Below are positions 1 through 64,000 of a DNA stretch of 64,000 bases, in pieces (position 1 is the stretch's first letter; each line of letters starts with the position of its first letter). This DNA comes from a virus (lineage: Duplodnaviria > Heunggongvirae > Uroviricota > Caudoviricetes): positions 32,001 through 96,000 of IMG/VR virus record IMGVR_UViG_2724679237_000005. One strand, given 5' to 3'. The position numbers and the translations under genes are program-made. Under the pieces are notes generated by a model. The model had not been told where the DNA came from, ran no database searches, and worked only from the letters and a program-made list of their open reading frames with translations.

Positions 1-141
1 CACAGTTTCGAATATGGCACGAATAGCCAGACGAGCCTCTCGATCGCTCATAAGCGACCGGGAATGTTCGTCCGCTACACGAATCAAAGCCTCTGTTGTT
101 TTCCGATCCAGTTCATCTTCAAGCAACAGTTCACTAAACAT
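1..141 (-). CDS. hypothetical protein, N-terminal part only (gene runs off the window start)
   Basis: ATG at 139-141 on minus strand preceded by AAGGAT; frame open to position 1. Confidence 0.3.
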   Translation of the reverse strand, partial: MFSELLLEDELDRKTTEALIRVADEHSRSLMSDREARLAIRAIFETV

Positions 142-202
142 TTTTTATCCTTAACCCATTTTGAGAGTTTTATTGTCGCAATGTCGAAGAGGCGAACAAT
201 TT

Positions 203-847
203 CTAATGAACGGTTACTCGGCCACAGAAGCGGTTTTCTATCTTTTCTACCGCGTTATCGAGCATTCTCATCACTGATCTGGCTCTTGCTTCAACCGTGC
301 GATATCGGTTGGAAACGACGAAGGTTTGCAGATCTCCCCTTTGCGGATGCAGGTGAATTTTTGTCAGTTCCCCGCACATCAACGCATCAATACGAGCGAC
401 ATACAGACGGTCTAATGATGCTCGTTGTGATCGCAAGTAATCTCGCTCTGAGAGAGCGACTCCCGGGCGTAAGCCAGCAATGGCGTTAAAGTTTGAAATA
501 GCAGTTTTGTGGCAAAACTTTTCGATATCGAGGGCTAACTCAATACACCGATCTTCATTTGTATGGCCGACCAAATCCAACGTGTAGGCCATAACATCAG
601 CAGGTGTGCGATCGATAACAAAGCCTTCAACACCACGTGTAAGTAGCTCTATATGCTTTGCTATTTCCATTTGAATCTGAAGCCGCTCATATAGAGGCAT
701 AGACTCACCTACTCGAACACCGAGGCGGCTCATCAAACTTCCGACACCAGCATCCACGTAAGGGATTCCGTAATGTTTGTCGATATATTTAGCCAGGGTT
801 GTTTTCCCACTGCCCTGAGCACCAGTGATCCCAATCCGGTAATCCAT
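203..847 (-). CDS. P-loop nucleotide kinase (dNMP kinase-like)
   Basis: Walker A GITGAQGSGKTT near N-terminus; start overlaps DHFR stop; sits in nucleotide-metabolism block. Confidence 0.5.
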   Translation of the reverse strand: MDYRIGITGAQGSGKTTLAKYIDKHYGIPYVDAGVGSLMSRLGVRVGESMPLYERLQIQMEIAKHIELLTRGVEGFVIDRTPADVMAYTLDLVGHTNEDRCIELALDIEKFCHKTAISNFNAIAGLRPGVALSERDYLRSQRASLDRLYVARIDALMCGELTKIHLHPQRGDLQTFVVSNRYRTVEARARSVMRMLDNAVEKIENRFCGRVTVH

Positions 848-1323
848 TACGACCTTCTGTATACGATCTGCGAAAAGCCAGGCTCTTCCTCGCTGGCTCG
901 TTGGGTATAAGCTGTTTCAACAGGCACAAAGCCTAAGTTACGCATCATGCTTGCCGGGAAGAATGCATCAGCGTTTGGTACATCAACGCCGATGTGGGAG
1001 AGCCAAATCTCTTCAACATGCGGCATGAATAGCGAGTAAATTTGTTCCCCGCCAATCACCCACACAGGCTCTGGTAATCGCAACACATCATCCACACCAG
1101 CAGGGTAGAATCCATTTGGTACAAAGCCATGAGAGCGCGTCAAAACGAGGTTATGACGCTCTGGAAGAGGGCGTTTGAGACTTTCCATCGTTTTACGCCC
1201 CATAACGACAGTGGCGTTTTTGGTGAGTCTCTTAAATAGCTTCAGATCGGTAGAACAGCGCCAGGGCAGTTCGTTCGCTATGCCGATCTCATAGTTACGG
1301 CCAACAGCAGCTATCATCTTCAT
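847..1323 (-). CDS. frd: dihydrofolate reductase
   Basis: MIAAVGRNYEIG...ELPW N-terminus and GGEQIY motif typical of DHFR; GAGGTGA RBS. Confidence 0.8.
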   Translation of the reverse strand: MKMIAAVGRNYEIGIANELPWRCSTDLKLFKRLTKNATVVMGRKTMESLKRPLPERHNLVLTRSHGFVPNGFYPAGVDDVLRLPEPVWVIGGEQIYSLFMPHVEEIWLSHIGVDVPNADAFFPASMMRNLGFVPVETAYTQRASEEEPGFSQIVYRRS

Positions 1324-1733
1324 TTGCTCACCTCATAGATGACCGGTCTATGATGAGAGTCAGCTAAAGCGGCACGGAGTCGAGGATCGTGCACCAGCGC
1401 AGCGATAAGCAGATCGCCTTTATGCTCCGCTAATGTGCGTTTAATATGCTTCTCATAACTGGTGCTATTCGGTACGAGATGAAGCCAGTCGTAATCAACG
1501 CCAAAATCTTTCAGCCATCGTTTAGTGGGCGCTTCAAGAGTTTCAGAGCGGCTACTGATAAGCACCACTTCAGCCCCTGAGCGAGCAAAACCACGCAACA
1601 TACGGCTGGTGGGGAAAATGAGTTCATCACCGGCAATGAGCTGGCCTGCATCCGCGTCAGATACAGATTTACGATGGCTGGTATTTGCCAGCACACCTTC
1701 AATTTCGCATAAGACATACATACCTCTTGCCAT
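1320..1733 (-). CDS. hypothetical protein (weak HAD-like motif, catalytic Asp not conserved)
   Basis: ORF with ATG immediately after thyA stop; motif LCEIEGVL resembles HAD motif I with E in place of D. Confidence 0.4.
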   Translation of the reverse strand: MARGMYVLCEIEGVLANTSHRKSVSDADAGQLIAGDELIFPTSRMLRGFARSGAEVVLISSRSETLEAPTKRWLKDFGVDYDWLHLVPNSTSYEKHIKRTLAEHKGDLLIAALVHDPRLRAALADSHHRPVIYEVSK

Positions 1734-1734
1734 A

Positions 1735-2838
1735 TCACACCGCCACTGGAACCTTGATCCACGGTAGAGGGTCATAGCCAAGAATTAAAACCTCGTCCCA
1801 TTTGAAATCATCCAACTCTGACCATTCATGAGGGAAAATAACGACCGGATCTGAATGCTCTGGAGCCTGTCGTTTCATTAGCTCACACACACCTTCCATG
1901 TGGTTGTTGTACAAATGCACGTCAAAGCCAAAATGCACAAATGCACCGGCCATGTGACCCGTAATCTTCGCGAGAAAATGAGTGAGAATGCCATAGCCAG
2001 CAATATTGAATGGCATACCAACAAAAGTGTCTACGCTACGCTGTACGAGGCAGGAGTTGAGGATGCGTTTGGGGATTCCAAGTTCATCCAGTTCGGCTTC
2101 AGTAACACTGCCGTCCATCTCCAGATCGTATAGCATCTTGGTGTAGATAGACTCGTAACCGAGGCGACTGTGTTGAAGACCAATGTCAGTTGCCATCGTT
2201 AAACGGGTTTCAAAATCCAGCTCACGACTCCACAAAGAGAAGACAAAGTGGCAAGGTGGCAGCTTCATATCCTCAAGCTCGCCTACGTTCCATGCGTTAA
2301 GCATGATGCGACGATCGGTAGGGTTCGTGCGCAGTGTATCGACAATACGCTGTAGCTGATCGATTTCACGGGACAGCACTACGCGATCTTCACAGATACC
2401 CAGGTATCCCTCGACTTTGTACCCGCGTTCACGGAAAGTAGCGATCTTGCTCAGATATTCACTATGGCTCACGATGCGGGTATCTTCCCATCGACGCCAC
2501 TGCTTACCGTAAACCGGCCCCAAATCGCCATTCTCATCGGCCCATGCATCCCAAATCTTAACGCCGTTATCCTTGAGAAATTGGATGTTGCCCGTGCCTT
2601 TCAGATACCACTCAAGTTCGACAAGTAGTGGCTTAAGATTTACCGCCTTTCCAGAAATAAGCGGCACAGTCCCACCAGTAAGCATGTAGTAAGAGGGAAC
2701 GTAGCAGGTGCTTAAAGTACCAGTGCCTGTGCGATCATCAGCCTGCACGCCGCTTTTAAGCACCGTCTCAATAACTTTTGCATACGATGCGTTTGTTACC
2801 TGACCGTTCGTATGCTCACGATTCAAAAGGAGTGACAC
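1735..2838 (-). CDS. thyA: thymidylate synthase
   Basis: DRTGTGT, GPVYGKQWR, DRRIMLNAWN and LPPCH motifs; GTG start with GAGGT RBS. Confidence 0.9.
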   Translation of the reverse strand: MSLLLNREHTNGQVTNASYAKVIETVLKSGVQADDRTGTGTLSTCYVPSYYMLTGGTVPLISGKAVNLKPLLVELEWYLKGTGNIQFLKDNGVKIWDAWADENGDLGPVYGKQWRRWEDTRIVSHSEYLSKIATFRERGYKVEGYLGICEDRVVLSREIDQLQRIVDTLRTNPTDRRIMLNAWNVGELEDMKLPPCHFVFSLWSRELDFETRLTMATDIGLQHSRLGYESIYTKMLYDLEMDGSVTEAELDELGIPKRILNSCLVQRSVDTFVGMPFNIAGYGILTHFLAKITGHMAGAFVHFGFDVHLYNNHMEGVCELMKRQAPEHSDPVVIFPHEWSELDDFKWDEVLILGYDPLPWIKVPVAV

Positions 2839-2853
2839 AATAACCTCACAAAG

Positions 2854-2869
2854 ATAAGTAATTACTTAT
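2854..2869. promoter_or_regulatory. perfect 16-bp palindrome ATAAGTAATTACTTAT upstream of thyA (member of ACTTACTTAT motif family)
   Basis: read directly; 16 nt upstream of thyA start. Confidence 0.5.
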
Positions 2870-2912
2870 TCATTGCGTGAGTTTACATTTATTGAGGGGA
2901 CAAGGCCAGATA

Positions 2913-2945
2913 GATAAAAAAATGGTGGCCATAGGCCACCAAAAA
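2913..2945 (-). terminator. rho-independent terminator after NTP-pyrophosphatase gene
   Basis: 8-bp stem tggtggcc/ggccacca followed by T-run on minus strand. Confidence 0.55.
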
Positions 2946-3009
2946 CGAATAGTTGTTTCAGGAATTTAACGCGCCAACACAATATACATAGATAGATAAC
3001 TACCTACAA

Positions 3010-3879
3010 TTATTTTTTGATCATTCCATACATTGCTGAGGATTTAGCTTGCTCAACAAAGGAGGATAAATCGACATCACTATAGGTTGGAGACTTCAGA
3101 ATCTTTCCATCGGAAATTCGAAAACCGATCATCTTATCGGTGCCATCAGCATGGCGGAATCCCAGATCTGAAGAGTCGTATTTGCAGTTGGCCACAGCCT
3201 GGCGACGTTCCTCGACATCAGCAGGCCATAATTTTGTCATGTTCGACCGATGAATTTCGCCAACCAGCTCGACTACATTGATACCGAGGAAATCAGCCAG
3301 TCGATAGGTCATCATGCACGCCACATAGATTTTGTTCATGACACGGCGCAGTTCCTGAATCAGTTCAGAATCCTTAACAGTCTTGTTCTCAAGTTTATCT
3401 GCCAGCTCTTCGAGCATACATGACGCCTCACGAGCTTCCTGAAATGGCATTGCCATATCATCGAAAACAGTGTTACCGGGCACAAAAATTGTCTGCATAA
3501 AGCGATCAATGCTCTGTTCCTGCGTGTAATAGGTCATGCCGGTAGAAATACCACCTTTGATGGCGACCATCGTACCAACACCAACGTATAAAAAGTCGGC
3601 CATTGCATCCAGCAGTTGCTCAATATCCCCATTCATTGCGGCTGGAATACCTTCCACTACAGCTTCTTCATGAATCAGGCTTGCACGGAGACGAAGCAGC
3701 TCTGGTGTCGGCATAACGCGTCTCGGATGCTGGAAGAGTTCATGAAACTGATCGACCATCTTGTAAATACTTTCAGTAGCTACACCATGACCTTCATGCA
3801 ACTCATATGGTTCTGGCTTAAATCCAATGAGACGATCGGTGGCAAGTTTCAGGTGGTCAGTCAGTTTGGTAAAGTTCAT
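3010..3879 (-). CDS. putative all-alpha NTP pyrophosphohydrolase (MazG or dimeric dUTPase-like)
   Basis: EExxE-type acidic helical motifs (LIHEEAVVEG, MLEELADKLE); start reassigned to internal ATG with AAGGAA RBS because upstream part overlaps nrdB. Confidence 0.4.
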   Translation of the reverse strand: MNFTKLTDHLKLATDRLIGFKPEPYELHEGHGVATESIYKMVDQFHELFQHPRRVMPTPELLRLRASLIHEEAVVEGIPAAMNGDIEQLLDAMADFLYVGVGTMVAIKGGISTGMTYYTQEQSIDRFMQTIFVPGNTVFDDMAMPFQEAREASCMLEELADKLENKTVKDSELIQELRRVMNKIYVACMMTYRLADFLGINVVELVGEIHRSNMTKLWPADVEERRQAVANCKYDSSDLGFRHADGTDKMIGFRISDGKILKSPTYSDVDLSSFVEQAKSSAMYGMIKK

Positions 3880-3956
3880 GCTAGTTTTGTTCCTTCTTAA
3901 TTCTTGTGATCCATTGTGGCCCAGCGTTGCCAGGCCACATAATGCTTTGTATCGGT

Positions 3957-5099
3957 TTACAGGTCTGCAAACTGGCTTAGAGAAGCCTTGTCCACGGTAG
4001 AATCGATCTGACCTACCAGATATGTGCTTTGCTCTGCCTCTTGTGGTGCAATTTGCAGTGTGTCGGTTAACAACCACTTGTTCATCCAGACCAGCGGATC
4101 TGTGGTAACTTCTGGAAATAAAGCCTTCAGGCCAAGACGATTCATAGCCAGATTGGTTCGGTATTTTACATAGGTCTTCAGAATATCCGCGTTTAAACCA
4201 ATCATCGAACCGTCTTTGAAGAGATAGTCTGCCCAGTTCATTTCTTGTTCGGCGACTGATTTCATGGTGTCGTAAATGACGTTTTCTTCATCAGCAGCAA
4301 TCTCTTTCCACAATAAACCTTCGCGACCGGTACGCATGAAGCGGATCATGCGTTCAGTTCCTTCGCAATGCAGAGCTTCATCACGGGCAATAAAGCGCAT
4401 AATTTTGGTGTTACCCTCAAGCAACTTCCGTTCGCCAAAGGCAAACGTACATGCAAAACTTACATAGAAACGGATCGCCTCAAGCGCATTAATGGACACC
4501 AACGTGCGGAAAAGCTGACGGTGCAAAGGGTATGGCTCCCAGCCATATTCATTTACGTACAGACGTTCAAACTCTTTCTCACCTAACGACTGGCGCTCGC
4601 AGGTCATCCCATAAAGCCTGTCATATTCAGCAGAGATACTGATCGCTCGGTTGATGATTTCTTCATCCGTAACAATACCGTCAAAAACAATGCTCGGATC
4701 GTCCACCATGCCACGAATAATGTGGGTGTAGCTGCGGCTATGGATAGTCTCAGAGAAAGACCATGTTTCAACCCACGTTTCCAGTTCAGGAATAGAGATA
4801 AGCGGCAGCAGCGTTGCATTTGGGCTACGTCCCTGAACTGAATCGAGTAACGTTTGATAACGGAGATTGCTCAGAAAAATGTGACGTTCGTGGTCCCGCA
4901 GCTTCGTGTTGAAGTCGATACGATCGCTCGAAATATCAACTTCTTCCGGCCGCCAGAAGAAAGACAATTGACGTTCAATCAACTTTTCAAAATCACGGTA
5001 TTTTTGCTGATCGTAACGTGCCACGTTGACAGATTGTCCGAGGAACATAGGTTCTTTGGTTGCATCATTAGCACCCAAACGGAACGTTGAATATGACAT
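3957..5099 (-). CDS. nrdB: ribonucleotide reductase class Ia small subunit
   Basis: Strong resemblance to enterobacterial NrdB N-terminus ([31 protein letters not shown]); start at ATG 5097-5099 with AAGGA RBS. Confidence 0.9.
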
Positions 5100-5129
5100 G
5101 TGTTTTTCCTTTTGTTTTTTGATGTGTTT

Positions 5130-5148
5130 AAACAAGTTGTTATCTTAT
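5130..5148 (-). promoter_or_regulatory. conserved palindromic element AAACAAnTTGTTnTCTTAT (site 1, upstream of nrdB)
   Basis: motif recurs at 23251, 29287, 42815, 45744. Confidence 0.5.
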
Positions 5149-5166
5149 TTGTTTAAACAAGGCTTA

Positions 5167-5199
5167 CAAATCAAAGAGAAGGTGGGGATACACCCCACC
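5167..5199 (-). terminator. terminator after nrdA
   Basis: stem ggtgggg/ccccacc, then T-rich tract on minus strand. Confidence 0.5.
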
Positions 5200-5204
5200 A
5201 TATG

Positions 5205-7520
5205 TCAGATTTTGCAGGCTCCGTCGCACTCATCTTCTGGCTCGACGGCTACAGCTTGCGTCAGTGGATTCTGCGGTTCGTCGTCATCACGCTTTCCTGC
5301 CCCATCTCTGGTGTTGTGGTAGTAAAGCGTTTTAACTCCCATCTTGTAGGCGAGAAGCAAATCTGACAGTAGCGTCATCATTGGGACTTTATCGCCTTCA
5401 AAGCGAGAAGGGTCATAGTTGGTATTGGCTGAAATAGCCTGGTCAAAGAACTTCTGGATGATCGCCACCTTTGTCAGATAGCCGCGGTTGTCCGGCATAT
5501 CCCACAGGTATTCATACTGTTCCTTCAGTTTTTCAAACTCAGGCACGACCATCTTAACGATGCCGTCCTTAGAAGATTTCACCGACACCGGGCCACGAGG
5601 CGGTTCGATGCCGTTGGTGGAATTAGTGATCTGGCTGGAAGTCTCGCATGGCATTTGTGCCGTCAGTGTGGAGTTGCGAAGGCCGTATTTTGCAATACGT
5701 TCACGCAGTTCTTCCCACGGCATCTTTAACTCAAAGTTGGTTTCGCCACTTTCGTCTAATGAAGAACGGTAATGGTCGATCGGCAACTGACCAATTGCGT
5801 ACTTGGTCTGCTCAAACCAGTCACACTCACCTTTTGCTTCAGCAAGTCGGCAGCTGGCATCAAGAAGGTAATACTGGATAGCTTCGAACGTTTCATGCAC
5901 CAGTTTATTGCCAGCGGTATCAGAATAACGAACGCCATTCTTTGCCAGGTAATAAGCAAAGTTGGTTACACCAATTCCCAAGCTACGACGAGCTTTGGCA
6001 GGCACTTCGGCTGCCTCCATCGGATAGTCTTGATAATCCAGTAACGAATCCAGTGCAGCAACGGCATAGAACGCCACCTCTTTAAGAGACTCCAGTGAAC
6101 GGATAGCTCCGAGGTTAAAAGCGGATAAAGTGCATAGCGCGATCTCACCGTTCGGGTCGTCGGTAAATGCCAGTGGACGAGTGGGTAGAGTGATCTCCAT
6201 GCACAGGTTTGACTGGCGGACAGGTGCAAGAGCAGGAATGAAAGCGCCATGCTCATTAATATGATCTACGTTCGCAATATAAATTCGGCCCGTGGACGCT
6301 CGTTCCTGCATCAGAGATGAGAACAGCTCAATGGCAGGTACTGACTTCTTGCGAATTGAATCATCGGCTTCGTATTTATGGTACAGCTTTTCAAACAGCT
6401 CCTGGTCTGTGAAGAAGGCTTCGTACATATCAGGCACATCATGCGGGCTGAACAGAGTGATGTTCTCGCTTCTGACGAGTCGACGGTACATTAGACGGTT
6501 ACTCATGACGCCGTAATCAAGATGGCGAACGCGGTTTTCATCAATACCACGGTTATTTTTCACCACCAGCAGACTTTCAACTTCAAGATGCCATATCGGG
6601 TAAAACGCTGTTGCTGCGCCACCACGAACACCTCCTTGCGAGCAAGATTTAACAGCAGTCTGGAAATGCTTCAGGAATGGAATAACTCCGGTATGGGTGG
6701 CTTCACCATTGCGGATCTCGCTGCCCAGCGCACGGATACGGCCAAAACCAATACCAATTCCAGCACGACGTGAAACGTAGTCGATAATTGCGGCTGAAGC
6801 TGCACTAATCCCTTTCAGACTATCGCCAGACTCAATCAGCACACAACTGGAGAACTGACGGGTTGGAGTACGGACGCCGGCCATGATTGGTGTGGGCAGA
6901 GACAGTTTGAACGTACTTGTAACGTCATAGAAACCTTTGACCATCTCCATACGTGTTTTGCCAGCGCAGTCGTCTTCCCAATTCTGGAACAGACACATGC
7001 CCACCAGCATATAGATATGTTGCGGCCCCTCATGAATCTCACCAGTAACACGGTTTTGAACGAGGTATTTGCTTTGCAATTGCACCGTAGCCGCATAGCC
7101 AAAAAGATCGTCACGTTTAGGCTTAATGTAATTGCCGAGTTCTTCGATCTCTTCAAATGAATAATGTGTCAGCAAATCCTTGTCATAAACGCCCTTGTTA
7201 ACGTTCTTGATAATGTGTTGGTAGAAGTTCGGATAGTCGTAACGACCGAAGGCATCTTTGCGGATTTTAAAAATGTTCAGGCGGGCAGCCACCTGTGAGT
7301 AATTTGGTGCTTCTGGTGAGATCAAATCAGCGGCAGATTTAACCAAAGCCTCATGCAACTGGCTGGTGGTAATCCCATCAAAAATGCTGGCCGCAGCTCC
7401 CATTGCTACAGCGGATGCGCTTACACCACGAATGCCTTCTACGCCATACATTACGACGCGGTTGTATTTTTCTTCGGATAACGGCTCTGTTTGGCCGTTA
7501 CGTTTTACGATGCTTATCAT
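5205..7520 (-). CDS. nrdA: ribonucleotide reductase class Ia large subunit
   Basis: Near full-length similarity to NrdA incl. PTPIMAGVRTPTRQFSSCVLIE, CSQGGVRGGAAT and C-terminal CDGACKI. Confidence 0.9.
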   Translation of the reverse strand: MISIVKRNGQTEPLSEEKYNRVVMYGVEGIRGVSASAVAMGAAASIFDGITTSQLHEALVKSAADLISPEAPNYSQVAARLNIFKIRKDAFGRYDYPNFYQHIIKNVNKGVYDKDLLTHYSFEEIEELGNYIKPKRDDLFGYAATVQLQSKYLVQNRVTGEIHEGPQHIYMLVGMCLFQNWEDDCAGKTRMEMVKGFYDVTSTFKLSLPTPIMAGVRTPTRQFSSCVLIESGDSLKGISAASAAIIDYVSRRAGIGIGFGRIRALGSEIRNGEATHTGVIPFLKHFQTAVKSCSQGGVRGGAATAFYPIWHLEVESLLVVKNNRGIDENRVRHLDYGVMSNRLMYRRLVRSENITLFSPHDVPDMYEAFFTDQELFEKLYHKYEADDSIRKKSVPAIELFSSLMQERASTGRIYIANVDHINEHGAFIPALAPVRQSNLCMEITLPTRPLAFTDDPNGEIALCTLSAFNLGAIRSLESLKEVAFYAVAALDSLLDYQDYPMEAAEVPAKARRSLGIGVTNFAYYLAKNGVRYSDTAGNKLVHETFEAIQYYLLDASCRLAEAKGECDWFEQTKYAIGQLPIDHYRSSLDESGETNFELKMPWEELRERIAKYGLRNSTLTAQMPCETSSQITNSTNGIEPPRGPVSVKSSKDGIVKMVVPEFEKLKEQYEYLWDMPDNRGYLTKVAIIQKFFDQAISANTNYDPSRFEGDKVPMMTLLSDLLLAYKMGVKTLYYHNTRDGAGKRDDDEPQNPLTQAVAVEPEDECDGACKI

Positions 7521-7523
7521 GTA

Positions 7524-7562
7524 TCACCAAATAAAGAGGGCCACTATATTTAGTGGCCCATG
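7524..7562 (-). terminator. terminator between RuvC-like gene and nrdA
   Basis: 9-bp stem gggccacta/tagtggccc followed by T-rich run on minus strand. Confidence 0.5.
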
Positions 7563-7593
7563 TTAATAGATAAGCACTTACCTATCAATGAGA

Positions 7594-8163
7594 TCAAATG
7601 AGAGACTTGAGAACATCGCGCACCTGGCGAAACTGATCCGTTTGCATACCGGTATGGATGGCAGCCACCGCATCAGCCAAATGTTCGTTTTTGTTCACGA
7701 GAACATCCTGTCCAGATTGCTTACGACGCAGCCACGGTGCTTTAGGGTGTTTTTTCGTAGCCCACTGGATAATCTCTTCTTTCGATGTAGTAAGTTTATT
7801 GCCGACAAAATGCTTAATTTCGTTTGGAGTAACCTGGATCAATGGCTTATCCACACACGCAAGTACACCGATACAAATACCGTAAGACGTCTGCGAACGA
7901 GAGTTTTGGCTCCCAACCGGTAGCTCACAAAAAACCATATTCGCCTTATCAATGATTGGCTTCGCAACACGCCATATTTCACTGGCACGGCGCAGATCGT
8001 CACTGTTCACACGAACGGTCTTTTTGTTACTCCCCGCTTTAGTCTCAACAAGAGTAAGGCCGTGAATCTCAAGTTCGTCCGTTTCAAGGTCTAAAGTGCC
8101 CACAGCAAGCCCAAAGTTGCTCATCGAGGGATCAACACCAACTACGCTGATTTTTTTACTCAT
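7594..8163 (-). CDS. RuvC-like Holliday junction resolvase
   Basis: N-terminal VVGVDPS acidic motif and C-terminal EHLADAVAAI resembling RuvC DAADALA motif; AAGGAGA RBS. Confidence 0.5.
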   Translation of the reverse strand: MSKKISVVGVDPSMSNFGLAVGTLDLETDELEIHGLTLVETKAGSNKKTVRVNSDDLRRASEIWRVAKPIIDKANMVFCELPVGSQNSRSQTSYGICIGVLACVDKPLIQVTPNEIKHFVGNKLTTSKEEIIQWATKKHPKAPWLRRKQSGQDVLVNKNEHLADAVAAIHTGMQTDQFRQVRDVLKSLI

Positions 8164-8172
8164 ATAGTCTCC

Positions 8173-8916
8173 TTACCATGTTCCCCATAGAGGGTTTTCC
8201 AATAATCTCGCCTCCAACGAATTGGCTACTATTGCCGTTTGCAACGTTGGTTGGGGATAGTTTGCAAAGTCTGAATACTCATTTTCCTGCGTGACACGTT
8301 TATCTACGGCATGTTTAACGCCACTTGCTATGAAATGACGCATGATGCCCAACAGCCTCCGACTGTCTGCACTATCGTTTGCTAAAACATGAGGGAGCTG
8401 AAGTTCGATTTCTACCATTTCTCCATACTTACCAACAAACTGTAGTTTGTCCGCACTGTACTTTTTATCCCTCCTTTGGATAAGGAAACCAGTAAAAGCA
8501 TCACCTGGCGATGCCAAACTATCCACCCGCTTATTGGCAAGTCGAATAAGGTTCGTGAAAGCCATACAGTGATGCGCACCCATTCCCCCAAAGAACCCTT
8601 CGCTATTAATGTTAAGATCTTCAGTTTCATGGGATGCAATAAACCCAGGCCCGACGTTGGGAAGATATCCCCCCTCAACAAAAGGATTAATCAGGATCGG
8701 CGCAATACATCCAGGTGGTAGTGATTTCAAACTTTGCATCAATGGCGTCTCGGATATTAGACCAAGCAACGCGGCGAATTGTACTCCGTCAATATTGTTG
8801 CTGCCCCACAGAATACGTGGAGCCGCACCATTGGAAGTATGCCCATTGATCAGTTTTATCGACTGCATCACTGCAAATACCTGCAAAAACTGCGAGCGGC
8901 TTAATTTAAACGACAT
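8173..8916 (-). CDS. hypothetical protein
   Basis: 247-aa ORF overlapping sbcC-like stop by 11 nt; no recognisable motif. Confidence 0.5.
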   Translation of the reverse strand: MSFKLSRSQFLQVFAVMQSIKLINGHTSNGAAPRILWGSNNIDGVQFAALLGLISETPLMQSLKSLPPGCIAPILINPFVEGGYLPNVGPGFIASHETEDLNINSEGFFGGMGAHHCMAFTNLIRLANKRVDSLASPGDAFTGFLIQRRDKKYSADKLQFVGKYGEMVEIELQLPHVLANDSADSRRLLGIMRHFIASGVKHAVDKRVTQENEYSDFANYPQPTLQTAIVANSLEARLLENPLWGTW

Positions 8917-10822
8917 AGCTGCGCCCCTCTTTAACTTCCAGCGTAATAGTTTCCCGGAACCATGACTTCATCTCTTTATGGGAGATAATCAGCACAGTAC
9001 CTCGCTCGCGAGCTTTGGACTCCAGAATACCCATGAGGCGTTCAAGACCGGCTGTATCGAGTGCATCGTCAATTTCGTCGCCGATAAACAAATCGATGTT
9101 TTTACTCGCCCGGTTACTAACCAGATCCTGCAATGCCAAAGAACACGCAATGCGAACCTTCCGCTTCTCACCACCAGAGAGGGTCTGGAACGACTTACTT
9201 GAACCTTTCTTCTGCACACTAATGTTGAATTTGTCGCGATACTCACCTTTTTTAGTGACATCCATCGTCGACCACTCAGCAGTAATATTCCCGTCAGACA
9301 ACGTATTGAGATACTCGGCTGTGCGTGTATTCAGGAAAGGCGTAACAGACGTCAAAATATGAGAACGCACCCCGGCAGGAGAGTAGACCTGACGAGCTTT
9401 TTCCAATAGCAACGTTTGTTCCTGAATAGCCTTTAACTCGTCTTTTAAGGACTTGAAGGTAGACTTACTGGATGCCAGGTTATCTTCGTGTCTGGCGATA
9501 AGAGCAATAAACGGATTAATCTCTTTTGATATACGATCGACCTCAGTACGAGCACGAGTAACAAGAGACTCAATAGCAACAACCTCCTTCTCACGATGAC
9601 GCAAAGTTGAGAGTTGTTTAGTAAGCTCTTCAATCCGGGCAATGATAGCCGTTACATCAGGTGTCGTTTTAACAAGGGCAGACTCAATGCTTAACGCCTT
9701 CTCAAGATTCGTTTTGTGTTTAGCCATTGCCTCTGCAAGTGTCTTCGCCTGACCAATTTCCTGACGTGCTTGTTCAATGAAACTCTCCTTCACCGTTGAT
9801 AGATCTTCTTCGCAGTAGGCTTTGCCACAAGTAGGGCATGGTGATCCCACTTTAGTACCAACCTCTTCTGCTTTGGTCTTAAAATTACGCGCGCGGTTCA
9901 TTGCATCAGCCTGACTATTTTCTGTAGCTTTGATGCTTGCCCGAATATCAGTTATCGCACCACGCACTTTGAGCAACTTGGCATCATGTTCTTCTTTTGA
10001 GGCTAACTTTTTGCGCTCACTTTCGATTGCCTTCTCGGTATCACGGATCTGTTCGGGAAGAGTGCGGATCTCAAGTTCAACTTCCGTTAACTCAACTTCG
10101 GCACTTGCCAACCCAGCTAGGGCATCGTCATAACGTTTAGAACGCTCTTGCTCCCATGATTCAGAGGAGGCTTTCGCGGACTCAATTTCTGACTGTGTTG
10201 CCTCAATGGTCGAGATTGTCGACTCCAATTTGGTTTTAATCACGTCCATACGTGCGGCAGCTGCGTTAGCTCGTTCACGAGCAATAGCGTAGGCGCGTGT
10301 CAGTCTGTCAACGCCAGCGGCTTCTTCTACGATGGTTTTGAGATTTTTGTCGGACATTCCAGGTAGATCTGGCATAGCTTCTTGGCTTGCATAGATGGAA
10401 GCCATGAAAACTTCTTTAGATGCACCGATCAGACGCTCGACGAACTCCTGCGTCAGCGCATCTTTGCCTTTCGTCATATCGCCATCTTCACCACGAACGA
10501 TAAGACGATTTTTGAACTCTTTGTGTTTACGGTGACGAATGATCGCGTATCTCTTGCCTTCATCCTCGATGGTTACTGCAACACGACAGTTCTTTTCATG
10601 GTCGGTAGACAACACATCGTCACCCTTCACACCATGAGCTGTTTCGCCATAAAGACACCACATCAGGCTATTCATTAGCGTTGACTTTCCAGAGCCATTG
10701 CTTGATGCGGAACTATCATCACTATTAACGCCCTGAATTAGCACTAAACCACGCTGATCTAACTCGACCTCCGCGCTGGCGATAGCCATAAAATTCTCAA
10801 CCTGGAGTTTTAAAAACTTCAT
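8906..10822 (-). CDS. sbcC: SbcC/Rad50-like recombination ATPase
   Basis: N-terminal Walker A GSGKST, long coiled coil with central CPTCG zinc hook, C-terminal signature and Walker B. Confidence 0.8.
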   Translation of the reverse strand: MKFLKLQVENFMAIASAEVELDQRGLVLIQGVNSDDSSASSNGSGKSTLMNSLMWCLYGETAHGVKGDDVLSTDHEKNCRVAVTIEDEGKRYAIIRHRKHKEFKNRLIVRGEDGDMTKGKDALTQEFVERLIGASKEVFMASIYASQEAMPDLPGMSDKNLKTIVEEAAGVDRLTRAYAIARERANAAAARMDVIKTKLESTISTIEATQSEIESAKASSESWEQERSKRYDDALAGLASAEVELTEVELEIRTLPEQIRDTEKAIESERKKLASKEEHDAKLLKVRGAITDIRASIKATENSQADAMNRARNFKTKAEEVGTKVGSPCPTCGKAYCEEDLSTVKESFIEQARQEIGQAKTLAEAMAKHKTNLEKALSIESALVKTTPDVTAIIARIEELTKQLSTLRHREKEVVAIESLVTRARTEVDRISKEINPFIALIARHEDNLASSKSTFKSLKDELKAIQEQTLLLEKARQVYSPAGVRSHILTSVTPFLNTRTAEYLNTLSDGNITAEWSTMDVTKKGEYRDKFNISVQKKGSSKSFQTLSGGEKRKVRIACSLALQDLVSNRASKNIDLFIGDEIDDALDTAGLERLMGILESKARERGTVLIISHKEMKSWFRETITLEVKEGRSYVV

Positions 10823-11010
10823 ATAACACCTCTGATACCGTGTGTTAGCTTTTGGCCTTCTTTCAATCTGAACTCCGTATGCGCCGGGAAGGATCTACGC
10901 CTCAATACGCCTTTTTTGGTTAACCTTCCTAGATAAAACGCTACGGGATTTCCTTGTGGCGGGTAGGGCTTGTGAAACATCACCGTCTGGCCTCGTTCAA
11001 GTCTTTTCAT
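10819..11010 (-). CDS. small hypothetical protein
   Basis: short ORF filling gap between sbcD-like and sbcC-like genes; weak. Confidence 0.2.
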   Translation of the reverse strand: MKRLERGQTVMFHKPYPPQGNPVAFYLGRLTKKGVLRRRSFPAHTEFRLKEGQKLTHGIRGVI

Positions 11011-11051
11011 CGTGATGGCAAAGTCTCGAAAGCTCCCATAACGACTTTGCC

Positions 11052-12137
11052 TCACACAGCCTCCGAACTCTCCGCTTCGGTGAGGATTTCCTGACACAAA
11101 ATATCCAACTTGCTCAGATCAAATCCGCCGTCAGTATCGTGAACAATCTTGCAATAAGCAGATACCGACTCTCCTAGGCTATCGATTTTGCTGGTTTCCG
11201 TTGTGCTTGCTGTCCCTTCCATCATTGATGACTTACGGATGAAGTTGCACACGACACCTTTTGCACCCATTGTTTTGAGGATGTTCTGGTACTTAATGCC
11301 TTCTTCATCGTTCTCAATTACGGCGCGGAAACGCACGTAGTTGCCGCGAATTTGGTCATCAGCAACATAATCTTCCAGGTTAATGAATTTAGGCGCACTG
11401 GTTTCGTAGTGACTGAAACTGCCGTCCGGGTTTACGATCATGTAACCAGCCAGAGATCCAACATCTCCCCAATTTTGATGGGTCAGTGCACCGACACTGA
11501 TAACTCCAGGAATGACCTCTTTGTGGTTGTGGTAATGCCCACTAAGCACGAGACGAAAGCCGATATCCTTTAACTCCTGCGCATCGATACCGACGTCAGG
11601 CATTGTTGGAATGGCTTTGTTAATGGATGTATGGATAACAACGTCATGATTATCACCTTCTACGCTCTTACGTAATGCTTTCAGATCGCTGATAAGCTCC
11701 GCATGATTGTTACGCCAGCTAATCAGGTGGACAGTCACATCACCAATTTTTATTGAGTGTGGGCGCTTGCCACATACGATTACCACGCCGATAGAACTCA
11801 GCGATGCTGCTGCGTTGGCGCTATATACTGAATCGTTGGTTTCAAGATCGTGATTACCGGCCAGCATTACTACTGTCAGATCAAGCTCGTTGATAATCCA
11901 CTTGTACGTTTCAGTTACGTAATGCAAAACAGAAGGGGACACAGTTCCTCGGACGTGAAATGTATCACCGGCAACCAACATGTACTTACAACCGGCCTTC
12001 TTCATGGCGATGGCTGCTTCTTTCGTTGCTTCCAACTGTATTTCAAGTCTGGAGTTAAGCCCCTCAGCGTTCGTCGTGGAGAACGCATCCCATTTGTGGT
12101 AGTGGCAGTCAGAAATGACGCCGTATGGCAAAGTCAT
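11052..12137 (-). CDS. sbcD: SbcD/Mre11-like nuclease (calcineurin-like phosphoesterase)
   Basis: DCHYH, GDTFH and GNHD metallophosphoesterase motifs; AAAGGA RBS. Confidence 0.8.
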   Translation of the reverse strand: MTLPYGVISDCHYHKWDAFSTTNAEGLNSRLEIQLEATKEAAIAMKKAGCKYMLVAGDTFHVRGTVSPSVLHYVTETYKWIINELDLTVVMLAGNHDLETNDSVYSANAAASLSSIGVVIVCGKRPHSIKIGDVTVHLISWRNNHAELISDLKALRKSVEGDNHDVVIHTSINKAIPTMPDVGIDAQELKDIGFRLVLSGHYHNHKEVIPGVISVGALTHQNWGDVGSLAGYMIVNPDGSFSHYETSAPKFINLEDYVADDQIRGNYVRFRAVIENDEEGIKYQNILKTMGAKGVVCNFIRKSSMMEGTASTTETSKIDSLGESVSAYCKIVHDTDGGFDLSKLDILCQEILTEAESSEAV

Positions 12138-12391
12138 GTGTTTTTCCTTTGTGGTTATTTTGATACAAATTTTAAGAGCAATGAGAAGGTAAACAACTAT
12201 GCATAACGGTATGTTAGGAATGAAACGAGCGTCTTAATATACAAAATTTATAAGTAAGTATATACCTATTTGTTGTGGCGCAACTTTGCTTGTCTGTATG
12301 ACTAAAAATAAGACAGGATCACTGTAGAACGCTATGAGAGCTATTTTGAGGGGGCGTAGATTCTATCTACGCCAATATACGATCTGGAGGG

Positions 12392-13036
12392 TTACAGCGC
12401 GTCAGTGGGCTTTTTACGCGCTGCGTTTATGCTTATGACGCCAGCTTTTGGACGTGGGTCAACAAGGTTAAGCTCTTCTTCGCTGTGGTATTCGAGGTCG
12501 AACTCACGTTTTACATGTCTGATGTAGATTGCGGTGAGCAGGCTATCTTTGGTCAGAAAGTGTCCGTAGGATTTGCGGATCACTTCTTCTACCTTCTCGA
12601 TTTTCTCACCACCCATACAGAGATGATTAAACCGGCTGTGTTTCCGCAACATTTCGTCTACTGGGCCTGAGTAAACCTTGTCTACTTTCCCAAAACGGAT
12701 GATTTTCCCTGTGTCTGCGGATACGAGGCAAATCAGCTTGTCTGGTGATAAACGATCTCGCCACGTCACACCTGAACGGAGTGTGTTGAAGTAGGGAGCA
12801 TCCAATCCGATGATCGGTTTACGAAATGCGAGTAATGGAACGTACCTGATGCAACTGTTTAAATGAAAATTCACACCAGCCTTATCAAGTTTAATTCTGG
12901 TTTCGTAGATCGGGCACTTCGCCGCTATACCGCAGATGTCACAAAGCAACTTCTGCTTATTCAGGTTGGAATTTGATTCGATAGTGTAGGAGCCGTCTTC
13001 AAGACGACGAACCCAGCGCGTGCGTTTTAGATCCAT
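12392..13036 (-). CDS. hypothetical protein
   Basis: 214-aa ORF with ATG start; no recognised domain. Confidence 0.45.
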   Translation of the reverse strand: MDLKRTRWVRRLEDGSYTIESNSNLNKQKLLCDICGIAAKCPIYETRIKLDKAGVNFHLNSCIRYVPLLAFRKPIIGLDAPYFNTLRSGVTWRDRLSPDKLICLVSADTGKIIRFGKVDKVYSGPVDEMLRKHSRFNHLCMGGEKIEKVEEVIRKSYGHFLTKDSLLTAIYIRHVKREFDLEYHSEEELNLVDPRPKAGVISINAARKKPTDAL

Positions 13037-13235
13037 ATGTCATTTTTCTGTGATTGTTAGCCGAGGCAACGATAACCCACCAGGTGCGCCGAAGGTAGTA
13101 AATGCCTGTTTTAATTATTCACATATCCACAGGATAGATCCTAATAAAGAGATCCATAGATAGATCCTTGTATAGATCAAATAAGATCCCCGATCGCTGT
13201 AAGCCGCTCCACGACTGGTCTGAAGCCATGTTCAT

Positions 13236-13341
13236 GTATGCTGCCAGCGGTAATTGATAGTCTGTCAACGGTTCGCCGTATGCTGCCAACTGTTTTTGGT
13301 ATGCTGCCAGCGGCAAATCAAGTATGCTGTCAGCGGTTGAA
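13236..13341. repeat. upstream iteron set (4 copies of GTATGCTG(C/T)CAGCGG) of replication origin
   Basis: direct repeats at 13236, 13278 (degenerate), 13299, 13323 immediately 5' of repA. Confidence 0.7.
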
Positions 13342-13357
13342 TGACAAAGGTGTCCAC

Positions 13358-14452
13358 ATGTCCACAAAAAATAAAAAAGGTAAAAATAACAAAGAAGTAG
13401 AAGATAATCTCGACAACTTTGAAGAAGGTTCCCTTGAATTGTACACAGGGGAACTTGTCCCTAATAGCAACAATACAGTCCAACCAATTGCGTTGATGCG
13501 GCTGGGGTTGTTCGTGCCCACGCTCAAGGGGACAAAATACAGCAAGCGTAACAAGCCAAATGAGATCGATGCTTCAAAGGAGCTTGTTCAGCTCGAAGTA
13601 GCCCGTTCTGAAGGCTATTCCGATATCAAGATAACCGGTCCTCGTCTCGACATGGATCATGATTTCAAAACGTGGGTGGGCGTTGTGCGTTCGCTGGCAG
13701 AATACGGCGAACCTAACGGTCGTGTCGAGTTAAGCATCACGAAATTTGCGAAGTTTTGTGGCTATCCATCGTCACAGATCCGCAAAACACTCCGCGACCG
13801 GCTTACAAACAGTCTTTTGAAGATCATGCGTACAACTCTGTCTTTCCAGAGAACGTATGAAGAAAAGAACGTCGACGGCTCTAACAAGATCTCGCTTCTG
13901 ATGGTGCACCTCATCAATAGCGTGGACTACAACGAGCAGAAAGATACGGTGGTGTTCTATGCAGAACCGAAGCTGGCCGAACTATATCGCTTTGACCATA
14001 AGGTTCTTTTGCAGTTAAAGGTTATCAATAAGCTACCACGCAAAGAAACAGCACAGGCTCTGTACACCTTCATCGAAAGTCTTCCAACCAAGCCTGCGCC
14101 GGTATCGCTTGCTCGATTGCGTGCGCGACTCAATTTGAGTAGTAGGAATGTCAGCTCGCAGAATCAGACTATACGTAACGGCTTAAAAGCTCTCCAAGAT
14201 TTGGGCTATCTCGAATACAGCGAGATTAAGCGTGGGCGGTCGATCTATATCCAGATTCACAGCCGCAATCCAAAACTCAAAGTCGCACCGCCAAAACCTG
14301 AAGACATCGAACCCAAAAAACCAGATGAGAAAGCTGGGGAAATTGATGCCAAACAGAACATTATCAACAAGATAACCGAACTTTCGCAGAATTTGACGCC
14401 TGAAAATATCAAGATGATTGAGATCCTTTCCAATAGTCTCAAACTGCTTTGA
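13358..14452 (+). CDS. repA: plasmid-type replication initiator (RepA-like, iteron-binding)
   Basis: 364-aa ORF flanked on both sides by iterons; start set at ATG 13358 because ORF-track N-terminus overlaps the iterons. Confidence 0.65.
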   Translation: MSTKNKKGKNNKEVEDNLDNFEEGSLELYTGELVPNSNNTVQPIALMRLGLFVPTLKGTKYSKRNKPNEIDASKELVQLEVARSEGYSDIKITGPRLDMDHDFKTWVGVVRSLAEYGEPNGRVELSITKFAKFCGYPSSQIRKTLRDRLTNSLLKIMRTTLSFQRTYEEKNVDGSNKISLLMVHLINSVDYNEQKDTVVFYAEPKLAELYRFDHKVLLQLKVINKLPRKETAQALYTFIESLPTKPAPVSLARLRARLNLSSRNVSSQNQTIRNGLKALQDLGYLEYSEIKRGRSIYIQIHSRNPKLKVAPPKPEDIEPKKPDEKAGEIDAKQNIINKITELSQNLTPENIKMIEILSNSLKLL

Positions 14453-14985
14453 TATGCTGTCAGCGGTGAAATGTATGCTATCAGCGGCTATTTTTCTGAA
14501 AAGTATGCTGTGAACGGTTAAAGATATGCTACCAGCGGTATAGTGAGATGAACGTATGCTGTGAGCGGTAAATCATCTATCACCACTCAATGCTCTGTCA
14601 TACCTCCCCAGTGGTTACTAACCTCGAAGAGTGCATTCCATATAGGTTTGCGCTCACTAACATTCTATTGCTATTGCGCTGATTGCTTGTAGTGAAAGGC
14701 ATTTATTGCCTGCTGCTCCTGATAGAACGTATGCTGTCAGAGGTGTTTTATTGAGGAATTTTTGTTTGGATATGCTATCAGCGGTAATTAATGGCATATG
14801 TCAGACCTTCGTATGCTGCCAGCGGTAATTTTGTTCTGGTTATACCCATACCGGTACATATTATTCATGCAATGTCTTAAGTATGCTGTCAGCGGTAAAA
14901 AATCGAGTAAAGTATGCTGTGAGCGGTGAGATAGACTCTCGATATGCTATCAGCGGCAGTTGATTGTGTATGCTGTCAGCGGTGA
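14452..14985. repeat. downstream iteron array (about 12 copies of the same 15-bp iteron, irregular spacing)
   Basis: TATGCT(G/A)(T/C)(C/G)AGCGG copies at 14452, 14473, 14503, 14524, 14544, 14728, 14770, 14810, 14880, 14902, 14942, 14967. Confidence 0.75.
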
Positions 14986-15030
14986 CGACTATGAAATATG
15001 ACTGCGGAACGAGCCGCAGTCAGTTTGCAT

Positions 15031-15243
15031 TTAGTGTATTTTCTTCAACAGACCCCAAAGTGTTCCGGCTTTTGTAGTCAGTTTTCCTGTTTCTGGATCG
15101 TACATACGCCATTCACGCCGCTGGTGGACGATATACCCATCTTCACGTTCCAGACGCTCAAGAACGCCAGGCTGCTTGAAACCCTTAGCACGCCAGTATC
15201 CGCTTGTTTTCTCGATTTCCAGACCTGCTAGTGTTAATGCCAT
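15031..15243 (-). CDS. hypothetical protein
   Basis: 70-aa ORF. Confidence 0.35.
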   Translation of the reverse strand: MALTLAGLEIEKTSGYWRAKGFKQPGVLERLEREDGYIVHQRREWRMYDPETGKLTTKAGTLWGLLKKIH

Positions 15244-15578
15244 TATCCAACCTCCTTGCAGTCATCGAAAAGGTAGCTTTGCTGAGAAGCGTGAACGCCA
15301 TAGAAGCCCTTGTATTTGTTGTATACGAAGTGATCTTCTCCGACGCCGGTTAATTTGCCATTACGGTTTGTGAGATATGGGGATGACAATACTCGATCGT
15401 CACGCACAACATAGAACTGGTCGCCGCTGTCTACGACCATCGCGCCATATGGTGCTTTTATGACGTCGGTAAGAGCGCCATTCTTAACGTCGGCTACAGA
15501 CATTTCACACTGATAAACAGTGGTGTCGGCCACAACGATCGAAGAAAGGAACAACAGCGCGAATGGGATGGCCTTCAT
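15243..15578 (-). CDS. secreted hypothetical protein
   Basis: N-terminal signal-peptide-like segment MKAIPFALLFLSSIVVA. Confidence 0.5.
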   Translation of the reverse strand: MKAIPFALLFLSSIVVADTTVYQCEMSVADVKNGALTDVIKAPYGAMVVDSGDQFYVVRDDRVLSSPYLTNRNGKLTGVGEDHFVYNKYKGFYGVHASQQSYLFDDCKEVG

Positions 15579-15754
15579 GCTGCCACCTCTTTGATTACAT
15601 CAAATGCTGAATTAAATACGAGCACGATAGCCAAAGCGTTTATGACTACGTCGTTCACCGGGGAAAAGACTTTACGAATGACACCAGTGAAAATGCTGTC
15701 GATGACAAAAGCTATTGACACGATGAGTAACAAGTATTCAATAAAAATCTTCAT
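15575..15754 (-). CDS. small membrane protein
   Basis: 59-codon ORF (below ORF-track cutoff), hydrophobic, stop overlaps downstream ATG (ATGA). Confidence 0.35.
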   Translation of the reverse strand: MKIFIEYLLLIVSIAFVIDSIFTGVIRKVFSPVNDVVINALAIVLVFNSAFDVIKEVAA

Positions 15755-15793
15755 GATAGGTAGATACTAACTTATATAAATTTTACTGTAAAC

Positions 15794-16069
15794 TCACTCA
15801 AAAGTGCTGATGCTTAAAATACGCTCAAGATGTGCGGCATCTTCATCACTGATTTGTTGAGTCTCTTCTACGTACCAACAGTTGCCGTTATGCCAACAAA
15901 CACCATCATCATCAACCATCACTGAATCAGCGTCATGACCTGTATATTCAACGAGAATACGCTGGATCAGCGCGTCAGTTTCCTCGTCGTTAAGGCCATT
16001 GGCTTTGACCATAAAAAGCGGAAACACGTCATAGACAGTGCTGGTAACGATTCGAACTAAAACTCTCAT
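15794..16069 (-). CDS. hypothetical protein
   Basis: 91-aa ORF preceded by conserved AAAAGGAAAAATAC leader. Confidence 0.45.
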   Translation of the reverse strand: MRVLVRIVTSTVYDVFPLFMVKANGLNDEETDALIQRILVEYTGHDADSVMVDDDGVCWHNGNCWYVEETQQISDEDAAHLERILSISTFE

Positions 16070-16124
16070 GTATTTTTCCTTTTGTGGTTAGTGTTTACTT
16101 ATTTTGTTAGTTATGAATAGGCGA

Positions 16125-16550
16125 TCAATCTTCTTGTTTAGGGAAAAACTGTTCAATAACTCTGTCAACGGCTGTGTCTATATGGAGTAGATGCCACACA
16201 ACCATATCTTTGCTCCCCATGCCTTGTGTGAATATCACGTCATACTTACGCCATGCGCAGTGGAACCAATATGCTGAGTCATCAATTGGTAAATCCTCTC
16301 CCGCCTCTTTGAAGTATTTCAGCAGCATTGCTTGCTCTGCCGTTGGCGTTGGGCCTATTTCCTGAGCGTACATACGGATAAATCGCTGCCAGTCTGTCTC
16401 GTCGGTGGTCGGATCTGGTGGATTCATTTCGGCGATAGCGTTTCGTAGCTGATGCGCCCAATCAGGTTCAGGAAAGCCTTTTGATACTTCATCATCAATA
16501 ACATCCAGAGCCGCGTTTGCGGCATCGTAGAGTTTCTTAATTGCTGCCAT
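16125..16550 (-). CDS. hypothetical protein
   Basis: 141-aa acidic ORF. Confidence 0.5.
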   Translation of the reverse strand: MAAIKKLYDAANAALDVIDDEVSKGFPEPDWAHQLRNAIAEMNPPDPTTDETDWQRFIRMYAQEIGPTPTAEQAMLLKYFKEAGEDLPIDDSAYWFHCAWRKYDVIFTQGMGSKDMVVWHLLHIDTAVDRVIEQFFPKQED

Positions 16551-16613
16551 GTTTTACTTCTCCTTATAAATAGGAAAATAATCACCTTTGAAAAAAATAA
16601 AGCAAAGATATAT

Positions 16614-16880
16614 TCACTCCGATACAAGACGTTTATATGCTTCAATATCTCGCCGTGCTTCACCGAGCTTCCTCCTTAGATCCATATTTTCCAATTCAAG
16701 TTTCTCCATGTCTTTTTGGTATCGATCGCGGTGTTCTTTCCATGCTTTTCGATACGCCTTCATGTATGTCGTATTAGCTTTTCTCTTTGCCTGACGAACA
16801 GCATGGTGGTTTTCTATAAACCAGTCAGGGTCGTTAAATGCGACCAACGCCAACCACTTCACCAATCCCTTTGTCTTCAC
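16614..16880 (-). CDS. hypothetical protein
   Basis: 88-aa basic ORF; overlaps alternative small lipoprotein ORF. Confidence 0.3.
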   Translation of the reverse strand: MKTKGLVKWLALVAFNDPDWFIENHHAVRQAKRKANTTYMKAYRKAWKEHRDRYQKDMEKLELENMDLRRKLGEARRDIEAYKRLVSE

Positions 16881-16989
16881 CTAATTTGTTTACTTTGATG
16901 CCAACGTATCCAGGCTCCACGCGATCGCAGCCAGTAAGACCCATTGTGCAAATAGCCGCCAGAGCAACTGCAAGTAAACCTTTCTTCAT
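16834..16989 (-). CDS. small lipoprotein candidate
   Basis: MKKGLLAVALAAICTMGLTGC signal peptide with lipobox; 51 codons. Confidence 0.3.
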   Translation of the reverse strand: MKKGLLAVALAAICTMGLTGCDRVEPGYVGIKVNKLGEDKGIGEVVGVGRI

Positions 16990-16992
16990 TAC

Positions 16993-17193
16993 TTATTTCC
17001 CCTTTGCTTTGATTAATGAGTTGATAAACTTACGACCAGCAATAAGACCGATTACAGGAGCACCAAAACCAACGATAACTCCAAACATGACGGCTAAATC
17101 ACTCTTGGTAGAAATCAGCGACGGAACCAGTAAACCGTAGATGAGAGCCACTGAAAGGCCTGTGGCTACTGCCAATAGATAGATTTTGATCAT
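16993..17193 (-). CDS. small membrane protein (2 predicted TM helices)
   Basis: 66-aa hydrophobic ORF. Confidence 0.45.
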   Translation of the reverse strand: MIKIYLLAVATGLSVALIYGLLVPSLISTKSDLAVMFGVIVGFGAPVIGLIAGRKFINSLIKAKGK

Positions 17194-17253
17194 GTGTTTT
17201 CCTATGTGGTTGTTATGCGAAAATAATAAGTAAGTACTTATATATTTTCAAGA

Positions 17254-17281
17254 GATAAAAAAGGCGTCCTGTGGACGCCTT
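17254..17281 (-). terminator. rho-independent terminator after recombinase gene
   Basis: stem aaggcgtcc/ggacgcctt followed by T6 on minus strand. Confidence 0.65.
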
Positions 17282-17285
17282 GTGT

Positions 17286-18359
17286 TTACTCTTCTACTGA
17301 CTCGGTGGGGTTGTCTTTTGCTCTTCGGTCGTCGATTGCCTGCAAAGCCGCAATGATTTCAGCCAGTGGCTTCTCCCGATACATCTCGACGATCTGCGAT
17401 TTGGTGTATTTCTTGTCACCAATTTCAACTCGCCCGCTGGCGTTCTTTGGCAGGTATCCTTCTTCCAGCATGTACTCGACGAGCGATTCGATAACGTCGA
17501 GGCCACGAGTAGGATCGAAGTAGAATTTCCAGGTGCATTTGCCATACGGTGGTGCAACTTTGTTTTTGATGCATTCTGCGCCTACGTCCTGGCCGATCTT
17601 CTCTTTACCATCCTTCATCACCGATGCACCAAGACGGATACGTACAGAAGCGTAGAACTTCGGTGAATCCCCACCTGGCGACGTAGTAGGGTCGCCAAAC
17701 ATTACACCGATTTTTGTGCGAACCTGATTCAAGAAGATGATGCAGGCGTTGTATTTGCGTGCCCACAAAGCCAGAGTAGGGAAGTTCGCACTCGTCGCAC
17801 GAGCCAGTGCCGTATTGTCGTTCATGTTTAGCTGATCTTTGTCTTTGGCAGTGCCTTCAGCCATCTTTTCGAACTTCTCGGCTTTGGAGTTCGGAACCAT
17901 AGACGCAAGAGAGTCAGCCACGATACAGATTGGTGCTGATTCGGGGATAAGCTCTTCATCACGAACCAATTTAAGTATTGTGCCGATCAACTCTACAGAG
18001 TCTTCGAAGGTATCTGGCTGCTTGTATACCCACTGACCGTCATCCTCATCTGCGTTCAGGCCATTGGCGACAGCCAGGCCAACGTCAAAACTGTTTTCAT
18101 GATCGAGGAATACCGCCAGACCATCTTGTTTTTGAGCGGAGATCATCGCTGCTGTTGCAAGGAACGTTTTCCCTGCACTTGGAGGACCGAATACTTCGAC
18201 GATACGACCACATGGGAAGCCGCCATCGTAACGACCAGAAATAGCTTTGTTTAACGGTGGAAAGCCTGTATCAATCCAATGAGTTACTTTCTGAATTTCG
18301 TCGTTGCTACCGATTTTCTTTTTCAGAGCAAGTGCCAGTGCGGATTTTCCTTTTGCCAT
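17286..18359 (-). CDS. RecA/UvsX-like recombinase
   Basis: Walker A GPPSAGKT in RecA-like context, Walker B IVADSLAS. Confidence 0.8.
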   Translation of the reverse strand: MAKGKSALALALKKKIGSNDEIQKVTHWIDTGFPPLNKAISGRYDGGFPCGRIVEVFGPPSAGKTFLATAAMISAQKQDGLAVFLDHENSFDVGLAVANGLNADEDDGQWVYKQPDTFEDSVELIGTILKLVRDEELIPESAPICIVADSLASMVPNSKAEKFEKMAEGTAKDKDQLNMNDNTALARATSANFPTLALWARKYNACIIFLNQVRTKIGVMFGDPTTSPGGDSPKFYASVRIRLGASVMKDGKEKIGQDVGAECIKNKVAPPYGKCTWKFYFDPTRGLDVIESLVEYMLEEGYLPKNASGRVEIGDKKYTKSQIVEMYREKPLAEIIAALQAIDDRRAKDNPTESVEE

Positions 18360-18361
18360 GA

Positions 18362-18634
18362 TCAGGCTCCTTTTGTTTCGTTGATTCGTTTTAAAGCGGC
18401 GGATTCATCGAATACAATCGCATCGTGGTTAAGGAGTCTGGATACACGAGCGAGGATTTTTACGACCTGCTCGCTGACTAATCCAAACTCGCGATCTGTC
18501 GCTTTCATTCCGGCAGCGCCTAGAATTGACGGCAGTGCGATGACAGCGTACTCACCGTGATAAAAGACAATCTCTTTTGCCAGTTGGGCAGGGGTGGTTG
18601 TAGCGCCATTGATAATCGATTTAAGCATTAGCAA
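18362..18634 (-). CDS. hypothetical protein
   Basis: 90-aa ORF between recombinase and FEN. Confidence 0.4.
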   Translation of the reverse strand: MLMLKSIINGATTTPAQLAKEIVFYHGEYAVIALPSILGAAGMKATDREFGLVSEQVVKILARVSRLLNHDAIVFDESAALKRINETKGA

Positions 18635-19572
18635 TACCTTTCGAATGGAAGAACAAACACTTCAAGGTCTTCAAGGAACGAACGGAAATTCAGCTCGTAG
18701 CACAGTTGCTCGAATGCTTTCACGTCACGATTGCCTTTGATTGTTTCGATTTCGGTAGGCGGAAACTTCGTCTCAATCAGGTTCATTAGCGTGATGTTTC
18801 TCTTGAACGCTTCGAGCATTCGACAGCCTGTTTTCTCGTTGAAGGCATTCTTCGCTAGTTTGTTGAAGGCGGTCTTATGACGCCCTTTATTAACCACGAT
18901 TGAGCCGTCGTTGATGCCGCGTACCATCGTTGCGACACTTCCCCATTCATGCAGCAGCTCTTTCGCACCGCCAGCACCAATGCCACCAACACCGCTAATG
19001 TTGTCCGAGTTATCGCCTTGTAATGCTTTTGCTTCCAAAAATGCGCGAGGCGTGGCGAATCCTGTCAGCTCCGCAAATTGCTCAAAATTAACCTGCTTGT
19101 TTTTGGCGTCTTCACGCAGGCTTACCCAGCTTACGTTTTCACGAACTAACTGAAGCCAGTCGCTATCGCCTGTTAACAGATAGATGTGTTCAACGGTTGG
19201 CTGCGGTGCCATGCGGGATACCAGCAGCCCGGCCAGATCATCCGCTTCTGCATCTTTTGCAATGAGTTGGGTAACTCCAAGCGCGGTCATCATTTTGAGG
19301 ATGTATGGCTTCTGGATAGCAAAGCCTTCCTTCATCTTTTTCATATCAGGATCGTCGTCGCGATTTGCTTTGTAGTCCGGGTAAAAGTCGCGACGCTTGT
19401 CACTAAATCCATCCCAAAGAATCATAGGTCGGGCATGGAGGATGGAGGCATAACGACGGACGTTCTTAACAAAGCCGAAAGCAGCCTGTACTTCCATTTC
19501 GCCGTTGTGCAATTTGTCAGATTGTTGGTGGTAATAACCCAGGCTATTGCCATCTACGAAGAGATAATTCAC
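18628..19572 (-). CDS. 5'-3' exonuclease / flap endonuclease (FEN)
   Basis: LFVDGNSLGYY, AEADD, GDSD, GDNSDNISGVGGIG motifs; start moved to in-frame GTG with GGAAGGA RBS because a terminator hairpin sits inside the longer ORF. Confidence 0.75.
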   Translation of the reverse strand: MNYLFVDGNSLGYYHQQSDKLHNGEMEVQAAFGFVKNVRRYASILHARPMILWDGFSDKRRDFYPDYKANRDDDPDMKKMKEGFAIQKPYILKMMTALGVTQLIAKDAEADDLAGLLVSRMAPQPTVEHIYLLTGDSDWLQLVRENVSWVSLREDAKNKQVNFEQFAELTGFATPRAFLEAKALQGDNSDNISGVGGIGAGGAKELLHEWGSVATMVRGINDGSIVVNKGRHKTAFNKLAKNAFNEKTGCRMLEAFKRNITLMNLIETKFPPTEIETIKGNRDVKAFEQLCYELNFRSFLEDLEVFVLPFERYC

Positions 19573-19585
19573 CGGTACATTCCTT

Positions 19586-19614
19586 CCAAAAAGTAAGGCG
19601 TCCGTAGACGCCTT
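19586..19614 (-). terminator. rho-independent terminator after SSB-like gene
   Basis: stem aaggcgtc/gacgcctt then T-run on minus strand. Confidence 0.6.
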
Positions 19615-19632
19615 ACTGGTCACGTAATGGGA

Positions 19633-20661
19633 TTACAGAGAGTCCAGCTCTCTCAGTAGGTCATCCAGACCTTCATCTTCCGTCGCAGATGCGGTTGCTA
19701 CAGATGTCGCTGCGACTGCTTCAGACTCTTTGACTGATACGGCAACGGCAGCGGAACTTGCCTCTGGTTTAAATTCAGTTTCAACGGCACGGAGGATTTC
19801 TTCATCAACCAGACTGGTTGGTTCAGAAGCCGGTGTGTGCGCGGTTGCTACAGCCGTCGCTCCTTCTGTATGACCAGTGACAGAGCCAAATCCAGGTAGT
19901 GCCGCAGCCGATGTTTTCGCGGTTGAGGAAATTGCTGGTGCAGATGCTGCGGCAGTTGGTGCAGCGATGCCAATCAGACGACCCATAGTGCGAACTGTCG
20001 ACAGAAGACGAGTTTCATCAGCCTGATTTGCGTATGCGATCAGATCATGCTGGGTGTTCCAGAATTTATCTTCGATATCGCCTTTGTAGACTTTACGCTT
20101 AGGCGAGACGTCATATTTGGTATCGCGACCAGAGCCAGTACGTTTAATCAGGAATGCGTAGCCTTCCTCTTTGCTCAGTGGATTGCCGATATCATCAGCG
20201 ATGTCTTCGGTGATTGCTTTGCAGATATCATCGAATACAGTAGACGGCAGCTCGATTAACTGGCATTTCTCAGCATCTGCGAAATCCTCACGAGCAGAAA
20301 GAATGCCGTTGACCAGGTAGCGAGGAGTGGCACGCATTTGACCGATGCGTTCTTCCATTGCTTTGTTACCCTTGTGACGAGCGCGACCTTCCATCACCAT
20401 TTCGCATAGCTGACAAGCGCGACCGTGAGTATGTTGCTCACAAATATAAGCGTTGGTTGCTTCTTTACCTTCCTCGTTCTGATACTTAACGTAGTGCATA
20501 CCGAAAGTCTGGAAGAACTTACCGTTTGGGTCGTCTTTATTCGGGAAGATGCGGATATAGTTGACGCCGTCTTTTAAGCGAGTCAGATCAACGTTGTTAC
20601 CACGTTTGGCGGCAATGTCTTCACGAGTTTTGTTAAGCAAATCAAGTAATGTCTTAGACAT
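19633..20661 (-). CDS. gp32-like single-stranded DNA-binding protein
   Basis: IRIFPNK resembles T4 gp32 IRFLPSK; C-x2-H-x-H...C-x2-C zinc motif; acidic C-terminal tail; AAGGAGA RBS. Confidence 0.55.
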   Translation of the reverse strand: MSKTLLDLLNKTREDIAAKRGNNVDLTRLKDGVNYIRIFPNKDDPNGKFFQTFGMHYVKYQNEEGKEATNAYICEQHTHGRACQLCEMVMEGRARHKGNKAMEERIGQMRATPRYLVNGILSAREDFADAEKCQLIELPSTVFDDICKAITEDIADDIGNPLSKEEGYAFLIKRTGSGRDTKYDVSPKRKVYKGDIEDKFWNTQHDLIAYANQADETRLLSTVRTMGRLIGIAAPTAAASAPAISSTAKTSAAALPGFGSVTGHTEGATAVATAHTPASEPTSLVDEEILRAVETEFKPEASSAAVAVSVKESEAVAATSVATASATEDEGLDDLLRELDSL

Positions 20662-20778
20662 GTGTTTCTCCTTGTTGTGATTTGGCCGATGGCGCTATGC
20701 GCGTTGGGCTTTCGTTCATTCGTGGCTCTTTCGAGCTGTTAAATGATAGATCAGTACTTACTTATTATCTATCAAAAA

Positions 20779-21234
20779 TCAACGGGGAGTAATAAAGCGT
20801 TCAGAGCCTAATCGCTCTAATTCAACGATGGCCATCTTTGACGCCTGAACGATCATGTCTCGGCGATGCGAAAAGGCGGCGACAGCATGTTTGTATATGT
20901 CTGCGATGTGCCGTGCTTCATCCAACTTCTGCCGTTTAGACAGATACTGTGGGTTTGTTTTAACCTTAGCGTCCAGTACAGATTCGTTGAACTTAATGCC
21001 GTTCATACTCAAGTTCTTACGCTCTGTGTCGTATAGCTTTGCTTCAACAGCTTCAAGGTTAAGTTTTGCTTCTGCGACACTTCTTTCTGCATGGGCGAGT
21101 TTTGAGCCATATTCCATCAACAGGCGGGGTTGTCTACGCCAGACTTCTTCCAGATTGTCTCGGTCAAACTCGAGATCAGACATTATTTTCTCGTAAATAT
21201 CGGCGATCATGCGCATTTCCTTATCACTTATCAT
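20779..21234 (-). CDS. hypothetical protein (coiled coil)
   Basis: 151-aa ORF. Confidence 0.45.
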   Translation of the reverse strand: MISDKEMRMIADIYEKIMSDLEFDRDNLEEVWRRQPRLLMEYGSKLAHAERSVAEAKLNLEAVEAKLYDTERKNLSMNGIKFNESVLDAKVKTNPQYLSKRQKLDEARHIADIYKHAVAAFSHRRDMIVQASKMAIVELERLGSERFITPR

Positions 21235-21335
21235 TTTGTATTGATTATATCATTGTAATGATGAGGCAATGAGCTTGAAGATAGGGGGGGGAGGGGATAA
21301 GGGAAAACATGGCCTTTATGGCCATGTTTATTGGA

Positions 21336-22505
21336 TCACGTCTTAATAGTTTCTGCTACGTCGGCTAATATCGCTTCTAGTCGTTCTCCCTCTTCAGGTC
21401 TGAAGTAAAGAATGTTGGGGTTAAACCCGTAAAAGACAGTAACGTCAAGGTCTGGAAGATACTCCTTCCTGCCGACCAAATCGGATGGCTTGTTTTTGTT
21501 GTTAAACAATGCCGTTGCCCGGCTGCCACACGTCAGCACATAGGTCGGACGCACCAGATTGATCTCTTCACGTATAAAGTCGGTGAACTGGCCGATCTCG
21601 TCTTTGGTGTAGTCTTTTTCTTTGTCTTTAACCTTCTTGCAAACGCCTGTGACATAGAGATCGCCCATGCGTAAATCTCCAGCCGTCAATAGCTTGGCCT
21701 TAAAGTCGTCGTATCCGTTCTCCATAAAGTAACCGGTTCGAGCATCATTGCCGTTCGCATTGTCCAGAATGATCATGATTTTCGGCTTAATACCAATGCT
21801 GGGGCGGATTAGTTCATCACCTAAGCCCATTTCAGCCGCCATCCGCGTCATGAGTACGTTAATTTCAGCCGAACGTTTGGGGTTCATCTCAAACGAACGT
21901 GAGGCTTTAACTGCGTCTATGACAAGATTTCCCATCAATTCAGCCTGGTCGCGTAGGCGCTCTGGAGCAGTTGCTGGCAGACTACCTGGCTCGATGGATG
22001 CAAACGCCCCTACTTTTTGCAGCGATTCGCGCACTCGACTATTACAGGCACGTTTCTCGACAGCTTCTTCGAATTGCGCCAGTGACTCGAATTTGCCGCC
22101 AACTTTTTCTCGCGCTCTCATGATGGCTTGGCAGCCATTCTCAGAACACCCCTTCACAGCAGAGAATGGCGCATACAGCACCTGGCTGCCATCTTCAAGC
22201 GTGCGGATCTCGATTCGGTTAGATGACACGTTAACGTCTGGTGGCAATACGCGAATTCCATAGGTCAGCGCATCTTTAACCAGCCCTTGGTGTTTATCTT
22301 CGCCAAGAATAGTGAGAGCAGCAGCGAAAAACTCTGCGGGATAATGAGTTTTCAACCACATAGATTGATAACTGATTAAGGAGTAAGCAACAGAGTGTGA
22401 TTTGTTGAAGGCATACGCGCCGGATTTCTCAAACATATTCCAGATTTCTTCGGCTCGTTCGTGCGTCAGGCCATTGCTCTCTTCAACTACACTGGTAATT
22501 TTCAT
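21336..22505 (-). CDS. dnaE: DNA polymerase III alpha (DnaE-type) C-terminal fragment
   Basis: YAFNKSHSVAYSLISYQSMWLKTHYPAEFFAA matches DnaE segment following the fingers domain. Confidence 0.8.
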   Translation of the reverse strand: MKITSVVEESNGLTHERAEEIWNMFEKSGAYAFNKSHSVAYSLISYQSMWLKTHYPAEFFAAALTILGEDKHQGLVKDALTYGIRVLPPDVNVSSNRIEIRTLEDGSQVLYAPFSAVKGCSENGCQAIMRAREKVGGKFESLAQFEEAVEKRACNSRVRESLQKVGAFASIEPGSLPATAPERLRDQAELMGNLVIDAVKASRSFEMNPKRSAEINVLMTRMAAEMGLGDELIRPSIGIKPKIMIILDNANGNDARTGYFMENGYDDFKAKLLTAGDLRMGDLYVTGVCKKVKDKEKDYTKDEIGQFTDFIREEINLVRPTYVLTCGSRATALFNNKNKPSDLVGRKEYLPDLDVTVFYGFNPNILYFRPEEGERLEAILADVAETIKT

Positions 22506-23236
22506 TCAGTCACCTCATCAATCTTCACGAACTCATACCCATTGGAGGCCAGCCAGTCCCGCTGGCGCTCCCAGCTCCATACCTTTTCACGCATTTCGCT
22601 ATGCAGGCGAATGTGGGCGTCTTCTGGAAGTGCCACCAGATTCCCAGGGGCGTTATCTACCGTATCGCGGTTAATATGGTGGACATGTTCATCGTCACGT
22701 AGCTCCCGACCGAGACGTTCTTTCGCTATCAACCGATGAACGTATTCGTATTGCGAAACGCCATTGTTACCAACCAGCTGCATCATGTAGCCGTTGGTTT
22801 TTACGATGATGCCATCTTTGTAGTTGTTCGCTTCTTCTCCGATCTTTCCGCGTTTGGCAGCCGCCAGCTTTTCCTTCGTCTCCGCGCGGATTGTTCTGCC
22901 GGTTAGCTTTTTCGAAACGGTGGCCACTCGCTCATCGATATCAGCACGCAGACCGGCATTCCACGAGGTTTTCCCATACATAGGGTTGCCAGTGCCAGTC
23001 CGGGCTTCGGAGAGTCGCTTCATACGTTCGTCATTATTTTTGTTTTTGCCACGATTCCAGGCTGGGGTAGCGGAGATCCGCGCGTTTCCGCGCCTGATCC
23101 CCCATTTGGCTAATAAGCGGTCAATATTTGCCTTGCTGCAACCAGCTTCGGCGGCAATGTCTTCTTTTCTCATCAGGTCAACCATGTAACGCTGACGTAA
23201 CCATTCTTCTGTGATTTTGTACTTCGTACTCGGCAT
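22502..23236 (-). CDS. HNH homing endonuclease inserted between dnaE fragments
   Basis: C-terminal HNH motif (EHVHHINRD...N) plus NUMOD-like repeats. Confidence 0.75.
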   Translation of the reverse strand: MPSTKYKITEEWLRQRYMVDLMRKEDIAAEAGCSKANIDRLLAKWGIRRGNARISATPAWNRGKNKNNDERMKRLSEARTGTGNPMYGKTSWNAGLRADIDERVATVSKKLTGRTIRAETKEKLAAAKRGKIGEEANNYKDGIIVKTNGYMMQLVGNNGVSQYEYVHRLIAKERLGRELRDDEHVHHINRDTVDNAPGNLVALPEDAHIRLHSEMREKVWSWERQRDWLASNGYEFVKIDEVTE

Positions 23237-23250
23237 TTCTAAGACTCACT

Positions 23251-23269
23251 AAACAAATTGTTTTCTTAT
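23251..23269 (-). promoter_or_regulatory. same element, site 2 (upstream of HNH endonuclease gene)
   Basis: AAACAAATTGTTTTCTTAT. Confidence 0.5.
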
Positions 23270-23284
23270 CTTATAAATTAATTC

Positions 23285-25648
23285 TCAAATATCGAAGCTC
23301 GTTATGTCGGCATTTATTGCCATTGCTTCGGCATAAGTGCGACGCTCACCATCAGCACAAAGTAGGCGTGCTGCTTTATGGATTTTTCTCGTAGAACCGT
23401 CATCCAGTGACACTGTCACCCAGCCTTCCTCCGCTCGCTTAATGAAGTCGCCGCCAATGGATTTCATTTTCTCCATATCTTTTTTCCCGATCGCTTTCCT
23501 GACCGAGTCTGCTTCCGCCATTGAGAACCCCGCCAAGATTCGCGTAGCAGCCATGATCTGTTCCTGATAAATCAGAACACCGTTTGTGTCGCGAGAGATG
23601 TCGTCCAGCATAGGGTGTAAGGAATGTGGAGCCATGAAGCCTTTGGCCACGGAGACATAGTCGTCCAACATGCCGGATTGAATCGGGCCTGGTCGGAAGA
23701 GTGCGGTCGTGGCGACAACGGTCTTGAAGCTCATTGGCTCGATGCCACCGCCCAGATCTTTAAGCAACTTACGCATGGGGCCGGACTCCAGCTGGAATAC
23801 GCCCTGCGTGTACCCTGCAGCGAACCCATCCAGAACCTTGCGATCGTCCAGTGGGATAGCGTCGAGATTGATATCTTCACCTGTGTTCTCTTTTATGTAG
23901 CGTTTTGCACTATCGAGCAAATCGAGAGTTGCCAGGCCAAGCACGTCCAGCTTAATTAGGCCCATAGCCTCGCAGTAACGCTTGTCAAATGCGATACAAC
24001 GCGCGTCACCACGTCGTTCAACCGGTGTACGTTCTGTCAGAGGAACACCTGCTACGATCATCCCTGCCGCATGTCTACCAAAGCCACGCATAAGGCTTTG
24101 TAACTTGCAGGCTGCATTGAATGCATCAGGATATTTTGTTGCGTATTTGTCGAGACTTGCCAGTTGTTCGCGCAGTTCTTCCAATGGAAGGCTATCATCC
24201 TCAGCGTTCTTCAGTTCTTTTGATACCGCCATATCTGCGGACTCCACACCATAAATACGAGCGGTGTCACGTAGTGCAGAGGCTGCGCCCAGGTAGGTGA
24301 AGTTCGGAATGCCTGCAACGTAATCTTCGCCGTAGCGTTCATTCAGATACTCGATCACCTCATGGCGACGTGCCTGGCTGAAGTCCAAATCCGCATCTGG
24401 CAAGTCGAGACGCTCAGGGTTGATGAAACGCTCAAACAGAAGACCGTGACGGATTGGGTCGACGTTGGTTATGCCTATGCACCACGCCACCAGAGAACCG
24501 GCAGAGGAACCACGACCAGGCCCAACGGGAATGCCAGTTTCACGACTATGATTCATCAGATCGCGCACCATCAGGAAGTAACCACAGAATCCCAGGCGAG
24601 TCAGCGTGTCCATTTCGTACTTTAGCCGCTCAACATAAACCCTGTTCTCAGAAGCAGGTGGTGTGTATCCAAACTCTTTTGTGGTAAGACGTTTACGCAG
24701 CCCTGCAACAGCCAGTTTCATCAGCGTTGCAGGTTCGTCGTCTGCCATCTTGGGCAGTGCTGGTGGCAATTCATGCCAGCGCCATGTGCAGGAATCGATA
24801 ATGGTATCCTGCGTTGTTGAGGCCATTGCAGCTGTTACAGGCACATCCATGCGAACGGAGAAGGCTTTAAGCGCCTCAAGGAGATGGCGGCGACCATTGA
24901 CGGCGTTATCTCGCTGGTGGGGGATACGCAGACGATGCGGCTGGTCGATTTTGATGTTGTTCGTAACCATGTGCGCAATGTCTTTAATGTCTGCATCGTC
25001 GATCGATTCGTAATAAGCGGGATAGAACGCCACTGGCTCTATTTTCAATGCGCTGGCGACTTTCATCGCCCGGACGTTAATCTGGTCGTAGAATGGGGTA
25101 GGGTGCGGATAAACCACACTATAGAAGTTGTCTTTTCCACCCGCTGTAATCAGTGTGCTTATGATTTTTGCAAAATCGTTGCGTTGGAACACGCTACCGA
25201 TGTCGGAAGTAAGCAGGATGATGTTGCCTTTGGCATATGTAGAAACCAACTGTTCGAGCGAGAGACGCGGTACAAAGTAGAACTGTTCTCGTGTGTTGGC
25301 CGCCGTCATTAGTTCGCAGATGTCGCGATATCCTTGCTCATTTTTAATTAGAGCGGTAAACGAGTAGTTACGTCCCCGCTCTAATGATTCCATACATCTC
25401 ATAGATTCTTTAGCAAGTTTAGCCCGGTGCTCGTATGTGGGATCATCAACAATGTTTAGTTTCACACCACAAATAACCGCCATGTCGTCACCAGCGGCAC
25501 GTTGTAGTGGAATAACGCTCGCAATATTCATGCTATCTGCTGAAATTACAGCGGTGTAGCCAGCTTCTCTGGCAATCTTCACCGCGTTTTCTGCTTTTAG
25601 AGCCGACTCCCCAAGTGAGAAGTCAGTTCGAACCATCAGTGCCTTCAT
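23285..25648 (-). CDS. dnaE: DNA polymerase III alpha (DnaE-type) N-terminal fragment (PHP, palm, fingers)
   Basis: GFCGYFLMVRD, PVGPGRGSSAGSLVAW, FQLESGPMRKLL, LFRPGPIQSGM, IYQEQIMAA align to DnaE. Confidence 0.85.
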   Translation of the reverse strand: MKALMVRTDFSLGESALKAENAVKIAREAGYTAVISADSMNIASVIPLQRAAGDDMAVICGVKLNIVDDPTYEHRAKLAKESMRCMESLERGRNYSFTALIKNEQGYRDICELMTAANTREQFYFVPRLSLEQLVSTYAKGNIILLTSDIGSVFQRNDFAKIISTLITAGGKDNFYSVVYPHPTPFYDQINVRAMKVASALKIEPVAFYPAYYESIDDADIKDIAHMVTNNIKIDQPHRLRIPHQRDNAVNGRRHLLEALKAFSVRMDVPVTAAMASTTQDTIIDSCTWRWHELPPALPKMADDEPATLMKLAVAGLRKRLTTKEFGYTPPASENRVYVERLKYEMDTLTRLGFCGYFLMVRDLMNHSRETGIPVGPGRGSSAGSLVAWCIGITNVDPIRHGLLFERFINPERLDLPDADLDFSQARRHEVIEYLNERYGEDYVAGIPNFTYLGAASALRDTARIYGVESADMAVSKELKNAEDDSLPLEELREQLASLDKYATKYPDAFNAACKLQSLMRGFGRHAAGMIVAGVPLTERTPVERRGDARCIAFDKRYCEAMGLIKLDVLGLATLDLLDSAKRYIKENTGEDINLDAIPLDDRKVLDGFAAGYTQGVFQLESGPMRKLLKDLGGGIEPMSFKTVVATTALFRPGPIQSGMLDDYVSVAKGFMAPHSLHPMLDDISRDTNGVLIYQEQIMAATRILAGFSMAEADSVRKAIGKKDMEKMKSIGGDFIKRAEEGWVTVSLDDGSTRKIHKAARLLCADGERRTYAEAMAINADITSFDI

Positions 25649-25832
25649 GTGTTTTTACCTTTCTGGTTTTTTTGATTTTGTCATTGGGGAAGCCTACGAA
25701 CTTCCCATGCATCGAAATCGCAACTTCTTTTGCTGATTGGTGACAATCGGGCTTGTCTGGACACACCAGACAAGCCTTACCAGTTTCAGAAGCAGCGATA
25801 AGAGAGCCGAAACATCCTTTACGCACGATCAA
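25623..25832 (-). CDS. small Cys-rich hypothetical protein
   Basis: 69-aa ORF with C-x4-C...C-x2-C-x5-C-H; overlaps both neighbours; weak. Confidence 0.25.
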   Translation of the reverse strand: MIVRKGCFGSLIAASETGKACLVCPDKPDCHQSAKEVAISMHGKFVGFPNDKIKKTRKVKTHEGTDGSN

Positions 25833-27064
25833 CCAAATATTTTTTGAACAACTTCACGAGCCGCTTGTGCAGAAGCTGAAGGGAGTTTGTTAATGAAAGA
25901 ACGCTCAATACCTGTCACAAAGTCGCCTCGCATCATTCCAATCTTGGCCGACAACAAAAGTTCACGAGGGCCAATTGGCTGACTGATAAGGTGTTCTTCG
26001 TATCCATCGCGAACGATACCGGCAAACTTAACCATCTTTTCTGCGTATTCATCCACGATACCGGCATTTATCAACATGTTGATCTCTGCCTCTTTGCTCA
26101 TGTATTTCACATTCGAAACGATGCCAAAACGCGAAAAGTTCGCGGCGTTCTGGATGTTTGTACCCTGGTACAAGCCGGTTTCATCACCAGATCCGTTCGT
26201 GTTGCCAGTGCCAATGAAAGCAAACCGTTCATGCGGAGTAATGCGACGCCATTCTGGAGTCGCCTCTTTGATGACCAACGCTTCACCTTCCAGCACTGGC
26301 TGATACACGCCAAGAATCTGTGGAAACGCAAAGTCGTATTCATCCGCGAGGTAAACCCAGCCATGCTTCATTGCGAGCGCAAGCAAGCCAGGTTCGAAAT
26401 ACGTAGAGCCATCACGCGCCAGAATTTGCCCCGTAACATGTGCCTCTTCCATTGATGCTGTATGTTGGGCACGGATCAACGGACGATTGAGCAAAGCACA
26501 TAGCTGTGTAGGCAATGACGATTTGCCTGTTCCTGCATGACCCCACAAATAGCCAGGTATGCCAAGTTCAAGCATCATGAAAATATCTTTGATCAGTTCG
26601 AAGTCGCCATATACGTAGCCTTTCTTCACTTCGGGAACGAACTCTGGAAACGGCGTATTGACGTTGACGCTAACCATGAGCGGCGTCCCACGTTTTGTTC
26701 CGAGTTCTTCCACCGTTACGTCTAGCAGTTCGTGAGCTGCGACCAGATCTGTCTTGTACTCAACTGTGCCTGTGTAGCCTGGGCTACTGGTCACGCCAGA
26801 TGATTTGGCCATTTCGCTTTTTTGCTCGGCACGTTTAGCTTGAATTGCATCAAGTGCCTTTTTCGATAGCGTTGGCTCATCTGGAAACTGTGTTGTGTAC
26901 ATTTTCAGTACGGTGTCAGGATCGGCATCTTTTACTGACTCAGGAATGCCCTCGCAATTACCATTGGCTACATGGGACTTAAAATAGTGAAATGATTTTC
27001 CGCACCACTTGCAAACAAGGTAATCAGAAGGATTTTTTTCATTTTGCAGTGCAGTAGTCGTCAT
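25829..27064 (-). CDS. CobS-like / MoxR-type AAA+ ATPase
   Basis: Walker A GHAGTGKSS, Walker B LADEYD; paired with vWA gene. Confidence 0.7.
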   Translation of the reverse strand: MTTTALQNEKNPSDYLVCKWCGKSFHYFKSHVANGNCEGIPESVKDADPDTVLKMYTTQFPDEPTLSKKALDAIQAKRAEQKSEMAKSSGVTSSPGYTGTVEYKTDLVAAHELLDVTVEELGTKRGTPLMVSVNVNTPFPEFVPEVKKGYVYGDFELIKDIFMMLELGIPGYLWGHAGTGKSSLPTQLCALLNRPLIRAQHTASMEEAHVTGQILARDGSTYFEPGLLALAMKHGWVYLADEYDFAFPQILGVYQPVLEGEALVIKEATPEWRRITPHERFAFIGTGNTNGSGDETGLYQGTNIQNAANFSRFGIVSNVKYMSKEAEINMLINAGIVDEYAEKMVKFAGIVRDGYEEHLISQPIGPRELLLSAKIGMMRGDFVTGIERSFINKLPSASAQAAREVVQKIFG

Positions 27065-27159
27065 GCGTTTTTCCTTTGTTTTCTAATGAGCGTTCAACTT
27101 CTTATATAAATATATCATTAACTATCGTAAGTGGTTACTTATCATTAAGGCTGTTTTGT

Positions 27160-29268
27160 TCACTTTAAAATGATACGAGATAGTTCAGTAACTACAGATG
27201 AACCAAGACTATCAACGCTCGTTACCAGGGCATGATTTGAGTAAAATCTCTCCGGTGCGTCAGTCATGATGCCAATTGCCATCAAATCAATGTCAGTCTG
27301 CGTTTCAATTTGTTTCGCAACCGAACGCAAATGAGCGTCAAAACCTCTCCCAACAGCCCACGGCGCGCCATCACTCAGAACAAGCATGATCTTCCTGTCC
27401 TCCATGCGACCGGAAAATAACGATGCAAGGCTGGCTATGCTTTCACCATCCACGTTATTAAGAAGTGGGAATGTGTAGCCTACGCACCCCATACGTGAGC
27501 GAACTTCGCGAGAATTTACCTTTTCATTCCAATTTTTGATGATAGGTAGCATTAAAGATTCAAAGCGAGAGAACTCATACTTGACAGCCTTAAGTTCTCC
27601 TGCCGCCATATGACTACCAAATGTAGTGAAGCCGGTGATAATGTTGGGAACATTTATTCGATCAAGGGCATCGGCGATGGTATATGCACTTGCAAGAGCC
27701 AATTGTATCGTTATACCACTCATTGAACCTGATAAATCAATCACTTGTTGAACACAGGCGTTAACGGCTTTAGATTCTTCTTTTTTACGAAACACGCGAT
27801 CATCATTCATTGCTAATCTGTAGATACTAGAACCATGAATGCGCCCCCGACGCTGGCCCGGTATAAACTGAACTCTGTTTCTGCTTGCTATTGCTCGCTC
27901 TAGGTCTTTTGCCAGCGTCGACGAAACACCTGACGAAAGATGCTTTTCAATATATTTGTCGAAGAGCTGGTTGCCTTCAGGAACGATGCGATAGCGGCTG
28001 ATTGGATATCCTCCCAAATCAATATCGGAGAATGTTTTAATAAGCCGTTTGATATGGGCTTCTGCCTGATCAATCGAGCCGATGAAGTCGTATGAGCGAT
28101 TGTATGGCCTGTATTCGCTTTTCGAGCTTTCTGTTAACTCGCTTTTAATCGTTTCGGATAGAGCATCTTCTGTCATGCCTCCGACTTCATCTTCTATGCT
28201 ATCCAGCTCCTCTAAAGCCTCTTCCAGACTCATTTTTGACGGAGTTGGAATATCTGAAGAGCCGTCTTCTGTCGTTTTTCTTTTTTCGTGGTCAGCGGTT
28301 AATGATTCTGACGCCGCGTTATCAGAAGCATCAGAATCTGATACCTCTTCATCATTTTCTGTATCATCGAATATTGTTTCTGATGATTCAGAATTATCTG
28401 AATCATCACTGTCGTTATTATCATGTTTGTGCTTACTGTGTGATTCTGGTTTGATAGATTTGTGATTATCTAACGCTGAGGGTGTCTCATAATCTTCGTT
28501 ATCTTCATTGTTTTCTCCAGAGGCATCCGTCTGGTCAGCGTCTGAAGGATCGGAAGTTTTTCCCGGAGCTGACTCCTTACCTTTGCTTTCACTTTCAGTG
28601 TCTTTGAGGATCTTAGCTATGGTCGCAGCCACCTTTACACAATCCTCGGTGCAAGACATGTTACGCACAGCCACATCGATACCATGTTCTTTTAATAATG
28701 AAATTGGTTTCTCAATGACAGGCCAGTATTCATCCATGAAATCTACGAACGGTGCTTGGCCATCCCAGGCTCTTACAACCGGACAGAGAAAGAAGTTTAG
28801 AAAAAGCGCGCGCTGATCTTTGCCACAATAAGCAATAGCCTCTGAAGCCTTTGGTTTAAAGACTTTTTCGATTATAAGGCGCTGAGTTGCCATCAGATTA
28901 CGTCTTGTTCCGTTAAAGACCTGCCCCATTTTTCGCTCGATGAACACGTCTTCTAAGGCATTCCATAGCGACCAGGAAGGAACGCGTCCTTTTTCTCTCA
29001 TTTTGTTGGACACACGAATATCGGTAAACAAAATGTGAGCAACCTCATGATCGAGAAATCCGCGCACAGCATTCATCAATGCCGGTGTTGCGTTATCCGG
29101 GATTGATGGGATGTTTACGAGAATTGGCTCTCCATCATCGTTATAGCGTACATAAGCGTCGTCCCCTCGTTCTGCAACAGGGATGTTTTTACCTGAAAGG
29201 AGAGCGACAACTCGTTTTACACTGTCACGGAAGTCCTGAACCTCTTTGATGGAACGTTTTTTAGACAT
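27160..29268 (-). CDS. CobT-like protein with C-terminal von Willebrand A domain
   Basis: MIDAS motif VIDLSGSMSG; long central Asp/Ser/Glu-rich acidic low-complexity linker. Confidence 0.7.
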   Translation of the reverse strand: MSKKRSIKEVQDFRDSVKRVVALLSGKNIPVAERGDDAYVRYNDDGEPILVNIPSIPDNATPALMNAVRGFLDHEVAHILFTDIRVSNKMREKGRVPSWSLWNALEDVFIERKMGQVFNGTRRNLMATQRLIIEKVFKPKASEAIAYCGKDQRALFLNFFLCPVVRAWDGQAPFVDFMDEYWPVIEKPISLLKEHGIDVAVRNMSCTEDCVKVAATIAKILKDTESESKGKESAPGKTSDPSDADQTDASGENNEDNEDYETPSALDNHKSIKPESHSKHKHDNNDSDDSDNSESSETIFDDTENDEEVSDSDASDNAASESLTADHEKRKTTEDGSSDIPTPSKMSLEEALEELDSIEDEVGGMTEDALSETIKSELTESSKSEYRPYNRSYDFIGSIDQAEAHIKRLIKTFSDIDLGGYPISRYRIVPEGNQLFDKYIEKHLSSGVSSTLAKDLERAIASRNRVQFIPGQRRGRIHGSSIYRLAMNDDRVFRKKEESKAVNACVQQVIDLSGSMSGITIQLALASAYTIADALDRINVPNIITGFTTFGSHMAAGELKAVKYEFSRFESLMLPIIKNWNEKVNSREVRSRMGCVGYTFPLLNNVDGESIASLASLFSGRMEDRKIMLVLSDGAPWAVGRGFDAHLRSVAKQIETQTDIDLMAIGIMTDAPERFYSNHALVTSVDSLGSSVVTELSRIILK

Positions 29269-29286
29269 GGCTAATCCTTTGTTATG

Positions 29287-29305
29287 AAAACAAATTATTT
29301 ACTAG
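29287..29305 (-). promoter_or_regulatory. same element, degenerate site 3 (upstream of CobT-like gene)
   Basis: AAACAAATTATTTACTAGT. Confidence 0.35.
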
Positions 29306-29366
29306 TGTGTTTAATGTAGCACTGCGCGAACAGGGAACTAAGCCATTCGCGCAGGGAGAAGAGGGG

Positions 29367-29579
29367 TTAACAGATTCTGACGGCTAAAGACCCGGAGCCG
29401 GTATTGAGAAGCGTGAAGCGTTTGTTGTTAAGTTCGAATATAAAGCCAGTTGTGTCATTCACACCAACCTGAATCTGCTCATTCGGTAGATCGGTGAGGA
29501 TGTCAGCTACACACTCATCAGCTAATTTCTGTACGTGTCCGATCTCAAGAGCGATTAGGCTGGAAATAGTGGTTTTCAT
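29367..29579 (-). CDS. hypothetical protein
   Basis: 70-aa ORF. Confidence 0.4.
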   Translation of the reverse strand: MKTTISSLIALEIGHVQKLADECVADILTDLPNEQIQVGVNDTTGFIFELNNKRFTLLNTGSGSLAVRIC

Positions 29580-29830
29580 TCAATCAATCCATTCTAACTT
29601 ATACTATGGTAAGGAATACTACTAAAATTTGTATCAATACTGAATACATCTATATCAGATGCAAGTTAATTTTCTTACCTATTTTGGGCTGGTTTTTCTC
29701 CATGCATGGACCTTTGCTCGGTCTTACAAGTGCCTGCCGAAAAAAATGATAATAGCTTTACAACCCTAATCTTTGATGTAATATCGGTAAGCACTTACCA
29801 GAGAGAATTAAACGCGCAAAGGTTGTAATA

Positions 29831-30217
29831 ATGTCTGACAACAAGATTGAATTTATAGAAAGTCGCTATGCTGCTTTTATCGCAGGGCTGATTGAATCCT
29901 CACCTATGAGTCAGGCCCAAATAGCCAGACTTATTGGTTATAAAAATGCCAACAACCTTTCTTTAATTAAAAGTGGCAAAATTCCTTTGCCTATCGATAA
30001 GGTTCGTCCGCTGGCGCTGGCGCTGGGTATTGAGCCAAGTCGTCTTATGATGATGGTGCTGGAAGAACGCCAACCTGAACTCGCAGCATTTTTATACAAA
30101 GAAGGCACCGCTCCTCTTAACGAGGACGAAAAACAGGTTCTTGCTGCATATAACGAGCGATTCGGTAAAGAGAAAGGCGCATCACAAAAGGTTGTTGAGG
30201 CCATAAAGTCTCTATGA
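29831..30217 (+). CDS. XRE-family helix-turn-helix transcriptional regulator
   Basis: SQAQIARLIGYKNANNLSLIKSGK HTH; convergent with recombinase gene. Confidence 0.7.
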   Translation: MSDNKIEFIESRYAAFIAGLIESSPMSQAQIARLIGYKNANNLSLIKSGKIPLPIDKVRPLALALGIEPSRLMMMVLEERQPELAAFLYKEGTAPLNEDEKQVLAAYNERFGKEKGASQKVVEAIKSL

Positions 30218-31315
30218 AAAATTTACACGAATAAGCTCTGTTGATAGACGATCTCCCTTGAATTTGTGGTCAATTTCGTCTAAATCCGGTTGCTCTACGA
30301 TTGATGCGATGTACGTCGAGAAACTTTCTAAGGCGTCTCGCATCTCGTCCATATAATCGTGCCGGTCGTAGACCCGATCTATCCCCTCAAGACTGTGGTT
30401 CATGATTTTGCGTGATACCTCCTGGCTTATGCCTAATGCTGGGAAGTAACTACGCGCAGTACGGCGCAAATCTCGGGGTGTAAATGGCTCAAGCTCCATC
30501 AGTTCTGGTCGTTCCAGAATACGACGTAATGCCTGGGCTATTGCCACTTTAGACATAGGAAGGTCTTTCCCGATTTTTTTATTCGAAGGCACGAGCCACT
30601 GGCTATCTTTACCGTATTCGAACAACTCTTCAATGCATGTGCGCATTAATGTGCTTAAAGGCAGCGAATGCTCACGTGCTGACTTGTTTCTTTTGCCTTG
30701 ATTCCAAACCCCACGCTTAAGATTGAACTCACTTTTTTTAGCCCGCAGTACTTCGTCAGGTCGTCTTGCTGATACAAGACACAGCCTGGCCGCCCATTTT
30801 GTACCAGCGCACACATTGAAGTAGTCCCATATATTCCAGAACACCCATACCTCTGCGTCGGTCAGCTTCCGCTCGCGAGGTGTGGGCTTTGCGCCACCGG
30901 CAACTTTGTTTAGTGACATATCGTTTAACGGTGACACGTCTATCATTCCCTGGAAGGCGCACCAGCTAAGGAACTGCTTCATCAGAGAGAAAACGCGGCG
31001 GCCCATAACAATTTTGCCATCCAGTATTAGTGGGTTGACCAGTTGGTTCACCATGAACCTATTAATGTCACTTACTTTTACATCGGCAATGTGCGGCAAA
31101 ACATGTATCAAAATACAATGAACAGCGATCTCTGGCCGACGTCTTGTTATCAGCAGAGATAAGCGAGTGAATAACATGAATGCGTCCGAGAATCTCATGT
31201 CATTGCTGACCTGGGAGATCATAACGGCCTGCATTTGAGATGCTCTTTCGAGATACTCAATCGCCTCTTTTGAGGTGTTCTCCGCAGCGCGTGCTCTGTC
31301 AAAGCTATTTTTCAT
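30212..31315 (-). CDS. tyrosine site-specific recombinase (integrase or resolvase)
   Basis: C-terminal catalytic region with LRRTA, NHS and YDRHDY (R-H-R-Y family layout). Confidence 0.85.
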   Translation of the reverse strand: MKNSFDRARAAENTSKEAIEYLERASQMQAVMISQVSNDMRFSDAFMLFTRLSLLITRRRPEIAVHCILIHVLPHIADVKVSDINRFMVNQLVNPLILDGKIVMGRRVFSLMKQFLSWCAFQGMIDVSPLNDMSLNKVAGGAKPTPRERKLTDAEVWVFWNIWDYFNVCAGTKWAARLCLVSARRPDEVLRAKKSEFNLKRGVWNQGKRNKSAREHSLPLSTLMRTCIEELFEYGKDSQWLVPSNKKIGKDLPMSKVAIAQALRRILERPELMELEPFTPRDLRRTARSYFPALGISQEVSRKIMNHSLEGIDRVYDRHDYMDEMRDALESFSTYIASIVEQPDLDEIDHKFKGDRLSTELIRVNFS

Positions 31316-31413
31316 ATGACAATCACCGAGTTACGCCGATGTACTGTATAAGTAAACAGTATATTAGGCATAGATTCTTATAGGATCAAGAGTAAAAGTA
31401 ACTCATTTTCAGT

Positions 31414-31446
31414 AATGATTCCATACATAGTAGGTATGGAATCATT
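31414..31446. promoter_or_regulatory. lox-like site: perfect 13-bp inverted repeats AATGATTCCATAC/GTATGGAATCATT around a 7-bp spacer
   Basis: read directly; lies about 100 bp upstream of the tyrosine recombinase start. Confidence 0.6.
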
Positions 31447-31525
31447 TAGACGTTGTTTTTTGAATTTTAAGGGAAACAGGAGTGAGTTTGGTGGGAATAA
31501 AAACGGCTCCTGTGAGCCGTTTAAA

Positions 31526-31771
31526 TCAGAGGGTGCTGACGTATGCAGCCAGTTCTGTGTATCCGCCAATCGGTTGGCCATCGATCAGTACCTGGGGGAT
31601 AGTCTCTACCGGTTTACCAACAATTTCACTAAGTTTTTCCTTGTCGATACCGGCAGTGGTGATGTCGATGTACTCATAATCACCGTAGCCATGTCCCTTT
31701 AGTTGCTTCGCCAGCTCGACCGCACGTTTGCAGTATGAGCAGTTATCTCGTCCGTAGATAGTGATCGTCAT
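31526..31771 (-). CDS. glutaredoxin
   Basis: TIYGRDNCSYCKRA CxxC motif and GKPVETIPQVLIDGQPIGGY; start at internal ATG with GAGGT RBS. Confidence 0.8.
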   Translation of the reverse strand: MTITIYGRDNCSYCKRAVELAKQLKGHGYGDYEYIDITTAGIDKEKLSEIVGKPVETIPQVLIDGQPIGGYTELAAYVSTL

Positions 31772-31945
31772 TGTTACCTCATAGAATTGATATGCAACTT
31801 TACTTACAAAGAAGATAGGTATGTGCATACTTATCATTGCAGTCTGCATTATAAAGCTATTAAAGCCTCGATCAATCTATTAATTAAGGCATTGTTTGGT
31901 TAACATTACCCTAATATTTTATAGTTAGTAGAGTGAAATACATAC

Positions 31946-33208
31946 ATGCCTTTTTTAATTTTCATTATTATACTACTGCTCACCGTGATTTTTTGGGATT
32001 GGGTTGTTTTAAATGGTCAAATTGTTGGAACATTGGCTACAGCATTTGCTTTTATAGCAACAGCATGGAATGCCTACGAAGCGAGAAAAAGTGCAAAAGC
32101 AGCTTTTTCAGCCCTTCAATTAACAACAGAATCATTGTTCGAAATGCGAAAGAGTGCATTTAAACAATGGTTTGATTCCTTATTAAATCAACATGATGAG
32201 CTATGTCTTCTTGCAAAACAAATTATCGATAAACGCAAAGTTAATTTAAACAGCGATGAGTTACATAGACTATATTACCCATTGGTAAAACAGCATGAGG
32301 TAATACAGTATGTGAAGCATATTATTAATATTTTTGAGTATGTGGATAGTTCATTTTATATTGATGGGGAATGTCTAAAGGAAAAAAGAGCGTATGTGTC
32401 ACAATTAATTTTCAAAATCCCACCTCAGATGAAGTTGATCATTGCTATCTTTGGATTAAAAATCGATTATTGTGAACATATTAATTCGGGAAAACTGTGT
32501 TGTTTATTGAATAAATATGATTTTTTCAATGATGAAATATTTTTTGATGATGCTTATTCAGATATGCCTTATCTGGATGCATTCATAAACCTTAGATTCA
32601 ACAAAATATTCAAATCTCGAATGATAAATTATTTTGATAATATCATTAAAAGTTATTATGTTCCATCGGACGTTAAAAGGGACTGGATGTTTCGAAACCC
32701 AAAGCTCGTGCCGTCGGTTCTTATGAATTATAAAACTCCTTGTTCTCCTATAATTAATGATTACTTTGAGAAGTTGCCTTTACATGTAAGAAACTACTTT
32801 GAGGAACTACTTAAAACCGCGAATGATAGAGTTACTCATTTTGACGTTTACATCCCACGCCTTATTGGTTGTTCAATCGTGCAACATTACGAAGATGTGC
32901 CTTCCGAAAAAAACAGGTTAAATGACAGGAATGATGTAATAGCTATGGCTGAAGATTACATCGAGAAAAGAAAATATAATCAACTGGATTACATACTTGA
33001 AGATATATACTTCAAGAGTGACGAAGATATAATCCCTGGCCACCATTTGATTGTGGCATTTGATGACTATGAATTTAAATTATCACTCATTAAGATAAAT
33101 GAGAATAAAGATAGCGATAATCTTTTAAATCGAATTTATACTGAATCCAGTAGCATGGTTAAAGAATATAAGCGCGAAATATTAAAACTGGGCGACTATG
33201 TAAAGTAA
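31946..33208 (+). CDS. membrane-anchored protein of unknown function in AT-rich island (candidate defence or exclusion protein)
   Basis: 420-aa ORF, two N-terminal hydrophobic helices, strongly AT-rich versus surroundings, own terminator. Confidence 0.6.
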   Translation: MPFLIFIIILLLTVIFWDWVVLNGQIVGTLATAFAFIATAWNAYEARKSAKAAFSALQLTTESLFEMRKSAFKQWFDSLLNQHDELCLLAKQIIDKRKVNLNSDELHRLYYPLVKQHEVIQYVKHIINIFEYVDSSFYIDGECLKEKRAYVSQLIFKIPPQMKLIIAIFGLKIDYCEHINSGKLCCLLNKYDFFNDEIFFDDAYSDMPYLDAFINLRFNKIFKSRMINYFDNIIKSYYVPSDVKRDWMFRNPKLVPSVLMNYKTPCSPIINDYFEKLPLHVRNYFEELLKTANDRVTHFDVYIPRLIGCSIVQHYEDVPSEKNRLNDRNDVIAMAEDYIEKRKYNQLDYILEDIYFKSDEDIIPGHHLIVAFDDYEFKLSLIKINENKDSDNLLNRIYTESSSMVKEYKREILKLGDYVK

Positions 33209-33223
33209 ATTGCACTGTTCAAC

Positions 33224-33255
33224 AAAAAAGGGGCCGAAGCCCCTTTGAATTTTGC
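33224..33255 (+). terminator. rho-independent terminator (bidirectional character)
   Basis: stem ggggc/gcccc with cgaa loop, flanked by A-run and T-run. Confidence 0.6.
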
Positions 33256-33320
33256 GCTGAAAAAAGTGTTGCTAGGATGTTAGCAAGCTATGGTTAAGAA
33301 CGTCTGCCGTAATTATCTAT

Positions 33321-33398
33321 CACAGCGTTGAGCGGTCTGGTTTATGTTAGCGGAGTCTTAATCGAGTTGATTAAAAGGCCAAACCGCTCAACGCTGTG
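33321..33398. repeat. 16-bp inverted repeat (cacagcgttgagcggt / accgctcaacgctgtg) with about 46-nt loop abutting tRNA-Ser 3' end
   Basis: read directly. Confidence 0.4.
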
Positions 33399-33400
33399 TC

Positions 33401-33487
33401 TGGCGGAGAGTAATGGAATCGAACCATCATCGTTTGCACAATGGGACGGTTTTCAAGACCGCTTGAGCACCATGCTCCCTACTCTCC
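33401..33487 (-). tRNA. tRNA-Ser (anticodon UGA), type II with long variable arm
   Basis: hand-folded cloverleaf: acceptor GGAGAGT/ACTCTCC, anticodon loop CTTGAAA, T-loop GGTTCGATTCC, encoded CCA. Confidence 0.75.
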
Positions 33488-33807
33488 AGCTATTGTGATG
33501 GTCGGTGCTGAACTCCGACACAGGGTTGTAGCAAGCCCCGCAAAGCGCGCACTACTGTAGTTGCGGCACATCAGCCTGTGCATTCATCACAATGGTAAGA
33601 TCACTACCTTTCGACCAGTCATTGTGCACATGAACGACGATTAACCGTAATGATATTATCGTTGTGTTGTGAAGCCAGATGCTTATCTTCTGGTTGCTTC
33701 AAAGAGCTGCACTTCCTCACAACGGTAAGAGCACTGGTCTGACTCTATCGATTTACGGCCTTGTGGGTCAGTATCGCCGATTCGCCCAATGCTCTTACCT
33801 GTTGTGT

Positions 33808-33883
33808 TGGTGCCGGTTAACGGACTTGAACCGCTGGCCATTCGCTTACAAAACGACTGCTCTACCAACTGAGCTAAACCGGC
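33808..33883 (-). tRNA. tRNA-Thr (anticodon UGU)
   Basis: acceptor GCCGGTT/AACCGGC, D-arm GCTCAGTTGGTAGAGC, anticodon loop TTTGTAA, T-arm AGCGGTTCAAGTCCGTT, CCA. Confidence 0.8.
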
Positions 33884-33887
33884 AATT

Positions 33888-33974
33888 TGGTGGGGAGTGA
33901 TGGAGTCGAACCACCCGAGTCGCCATGACAGTAGATTTACAGTCTACACCGCTACCTCTACGGACTAACTCCCC
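33888..33974 (-). tRNA. tRNA-Tyr (anticodon GUA), long variable arm
   Basis: acceptor GGGGAGT/ACTCCCC, anticodon arm GTAGA-CTGTAAA-TCTAC, T-loop GGTTCGACTCC, CCA. Confidence 0.7.
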
Positions 33975-33979
33975 TAAAT

Positions 33980-34054
33980 TGGCGATGGTGGGTGGATTCG
34001 AACCACCGACCAGTTGGTTAACAGCCAACTGCTCTACCGCTGAGCTACACCATC
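33980..34054 (-). tRNA. tRNA-Asn (anticodon GUU)
   Basis: acceptor GATGGTG/CACCATC, anticodon arm GTTGG-CTGTTAA-CCAAC, T-arm GGTGGTTCGAATCCACC, CCA. Confidence 0.8.
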
Positions 34055-34832
34055 AATTCAGCACTGCCAGTATTTATTACTCAACAGTGCCAATCGCGAC
34101 GGTTTAGTTTCTGCCAGGAAACGCACCGCTACTTGCACTTTTCGTTAGTGCCAGACGCTTTCGACTTCGCTCAATAGTAGAAGGCAAAATCTTTAAGTAG
34201 ATGATGTTTCTGAGGACAGCACCTACTTTGTAATTTATACAATGTGATGTATGGAATCATTTGTTGTGAAAACAGGCACCAATGGCAACAGTGGTTAAAC
34301 CTACACAACAATCCCGTCTTCACAACGTTGAGGCCACTACTCCGATTGAATGTTTGCCCAACATGTTACATATCAACGCTCGCCGGTATCTCTGTGAATA
34401 GAACCTTAGAATTGATAAAAATGTAATGGCCTCAACGTTGTGTGCTGGCTAACCATACCAGCCGGGCTACGTCGCCGCTTTTTAACCCAGTATAAACGAC
34501 ATAATTGAACAAAATGACGTAACAGGATGGGCGGTCAGTGGCTAAGAATCCGGGAGTCATATGGAGTTGAAAATATACCAACCGCCCATTCTGTTACTTC
34601 ATCGGAGGGAACATGAATGTTCCCTCCTGCGTTCTGCAATCACACTCGCTCAGTGTGTCCCATTTCGGTAACGAGGCTGGAAACTGACCTCGCTGGTGTT
34701 TGGCTTATTAGGCTACTGCCAGATAGACTTCTTCGTTTGCACTTGTATTTAAGTTCAAACAGTCGCGTCTCAACGAAAACAAAGTCATCTTATACATAAA
34801 AGATAAGTAAGTAAACACTTATCGCTGTGTTT

Positions 34833-35123
34833 TTATTCGGTTGTGACTTTTTTGATCAAGGCCACTCTACGACTAGGTGTTCTTGTGATGGTGGCAGTGA
34901 ATCGTTTCGCTTGGATAGTAATGGTTTCGTTCTCCTTAAGTTGCCCGTAGCGAGTTTCAACCAGGGTGCCAAGACGCCACAGACCATCATCGATACGTTT
35001 ATGACTAGCAAATTTAATCAGCAACAGTTTTACGACTAACTGACCTACGTAAAAGGCGAATGCGACTCCGGCCGCTAAGAAATAGGTGGCCAACCACCAT
35101 TCCCAAGAAGTTAACTTGCTCAT
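34833..35123 (-). CDS. membrane protein (N-terminal TM helix)
   Basis: 96-aa ORF, AAAGGTGA RBS, ATGA overlap with upstream small ORF. Confidence 0.5.
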   Translation of the reverse strand: MSKLTSWEWWLATYFLAAGVAFAFYVGQLVVKLLLIKFASHKRIDDGLWRLGTLVETRYGQLKENETITIQAKRFTATITRTPSRRVALIKKVTTE

Positions 35124-35272
35124 TTTTTCACCTTTGTTTCATGAACTACCCGATACACGCGCTTTCCGATGCACAGTGTTTTGGTTTTAAGTTCCTGCTT
35201 AATCAAATCACGACAGATGCCGAAGCCGATAAGGAAGCCACCCATAAAAGCCAATGAGATGTATGGAATCAT
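35120..35272 (-). CDS. small membrane protein
   Basis: 50-aa ORF starting MIPYI inside the GTATGGAATCATTT motif, AGGAG RBS 7 nt upstream, ATGA-coupled both sides. Confidence 0.4.
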   Translation of the reverse strand: MIPYISLAFMGGFLIGFGICRDLIKQELKTKTLCIGKRVYRVVHETKVKK

Positions 35273-35484
35273 TTCAACGCTCCTGACTCTACTAGTTGCT
35301 GTAGCAATACTTTCCCTTTATCAGTTAACTGGTAGTTGGCCGAACACTTCGTTTCAGAAACGTTTGCAACCAACCCTAACCGCTCTAACTTAGCCCGCGT
35401 TTTAGGCTTCCAGTACTCAGGGAACTCTGACCACTTACTGATTTCATGAAGTGTTTCCTTCTCCCGTTTACTTAATACGATCAT
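35269..35484 (-). CDS. hypothetical protein
   Basis: 71-aa ORF with strong AAGGAGA RBS. Confidence 0.5.
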   Translation of the reverse strand: MIVLSKREKETLHEISKWSEFPEYWKPKTRAKLERLGLVANVSETKCSANYQLTDKGKVLLQQLVESGALK

Positions 35485-35647
35485 CCTTAATCTCCTTCAC
35501 GGTGTTGGTTATTTCTACAATGCGATAAATACGACCGCGTCTTTCTATAACACCGCTTTTAATGTAGTCATTGATGCAACTGGACATCACCACAATACCT
35601 ATGAAAAAACCAACTGCTAAAAATGCAATCATCCAACCGAGCATCAT
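35471..35647 (-). CDS. small membrane protein
   Basis: 58-codon ORF with N-terminal TM helix; ATGATG start overlaps ligase stop. Confidence 0.35.
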
Positions 35648-36966
35648 TCTTTATCTCCGATTCGATCTTCTGTATCGCGTAAGCAACGCGGCCATTTCAG
35701 TCGTGGGTGGCGTAAGCTGCCATCCGGCGTTTTCTCGTGACAATGAACCTCGACAATACGACCACGGTACTTCTCTTTGTTGTTCCAGATCTCGTCCAGA
35801 TATTTATGCTTAATGCCGCTCGCACGAACAATCACACCGTTTTCAAGGCGAATAACAATTTTTCCAAGCGTGTTGGCAAAACCAGAGTCCGGGTCGCCCG
35901 GCTCAAAGTCGATAATTTCACCATCTTCTGAATCTTCGTCTTTTAACTTCCACCAGCTGCGGGTACGTTTAAACTCGTAAACAGAGTTCGGATCTTTGCC
36001 CATCTCCCCTTCTTCGTTATCGTCCAGGCGTTTCATGAAGCGTTCGATGAAGTCTTCGTGGCTATGGATGATATAGAACGGATGCAGGTGAATGTCTTGT
36101 GTGTAGCCTTCACTGCGATCGTTTTTGAACAACGCCACCAGCATAGCCAGGCGCTCTTTCAGCTTCATACCTGTCTTTGCATACTCTTTGGATTTAGCCT
36201 GTGCTCGCCATTCCGGTAGGAAGAAGTCGAAAACATGATAAATAGCGCCAATTGCCTGCACGTTCTTTTTGCGCAATGCAGATACGGACTGGTTAAATGA
36301 ACCGGCTGTTCCTTCACCATCGAAGAAGATGTGTTTGTGGCCTGAAAGTTTGCCTAATTCGAGCATGGCTGGCTTTAGGTGATCGAGAGACGTGATTGGA
36401 TTACCAGTACGAGAAAGGAAGTTAACCTCTTCCTCGTCAACAATAACCTCACAAATTACTCGCAAACCATCGAGCTTAAGGCTGCCAATCATCGGCCATT
36501 TGGCTTTAGGATTTGGCTTGAAGGGGTATTTGTCGCCTTTTTCTTTATACGGTGACGCCAGCTGCACCTCGAATTTCGGAATGGGATTTTCAAAAACCTT
36601 GTTGCATAGGCTAATCCCAACGCCAGCTTTCGGATCTTTTAAGAGGAAACGACGGAAGACGTCCTGCCCATCGGCGCACATTGACGCAACGATAGACTCA
36701 ACAGCAGCTATTGCTGCGTTCCCCGTCAGCTCGCGAGAGGCCAGCTTATTCAGTATATCAATGGCTTTTTCGTCACTAGGGACGGACTCACTAAGCGGCT
36801 CTGCCACTTTGTATTTCTTTACCCCAAAACGGATGAAAGGGTTGAGCATCAATGAAACCATGCTTTGCTCGAAGTCATCCATGTTGGCTAATGCCTCTTT
36901 TTTTGCATTGGTTCCCATAGCTTTCATTTCGTCCAGCTTATGCTTAAGTGCGATCAACTTTTTCAT
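35644..36966 (-). CDS. ATP-dependent DNA ligase
   Basis: KLDGLR (motif I KxDG), FDGEG, WWKLK motifs of nucleotidyltransferase ligases. Confidence 0.8.
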   Translation of the reverse strand: MKKLIALKHKLDEMKAMGTNAKKEALANMDDFEQSMVSLMLNPFIRFGVKKYKVAEPLSESVPSDEKAIDILNKLASRELTGNAAIAAVESIVASMCADGQDVFRRFLLKDPKAGVGISLCNKVFENPIPKFEVQLASPYKEKGDKYPFKPNPKAKWPMIGSLKLDGLRVICEVIVDEEEVNFLSRTGNPITSLDHLKPAMLELGKLSGHKHIFFDGEGTAGSFNQSVSALRKKNVQAIGAIYHVFDFFLPEWRAQAKSKEYAKTGMKLKERLAMLVALFKNDRSEGYTQDIHLHPFYIIHSHEDFIERFMKRLDDNEEGEMGKDPNSVYEFKRTRSWWKLKDEDSEDGEIIDFEPGDPDSGFANTLGKIVIRLENGVIVRASGIKHKYLDEIWNNKEKYRGRIVEVHCHEKTPDGSLRHPRLKWPRCLRDTEDRIGDKE

Positions 36967-37445
36967 TGTTGTTTTGCCTCCATATGTTGATCGATTTGCT
37001 CATGTGTTTCTTTTGTTGTTTCTTCAAGCAACGCCGCATACACGTCAGTGATCGCTGTTTGTGATGTGGTGCTCTTCTTAACCATGCTATTAATCGTTAC
37101 ACTGTCACGTTTTCGTTTTATAGTTCTGGCTTGTTTATTCCGTTCTTCAACCTCCTTAATGAGTGCGGTCATATCTTCAAAATACAGAGATTCTCCTTTA
37201 CGAATCTCTTCAACCATCATTTTTAACGCCTTGCATTTGCCTGCTTTAATAGCGGTTGCGCACGACTGGAAAGAAGTTCGAGGAAGACGGTTTTCTTTGA
37301 AGGCAAGAATGGTGTGCTGGCAAACGGAATAGCTGCAATATGCCGACTCACCGTTTATCTTTACTTCCTCACAACGAAGTGAATAACCGTTATTTCCTGA
37401 AATAGAAGGGATTTTTGACAAATCAGCTTTCACAATTACCGCCAA
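36963..37445 (-). CDS. hypothetical Cys-rich protein
   Basis: 160-aa ORF; start codon uncertain (TTG in ORF track). Confidence 0.4.
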   Translation of the reverse strand: MAVIVKADLSKIPSISGNNGYSLRCEEVKINGESAYCSYSVCQHTILAFKENRLPRTSFQSCATAIKAGKCKALKMMVEEIRKGESLYFEDMTALIKEVEERNKQARTIKRKRDSVTINSMVKKSTTSQTAITDVYAALLEETTKETHEQIDQHMEAKQQ

Positions 37446-37500
37446 AAATAATCTTGTGCTTACCTATCATTATTTGCGTAAAAAACGACACACTGAGAGC

Positions 37501-38283
37501 TTACCAACTTCCCCAGCTAATCATCTTGCGCTGATCGCTTTCTAAGCGATAGGGGGCAAGAAGCTCTGTGACATGATTGGTGGCGTATGATTTAGCCTCT
37601 TGCTCTATCATCGGTAATTCGTTAGCAATCCTGACCATCTTCCCAGCAAATTCCGCCATTACGCCATCACATGCCTTACCCGCATCAACAACGATATGCA
37701 CCAGATCCAACTGGCTTTTGCACATGTCCCAAAGAGTCGAATATTCGCTCTCCCTGATTAGGTTTACAGCATCATTAGCCCCTTTATTAATCAAAACCTC
37801 CAACAGATTTGTCGGGGTGACGAAATCGGCTTTCAGAGACAATGTTGGTTCAGCTTTTACCGACAGCAAGTAATCTTCAAAGTTTTGCTTGTCTTCCAGC
37901 AAAGCTAAACTACGCATAGCTCGAATTGATTCTCGAATAACGGCTTCAATATGTTCGTCACCTGGAGGACAGATAATAGTATCTGTATAGATGACTCTGC
38001 CATCAAACCACGCCCCAACCTGCACTTTTAGAGTTCGTAAGTTTTCTTTGCGTACAAAAACAACTAATGCAGAACGTCGTGCATGTGCAGGTTCGCCCCA
38101 TACGCACAACTTAACCTTCAGATAAGGTAGCCCCGGTAGAGGGATCTCGACCAAACGAGTGGCGATATGATCCATTGCCGTATTGACGGCTTTTTCAATG
38201 ATGTCTAGCCGATTGCTCTCGCTGATTTCTAAACCAGTTTTATCAATGATGTTGCAGGCTAATCTCTTAATTTCTTCTTTCAT
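37501..38283 (-). CDS. hypothetical protein
   Basis: 260-aa ORF with AGGAG RBS. Confidence 0.5.
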   Translation of the reverse strand: MKEEIKRLACNIIDKTGLEISESNRLDIIEKAVNTAMDHIATRLVEIPLPGLPYLKVKLCVWGEPAHARRSALVVFVRKENLRTLKVQVGAWFDGRVIYTDTIICPPGDEHIEAVIRESIRAMRSLALLEDKQNFEDYLLSVKAEPTLSLKADFVTPTNLLEVLINKGANDAVNLIRESEYSTLWDMCKSQLDLVHIVVDAGKACDGVMAEFAGKMVRIANELPMIEQEAKSYATNHVTELLAPYRLESDQRKMISWGSW

Positions 38284-38408
38284 ACCAACTCCTAGCTAAC
38301 GGATGAAAGTATTCTTACAAAAACTTAAGTATGTATCTACTTATCATTTTAGATGCAATAGTTCTTTATACTAAGATGCCGGGCATATCCTCAGCCCAGC
38401 ATTCACCT

Positions 38409-38822
38409 TTAATGAGCTACAGCCTCACTGTTGCACATCTTTCTGTAGACCTGCTTATAACGCTGTAAATCATGAGGATCATTAGGTGCCAACGACTTCG
38501 ATAGGATTTTGTATACCACCCCTTTTGAAAACATGCCCTTTGGCTTCATTTCGAGTTCAACAACATATGAGTGATAGCCCACGTATGCACCAAAGCCATT
38601 TTTGGCGTTTAATTCACCACACACAAAGCCTGTCACACTCCCATCATCATGATCAGTCCTGACAAACTTATCTTTCCTAAACATCACCGACGTGGGATCT
38701 TTCATATCATCCGCAATTGCCTGTTGGCCCAGAGTAATAGCCTTCTCGTCTGTAGGCTTACACCCAACTAATGCAAACAAAGACAATAAAGCACCTGTTA
38801 AAATCAACTTCTTTTTGCTCAT
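38409..38822 (-). CDS. lipoprotein of unknown function
   Basis: signal peptide with lipobox LVGC. Confidence 0.6.
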   Translation of the reverse strand: MSKKKLILTGALLSLFALVGCKPTDEKAITLGQQAIADDMKDPTSVMFRKDKFVRTDHDDGSVTGFVCGELNAKNGFGAYVGYHSYVVELEMKPKGMFSKGVVYKILSKSLAPNDPHDLQRYKQVYRKMCNSEAVAH

Positions 38823-39052
38823 TTTGACTTCCCTTTATTTATATTTATCGTAGGTATTAGTTAACCAAAACACGAGCCGTGTCACAATAATTCCATAGCT
38901 CATTATCTCTATCGGTGATTAATATCACATCAACTTTACAGTCCATAAATTAAATTATCAAAGCTGACAGATTAACTAAATTTAAGTACCCTTTTCGCAC
39001 ACTTGACGCTTGCCGCGTCTAAACTATTCATCCTATATCAACAGAAAAAAAC

Positions 39053-40198
39053 ATGAAATACATAAAACCTTCATCGTTGCTGGCATTAACTTTGCTTTTT
39101 AGCTCTGGATTCGTTAACGCAGACAATAAACAAACGCTGATAGAAGCCGCTAACGCAGGTGATACCGCAGCACAAAGTGAGTTAGGGACAAATTATTTGG
39201 ATGGTGTCAATGGTTTTGATAAGGATGTAGTTGAGGCCAAGAAGTGGATTGATCTCGCTGCAGAAAAGGGAGATAAAGTAGCATATTATGCACTTGGAGT
39301 TATGTACACATTTGGCGAGGGTGTAGATAAAGACCTAAATAAAGCTGTTGAGTACTACAAACTTGCGGGGGATGCTCGTGAAGGTAGAGCCTACAACAAT
39401 CTTGGTGCTATTTATCAAAAGGGGATGCTTGGTAAAGTAGATCATGCACTCGCCATTAAATACTTCAAACTAGCCTCTGATGCCGGGTATGTTAAAGCAA
39501 CTTCAGTTCTTGGGGCGTATTACCAATATGGTAAAGGCGTTCAAAAGAATTATAAAAAGGCTTTTACTTATTACAAAAAGGCGGCAGACCAAGGCAGTTC
39601 AGAAGCTATGATAGGATTAGGAATACTATACGATGATGGGTTAGGCGTTAAACGCAATGATGCAGAAGCAGTTAAGTGGTATAAAAAGGCAGCGGAACTT
39701 GGAAACGCCGACGCCATAACCAATCTTGGCATTATGTATGAGAATGGGGAAGGAGTAAAAAAGGACTATAAAAAAGCAGCCGACCTTTATCAGACTGCTT
39801 GCAATAAAGGAGAAAAAAGAGGCTGTGAATACATTACTGAACTGAAAGAAAGCGGAAAATATCGAGTATCTGATTCCAAAGCCAAATCAAAATCAGATGT
39901 ACAGCGACTTATTGCTAAATCCATTGATAAAGGCGTTAACGCAACTTTTACCTGGCAAGGTGATGACGCCACATTCACCGCTAATGGCGGCAAAATTGAC
40001 TGCACTTTCCTAAAGGATTTTTCAGAGAAAGGAGGCAATCTGGCTACCTCGTTTGTTTGCACCGATAACGTTCAAATCATCCTGAAGCAATTCAGAGATA
40101 CCAAGAATGCCTACCTCGCGGTAATGACTGACAACTTCAACACAGAAGTTAAATCATTTTCGGTCAATGTTTACGTGACTAATACTGGTTCAAACTAA
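39053..40198 (+). CDS. secreted Sel1-like repeat (SLR/TPR-like) protein with extra C-terminal domain
   Basis: signal peptide then about 6 repeats of A..W(Y)..AA..G...A...LG.MY..G.GV..D; plus strand, lower GC. Confidence 0.75.
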   Translation: MKYIKPSSLLALTLLFSSGFVNADNKQTLIEAANAGDTAAQSELGTNYLDGVNGFDKDVVEAKKWIDLAAEKGDKVAYYALGVMYTFGEGVDKDLNKAVEYYKLAGDAREGRAYNNLGAIYQKGMLGKVDHALAIKYFKLASDAGYVKATSVLGAYYQYGKGVQKNYKKAFTYYKKAADQGSSEAMIGLGILYDDGLGVKRNDAEAVKWYKKAAELGNADAITNLGIMYENGEGVKKDYKKAADLYQTACNKGEKRGCEYITELKESGKYRVSDSKAKSKSDVQRLIAKSIDKGVNATFTWQGDDATFTANGGKIDCTFLKDFSEKGGNLATSFVCTDNVQIILKQFRDTKNAYLAVMTDNFNTEVKSFSVNVYVTNTGSN

Positions 40199-41371
40199 TG
40201 CTGCTATGCCTTTTACCTTGCTTAAAAGTTCAAGCTGTCGTGAGTAAGGTTTTGCGCAATAGTAGGCTTTGATAATCTTCCCCGGTGTCGCATCGCCGGG
40301 GTCGAGTCCTTCCTCGCCCAAACACGCAACTTTGACATTAAGACCGATACTGGTCAGTCGCCTGGCTGCGGCCATAGTGTTGCGTATAGCTTGCTTTTCA
40401 CTATCCCACATCATGATCACATTACGTAACCCACGCGCCTTGAGCGTCAGGAACGCGCCTAACTGATCTTCTGCATCCTGAGTGGTGTTACCAGATAGAT
40501 GCATCCCGAACGTTCCTATTGGTTCCACGTAATCACGTAATGTTTCTTCGTCAAAAATAGCTCGTTTAACCCCCATAACATCGAACGCCCCCTCACAGAC
40601 AACTACAGTCTGTTTGCCGACTGCATTATGGCCGTTGTAGAGAAACTTACCTGAAGCTGGAAGCTGCATAGGAAAGAGGTAGCGGCGTTCTGCTGTACCG
40701 GTAATGTCTCGTCCCTGAAATGTCTTCATTACCCCATCCAGATCGTAAACCGGTATCAGTATTCGCATATCGAATATCTGCCCTTTTACCTGATCTGTAT
40801 ACGGATCTACATAAGCGTGCTTGCCTTCGACGCAGTATCGTAGGTCAAAATACTTTGCCATTTCAGGTGATATGTTTCGTTCAACCAGATAGTCTGGAAG
40901 ACGGCCATCTATAGGAAGCTCGTAATGACGAGGGAGTGCAACTGGCCCCTCTAACTCGACTGTGCTTGCAAGCACTAGCTCTTCTTTCTTTGGTGCCCAC
41001 CCCTGGGAAAGAAGGGCGTTCTGCACATATTCCTCGAACTGTCGTCGTGATTTGCCGCTGTAGTGCTTGAGGAAGACCAGCTTATTGAACTGAATCTCTT
41101 CGGGATGATCACCAGCGAAGCATTTACCGACGCCACTGGTCAGATTGAAATATACCTTCCAGTTGGAGCTGCCGCATACCGGACACTCTTTGATATTCAC
41201 TTCACGACCGCGAGCACTCACGCCTCCACGTCGATAAACGATACCTTCAGTATCCAACCATTGTTCAAAATCTAATTCGGCAATTAGCTCTTTCAGCTCG
41301 CTCACGATAATTCCACTTTTAACAGGCAATATTGTGACCAACCTAAATGTTGATATAACATAAAGGCTCAT
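40190..41371 (-). CDS. DnaG-like DNA primase (zinc finger + TOPRIM)
   Basis: CPVCGSS...C zinc ribbon, TOPRIM VVVCEGAFD; start taken at internal ATG (ORF-track start is GTG at 41443). Confidence 0.7.
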   Translation of the reverse strand: MSLYVISTFRLVTILPVKSGIIVSELKELIAELDFEQWLDTEGIVYRRGGVSARGREVNIKECPVCGSSNWKVYFNLTSGVGKCFAGDHPEEIQFNKLVFLKHYSGKSRRQFEEYVQNALLSQGWAPKKEELVLASTVELEGPVALPRHYELPIDGRLPDYLVERNISPEMAKYFDLRYCVEGKHAYVDPYTDQVKGQIFDMRILIPVYDLDGVMKTFQGRDITGTAERRYLFPMQLPASGKFLYNGHNAVGKQTVVVCEGAFDVMGVKRAIFDEETLRDYVEPIGTFGMHLSGNTTQDAEDQLGAFLTLKARGLRNVIMMWDSEKQAIRNTMAAARRLTSIGLNVKVACLGEEGLDPGDATPGKIIKAYYCAKPYSRQLELLSKVKGIAALV

Positions 41372-41424
41372 GTGTTTTTCTTTTGTGGTTTGGCAAAAGA
41401 AAAGTTGTTTCACCAATGAATCAA

Positions 41425-41456
41425 GCGTGGAGGTGTTCTCCACGCTTATTTTTTAG
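41425..41456. terminator. hairpin with flanking T/A runs between helicase and primase genes
   Basis: stem gcgtggag/ctccacgc; overlaps the alternative primase GTG start. Confidence 0.35.
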
Positions 41457-42793
41457 GTAACGTCTAAGATTCGCTCAATGAAGCGCATTTGTTCGAGGTT
41501 TTGTTTAACGCGAATGCTGATCCCTCCCTGCTGGTTACGCGAACCAGCAAAGTAGAGACGAGCCTCTCCTTTCGCTTCTTCTTCTTCGGTTTTGTTGATC
41601 GTTATTACCAGGTCAGCAATACGTACTTTTTCGATGTTGTCGGCAGCGTGCATCATTGTGGCAACTTCTGACGCGCCACCTTCACGGTTTGTTTGCGACG
41701 CCGTGATACCAGCAACGTTATGCTTGTCATAAAGAGCACGTAAATCGGTGTAGATACTACGAATGTTGGCGCGATCATCACGAAGGTCATAACTGGCACG
41801 CATCAAATCTGCGTAGTCGACAACAACCATGTCAGGCACCATGCCATTGGCTTTCATACTGTTAAGCATACGGTCCAGATCTGCCGGTGACATACTTCCT
41901 GACGGACGCTCAACAACCCACAAACTACCAATCCCCTTAGAGGCTCCCAACTCTGCCAACTTACGATGAACTTCATCGCGCCGTTCCACCAACTTGGACA
42001 TTTCCGTCTCCGACAATCTTGCATCAAAACGGTCGGACAAAATGTTGGTGTGAACCTCCAGCGAGAGATACAGAACATTGTAGCCAGCAAGCGTTGCGTT
42101 TATGGAAAACTCACCCATTGCGGTCGATTTACCGGATTTAGCGAACCCCATGAAGAGCACCATTTCGCGCTTTGCCCAGCCTTTTTGGTACAGCAACCTA
42201 TCGAGAAGAGGGAGTCCAGTTGTAATACTGTTTGGTACATACTCCTCTGAAGCCTCATATTCACGCGCTTTCAATCGCTCACTTGCGGAGGTGTAGTAGT
42301 CATAGATTCCGGTCGCTTCGTTCGATCCAATCTGCTGAACCTTGGCCATGATTGCCATCGCCCCCTGAAAGTCGCCCTTCTCTTTCAGTTCAGCAGCCTT
42401 AATCAGAGCATCATCAAACGCTACGCTTTTTGCGAAGGTTGATACCTGGTCAACCATGTACGAGGTATCGGACAATTTTTCTGCAAGGATGCGCTTAAAC
42501 GCAGCAACAACATCGGCGAATAGTTCCTCACGGATAGTCTTATCGCGTTTCGCACGCTTAAGCATATCCAGAATTGCAGATGAAGAGGGCGCGCTCTTGT
42601 ACATACGGTAATAGCCCGAAACCATATTAACCAATATGGCATTGGCCGCATTGGCAAATTGGCTAGGCACAACCAGATCTCCCGCACGAGTAAGAAACTC
42701 GTGATCACGACAAAAATATGCCGTCAGTCTGTTCTGGAAATCTTCATCAAACTCTTCGGACAGCCCGCGTCCTGTATGGCAAAGTTCGGTCAT
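41453..42793 (-). CDS. DnaB-like replicative helicase
   Basis: RecA-fold Walker A GFAKSGKST, Walker B VVVDYADL; ATG start with AAGGA RBS. Confidence 0.8.
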   Translation of the reverse strand: MTELCHTGRGLSEEFDEDFQNRLTAYFCRDHEFLTRAGDLVVPSQFANAANAILVNMVSGYYRMYKSAPSSSAILDMLKRAKRDKTIREELFADVVAAFKRILAEKLSDTSYMVDQVSTFAKSVAFDDALIKAAELKEKGDFQGAMAIMAKVQQIGSNEATGIYDYYTSASERLKAREYEASEEYVPNSITTGLPLLDRLLYQKGWAKREMVLFMGFAKSGKSTAMGEFSINATLAGYNVLYLSLEVHTNILSDRFDARLSETEMSKLVERRDEVHRKLAELGASKGIGSLWVVERPSGSMSPADLDRMLNSMKANGMVPDMVVVDYADLMRASYDLRDDRANIRSIYTDLRALYDKHNVAGITASQTNREGGASEVATMMHAADNIEKVRIADLVITINKTEEEEAKGEARLYFAGSRNQQGGISIRVKQNLEQMRFIERILDVT

Positions 42794-42814
42794 GTGCTTT
42801 CCTTTGTTTTTTTT

Positions 42815-42833
42815 AAACAAATTGTTTTCTAGT
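42815..42833 (-). promoter_or_regulatory. same element, site 4 (upstream of helicase gene)
   Basis: AAACAAATTGTTTTCTAGT. Confidence 0.5.
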
Positions 42834-42838
42834 ATTAG

Positions 42839-43579
42839 TTAATTAGATAGGGGATCAATAAACCGCCGTGCTTCTTCCAGTTCTTCTGGAAAGTGGGCGG
42901 AAATAAGGCGCTCTGGAACGATTTCCATTAGCCAGATAGCGGAGAAAATTGCGCGTATGCGCTTGCTGCGGGGGATGGTGCGTAAACGCTCCAGAATCCA
43001 CTCAAAATAGCTTTCCTGAATCGGGTTGAACTGCATGTCTCCCATATGCTTAAAGCTAACCAGAGAGTCATCCAGACGGGTTGTTGCGCGTCTGGCTAAT
43101 TTCTCTTCGAATATCTCAATCAACTCTGGCTGCCACAAATGCTGTGGGCGCGGCAGCTTGTCCCACAGACGTCGTGCAGCTGCGGAAAGAACGGTGGAAA
43201 TAAAGTAGTCGTATGAGCAGCAATAGCGGTCAGCAAACTGGCGTGCTTTCCATAGCGACGTTTTATTGGCAGTCGACAACTCCTGATAAGGCAGGCGTTT
43301 TAACCCGGTGGTGAACGGAGCTGTTTCAAAGTGTTCGCGACCGTGCGTCAGCATGATATTTGAGTACTGACGTTTGTATGCCTCCGTAAAAAGACAGGTG
43401 GCCATGAGAGGATGCATGTCGCGGTAATCAAACCACTTCGTCTCGAAGAGTTCAGCCTCGTCTTTACAGCGCGACAAACCAATGTTTTCAGCGACCCACT
43501 TGTCCATAACAGCGGTATTCCACTCTGTCATGAAGTCGTACTGGTCGTTGTCGATGGTATCGAAAAAGATTTGGCTCAT
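42839..43579 (-). CDS. hypothetical protein (position suggests helicase loader or replication accessory)
   Basis: 246-aa ORF directly upstream of helicase; AGGTGA RBS. Confidence 0.4.
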   Translation of the reverse strand: MSQIFFDTIDNDQYDFMTEWNTAVMDKWVAENIGLSRCKDEAELFETKWFDYRDMHPLMATCLFTEAYKRQYSNIMLTHGREHFETAPFTTGLKRLPYQELSTANKTSLWKARQFADRYCCSYDYFISTVLSAAARRLWDKLPRPQHLWQPELIEIFEEKLARRATTRLDDSLVSFKHMGDMQFNPIQESYFEWILERLRTIPRSKRIRAIFSAIWLMEIVPERLISAHFPEELEEARRFIDPLSN

Positions 43580-43860
43580 GTGGCTCACCTGGTAGGTAGT
43601 TACTTACTTATCACAATGAGCGGATGATAGCGACTGGTGGCAGTTTTTGGAAGTGGAAACGGAAGGGAGTTGTTCTGGTGGTGTCTTTTAAAAGACCTGC
43701 TTCCGTATATATTTAATAAGTTACTTATTATTTATATATACAGAAGCAGGCATAACTTGTCGTCTTAGACGCCCAGAAGCTCTACACTTTGAGCCTGTTA
43801 AATTGATTAAAACCTATGTGTAAAATAGAACGCATTAGTCAGTAGCAAAGAGATGCAATA

Positions 43861-44628
43861 ATGGACGATTTATCGGTATACGCGAGATCATTGGATAAGG
43901 CTAAATACTATGTTTACTGTCTCTATGATACAGAAGACAAGATGAAAAGACCGTTTTACATAGGAAAAGGCAAATCGACTCGTTGTCTCGATCACATCAA
44001 GTATCCCGATGACTCTCCCAAATCCATGCGGATCAAAGAACTTTTGGCTAATAAAAAATTAGGCATAGATATTCTTCGTCATGGTATGGATGAAACCACA
44101 GCCAAACTTGTTGAGGCGACATGCATCGACCTTATGGGGGTCGGAGAGCTTACGAATAAGGTTCGAGGAAGTGGTTCCATGATGGGCAGAATATCACTGG
44201 ACGCCTACCATCACTTAGTGCTGCAAGAGGAAACTGAAATTGCTCCTGAGCACGCCGGTCTTGCCTTCCTGCTAAACAGCACCTACAAGTCAGGAATGTC
44301 CGCTCTGGCATTATATGAAGCTACGCGTGGCGTATGGGCAAAGGTTCCAAGAGACGAGAATCTCAAATATGCCTACGCTACATATGGTGGGCTGATAATG
44401 GAAGTTTATCAGATTGAATGCTGGGTCAAAGCCGGTTCTCAGCAGTACTTTACAAGGGATATAGCTCTTGGCCCCGACACAAAACGTTATGAATTTGTTG
44501 GCAGAATAGCCGATGAGCATATTAGAAAACTGTATGTAGGCAAATTAATCAAGAAGCCACCAAGCTACGGTAGCCCTTTTGTGAAGGTTGGGATGGTTAG
44601 GACTGAACATAGTGTTAGCGCGGCATAA
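43861..44628 (+). CDS. GIY-YIG domain nuclease
   Basis: N-terminal YYVYCLYD...FYIGKGKSTRCLDH matches GIY-(8-10)-YIG-R spacing; plus strand. Confidence 0.6.
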   Translation: MDDLSVYARSLDKAKYYVYCLYDTEDKMKRPFYIGKGKSTRCLDHIKYPDDSPKSMRIKELLANKKLGIDILRHGMDETTAKLVEATCIDLMGVGELTNKVRGSGSMMGRISLDAYHHLVLQEETEIAPEHAGLAFLLNSTYKSGMSALALYEATRGVWAKVPRDENLKYAYATYGGLIMEVYQIECWVKAGSQQYFTRDIALGPDTKRYEFVGRIADEHIRKLYVGKLIKKPPSYGSPFVKVGMVRTEHSVSAA

Positions 44629-44645
44629 AGCTGACACTGTAGTTA

Positions 44646-44683
44646 TGCATTGGCGCAATGTACGCGCCAATGCATGATTTTTA
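44646..44683 (+). terminator. rho-independent terminator after GIY-YIG gene
   Basis: 12-bp perfect stem atgcattggcgc/gcgccaatgcat, 7-nt loop, T-run. Confidence 0.55.
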
Positions 44684-45040
44684 ACCTTTCTTCATCAACT
44701 CTCGTTTGATTTCATCGGTACGCATCGTGACATCGGCAGCGGTGATCGCCTCATTCAATTTCACGATGTCCTCGATTTCCTGCGGTGACTTCTCTGCCAG
44801 ATGGAAAATGGCTGCTCGAATCACGTCAGAACGAGTGAACTTCTCGAAGCGAGGGATGAACTTCATCATCTCCAGCAGTTCGAAGTATTCGTCCTCCAGT
44901 GACATTGTGCGGCTTTTAATTTTCTCTTTGCCACGAGTCGGGCGTCCCTGTGGTCTGACTGGTTGGCGCAAAGGAGTTGTGTTCTTAGCCGGTGCATCAG
45001 GCTCTTTGCGCTTTGCTAGGTCACCCATTTTCATGGACAT
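44681..45040 (-). CDS. ParG-like partition protein (putative ribbon-helix-helix)
   Basis: small basic protein immediately downstream of parA-like gene, start overlaps its stop. Confidence 0.45.
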   Translation of the reverse strand: MSMKMGDLAKRKEPDAPAKNTTPLRQPVRPQGRPTRGKEKIKSRTMSLEDEYFELLEMMKFIPRFEKFTRSDVIRAAIFHLAEKSPQEIEDIVKLNEAITAADVTMRTDEIKRELMKKG

Positions 45041-45708
45041 TATTCTTCTTCCTCCAGACTCAACAGATAATCTACAAATTCTTCAAACTCGGCTTCCGCC
45101 TTTTTGTCGCGCTCGCTACCGGTCATTTCAAAGATAGAACGACCAGACTCTTCCGCATCATCATAGACGTTGCGGTTATATAGATTGACTGGCGCAGACT
45201 CGATTCCAAACGTCTCAACAATCTCTTTAGCCGCCAGAATGCGAGACACTTGTGATGGCAAAGCCGGGCACTGGTTCATGACCGCGCGGACCTTCACTTT
45301 ATCGTTTACATTGCGAACATTGTCGATAATAGGATCGATGTCACGTAAAGATTTCAAATCACGACGCTTAGGACGCAGCGGGATAATGATAACGTCAGCC
45401 ATCAGCATCGCTTGTCGCTGAATTTCGGAGTCAAAGCCACCAGCATCTACCACTACATACTCAGCTCTACCCTGAAGCGATTTTAGGTGCTTAATGATGT
45501 CATCCTGAACGTATGCAAAAGGAATCAGCTCAAGGTCTTCGTTCTGTCGACGGTCTTCACACCAGCTCGTTGTCGTGCGCTGAATATCTATATCGGTGAT
45601 ATAAACCTTCTTCTTCTTTTTGACTTTCAGGCAAACGGCAATTTGCTGGGCAACGGTGGATTTGCCAGGCCCGCCCTTTGTGCCGCCAACCACAAAGATC
45701 TTGGTCAT
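45040..45708 (-). CDS. parA: ParA/ParF-type partition ATPase
   Basis: deviant Walker A GGTKGGPGKST, short type Ib form. Confidence 0.8.
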   Translation of the reverse strand: MTKIFVVGGTKGGPGKSTVAQQIAVCLKVKKKKKVYITDIDIQRTTTSWCEDRRQNEDLELIPFAYVQDDIIKHLKSLQGRAEYVVVDAGGFDSEIQRQAMLMADVIIIPLRPKRRDLKSLRDIDPIIDNVRNVNDKVKVRAVMNQCPALPSQVSRILAAKEIVETFGIESAPVNLYNRNVYDDAEESGRSIFEMTGSERDKKAEAEFEEFVDYLLSLEEEE

Positions 45709-45743
45709 TGGAGAGTTCCCTTTGCGTATATAATTATCGTCTG

Positions 45744-45762
45744 AAACAACTTGTTTTCTTAT
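45744..45762 (-). promoter_or_regulatory. same element, site 5 (upstream of parA)
   Basis: AAACAACTTGTTTTCTTAT. Confidence 0.5.
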
Positions 45763-45854
45763 ATGTGATATAGCCTAAATGCCTACGGCTGTGGTGTAAA
45801 GGTTAAATGGTAGGTGCTGCCTTAGAATTTTTAGGCGAGAATCAATGGCTGTTA

Positions 45855-45888
45855 ACAAAAAAGGCGACCAAAGTCGCCTGATTTTTAA
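45855..45888 (-). terminator. rho-independent terminator
   Basis: stem aggcgac/gtcgcct flanked by A-run and T-run. Confidence 0.5.
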
Positions 45889-46637
45889 TCTTTTAGGTAT
45901 AAACCTACTGGAGTTCTTGTTTTGCGGGAGATGATAAGTACGATAAATTTCTGAACGTTAACTTGCACTTTGTTTGGGAGCCAAGAGCTTAACTCTGCAT
46001 CAAGCAACAATCCTCTGTTCCACGGCAAAAATCCGGTTTCTTTCCCCATCCCGTACTCGCCTAACACATCCTCGAACGTTTCTGTTTTGGCATTGTATAT
46101 ACGCACATCGCCGGTTCGCATGAGAGGCCCTGCCCAGATCTTAGCACCAGGAATGGTTTGTGTATCGTCGCAGACTAAATGCTCATACCAATGAAGAAGA
46201 AAGAGATAGGTACGGTGACACAATCCTCGCTGACGACGCTCTCTGACAGTTTCGACACCAGCTACCTGGTAACATTCGATCTCATTACCGTCTTCAACAA
46301 AACTATATTCACGCAGAGCTATCCTACCAGCGATCGTATTTTTGTTTTCGTCCAGAAGCCCGGACTGGAGCACCTCTTTGATAATCTCTTCTTCAGGGGC
46401 ATCTTCATCCGCTCGATCTAAGATGAATTCGCTCAGGTCGCCTTGGTCGCGCGCACCTACACGTTCCATAGAGACATACAGGCAAATGTCATCTTCTGGT
46501 TCAATGATTTCAATTTCTGAGATTTTATAGAGGGAGGCTTCATTGATAAGAAAGCCAAAACGAACAACACGAGTCTCCCCTTTATGAGGAAACTCGCTTA
46601 GATCTTTTGAATATGCGCTATCTAGTGTAGGAGCCAT
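45885..46637 (-). CDS. hypothetical protein
   Basis: 250-aa ORF. Confidence 0.45.
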   Translation of the reverse strand: MAPTLDSAYSKDLSEFPHKGETRVVRFGFLINEASLYKISEIEIIEPEDDICLYVSMERVGARDQGDLSEFILDRADEDAPEEEIIKEVLQSGLLDENKNTIAGRIALREYSFVEDGNEIECYQVAGVETVRERRQRGLCHRTYLFLLHWYEHLVCDDTQTIPGAKIWAGPLMRTGDVRIYNAKTETFEDVLGEYGMGKETGFLPWNRGLLLDAELSSWLPNKVQVNVQKFIVLIISRKTRTPVGLYLKD

Positions 46638-47005
46638 TTTGTAGCAGAATCATCAGCCTTAACCGTGCTGACAATGCTACCATGATTGCGTAAGAAGCGG
46701 CGAATAGAATGTTCAATAACCTCCGAAAAAGCCTCGATAAAACGAGACAGCTCAGGGTACTGTTTAGCTGGCTTGACTACAAAACGAACACGACCATTCA
46801 GGTAAATTGCTTCAGCTAATGGCTTCACGCTTGCACCAGCGCGCTCAACATCGTCTTTGAAGGTAACGATGAAGCGTGAGTCTTCCGGTTCAATAGCGTC
46901 ATTATTGAGCTTACGTACTTCAAGCTTGTGCTGATTCAGCACATGAGTCTCGATAATACTCGTGCAATCGCGAATAGTTTGTATAGAACGTTTCTCGTTC
47001 AGCAT
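46622..47005 (-). CDS. hypothetical protein
   Basis: 127-aa ORF with AAGGTGGA RBS. Confidence 0.45.
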   Translation of the reverse strand: MLNEKRSIQTIRDCTSIIETHVLNQHKLEVRKLNNDAIEPEDSRFIVTFKDDVERAGASVKPLAEAIYLNGRVRFVVKPAKQYPELSRFIEAFSEVIEHSIRRFLRNHGSIVSTVKADDSATKWLLH

Positions 47006-47229
47006 GTGTCCACCTTAGCCGTTAACACAAGTGTCATTGCGGCACCCCTCTCGGGGTTGAAGGCTACGAGGATGCGTAGCCTGTATGTGCCCACTTACGT
47101 GGATGCCTAATAAATCTACATCAAATTACTAAATGATTCAACATGAGCTTGAGTGAACAGGCGTGTATATGAGTGAAGATGCCATCTTTAGGATAAAAGG
47201 TAAACTGAGACCACTCATCAATCATCGAC

Positions 47230-47457
47230 TCAGTTCAGGTGCCCCCACTCACACAGCCTTTCACCTATCGTATTGTGGATAAGCAACTGTCGCTCCGTTT
47301 CCTCAGTCATAAAATCCTCTCTACTCACATAGATAGGATTTGCAGCATCGCAGAATAGCACGCCTGGAGCCTGCGTCTTAATCACGCACCCATTTATCAA
47401 ACAGCTCGCGATGAACACCAGAGGCATCTTTTTGCCGCACTTCATTAACCGTTTCAT
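47230..47457 (-). CDS. o-spanin (Rz1-like lipoprotein) in alternative frame overlapping Rz
   Basis: signal peptide with lipobox LINGC; start codon uncertain. Confidence 0.45.
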   Translation of the reverse strand: MKRLMKCGKKMPLVFIASCLINGCVIKTQAPGVLFCDAANPIYVSREDFMTEETERQLLIHNTIGERLCEWGHLN

Positions 47458-47629
47458 TTTTGACATCCACTGTGCTTTGAAGTCGTTTTCTGTCTTCCTG
47501 TTTTGCCTTCTCTTCCATTGCTCGTCGCGCCGCATTTCCGCCCATCGTGTAAGCGCCGACCAGAACGAAAAGAACGGCAGCCAGCGTAATCAAAGCAACT
47601 TTTAGCTTTGTCATCAGGCTGCCTAGCAT
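47378..47629 (-). CDS. i-spanin (Rz-like)
   Basis: N-terminal TM helix followed by charged coiled-coil region; AAAGGGA RBS. Confidence 0.55.
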   Translation of the reverse strand: MLGSLMTKLKVALITLAAVLFVLVGAYTMGGNAARRAMEEKAKQEDRKRLQSTVDVKNETVNEVRQKDASGVHRELFDKWVRD

Positions 47630-47630
47630 A

Positions 47631-48323
47631 TTAGACCATCCCTTTCTGGTGTCTTCTTACCTGCGACCAGGCGATAAATCCAGCCACAACAATAGTGGCA
47701 ATACCGAAGATGATGCGTACTGTATCCCCGCTAGAGATATGACCTTGTGCTTTATCCATAGCAGCGGAAACCTGCGGCATAACATCGGCCAGCTGCGCCA
47801 GACCAATACCTGCTGTAACAGTTGCGCCTGCTGTTTCTTTAGTTACAGGAACAGCCTTCACGGTTTTCACCGGCTTAACGACGCCAGCTCGACGCAGACC
47901 TTCCTCAATAACTTCTGCCGCATACCAGGTGTTCAGCGTTTTTAGCGGACCTCGCCCATTCTCATGGCGAATGATTGCCTCAACCAAAGGTCGAAGAATG
48001 TCGTAATCATGCAGATCGATAATCATGTCTGCGGTTACACCAACGGCTTTAGACACCTCATTAATGTAGGCGTCAGTATTGTTTTCATTCGGCGGTGCCC
48101 AGCGTTCAATAACTTCACGAATGGTATCGATACTTGAGCCGTCTTTTGCGCGACGTTTGTCGTGGTAGGTAATTAGAGTCACCGCCAGCGCACGAATCCC
48201 CCAAACAGGGTCTTTAAACGTGCAAAAGCGCGGTTCGTCTGGATTCGCAACCAGACCTTGCCACGGTGATCCTTTATCAAGATTACCGGGGTTATTATTA
48301 CGAATGCCTCTCGGAGTCTTCAT
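47631..48323 (-). CDS. putative endolysin (peptidoglycan hydrolase) with C-terminal hydrophobic segment
   Basis: position between holin-like gene and spanins; IRNNNPGNL motif; enzymatic family not confirmed. Confidence 0.4.
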   Translation of the reverse strand: MKTPRGIRNNNPGNLDKGSPWQGLVANPDEPRFCTFKDPVWGIRALAVTLITYHDKRRAKDGSSIDTIREVIERWAPPNENNTDAYINEVSKAVGVTADMIIDLHDYDILRPLVEAIIRHENGRGPLKTLNTWYAAEVIEEGLRRAGVVKPVKTVKAVPVTKETAGATVTAGIGLAQLADVMPQVSAAMDKAQGHISSGDTVRIIFGIATIVVAGFIAWSQVRRHQKGMV

Positions 48324-48336
48324 CCTTGATCTCCTG

Positions 48337-48660
48337 TTATTGCAGTCCATTTTTTACGCCATACGCGGCTAACCCCAAAAGCAGTGCAGTAATAATGAAC
48401 GACGTTATTTTAGAAACAATGCCGCCAAAGAACCCACTGGAGATGGAATCTAACCGGTTAAGGAGCTTGTCCAGGTTGGAGTGTTGAATACTATGTTGCG
48501 CTGGGGTCATATCACCAAAGTAGGTTTTCAGCTGATCATTGACCTCCTGGCCAATTTCTTCACGTAGCTCTTTGCCTAATTTGCCAACAACCTCCCGAGC
48601 AACGATCGCGGCAATACGCTCAACTTGCTCTGTTGTAACGCCCGCCATCTCGTTCGACAT
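48337..48660 (-). CDS. holin-like small membrane protein
   Basis: single C-terminal TM helix; first gene of lysis cluster; GGAGG RBS. Confidence 0.35.
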   Translation of the reverse strand: MSNEMAGVTTEQVERIAAIVAREVVGKLGKELREEIGQEVNDQLKTYFGDMTPAQHSIQHSNLDKLLNRLDSISSGFFGGIVSKITSFIITALLLGLAAYGVKNGLQ

Positions 48661-48738
48661 GTTTTCCTCCATGAAAAGTCAAATCGGGATGGCGGATTTA
48701 TATCACATTTCACCCTTTTGTTGTAGGTGTGTACTTAC

Positions 48739-48975
48739 CTACCATTCAGCATTGCAACGGACTGATGAGAAAGCACCTACTCCTACCCATCGCCAGTTAT
48801 AGATGCTACCCGCTTTGTATAAGGTATAGTCGTTCACTTTTTTAACAGCATATATGGGTATGACTGTCTCCTGTCCACCAATGATAGCCTCACCATAACA
48901 TATAGGTGTCGGCAATTTCTGGCAGCCAGTAAGAGAGAGAACAACAGCTATTGTTAGAAATAATCTTTTCATCAT
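48739..48975 (-). CDS. lipoprotein (candidate superinfection-exclusion factor)
   Basis: signal peptide with lipobox LTGC; sits between tail-fiber accessory genes and lysis genes. Confidence 0.5.
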   Translation of the reverse strand: MMKRLFLTIAVVLSLTGCQKLPTPICYGEAIIGGQETVIPIYAVKKVNDYTLYKAGSIYNWRWVGVGAFSSVRCNAEW

Positions 48976-48982
48976 TTACTCA

Positions 48983-49591
48983 TCAGTTATACAGATTTCT
49001 ATTTATTACCGGTACTCTGCCATTTACGCTAAAACTATGGCCGCCATTAAGTTGGTTTACGAATATAGAGCTAACAGTATTTCCATATGCCGCATATCCA
49101 TAAACCATTGTCATGGCCCCGCCCGGTACTGGAACCGCGAACACATTTGCATATGTTGGGATTATCGCTGGCGGGTAATCAAAAACATGCCCTCCAGAAC
49201 TGTTCCACTCCGTATTATTAAGAAAGGTAAATGAAAGTGGGATATTTGCCGTATTATAGATCTCCTCTCCTCGCGCATTGAAAAAACTCATGCCCCAAGT
49301 TTCTTTTTTGGCTATACCTTTCGAAAATACGTATATCGTGGCACTAGAGTCGCTACCCTGACCTCCGAAACTGTAAATCACCTGGTTGTTACGCACTATT
49401 CTGTTGGCTATTAATGAAACAGCTTTCGAATAGGCAACAAAAATCATCGGTGAACGATCTGGAGATATTTGGGTGTTAAACTCTGTCCCGCCGGACAAAG
49501 AAACAACCTGCTTTCTCTGAAAAACGATAGGAGACAAAGAAGGAGACATCCAGACCTTCCCGTCAGATCGATATATCTTGCTTCCGTACAT
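48983..49591 (-). CDS. hypothetical protein downstream of tail fiber
   Basis: 202-aa ORF. Confidence 0.45.
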   Translation of the reverse strand: MYGSKIYRSDGKVWMSPSLSPIVFQRKQVVSLSGGTEFNTQISPDRSPMIFVAYSKAVSLIANRIVRNNQVIYSFGGQGSDSSATIYVFSKGIAKKETWGMSFFNARGEEIYNTANIPLSFTFLNNTEWNSSGGHVFDYPPAIIPTYANVFAVPVPGGAMTMVYGYAAYGNTVSSIFVNQLNGGHSFSVNGRVPVINRNLYN

Positions 49592-49845
49592 TATTTTTGA
49601 AAAACCAATATGTTTAAATTACCACTAGCTCCAGACCACGAAATGGTATTTCCAGAAACCGTAAGACTTGTGTATTTTCCATTGGTTACGTCCATTATGT
49701 AATAGTCGATTCCCAATCCCGCCTCAACCTCATATGTTCTACTTCCTGAACCAGAGGGAGTAAAATAATCGAGATAATAAACAGGGGCCAACGCATCGAC
49801 CATCTCCTGTCTTGATGGCGACCAAACCTGTGCACCATAGCTCAT
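49591..49845 (-). CDS. hypothetical protein downstream of tail fiber
   Basis: 84-aa ORF with AAGGA RBS. Confidence 0.45.
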   Translation of the reverse strand: MSYGAQVWSPSRQEMVDALAPVYYLDYFTPSGSGSRTYEVEAGLGIDYYIMDVTNGKYTSLTVSGNTISWSGASGNLNILVFQK

Positions 49846-49905
49846 AAATATATCCTTATACTTTTAAGCAGGGGCTGGTTTAGTTCCAGCCCCGATTGAA
49901 GTTGT

Positions 49906-52900
49906 TTATTCTTTAGGTGAATTTAACTTCGTTTCAAGCTCCTCAACCCTTTTGGTCAATTGCTGAATATGATGAATGAGTGGTACAACCAAACGCTCAT
50001 ACATCACTCCTTCAGCGACCATACCATTTGAGGAAATATCTCCTGGAGAATCATTATTTGTTGGTTCACGCCAATGGACATATTGCGGGGCAATCTCACC
50101 AACCTCTTCAGCAATAAGGCCGTAATACCCCCAATCCTTTCGGTCACCTCGACAAATTGAACGATACCAAACAGGTCTTAATGACAAAAGTTCATCAGCA
50201 TATCGATCTTGTAATGTTTCAATATCCTTTTTATAGCGCCTTGAAGATGTTGAACGCCAAACTGTATTGATACCTGGGTTTGGATCAATGTACATATTGG
50301 CACCGCTAGTAGTTGTGCCAATATCCCATATAGCAAACCCTCCACTACCGCCTGATTTGACAACCAGTGTTTCAGCAATAATATCCAGGTTGCCACTATA
50401 GCCTGTCAGTGATGATCTGCTTGCATAGGAACTTAGAAGGTTTGTTACCTCTGTTTTCGTATAAGCATTAAGGTTAGCCGCAGTCAAAGTAATATCGGCA
50501 GAGCCATCAAACGCCACACCAGCAATTTTCCTTGCTGTCTGCAATTTTGTGGCTGTTGCGGCATTACCAGTAGTATTCTGATTACCGGTTGTATTCACAC
50601 CAGGGATTGAATCCTTAGCGGTATATACCTGCGCCCACGCTGACCATGCCGCATCAGTGGTATCTCTTCTGGAGCGAATGAAAACCGGCGCATGTGCACC
50701 GCTCGTACCACTCCAGCCAATAAGCAACTCGCCCTCACCAGCAGCACTCGCACCTTTCATGTGCAATACGTTGCCATACGTGGTCGGGTAGCTATTGTTG
50801 TACGCCTCGTACATTTGAATGCCAGCAGTACCTTGAGTAGAACCGCTTAAAGCCGTAACTCGACCACGAGAAACCAATGTATTAATATTGATATCACCTG
50901 AACCATCAAACTTAACACCATTGATGTTTCTCGCTGTTTGCAACTTCGTAGCTGTTGAAGCATTGCCATTCAAGCTACCATTTACGCCACCAGTAACATT
51001 TAGTCCATTACCAATAGACACAACACCGCTGCTATTATTAATTATAATCGGTCGCAAACTGTTCCATGAACCTAACGTATCTCCTGATGCTGTTAGCATG
51101 AAATATGTGCTGCCGCCGTCATTACGGATAAAGAACCCGTAGTTACCGTAAGCAATGCGGAAACCATTTGCATATTTTGAAACGATCTCACCAGAAGACG
51201 TTAACCCTCCAGATAATGTGCCACCTGAAAGCGGTAATGCTCCTACATCAGAAGCTGTTGGTTTGTTTCTAGTGTTATAAGAACGACGCCAGCCTGGTGC
51301 ATAATCACTTCCATTGTACACATAAATAAATTCCGCATTGTTAACACCACCATGACCCGATGTTGTTGTCGTTGTAACACGAATAGTGTAGTGGCTTGTT
51401 GCCTTATTACTAAACACCTCAATCACGGAACCAGATAGATCGATCCTACCGCAACCAGTGTCGTCTATATAATTATTGTTGGCGTAAGTCCATGAGCACC
51501 GTGCGATCCAATGTTTGTTTGTAAATGCCCCCTGATTATTTAGCCAAGTTATAAATTGAGCAGTCGTAAATGCCGTTCCGTTACCACTATTTAACCATCC
51601 AGCGGCAGCGGTTGGCGCGTTTATATCAGCCGGCTGAGGCATAAATCCAGTCGTGTAAACCTGCTCCCAACCACTTTCAAAACCATAGCCATCTCTTGAG
51701 GAACGGTAGAACAGACCACCATTTTTATAGTGAGCTTTAATTTGAAGCGTACGGCAACTACCTACACCGGTATAAAAGTTGGCAAGAATATAACTGTCGC
51801 CTGTTCTAGTTACATTGTAAGCACCAGATTCAGCATTCCACGGCACGCCACCATCAGCATCCGCATATGACCCTGTTGCCCTTCTTGCGAAAGCGGCAAC
51901 ATGCGCAGCGGTTAAAGTGATATCAGTAGAACCATCAAATGGAACACCGGATATTTTTCTTGCAGTCTGAAGTTTTGTAGCAGTTGCAGCATTACCAGTG
52001 GTGTTCTGATTACCCGTAGTGTTTACACCTGGAAGGTTGATATTTGCAGAACCGTCGAAACCAACTCCACCGATAGATCTTGCCGTCTGCAATTTCGTTG
52101 CTGTACTTGCATTACCATTTAATGTTCCGGTGATCCCACCAGTAACAGACAACGGACCTGAAACTGTTCCTCCGGTTGTTGGCAGTGCTCCAATATCTAA
52201 CGGCGTCGGTTTCTGATGTGTGCTATACATCGTATAAACAACACCATCGGTAACGCTGGAAGGCTTACTCGCTGAATATGTTGGCGATGTATAAATAGAA
52301 ACTGACGCATTTGCAGTACAATCCCAATGGATATTTACACTCGTCGCATAATTGCCAATTTCAACGTAAATATCATATGTATCGCCGGATGTGTTGATCC
52401 AGGCGAAATTCGTTAATCCGACAGCTGTACGCTTCCACAAAGCACCTGTAATCCCTTTGGGGTTTCCATTGCCTGCTCGTAGAACCAGTTCTGAAATGCC
52501 TGCCTGATGTGGGGAGCCGACGTTGTAACCAGCGCCACCAATCAATGCGATGTAAACGATGGAACTCGCTTGTGGCATTGTAACAGTAGCCAGTTTGAAC
52601 CACCCGGCCCCGCCAGAGAAAGACATCGTTATTGAATTTAAAGTACCAATATCTTTCGGCGTTAATGTGATATCCGCAGTCAGTGCTTTCCCGTTAATTT
52701 TTCGGTTAGATGGCACCCTGCTGTTCGCATTGTCATTGACTACTTTAACTGCTTTTGGCGTTGCGGCCAGCGATTCACTGGTGCTGTCGACAGCACTGCT
52801 AAGTTTCACAACACCTTTAGTTGTAAGGCTTGCGTCTTCCATCGCAACTGCACCGGCAATCTCTTCAGCACGATCAGCAGCAGCTTCCGCACGGGTCGCA

Positions 52901-54204
52901 GCGGATTCAGCAGCAGTTTTGCTCTGAGATGCTGCCGTCGCACTGCCTGCCGCCTCTGTTGCTTTCGTGGATGCCGTCGTGGCGCTGCCCTTCGCTGCTG
53001 ACGCCTGTCTGGTCGCCTCATCTTTTGAAGCAGACGCAGATGATGCCGATGACGCTGCCGAACTGGCGGACGATGCGGCTGCCGTTTTTGAGGATTCTGC
53101 ACGGGTTTCCGACGCTTTCGCGTTCGTTTCGGATGTCTTCGCTGCGGAAGCAGACCTCGCTGCTGCGCTGGCCTGTTCAGTGGCTTCGCCAGCCTTCGTT
53201 GTGGCTGTTGAAGCAGACGATGCGGCACTTTCTGCCGATTTTCCGGCGGCGGTGGCACTGGCTGAGGCCTGCCCGGCACTTGTTGACGCGGCACTGGCAG
53301 ACGACGCAGCCGCTGTTTTTGAGCCTGCCGCAGCCGAGGCGCTCTGTCCCGCTGCCGTTTCAGAAGACCTGGCGTTCGTCTCGGACGTTTTTGCCGCCTT
53401 CGCGGAATTTCCTGCCGCCGTTGCCGAGGAAGCGGCATTACTGGCGCTCGAGGCTGCGCTCGTTTCTGATGATTTCGCTGCCTCTTTTGAGGCCGCCGCA
53501 TCCCGGGCTGAGGTGGCAGCTTCTGACGCCTTCGTGGTCGCGGTGGATGCAGAAGTGGCTGCAGATTTTTGTGACGCTGCAGCATTCGTTTCAGACGTTT
53601 TCGCGGCACCGGCACTGGTGGCCGCCGCGCTTTTTGAGGACTCTGCAGCGGATGCACTTTGAGACGCTTGAGAGGCTTTTTCTCCAGCGGTATTGGCGCT
53701 TTCTGCTGCTGCGGCAGCACTGGCCGCCGCCTCACGAGCTTTGTCGCCAGCAGCATCAATCGCGTCAGTGTTATTTTTATACCACTCAACGTTTTCGTTG
53801 TGCTCGTTGACGATCTGCATTAGCGGCTTAACGGTCACTTCTGTACCGTCTTCACGCTCGATTGTCACCTCATCCAGAGCAGTCAACCAACTGCGCATGG
53901 ACTTGGAATCAGCCGACATACGCGACATTAGTGCTGTAAAGCGCGCGCTAAACTGTGTTAAGTCGCCTTCATAGGTCGTAATGATTCGGCACGGAACTTC
54001 AGACTGAGTTTCGCCGGTATAAGGTTCTGAGAGAACAATGTTCGTATCACTGGTTACGCGCTTGATCTCATACAGCTTATTGTCGGGGCCAATGACGATC
54101 ATCCCCGGCAACACACCATTAGCTGTTACGTTCCAGGCTGTCCCTGCCCCAACCAGAGTATTGCTGCCCTGTGTAAATGTGATAGTACCTTCCCTGTACC
54201 ACAT
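49906..54204 (-). CDS. side tail fiber with C-terminal intramolecular-chaperone-like domain
   Basis: repeated NGNASTATKLQTAR-I-GV-FDGS fiber repeats; long Ala/Ser/Thr-rich region; C-terminal region resembles self-cleaving chaperone domains. Confidence 0.75.
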   Translation of the reverse strand: MWYREGTITFTQGSNTLVGAGTAWNVTANGVLPGMIVIGPDNKLYEIKRVTSDTNIVLSEPYTGETQSEVPCRIITTYEGDLTQFSARFTALMSRMSADSKSMRSWLTALDEVTIEREDGTEVTVKPLMQIVNEHNENVEWYKNNTDAIDAAGDKAREAAASAAAAAESANTAGEKASQASQSASAAESSKSAAATSAGAAKTSETNAAASQKSAATSASTATTKASEAATSARDAAASKEAAKSSETSAASSASNAASSATAAGNSAKAAKTSETNARSSETAAGQSASAAAGSKTAAASSASAASTSAGQASASATAAGKSAESAASSASTATTKAGEATEQASAAARSASAAKTSETNAKASETRAESSKTAAASSASSAASSASSASASKDEATRQASAAKGSATTASTKATEAAGSATAASQSKTAAESAATRAEAAADRAEEIAGAVAMEDASLTTKGVVKLSSAVDSTSESLAATPKAVKVVNDNANSRVPSNRKINGKALTADITLTPKDIGTLNSITMSFSGGAGWFKLATVTMPQASSIVYIALIGGAGYNVGSPHQAGISELVLRAGNGNPKGITGALWKRTAVGLTNFAWINTSGDTYDIYVEIGNYATSVNIHWDCTANASVSIYTSPTYSASKPSSVTDGVVYTMYSTHQKPTPLDIGALPTTGGTVSGPLSVTGGITGTLNGNASTATKLQTARSIGGVGFDGSANINLPGVNTTGNQNTTGNAATATKLQTARKISGVPFDGSTDITLTAAHVAAFARRATGSYADADGGVPWNAESGAYNVTRTGDSYILANFYTGVGSCRTLQIKAHYKNGGLFYRSSRDGYGFESGWEQVYTTGFMPQPADINAPTAAAGWLNSGNGTAFTTAQFITWLNNQGAFTNKHWIARCSWTYANNNYIDDTGCGRIDLSGSVIEVFSNKATSHYTIRVTTTTTSGHGGVNNAEFIYVYNGSDYAPGWRRSYNTRNKPTASDVGALPLSGGTLSGGLTSSGEIVSKYANGFRIAYGNYGFFIRNDGGSTYFMLTASGDTLGSWNSLRPIIINNSSGVVSIGNGLNVTGGVNGSLNGNASTATKLQTARNINGVKFDGSGDININTLVSRGRVTALSGSTQGTAGIQMYEAYNNSYPTTYGNVLHMKGASAAGEGELLIGWSGTSGAHAPVFIRSRRDTTDAAWSAWAQVYTAKDSIPGVNTTGNQNTTGNAATATKLQTARKIAGVAFDGSADITLTAANLNAYTKTEVTNLLSSYASRSSLTGYSGNLDIIAETLVVKSGGSGGFAIWDIGTTTSGANMYIDPNPGINTVWRSTSSRRYKKDIETLQDRYADELLSLRPVWYRSICRGDRKDWGYYGLIAEEVGEIAPQYVHWREPTNNDSPGDISSNGMVAEGVMYERLVVPLIHHIQQLTKRVEELETKLNSPKE
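52760..53770. repeat. low-complexity Ala/Ser/Thr-rich coding repeats inside tail fiber gene
   Basis: GC-rich repetitive codons leave all frames open (source of spurious overlapping ORFs). Confidence 0.6.
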
Positions 54205-54296
54205 GTTGAATATGCTCCTTGATTTGGTGGGCTATCCTTGCCCACCATTAAGTATGTACCTACTTATTTTTACCGATATAAATATTTTTTTCTACA

Positions 54297-57200
54297 TTAC
54301 AGAAGGCCAATTCTTACTCGTAGGACGTTGTTATCGTCATAAACGTCAATCCGCTGACCATTTATGACCAGTCGCCCATTACCCCCGCTATTACCGTTGA
54401 TCTCAAGCGTTCCATTTTTGCCGAACCGCCATCCAGATCTACCGCTAACAAAATTGGTAGATTGCAGATCGCCTACTTTTGCATTGGTGATTGTGCCATC
54501 CTTGATATACGCACCATTCATATAGGCGATACTGTTTTCGATAACAAATGGCGTGGTGATCTTCCCGTTAACAGAGTTGACCAAACCAAACCTGTCAGCC
54601 TGCACCAAAAACTGAGAAAGGCCAGTGGTGTCGATACCAAGCGCAATACCAGCAACATACTTCTGCCCTCCGCTCGTTGAAGTTTCCATTTTCAACGTCC
54701 ACGCGGTTGACACTTTTTTGTTGGTATCAGCAATAGCTGTTGCCTGCTGTTGAATTGTCGCGGTATTTCCATCCACCTCTGCTTTCAGAGTATCGATTCG
54801 CCCACTCAGAGCATTATCTGCCTGCGTTCTCGCTGTCGTTTCAGTTGTTACCGCCGCGGAAATGTTGGCTGCCGTTTGAGACTCTAAGTTTGTGATTTGA
54901 GTCGCCAATGCAGCATCTTGCTCTGTACGCGTTTTCGTTTCGGTTGCTACAGCCGCTTTAATATCCTCTTTGTATTGAGAGGTCAGCTTGGTGATCTGAG
55001 ACGACAACGCCGAGTCAGCATCAGTTCGAGCCTGCGTTTCAACTGCAACGGCCGCACTAATATCTTTCGCTGTCTGTGCTTTTAAACTTGAAACCTCTTT
55101 TGTTAAAGCGGTATCACCATCAGCACGAGCCGTTGTTTCTCTGGCAAGAGATGCCTCGAGATCATTAGCTTTTGCTGTAAGAGACGAAATCTGAGTGGAC
55201 AATGCACTATCGGCATCAGTCCTTGCCTTTGTCTCTACAGCAACCGCTGCGGCAATATCAGTTCCGGTTTGTGCTCGCAGGCTGTTAATTTCTCGTGAGA
55301 GCGCCTGGTCAGCACTTGCTCTGGCCTCCTGCTCCTGAGTGATGGCAGCGGATATATCACCGTCAACCTTTGACTGAAGCTGGTTTATTTGTTTGGCTAA
55401 CGCAGAGTCCCCGCTTGCTCGGGCCTCCTGCTCACTACGTATTGCAGCAGAAATATCATCATCAACCTTTGCCTGAAGTTGGGTGATCTGGCTTGCCAGA
55501 GCCGAATCTTCCGTTGCTCGGGCTTCTTGCTCTTCCTTAATAGCTGCGACGATATCGTTGCTTACTTTCGACTCAAGCTGAGTGATCTGTGTCGTCAGAG
55601 CTTCATCGGCAGATGTGCGAGCCTCCTGCTCTGTACTAATCGCCGCGCTGATATCTCCTTCAAACTTAGATTGCAGCTGAGTGACACGCTTTGCCAACGC
55701 TTCATCGCCATCGGCACGAGCGGTGGACTCTTCCAGAATACTGGCCTTAATGTCTTCGCCAATTTCTACGCGAATTTCCTCAACCTTCGTGGCCATTGCA
55801 GACATATCATCAGCAAAGGTTTTCTGTGTTGTTGCGATCTTCGCGTTATTGACCATCTGCTTGTGCTGGTCTTCATCTTGACGAAGAGCCAGGTCAATAT
55901 TTGTTTTGGCTAACGCCTCAATGTTCGTAGTCAGTTCTGCACTGGCACGATCGACCTCTGCAACCGTCTTTTTCATTTCTTCAACGGCAGCGGAGCTTTC
56001 CTCTACCGTTGACTGCAACACTTCCAGTTGTTTAGCGTTTGCAGCATCGCCTTCAACACGAGCCTCGCTTTCCTTAGCAATAAGAGCCGCCGCTTCATCT
56101 CTTGCAGCCTTTATTGCCTCGACTGTATTAGCGAGAGCTTTATCGTGTTCAGATACGGTGTTTTCGATTTCAACAATTGCAGCATCAGTAGCATCAATTT
56201 TTTCAAACGCTTCATTGACCTTGTCGATCGTTGCCGAAACCTCACCTTTAAGCTCGGTTTGTGCGTTCTCCAAAGCATCGCTACGCTCGTTGAATTTTAT
56301 TTCAAAACCCGCGAGGTTATCGCTGAACTGCTTATCTAATTCAGCTATATCTTCCTTAACGTCGTTTACCGACCCCTCCAAAGATTCGACGCTCTGGTTG
56401 ATATGCTCATTTAACTCGTCAACTGCTTCTTGAGAGGCTTTGCTGTTGATGTCCTCAAGCAGAGCCTGACCAAGCTCGGAAGATGTAATTTTGCCAGCCA
56501 GGAACGACAGTACATCGCGAGTTGTCGCCTCTGTACCCAAGTTTGAGTTCGGAGGGCTTAACATACCTCGCTTGTTCGATGCTCGAACCCAGTAATACCA
56601 CGTTTCGCTATCCCCAAGACCAGCATGTGTAAAGGTGGTGCTTGCAGACTCTGCGATCAGTTTCGCCGTATCCAGATTGTTGGTCTGGGATGCGTAAACA
56701 TTAATGTGATCAAGGTCTACCGAATCTGGATTAACCCAATTCAGTATCACATTACGATAGTCTCCAACGGCCGTTAATGACGTTGGTGCATCCGGCGGTG
56801 TCATTGTGCCCAGCACCTGATAAACGGTACTGATAATTTCTGTTTTTTTACCGTTGAATGAAACCGCATACAGTTGGAAGTCGTAGCGTCCATTCTCCGC
56901 GACATTAACGATTTCGTATTGCTCTTCGGTTACACGCGCCGATTGCCAGTTCGATACATTGTTTTCATCAGAACGTCGCCAACTGATCCAATACTCTGGA
57001 GATTTTCCTTCCCATGTTGCAGTCAGTTTTACTGACAGGTTGCCCGGGCTTGAGAGATAAGTCCCTTCAGTGATTTGCAGATTAGATGGCTTGGAGTAAG
57101 TTGGGTCCAATACCGTCGTATTCTGCGGGATCAGCGTTGCGCCATTGTCGATTGCCTCATATTTAGACGGATTGTTCTCAACAGCGGTGATGTCAAAGCT

Positions 57201-59024
57201 ACCCGGCGTTTCCCCCTGCGCGATGTTAACGATGCGAACGCGCATAGGTTCGAGATCTGGTTCTGTAATTGTCCAGACACCGTTCAAAACAGGCGTTTCC
57301 GCTGACGACAGGGCTTTTGAAAACGTAACCTTTGTTATGTTTTCGCCAGTTTCAAGAACATCGCGTTCAACGATTTTGCCTTCCTGATTCAATATCCGAA
57401 TAAAGCTGCCGCTTTTAGCTAACGACACAGGCGCATCGAGAGTGATGCTGTTTTTGGTAAACTCCACAATTCGACCGGAGTTACGTTTACCTGCACGATA
57501 TTTGTTCTGAATCAGAACGGTTTCACCAGGCATCAGAAATGAGGCGTCTAAGCCGGCAGTAAATGTAATTACATCCGACTCCATTCTGGCGGTATACAAA
57601 AGCCACAAACCAACTCGGTGAGCCTGGCCTCGGCTTGTACATCCAAATGCTACGACTTCTGTTTTACGCTCACCATAACGGCGCATTGCGTCCTGATCTT
57701 CAACGTATTCGATGTTTTGCTTATAACCGTCCTCCTTGTTGTTGTAGGTTACGAGCGCAACGGATGGGCGATCTTTACGCGCAGAACCTTTATAGGTAAA
57801 CAGTCCATCTTTGACGTTGGAGTTGGTAAACATCATTACCGGATCTGATGGGCTATCCTGCATGATGTTAACCATGCCACCAGCCCAAAACACCATGCCG
57901 CGGAATGCACCGGCAATATCCTGAATTAATCGGTATGCGTCTTGTCGACTGGTGATCTGCGTATTGATTGCAAAGCGTTTCTCTTTACCCCCAAAGCCAT
58001 CATCGACCTCTTCGTCACAATATCGACCAATCTGGTAGAGCTGGCCGAGGTCAATCATGGATTCCGACACAAATTGCCCAAGACCATACCGAGTATTGGT
58101 AAGCAAATCGTAGAGAATCCACGCAGGGTTTGAAGAAGACAACAGCTTAAAAGTACCGTCCCATACGCCGACATAAGTATTGGTGTATTCGTTGTAGTTT
58201 GACGGTACTCGGATTTTGATACCGCGCACCAAATACGAACGGGAAGGCATTGTGCTACCAAACTGCTCTGAATTGACCTTCAAGCCAACAAGAGCAGAGT
58301 TAGGGTAGTTCATTGGCGTGTCGACAATCTCACCTATGGAATCAACCCATGTGTCGTTGTAGAGGTACTGGCTACTGTTATCATCTGTAAGACGAATCAC
58401 CCTAACCTTGTATGCACGACCAGGCTTAGGTAGTTTCAGCTCATAGCTACGGTAATACACGCCTGTTTTCTTTGCCGTTAGCGTGATATCAACGCTTTTT
58501 TCACCTTCAGCGACCACATCTACAAATGTTGAGTCGCCATTTGCTATCTGGAACTTGTACTCAACAGTCGTACCGTTCGTGTCACCAGTTTTTTTATCTA
58601 TGCTTCGCAAAGAAGGAAACTTCATGATGACACGAACCCGATCAGCTTCATCGTTATCGATTGAAACCGTTACATAATGTGTTTTTTTTAACTGGATATT
58701 GACGGATTTAGGCGTTTCAACGAAATCAAAGCCAGACATTGGAGTCTGGTCTTGTGAACCGTCGCGAAAATCCCATGTGATTCCGCTGAAGTTGGAGGAA
58801 CCGTCTTCATTTACAATCGGCAGATCGTCGATAAAAATAGATCTTGCGCCATTTACTAAGCCGCCAATTACCCCTTCCCCAAGAAGATCGAGGATAGCGG
58901 CCATTGCACGAGAATTTACGGTATCGTCGGCTTCAACCGGTGTACGGCTGGAGCTTTTGCTGCTTTTTTTACCACCCGCACCGGCAATAAACAGCGGTAG
59001 CTTTTTCTTCTTGAACTGTTCCAT
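54297..59024 (-). CDS. lambda J-like tail tip / host-specificity protein with internal coiled-coil repeat array
   Basis: N-terminal half collinear with J-type central tail fiber proteins; position after I/K/L/M homologs; start at ATG 59024. Confidence 0.8.
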   Translation of the reverse strand: MEQFKKKKLPLFIAGAGGKKSSKSSSRTPVEADDTVNSRAMAAILDLLGEGVIGGLVNGARSIFIDDLPIVNEDGSSNFSGITWDFRDGSQDQTPMSGFDFVETPKSVNIQLKKTHYVTVSIDNDEADRVRVIMKFPSLRSIDKKTGDTNGTTVEYKFQIANGDSTFVDVVAEGEKSVDITLTAKKTGVYYRSYELKLPKPGRAYKVRVIRLTDDNSSQYLYNDTWVDSIGEIVDTPMNYPNSALVGLKVNSEQFGSTMPSRSYLVRGIKIRVPSNYNEYTNTYVGVWDGTFKLLSSSNPAWILYDLLTNTRYGLGQFVSESMIDLGQLYQIGRYCDEEVDDGFGGKEKRFAINTQITSRQDAYRLIQDIAGAFRGMVFWAGGMVNIMQDSPSDPVMMFTNSNVKDGLFTYKGSARKDRPSVALVTYNNKEDGYKQNIEYVEDQDAMRRYGERKTEVVAFGCTSRGQAHRVGLWLLYTARMESDVITFTAGLDASFLMPGETVLIQNKYRAGKRNSGRIVEFTKNSITLDAPVSLAKSGSFIRILNQEGKIVERDVLETGENITKVTFSKALSSAETPVLNGVWTITEPDLEPMRVRIVNIAQGETPGSFDITAVENNPSKYEAIDNGATLIPQNTTVLDPTYSKPSNLQITEGTYLSSPGNLSVKLTATWEGKSPEYWISWRRSDENNVSNWQSARVTEEQYEIVNVAENGRYDFQLYAVSFNGKKTEIISTVYQVLGTMTPPDAPTSLTAVGDYRNVILNWVNPDSVDLDHINVYASQTNNLDTAKLIAESASTTFTHAGLGDSETWYYWVRASNKRGMLSPPNSNLGTEATTRDVLSFLAGKITSSELGQALLEDINSKASQEAVDELNEHINQSVESLEGSVNDVKEDIAELDKQFSDNLAGFEIKFNERSDALENAQTELKGEVSATIDKVNEAFEKIDATDAAIVEIENTVSEHDKALANTVEAIKAARDEAAALIAKESEARVEGDAANAKQLEVLQSTVEESSAAVEEMKKTVAEVDRASAELTTNIEALAKTNIDLALRQDEDQHKQMVNNAKIATTQKTFADDMSAMATKVEEIRVEIGEDIKASILEESTARADGDEALAKRVTQLQSKFEGDISAAISTEQEARTSADEALTTQITQLESKVSNDIVAAIKEEQEARATEDSALASQITQLQAKVDDDISAAIRSEQEARASGDSALAKQINQLQSKVDGDISAAITQEQEARASADQALSREINSLRAQTGTDIAAAVAVETKARTDADSALSTQISSLTAKANDLEASLARETTARADGDTALTKEVSSLKAQTAKDISAAVAVETQARTDADSALSSQITKLTSQYKEDIKAAVATETKTRTEQDAALATQITNLESQTAANISAAVTTETTARTQADNALSGRIDTLKAEVDGNTATIQQQATAIADTNKKVSTAWTLKMETSTSGGQKYVAGIALGIDTTGLSQFLVQADRFGLVNSVNGKITTPFVIENSIAYMNGAYIKDGTITNAKVGDLQSTNFVSGRSGWRFGKNGTLEINGNSGGNGRLVINGQRIDVYDDNNVLRVRIGLL
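54920..56030. repeat. about 11 tandem 99-bp (33-aa) coding repeats within J-like gene
   Basis: periodic DISAAI..EQEAR..AD.AL..QI.QL units; DNA periodicity visible. Confidence 0.6.
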
Positions 59025-59041
59025 GTTCAAAAAATCCTTGT

Positions 59042-59635
59042 TTACATTAGCTGGTCAATCGTGATTGAAGAACTCACAACCTGTGAGCCAACCAGAATTT
59101 CCTCGCCATAGATAAGTTGTACTGGGTTGCCCTGGTTTTCTGTATTTTGAGGGCCGTCGAAATAATAAGAGTTCGAGTTATCTGCCTGTCTCACACTTTC
59201 GTTAGTGGCTTGCGGCGATATGATTTGTGATATGCCGCCCATCATCAGTGACAAACCGAGAGGTGCTAAAGCAGGCATCACTACCGCCGATACAACCAAC
59301 AAAGCGGCCCCTACTACCGTCTGAAACCACCCAAAAGCAGATCCACCGCTTCCTCGCGGAACAGGTGTAATGCGGATTTTGGCAATGTTGTCAGACTGCC
59401 CCATCATCTGATATTCACTCTCGTCCACAGACCACTTGTGGCCCTGTTTATTGGTGATCTGGATGTGGTATCTGTCATAGGTTTTGATGTTGCGCTTCAT
59501 CCATGCTTTAAACCCTGGCTTGTTGGCCTCAATTAAATCCAGAGCCTGTTTTGTATTGCGCACCTTTAGATGCCAGTGGCGGCCAAAATGTTTGGCCATA
59601 GGGCCGCCAAGCTGCACATGAACTAACTCAGACAC
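59042..59635 (-). CDS. tail assembly protein I-like
   Basis: position between K-like and J-like genes; hydrophobic C-terminal half; GTG start. Confidence 0.55.
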   Translation of the reverse strand: MSELVHVQLGGPMAKHFGRHWHLKVRNTKQALDLIEANKPGFKAWMKRNIKTYDRYHIQITNKQGHKWSVDESEYQMMGQSDNIAKIRITPVPRGSGGSAFGWFQTVVGAALLVVSAVVMPALAPLGLSLMMGGISQIISPQATNESVRQADNSNSYYFDGPQNTENQGNPVQLIYGEEILVGSQVVSSSITIDQLM

Positions 59636-60420
59636 GTCTCATCTCCCTTGAGCAAGTCTCTGTGACGCAAGTGATGCGTCGTATGTTTCTGATACATCCC
59701 GCCGTAATAAGCACGACAACTAAGGCGGTCGATCTGGTGATGAAGAATCATTCCATCGCCGATATAAACCGCACAGTGGTCAGGCATTTTTCCGTATTGG
59801 ATAAAGAAGACGTCCCCACGTTGAGGTTCTGTTCCGGACGCAAGCCGTACCAATCCTTCGTTTCGGTAGTTCTGATCGAGAATGTCGTTATCGCCGGTGT
59901 ACCACGATGGAATATGCAGGTGTGCGTTCGGGTTTAGTTCGACGTTAAACTCACGCTTCAAATAGTCCCGACACAACATCCAGCAATCAAATACGCCAAA
60001 TACATACGGTCTGCCCAGGTATGGCATTTCGAAACCATCAGGTGTGATCACATTCATCTCGCTAAAATGGAAAGGGGCATCTCCCTCAACATTCTTGCGA
60101 ATAGCCAGAATCATCCACGGAACTTCCGTCGCTTCGCAGCCTGCACGATCGGCATAAGATGCTTCTGCTGATTCATCAGTATGTGAATGCCAGATTGCGA
60201 TAACATCACCCGCATCCTCTGCCGCCATAATGTCGTCAACGTGCATTACAAAAGTGTTCTGCGGGTTCTCCGAAACATTCCGCGCTTCCATAAAGCGATA
60301 TTTGTCGCCATTAGTTCTAACCAGAAAGCCACACGCTTCATTAGGGTAGCGATTTATGGCGCAGAGATAGATTTGCTGCATAACGTCAGAGCCAAGCTCA
60401 GGGATTGCTTTATTACCCAT
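59623..60420 (-). CDS. tail assembly protein K-like (MPN/JAB + NlpC/P60 domains)
   Basis: HSHTDESAEAS (JAMM-like) and Cys/His NlpC-like motifs; start overlaps L stop. Confidence 0.75.
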   Translation of the reverse strand: MGNKAIPELGSDVMQQIYLCAINRYPNEACGFLVRTNGDKYRFMEARNVSENPQNTFVMHVDDIMAAEDAGDVIAIWHSHTDESAEASYADRAGCEATEVPWMILAIRKNVEGDAPFHFSEMNVITPDGFEMPYLGRPYVFGVFDCWMLCRDYLKREFNVELNPNAHLHIPSWYTGDNDILDQNYRNEGLVRLASGTEPQRGDVFFIQYGKMPDHCAVYIGDGMILHHQIDRLSCRAYYGGMYQKHTTHHLRHRDLLKGDETCLS

Positions 60421-61111
60421 ACCGCGTAGCTCCAATAAATCCGCCAAAATGGATCACACCGTCGGCAAAATAATTCCGACGCGCATTACAGGCGTCATAA
60501 CGTTTTGTGCAGTAATCCGCACCAGACATAGACGTCTGCTGGTTATTTTTGTCGAAATATGGACCGGTATAGCCGCATTCTGGCCCTCGGTATTTCCACG
60601 GGCAGGTGTTTTTAATGATCTGACGATACGGCAGTTGCACCCCCATCAAATCGAACACACTGGACAATTCAAACTCGACAACCTGATGAGTTTCGAGAGT
60701 TTTCTGTTCGATAAACCACATTTCATCCGGAAAATGTTGGTTTGGATCTGCTGTTGGGTTGCCGTCTTTAAAATTAACGGCATCGAGGAAGCGAGCCAGC
60801 GTCATCTTGCGAATAATGCGGCAGCCAACAAGATCGTCGTTCGCCTGAACTTCCGCAGAGACGGTTCCGGCAAAGTTCGATACCTGAATTTTTGGACGTG
60901 GCAACGTTCCCTGGCCAGTTTTGTCAAAGCCTGATGCTTTGATTGGCCACGGCTCGTATGTCACTCCTTGCCAGACGACCGGTTGCATCAGTTCGTTTGT
61001 TCCGGCGTGGAAGAATAGCTTTCCCCCTGAAGTTGTGTTCGACATATCCAATACGAACAACTCAATGAGTGCAGAGGGAGATAAGCTCTGAATATCAGCT
61101 TTAATTCCCAT
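60413..61111 (-). CDS. minor tail protein L-like
   Basis: VVWQGVTYEPWPIKASGF, RFLDAVNF, NTCPWKYRGPECGYTGP match lambda L; AAGGA RBS. Confidence 0.85.
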   Translation of the reverse strand: MGIKADIQSLSPSALIELFVLDMSNTTSGGKLFFHAGTNELMQPVVWQGVTYEPWPIKASGFDKTGQGTLPRPKIQVSNFAGTVSAEVQANDDLVGCRIIRKMTLARFLDAVNFKDGNPTADPNQHFPDEMWFIEQKTLETHQVVEFELSSVFDLMGVQLPYRQIIKNTCPWKYRGPECGYTGPYFDKNNQQTSMSGADYCTKRYDACNARRNYFADGVIHFGGFIGATRYG

Positions 61112-61193
61112 TGTTTCATCCTTGAAATAAGTAGGCGCTAACATCCTGTCAGCGCCACAATGATAGTAAATTAGTACTTACTTATCCAGATGC

Positions 61194-61529
61194 TTAAGCC
61201 TCAAATACTTGTCTGAATGTGGCAGTTAAGACACAGTACCCCTGATATCGCTTGACCGTATGACTGTCACATACAACTACAATCTGCTTGCCTCTTGGAT
61301 TAACCCAATAGAACGATTCAACACCTGATCGCTCAGTCAGGAAGTCATCGATTGCATTAATTTCGTTGTATGATCTGGTAAAGGTTAACGACCATTCTTC
61401 TTTAATACGATTAAGACCTTGAGCCTGTCGCTGCTCGTAGTCATCACCAAAATTAAGTACCGTTACATTCGGTTTTACGCTCTTTTCAGATTCGTAATCT
61501 GGATACCAATTAAACGTTTGTCTTTCCAT
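61194..61529 (-). CDS. minor tail protein M-like
   Basis: about 110-aa protein immediately upstream of L-like gene, downstream of tape measure. Confidence 0.65.
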   Translation of the reverse strand: MERQTFNWYPDYESEKSVKPNVTVLNFGDDYEQRQAQGLNRIKEEWSLTFTRSYNEINAIDDFLTERSGVESFYWVNPRGKQIVVVCDSHTVKRYQGYCVLTATFRQVFEA

Positions 61530-61571
61530 CTCACATCCTTGTGAGACTGCCCCGGTCGGGGCAGTCGATAG

Positions 61572-64000
61572 TTAGTTACGTTGAGTGTTTGGGTTGAGTG
61601 ATCCGCCAGGGCGTTTCTCTTGAGCGATAGTCTCAAGCGCGATTGCTTTCATCCGTTGAGCGGCATTGTTCCATATGCTTTCTGTATCGCCGGATTCTGT
61701 CGTGCTACCGTCACTATGGACGTTGATCTCAATTGATACAGGAGAAAGAACATTTCCGCCTCCACTCATACCATCGGTACTGAGCGTTACAGGGATTGTT
61801 CGGCCATCAGGCAATGGAACATACGCCTCATTCATAGAACCTTCCCCAAACAACGCTAATTGAGGCGAGTTAGCAATACCGCCTTTCTGGTATGCCCGGA
61901 GCGGGATCACGCCGTCTTTTCCGAATATTCCTCCATTTGCAAACTTCGGGATTGCAGGAATGCCTTTAGTTCCGTCAGCCACACTGCTGGTTGCGGTTTT
62001 AGCAGAGCTTGATGTCACGCTGTCGAAACCACCGCCAGTCCAAGCTGAAACAAGACCAGATGCAACCGTTGCTCCAAAACTCAACCACTTATTACCAGAG
62101 CCGGAAGCATTAGCTCCAAGCATTGCAAACGCGGCAGACAGAGCGCCGGTAACAGAGCTGAGGTTCTGCATCGAGAAGATGGAGTCCTTCACTGCTTTTG
62201 TCTCAGCATCTTTGGCTTCGGTGCTATCAAATAGCCCCGATACCCAGCTACCAATCGCATTTGTTGCAGTGCCAATTGCGCTGGTGGTCTGCTGTGTTGT
62301 TTGCCCCAATCCAGTTACCGAACTGGACGTCTCCTTCGTGGCTTCTCCTACTGACTTGTCGCCGTTAACAGTGTTGCCCATTCGTACCCCTTGATTGGCA
62401 ACGGCGGAAGCAACCCCGGCCAGCAAATTACCACTCTGTGAACTACCAGCTGCGGTGGTTCCCATCCCCAACATGTTCATTAGAGGCAGCGTGATCTGCG
62501 ACTTCACGACCATATTGGTGATATCTTTCAAAATGGACTGAGACAGGCTGGAGAAGCTCATCTTCCCGTTAATAACGAAATCAGTCAGGACATCAGTTAA
62601 GCCACTAAACAAATCAGTCCAGGTGCTTTCGATCTGCTCTGCCAAGTTTTCGTATTCCAGTGCCAACTTCTGCGTCGCAATCCCCGTCTCTTTAATAAGC
62701 GCGGTATTGCCAGCAGCAATAAGTTGATTGATTTTCTTTGTATAAAGCGCCACGACTTTAGGATCAGACGCCTTATCACGAAGTTCTATCAACGCTTTGA
62801 GATTGCGGTTGTAAGTGTCTTCGAAATCAGCAACTTTCTCTTCACGAGACGGCGTATAGCCAGCACTAATAATGGAATCCGCCTCCGGTGCCCAAGTGGA
62901 GATCATCTGCTCAACATTGCGGCGATTAAACATCTCGCGATATTCAGGTGTCGCATTTTTGAGGTCTTCAAGACGTTTTTTCGCCTTGTCGATCATCTCT
63001 TGAGTGATGAACTCGTTAGGAATCGCATTAGCCAAATCAGTTAGCGATTTTGTTGTATCGCGAAGAGACTGATCAAACGATACCGTAGCCTTAGAGCTTT
63101 CACCCATTTGCCCCATAAGCTGATCGGCTTTATCCAGAGCCTTCTGATATCCGGCCGCCAGTTTCTGTTGCGCTGCCTGTTCTTTCTTGGCCGCACGCTG
63201 CGAGGCATTAGCTGATCGTTGGGCTGCTTTCTCGGCGGCTGCGGCATCCTGTTCACGAGCTTTAGTAAGTGCGGCAATGGCTGCGGCACGCTCTTCATCG
63301 CTCATTTTCTCCAGAGAGCTGGCACTGGATGCTTTCTGCAAATTAAGCTGCGTCTTGAGTTGTTTAGGCCCAATAATCGGCTTACCTTCGAAGTCCATCA
63401 TCGGAGTGCCGTCAGGCAAAGTACGTTGATAAGTCGCAGAATCCATCTGGTTTCGCATATATTGCGCCAGCGCCTTCTGAGCAGCTTTATCAGTTGTACC
63501 TAACCCCAGAACAGTCCCCTGGTTTGACATTACGCCCTTACCAGTTTTGGCAGCGTTATCTCTCTCGAACTCTGCCTGAGTCAGTTCCTGAGCGACGACT
63601 TCCAAATTCTCCTGATAACCACGAATACTGCCTTGCAGTTTCTTGATCTGCTCGGTGTTTCCTTCCTTTTTCGCTTTTTCAAGCTGATCATTAAGAGTGG
63701 CTATTTGCCCCTCGACAGCATTCTTACGAGAAGAAAGTGAATCAACCAGTTTTTGCGCAGGCTCCAGATAGCTTTTGTTTACCGTTTCACGTAACGGTGC
63801 CAATAGCTTGTTCTTTTCGTCATCTGAAAGTGAACCGTCATCATTGATTTTCTGGATCTTATCCAGAGCCTCCTGCCGGGCTTTCACGAATGTTGCCGCA
63901 AAGTCTCTATTCTCTTCCCGTATTTTCTCTATCTGTGATTCTGCCGCATCTTTTGCAAGACGTTTGGCTACAGCAATGTCTCCGCGTTCAATTGCCCCAG
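61572..64000 (-). CDS. tail tape measure protein, C-terminal part (gene continues past window end)
   Basis: long helical Ala/Gln/Lys-rich protein upstream of M/L/K/I/J; frame stays open to position 64000. Confidence 0.7.
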   Translation of the reverse strand, partial: GAIERGDIAVAKRLAKDAAESQIEKIREENRDFAATFVKARQEALDKIQKINDDGSLSDDEKNKLLAPLRETVNKSYLEPAQKLVDSLSSRKNAVEGQIATLNDQLEKAKKEGNTEQIKKLQGSIRGYQENLEVVAQELTQAEFERDNAAKTGKGVMSNQGTVLGLGTTDKAAQKALAQYMRNQMDSATYQRTLPDGTPMMDFEGKPIIGPKQLKTQLNLQKASSASSLEKMSDEERAAAIAALTKAREQDAAAAEKAAQRSANASQRAAKKEQAAQQKLAAGYQKALDKADQLMGQMGESSKATVSFDQSLRDTTKSLTDLANAIPNEFITQEMIDKAKKRLEDLKNATPEYREMFNRRNVEQMISTWAPEADSIISAGYTPSREEKVADFEDTYNRNLKALIELRDKASDPKVVALYTKKINQLIAAGNTALIKETGIATQKLALEYENLAEQIESTWTDLFSGLTDVLTDFVINGKMSFSSLSQSILKDITNMVVKSQITLPLMNMLGMGTTAAGSSQSGNLLAGVASAVANQGVRMGNTVNGDKSVGEATKETSSSVTGLGQTTQQTTSAIGTATNAIGSWVSGLFDSTEAKDAETKAVKDSIFSMQNLSSVTGALSAAFAMLGANASGSGNKWLSFGATVASGLVSAWTGGGFDSVTSSSAKTATSSVADGTKGIPAIPKFANGGIFGKDGVIPLRAYQKGGIANSPQLALFGEGSMNEAYVPLPDGRTIPVTLSTDGMSGGGNVLSPVSIEINVHSDGSTTESGDTESIWNNAAQRMKAIALETIAQEKRPGGSLNPNTQRN

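What the first reader, a model, noticed from the sequence alone, without database searches (positions are those of the whole stretch)
54920..56030. J-like tail tip protein carries about eleven tandem 33-aa coiled-coil repeats
A lambda J-type N-terminal half is followed by a long array of near-identical 99-bp repeats (DISAAI..EQEAR..AD.AL..QI.QL) and then a distinct C-terminal domain. Tandem DNA repeats of this length are prone to copy-number change and could tune fibre length or receptor reach.
Basis: seen in the sequence. Interest (0 to 1): 0.45.

Follow-up and report, generated by a model that had tools for sequence, protein, structure and literature searches.

The report
Repeat-built shaft of phage central tail fibre
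The repeats are real: ten old, diverged 33-amino-acid modules form the long helical shaft of the central tail fibre of a common E. coli phage-plasmid, an already known type of fibre that probably refolds on contact with the host cell, so this is a typical member of a known family with a useful natural variation in length.

Summary
The gene at window 54297..59024 (minus strand, 1575 aa) is the lambda-J-type central tail fibre of an SSU5-like phage-plasmid. It is 98.5% identical to J of Escherichia phage Cyrano (pLF82).

**Repeats.** After the J hub comes about 550 aa of predicted helix. Its distal 329 aa (window 54768..55754) are ten contiguous 33-aa units, with one degenerate unit upstream. 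A beta-prism tip domain (PF09327) follows.

The units are not near-identical DNA. They share 46-69% of bases, and the longest shared exact word is 12 nt. Codons at invariant residues are scrambled, so the duplications are old and held by selection on the protein.

Copy number does change. I found four independent clean 99-bp in-frame indels among near-identical plasmids, giving 9, 10 or 11 units. Related elements carry 1, 4, 5 or 6 units, and the wider family 0-24.

**Likely mechanism.** The shaft is homologous to that of F-type pyocin central fibres. [quoted passage not shown] Every unit here carries that paper's sequence motif, the array has both alpha and beta periodicity, and AlphaFold2 predicts the last unit as helix in one run and as a hairpin in another. 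The fold switch remains an inference.

**Verdict.** New member of a known kind, of modest interest.

The parts
54297..59024 (-). Central tail fibre / tip attachment protein J gene (1575 aa, ATG start; stop codon at 54297-54299)
   Evidence: ORF and translation. The same start is annotated in phage Cyrano CYRAN_20, which is 98.5% identical. PDB sequence hits are the F2-pyocin fibre 25vf (E 1.5e-155), T1 gp33 9l9p (E 4.5e-132) and lambda J 8iyk (E 7.9e-126).
56451..59024 (-). N-terminal J-type hub and fibronectin-III part (aa 1-858)
   Evidence: Pfam FNIII-A_GpJ, Phage-tail_3 and fn3. It aligns to lambda J residues 3-837. It is 80-100% identical to SSU5 J.
55755..56450 (-). Proximal, non-periodic helical shaft (aa 859-1090); its conserved segment at about aa 950-1090 is a candidate side-fibre docking or 'spine' region
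   Evidence: AF2 predicts helix. Hydrophobic period is 3.56 (z 8.7) with no beta-type periodicity (z 0.7). Over aa 951-1100 it is 66-90% identical to SSU5, while aa 851-950 are only 35% identical. The docking role is inferred from F-pyocin structures.
56001..56087 (-). Isolated degenerate 33-aa unit (aa 980-1008)
   Evidence: Unit profile hit, E 1.1e-5.
55857..55895 (-). Predicted break in the helix (aa 1044-1056, ...LALRQDEDQHKQ...), acidic; a possible kink
   Evidence: AF2 gives a non-helical, low-pLDDT segment at residues 186-198 of the fragment. By analogy, F2 pyocin has an acidic kink where the side fibres dock. This is inference.
54768..55754 (-). Array of ten contiguous 33-aa units (aa 1091-1419), consensus DISAAIxxExxARxxADxALxxQIxxLxAKVxG
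   Evidence: Unit coordinates and identities. Profile hits E 1e-15 to 4e-20. Invariant residues are A4, E9, R13, D17, A19, L20 and L27. Periodicity is both alpha (3.65) and beta (2.07).
55260..55556 (-). Units 3-5: the most DNA-similar units and the hot spot for gain or loss of one unit
   Evidence: DNA identity 63-69%. The Tandem Repeats Finder hit is at 55315-55532. Breakpoints of the +99/-99/-99 bp variants map to window 55409-55471 and are flanked by 10-20 nt of microhomology.
54300..54767 (-). C-terminal beta-prism tip domain (aa 1420-1575; J 'central straight fibre' domain, formerly DUF1983)
   Evidence: PF09327, E 1.4e-41. AF2 predicts beta strands with pLDDT 85-92. Foldseek hits are lambda J central fibre 8xcj/8xci and SU10 7z4b. 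It is 88-96% identical to SSU5.
49906..54204 (-). Side tail fibre gene (1432 aa) immediately downstream
   Evidence: Pfam Gp34_trimer and Peptidase_S74. The Cyrano orthologue is annotated as a tail fibre.
53884..54201 (-). N-terminal anchor domain of the side fibre (aa 2-107)
   Evidence: It matches residues 3-104 of the F2-pyocin side fibre 25ve_A at E 6.6e-4. In F2 pyocin that part docks on the helical shaft of the central fibre. The first 200 aa, which include this domain, are 80% identical to SSU5.
59042..61529 (-). Upstream tail-tip genes in lambda order: M (61194..61529), L (60413..61144), K (59623..60447), I-like (59042..59635)
   Evidence: Pfam Phage_min_tail, Phage_tail_L and NlpC/P60 + JAB. 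Cyrano annotation.

Best explanation
The array is the distal two thirds of the helical shaft of the central tail fibre of an SSU5-like phage-plasmid. By homology the shaft is a trimeric coiled coil.

**Architecture.**
- The hub part of the protein closes the tail tip.
- About 550 residues then extend as helix. At 0.15 nm per residue this is roughly 80 nm in total, and about 4.9 nm per 33-aa unit.
- The shaft ends in a small beta-prism tip domain.
- The proximal, conserved part of the shaft probably carries the side fibres. Their N-terminal anchor resembles that of the F2-pyocin side fibre.

**History of the units.**
- The ten units are ancient duplicates kept alike at the protein level only.
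- Occasional unequal recombination or slippage at 10-20 nt microhomologies between the most similar units (3-5) adds or removes exactly one unit in frame.
- Lineages therefore differ in shaft length: 1, 4-6 or 9-11 units.

**Inferred mechanism (my estimate about 45%).** As in the homologous shaft of F-type pyocins, the coiled coil is metastable. After receptor contact it would refold from the C-terminal beta-prism 'seed' upwards into a beta-prism. Each unit would supply a hairpin of two antiparallel strands, at unit positions 4-15 and 18-31. This would shorten the fibre, pull the tip towards the membrane, open the tail tip and release the tape-measure protein.

**Shown versus inferred.** Shown here are the architecture, the homology, the motifs, the periodicities and the copy-number events. 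Trimer state, side-fibre docking and the fold switch are inferred.
For: **Identity and context.**
- establish the gene, its domains and its neighbours.
- Helix is predicted for aa 861-1409 and beta strands after that.

**Homology of the shaft and tip.**
- F2-pyocin fibre residues 884-1193 match at E 7e-25.
- T1 gp33 matches at E 4e-29 and has the same 33-aa units.
- Podophage DEV fibre 9ze4 matches at E 4e-17.

**Published mechanism for the homologue.**
[quoted passage not shown] This opens the tip and ejects the tape-measure protein.
- Ala-to-Gln changes at 'S' positions abolish killing.
- 24 of 120 Gram-negative siphophage central fibres are related (PMC12874032).

**Motif evidence in the window.**
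- The paper's motif SxSxxMxxLxS occurs in reversed orientation at unit positions 4-14 in 10/10 units.
- It occurs in forward orientation at positions 19-29 in 10/10 units.
- In total there are 26 motifs against 4.8 expected, with a maximum of 12 in 1000 shuffles.
- F2 residues E1039/R1043 align with the invariant E9/R13 of the last unit. These are the residue numbers of the F7 salt bridge at an 'M' position.

**Periodicity.** The array has both beta-type (2.07, z 8.8) and alpha-type (3.65, z 6.0) hydrophobic periodicity. The upstream coil has only the alpha type.

**Structure prediction.** AF2 gives unit 10 as helix with one alignment. With a deeper alignment it gives two strands, at aa 1390-1401 and 1404-1417, adjoining the tip domain's strands in sequence.

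**Side fibre.** Its N-terminal anchor is homologous to that of the F2-pyocin side fibre, which docks on the shaft in F pyocins.

**Age of the units.** Arg13 uses five different codons, and the units are collinear between relatives.

**Copy-number events.**
Against: - No trimer prediction and no structure could be made here. AF2 was run on a monomer.
- The beta prediction covers only the last unit, at pLDDT about 50. Units 6-9 are confidently helical (pLDDT above 90).
- A widespread E. coli variant with the same hub, proximal shaft and tip has only ONE unit. A long array is therefore not needed for a working-looking fibre, which favours a dispensable length module.
- The motif count is inflated by non-independence, because the ten units descend from one.
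- The pseudo-palindromic symmetry of the unit about R13 would help direct repeats form antiparallel strands. It is not significant: 177 of 2000 column shuffles do as well.
- He et al. describe 5-6 strands for the switching region, which I could not reconcile exactly with two strands per unit.
- The similarity of the side-fibre anchor is weak (E 6.6e-4).
- He et al. is a preprint, and lambda and T5 do not use this switch.
Confidence: 0.6

Rival explanations
1. Passive spacer only. The array is a stable coiled-coil rod whose sole role is to set how far the tip domain reaches ahead of the tail, for example through O-antigen or capsule. Copy number tunes that reach, and there is no refolding.
For: - Length varies in exact 33-aa steps between lineages and among close relatives.
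- Variants with 1 to 11 units share the same hub and tip.
- Units 6-9 are predicted as confident helix.
- According to a paper that cites the original SSU5 work, SSU5 infects only rough strains through the LPS core, bound by its tail fibre gp22. Reach through surface polysaccharide could therefore matter.
Against: - The homologous shaft of F pyocins does refold.
- A plain spacer does not explain strict conservation of small residues at A4, A12 and A19, the E9-R13-D17 triad, the strong beta-type periodicity absent from the upstream coil, or the helix/strand ambiguity of unit 10.
Confidence: 0.3
2. Multi-site docking scaffold. The repeated units offer several equivalent attachment sites for side-fibre trimers or other adhesins. 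The glycine-containing units 1, 4 and 7 would act as kinks.
For: - In F pyocins the side fibres dock on a glycine kink of the shaft.
- The side-fibre N-terminus here resembles that anchor.
- G16 occurs only in units 1, 4 and 7.
- AF2 breaks the helix at units 4 and 7.
Against: - The array is the least conserved part between SSU5 and this element, yet the side-fibre anchor is conserved. The co-conserved segment is the non-repeat shaft at aa 951-1100.
- Variants with one unit keep the same side-fibre gene arrangement.
- Three glycines among ten units may be chance.
Confidence: 0.08
3. Assembly artefact, or a hypermutable contingency locus made of near-identical DNA repeats.
For: Tandem Repeats Finder detects a 99-bp period. 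Some copy-number variants exist.
Against: - The same length is found in most of the complete plasmid records examined.
- Units share only 46-69% of bases, with no exact word longer than 12 nt.
- Only 3 of 56 sampled close relatives differ in copy number.
Confidence: 0.02

Closest known systems
Central fibre protein of F-type pyocins (PA0641 / PyoF10; F2 structure 25vf; F7 of He et al. 2026)
   Same: - It has a J-type hub, a trimeric helical shaft and a beta-prism tip without a lambda-type receptor-binding domain.
- Sequence homology holds over the whole length (E 1.5e-155) and over shaft plus tip (E 7e-25).
- It shares the E-x3-R-x3-D core of the unit.
- Its side fibres have a related N-terminal anchor.
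   Different: - The pyocin shaft is 163-178 residues, about five loosely periodic units. Here there are about 550 helical residues, including ten regular units.
- The pyocin is a headless bacteriocin, whereas this is a phage-plasmid.
- The fold switch is shown only for the pyocin.
Phage T1 central fibre gp33 (PDB 9L9P)
   Same: - It has a J-type hub followed by 33-aa units of the same family (DIxASLxxIRExIAxETEALSREIDQLKAQIGD).
- It has the same tip domain (E 4e-29 for the C-terminal part).
- Its C-terminal 352 residues are flexible and unresolved, and AF3 predicts them to be about 37 nm long.
   Different: At least three units are visible in the T1 alignment, two of them nearly identical. Here there are ten diverged units.
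Orthologues in SSU5-like phage-plasmids (Salmonella phage SSU5 gp20; Escherichia phage Cyrano CYRAN_20 on pLF82; PhiR41_1)
   Same: They have the same gene in the same operon. Identity is 98.5% to Cyrano and 74% to SSU5. The gene is already annotated as host specificity protein J.
   Different: Unit number differs: SSU5 has 5+1, PhiR41_1 has 9+1, and Cyrano and the window have 10+1. None of the papers I read mentions the repeats.
Phage lambda J (PDB 8IYK, 8XCJ)
   Same: The N-terminal 860 residues match (E 8e-126). The central-straight-fibre domain PF09327 is shared.
   Different: Lambda has no helical shaft and carries a C-terminal LamB-binding domain. Here the protein ends 18 residues after PF09327.
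Short fibre gp56 of Pseudomonas podophage DEV (PDB 9ZE4)
   Same: It has the same unit type plus the same C-terminal end (E 4e-17, two stretches).
   Different: It is a 429-aa fibre without the J hub, in a podovirus. It binds partner proteins gp55 and gp54, which recognise LptD.

Membership tests
Lambda J / TipJ central tail fibre (tail-tip hub) proteins | N-terminal hub and FNIII domains (PF24801, PF13550, fn3) with homology to solved J proteins | tested here: met
   Pfam E-values are 4e-30, 7.5e-34 and 2e-5. Lambda J 8iyk matches at E 7.9e-126 over aa 19-861.
Lambda J / TipJ central tail fibre (tail-tip hub) proteins | Gene order M-L-K-I-J downstream of the tape-measure gene | tested here: met
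   Phage_min_tail, Phage_tail_L and NlpC/P60+JAB lie upstream on the same strand. The Cyrano annotation agrees.
PF09327 (central straight fibre / DUF1983) tip domain | Full-length match above the Pfam gathering score, with a beta-rich fold like the lambda J central fibre | tested here: met
   141.9 bits against a cut-off of 22, covering profile positions 1-138 of 139. AF2 predicts beta strands at pLDDT 85-92. Foldseek hits 8xcj/8xci at probability 1.00.
Fold-switching coiled-coil central fibres (He et al. 2026, F7 pyocin class) | C-terminal ~400 residues homologous to the F-pyocin central fibre | tested here: met
   The F2-pyocin fibre 25vf_A, residues 884-1193, aligns to aa 1243-1548 at E 7.4e-25.
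Fold-switching coiled-coil central fibres (He et al. 2026, F7 pyocin class) | Long region of high coiled-coil propensity directly before a non-switching beta-prism 'seed' | tested here: met
   AF2 predicts helix at aa 861-1409 followed by beta strands. Alpha-type periodicity has z 6.0-8.7. Trimer state was not testable with a monomer predictor.
Fold-switching coiled-coil central fibres (He et al. 2026, F7 pyocin class) | Motif SxSxxMxxLxS in alternating orientation, with Asp/Glu at M paired to Arg at +/-4 | tested here: met
   The reversed motif is at unit positions 4-14 and the forward motif at 19-29, each in 10/10 units. E9-R13-D17 is invariant. There are 26 motifs against 4.8 expected. The units are not independent of one another.
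Fold-switching coiled-coil central fibres (He et al. 2026, F7 pyocin class) | Alternative predictions (coiled coil and beta-prism) for the same residues | tested here: inconclusive
   Only unit 10 changes, from helix to two strands (pLDDT about 50). These were monomer predictions, so no prism can form.
Fold-switching coiled-coil central fibres (He et al. 2026, F7 pyocin class) | Experimentally observed refolding on receptor contact | not testable with these tools
   This needs cryo-EM or cryo-ET of virions, or mutagenesis.
Slippage-prone tandem DNA repeat (contingency-type locus) | Near-identical DNA units | tested here: not met
   DNA identity is 46-69%, and the longest shared word is 12 nt.
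Slippage-prone tandem DNA repeat (contingency-type locus) | Frequent copy-number differences among very close relatives | tested here: inconclusive
   3 of 56 evenly sampled E. coli plasmids differ by one unit. The variation is real but uncommon.

The most novel reading that the evidence does not exclude
The 33-aa unit may be the quantum of a coiled-coil-to-beta-prism machine. Each unit would refold into one beta-hairpin layer, so the number of units would set the reach of the fibre (about 4.9 nm per unit), the length of the contraction stroke and the energy released. If so, natural plasmids with 1, 9, 10 or 11 units, identical hub and tip and otherwise near-identical sequence, would be a ready-made allelic series for testing how a non-contractile tail stores and spends folding energy.
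Probability: 0.3. Interest if true: 0.6.

Novelty: new member of a known kind. Interest (0 to 1): 0.35.

Why it matters
How long non-contractile tails get through the outer membrane without a contractile sheath is an open question. The recent F-pyocin work proposes refolding of the central-fibre coiled coil as the power source.

This element belongs to that class. It is common: 176 of 5426 complete E. coli genomes carry it, always on a plasmid. It also comes in natural length variants that differ by exactly one module. That makes the reach-versus-stroke question experimentally approachable in an inducible, culturable phage-plasmid such as Cyrano or SSU5.

For annotation, the lesson is that the array is an ordinary, ancient protein repeat. 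It is not a hypervariable DNA repeat and not an assembly error.

Tried and rejected
- **Tandem Repeats Finder on the DNA.** It finds only 2.2 copies. The repeat is visible mainly at the protein level.
- **Pseudo-palindrome of the unit about R13.** This symmetry would let direct repeats build antiparallel strands. R13 is the best reflection centre, but 177 of 2000 column shuffles do as well, so I dropped it as evidence.
- **AF2 on the whole 717-aa C-terminal part with 45 sequences.** It gave an all-helix shaft and did not test the switch. A deeper alignment on the last 320 aa changed only unit 10, at low confidence.
- **Foldseek against the PDB with both models.** It returns only the tip-domain relatives (lambda J open state, SU10) and nothing for the shaft.
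- **Residue-by-residue mapping of the He et al. mutant positions (A987, A995, A998, A1011) onto the units.** This failed because the upstream pyocin units are shorter and the register is uncertain. Only E1039/R1043 could be mapped from a computed alignment.
- **Supplementary list of the 24 phages in He et al.** It is not held, so I could not see whether SSU5-like phages were included.
- **The Cyrano paper.** It says nothing about the tail tip.
- **Antisense ORFs over the array (55479..55913 and 55906..56433, plus strand).** I treated them as chance ORFs opposite a long gene and did not pursue them.
Full report
**What is there.** The finding lies inside one long minus-strand gene, window 54297..59024 (1575 aa from the ATG).
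- Pfam finds the lambda-J N-terminal domains FNIII-A_GpJ, Phage-tail_3 and fn3. At the very C-terminus it finds PF09327, the J 'central straight fibre' domain, formerly DUF1983.
- The genes upstream are the lambda-type tail-tip set M, L, K and I.
- The gene downstream (49906..54204) is a 1432-aa side tail fibre.
- The protein is 98.5% identical to 'tail host specificity protein J' of Escherichia phage Cyrano, the pLF82 phage-plasmid. It is 74% identical to SSU5 gp20.
- The C-terminal 2.15 kb is found in 176 of 5426 complete E. coli genomes, always on plasmids of about 95-220 kb, mostly near 110 kb. The window is therefore a piece of an SSU5-like phage-plasmid.

**Checking the observation.**
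- Printing the translation in 33-residue lines shows ten contiguous units at aa 1091-1419 (window 55754..54768). One unit has 32 residues.
- A profile built from the units recovers each at E 1e-15 to 4e-20. It also finds one degenerate, isolated unit at aa 980-1008.
- Seven columns are invariant: A4, E9, R13, D17, A19, L20 and L27.
Its coordinates are shifted and miss the last one and a half units.
- 'Near-identical 99-bp repeats' is wrong. Units share 46-69% of bases (mean 55%) and no exact word longer than 12 nt. Tandem Repeats Finder reports only 2.2 copies, over units 3-5.
- Codons at invariant residues are scrambled. Arg13 uses CGT, CGC, CGA, AGA and AGG, and Leu20 uses TTG, CTG, TTA and CTC.
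- Units are collinear between this gene and PhiR41_1.
- These are therefore old duplications kept alike by selection on the protein.

**Copy number.**
- By the unit profile, Cyrano and CP054387 have 10+1 units, PhiR41_1 has 9+1 and SSU5 has 5+1.
- PhiR41_1 and CP054387 differ by 16 substitutions in 4.6 kb plus one clean 99-bp indel, flanked by about 20 nt of near-identity.
- Relative to the window, plasmid NZ_CP182176 has +99 bp (11 contiguous units, 1608 aa). NZ_JBXSFF010000003 and NZ_CP081702 each have -99 bp.
- Those three changes have three different breakpoints, all between window 55409 and 55471, inside the three most similar units.
- In an evenly spaced sample of the E. coli hits, 3 of 56 full-length matches were such variants. 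Another 3 carried an IS element in the gene.
- Further relatives have contiguous runs of 3-6 units (Salmonella, Cronobacter, Yersinia, Photorhabdus).
- A common E. coli form of 1229 aa has exactly one unit. That unit looks like the front of unit 1 joined to the back of unit 10, between the same proximal shaft and the same tip.
- Across 140 representatives of the wider family (3032 clusters at E up to 1e-3), unit counts run from 0 to 24 with a modal spacing of 32-33 residues.
- The array is thus a modular, length-variable element. It is neither an artefact nor hypervariable.

**What the region is structurally.**
- AlphaFold2 (monomer, 45-sequence alignment) predicts helix for aa 861-1409, with three short breaks, and beta structure afterwards.
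- At 0.15 nm per residue, a standard value, this is a shaft of about 80 nm, of which each unit contributes about 4.9 nm.
- The tip domain matches the lambda J central fibre and the SU10 tail fibre in fold.
- Sequence searches of the PDB with the C-terminal 717 residues hit:
  - phage T1 gp33 (9L9P, E 4e-29), which shows the same 33-aa units;
  - the F2-pyocin central fibre (25vf, E 7e-25);
  - the DEV podophage fibre (9ZE4, E 4e-17);
  - lambda J (identities of the entries).

**How it probably works.** Three 2026 papers on F-type pyocins bear directly on this.
- The homologous shaft is a trimeric coiled coil on which the side fibres dock, at an acidic glycine kink (bioRxiv 10.64898/2026.02.24.707460; PMC13455828).
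- In the F7 pyocin, residues 921-1083 of the shaft refold into a triangular beta-prism on cell contact. This opens the tip and ejects the tape-measure protein.
- Gln substitutions at small 'S' residues block killing. A motif SxSxxMxxLxS marks each strand. 24 of 120 Gram-negative siphophage central fibres are related (PMC12874032).

I tested the sequence-level criteria here.
- Every unit has the reversed motif at positions 4-14 and the forward motif at 19-29. In total there are 26 motifs against 4.8 expected.
- The invariant E9-R13-D17 triad fits the 'acidic M position with Arg at +/-4' rule.
- In the computed alignment, F2 residues E1039/R1043 fall on E9/R13 of the last unit. He et al. give those residue numbers for the F7 salt bridge.
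- The array has strong beta-type (period 2.07, z 8.8) as well as alpha-type (3.65 = 33/9, z 6.0) hydrophobic periodicity. The non-repeat coil upstream has only the alpha type (3.56, z 8.7; beta z 0.7).
- With a deeper 70-sequence alignment, AlphaFold2 keeps units 6-9 helical at pLDDT above 90. It turns unit 10 into two strands, aa 1390-1401 and 1404-1417, which are the two motif positions, and these lead straight into the tip domain's strands in sequence. Confidence there is only about 50.
- The N-terminal 106 residues of the downstream side fibre match the anchor part of the F2-pyocin side fibre (E 6.6e-4).
- Between this element and SSU5, the non-repeat shaft segment aa 951-1100 and the side-fibre N-terminus are both conserved, while the array is not. 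This points to docking on the proximal shaft.

**Caveats.**
- The fold switch is inferred by homology and motif, not shown.
- All predictions were monomeric.
- The motif statistics count ten related units.
- The one-unit variant shows that a long array is dispensable for the architecture.
- The unit's mirror symmetry about R13 is not significant.
- I could not reconcile 'two strands per unit' with the '5-6 strands' of He et al.
- A purely passive spacer role remains a serious rival. It is consistent with SSU5 being reported to infect only rough strains through the LPS core, bound by its tail fibre gp22 (as cited in PMC12312913).

**Novelty.**
- The gene is annotated in public records, and its family and architecture are known.
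- None of the papers I read mentions the repeat structure or its copy-number polymorphism. The word 'repeat' does not occur in He et al..
- I class it as a new member of a known kind. Its modest added value is a natural series of 1, 9, 10 and 11 units on otherwise near-identical plasmids.

Noticed in passing
L009 (NZ_CP020118) 1196-1893; L010 (NZ_CP029421) 1832-3001; L011 (NZ_CP085184) 2460-3673; these correspond to about aa 1087, 1301 and 1498 of the window gene: Three of 56 sampled E. coli plasmids have the J gene split by an insertion sequence (IS1, ISEc52, IS1203) at three different sites. Some of these phage-plasmids are therefore probably no longer infectious phages.
   Followed up: partly
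proteins P0070-P0119, matching window about 55750-56200: Many database copies of this protein are 'partial' and stop at aa 943-1090, just before the array. Some sit on contigs of about 100 kb. Draft assemblies evidently often break here. IS insertions or co-resident variants with a shared hub are possible causes. The array itself has no long exact repeats.
   Followed up: no
window 49906..54204 (-), especially about 52800-53800; Tandem Repeats Finder hit at 52863-52912: The side-fibre protein has a long Ala/Ser/Thr-rich low-complexity stretch (aa about 150-480). It also has three or more copies of an '...GNA(S/A)TATKLQTAR...G..FDGS.(D/N)I' motif, a Gp34_trimer domain and a C-terminal Peptidase_S74 chaperone domain. 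Its length differs between relatives: 1432 aa here, 1341 in Cyrano, 1260 in SSU5 and 597 in PhiR41_1.
   Followed up: partly
window 54768..55754, units 1, 4 and 7: Glycine at unit position 16 occurs only in units 1, 4 and 7, that is every third unit. AlphaFold2 breaks the helix exactly there in units 4 and 7. This could be chance, or regularly spaced kinks.
   Followed up: no
L005 (Klebsiella phage vB_Kpn_1825-KPC53) from 4007: Klebsiella SSU5-like elements share the first ~900 aa of J (82% identity). They then continue into a much longer, different C-terminal part: the ORF exceeds 2232 aa and ran to the end of the fetched locus. It has only weak traces of the unit.
   Followed up: no
P0122 (2138 aa), aa about 1160-1850: A distant family member carries about 20 units, many nearly identical to each other (GKDIAAAVLTETTARATEDEALA.RIDAL.AQ.G). 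Recently expanded arrays therefore also exist in this family.
   Followed up: no
window 59623..60447 (-): The K-like tail-tip protein combines a JAB/MPN domain and an NlpC/P60 peptidase domain, as in lambda K. This is ordinary and is recorded for completeness.
   Followed up: no
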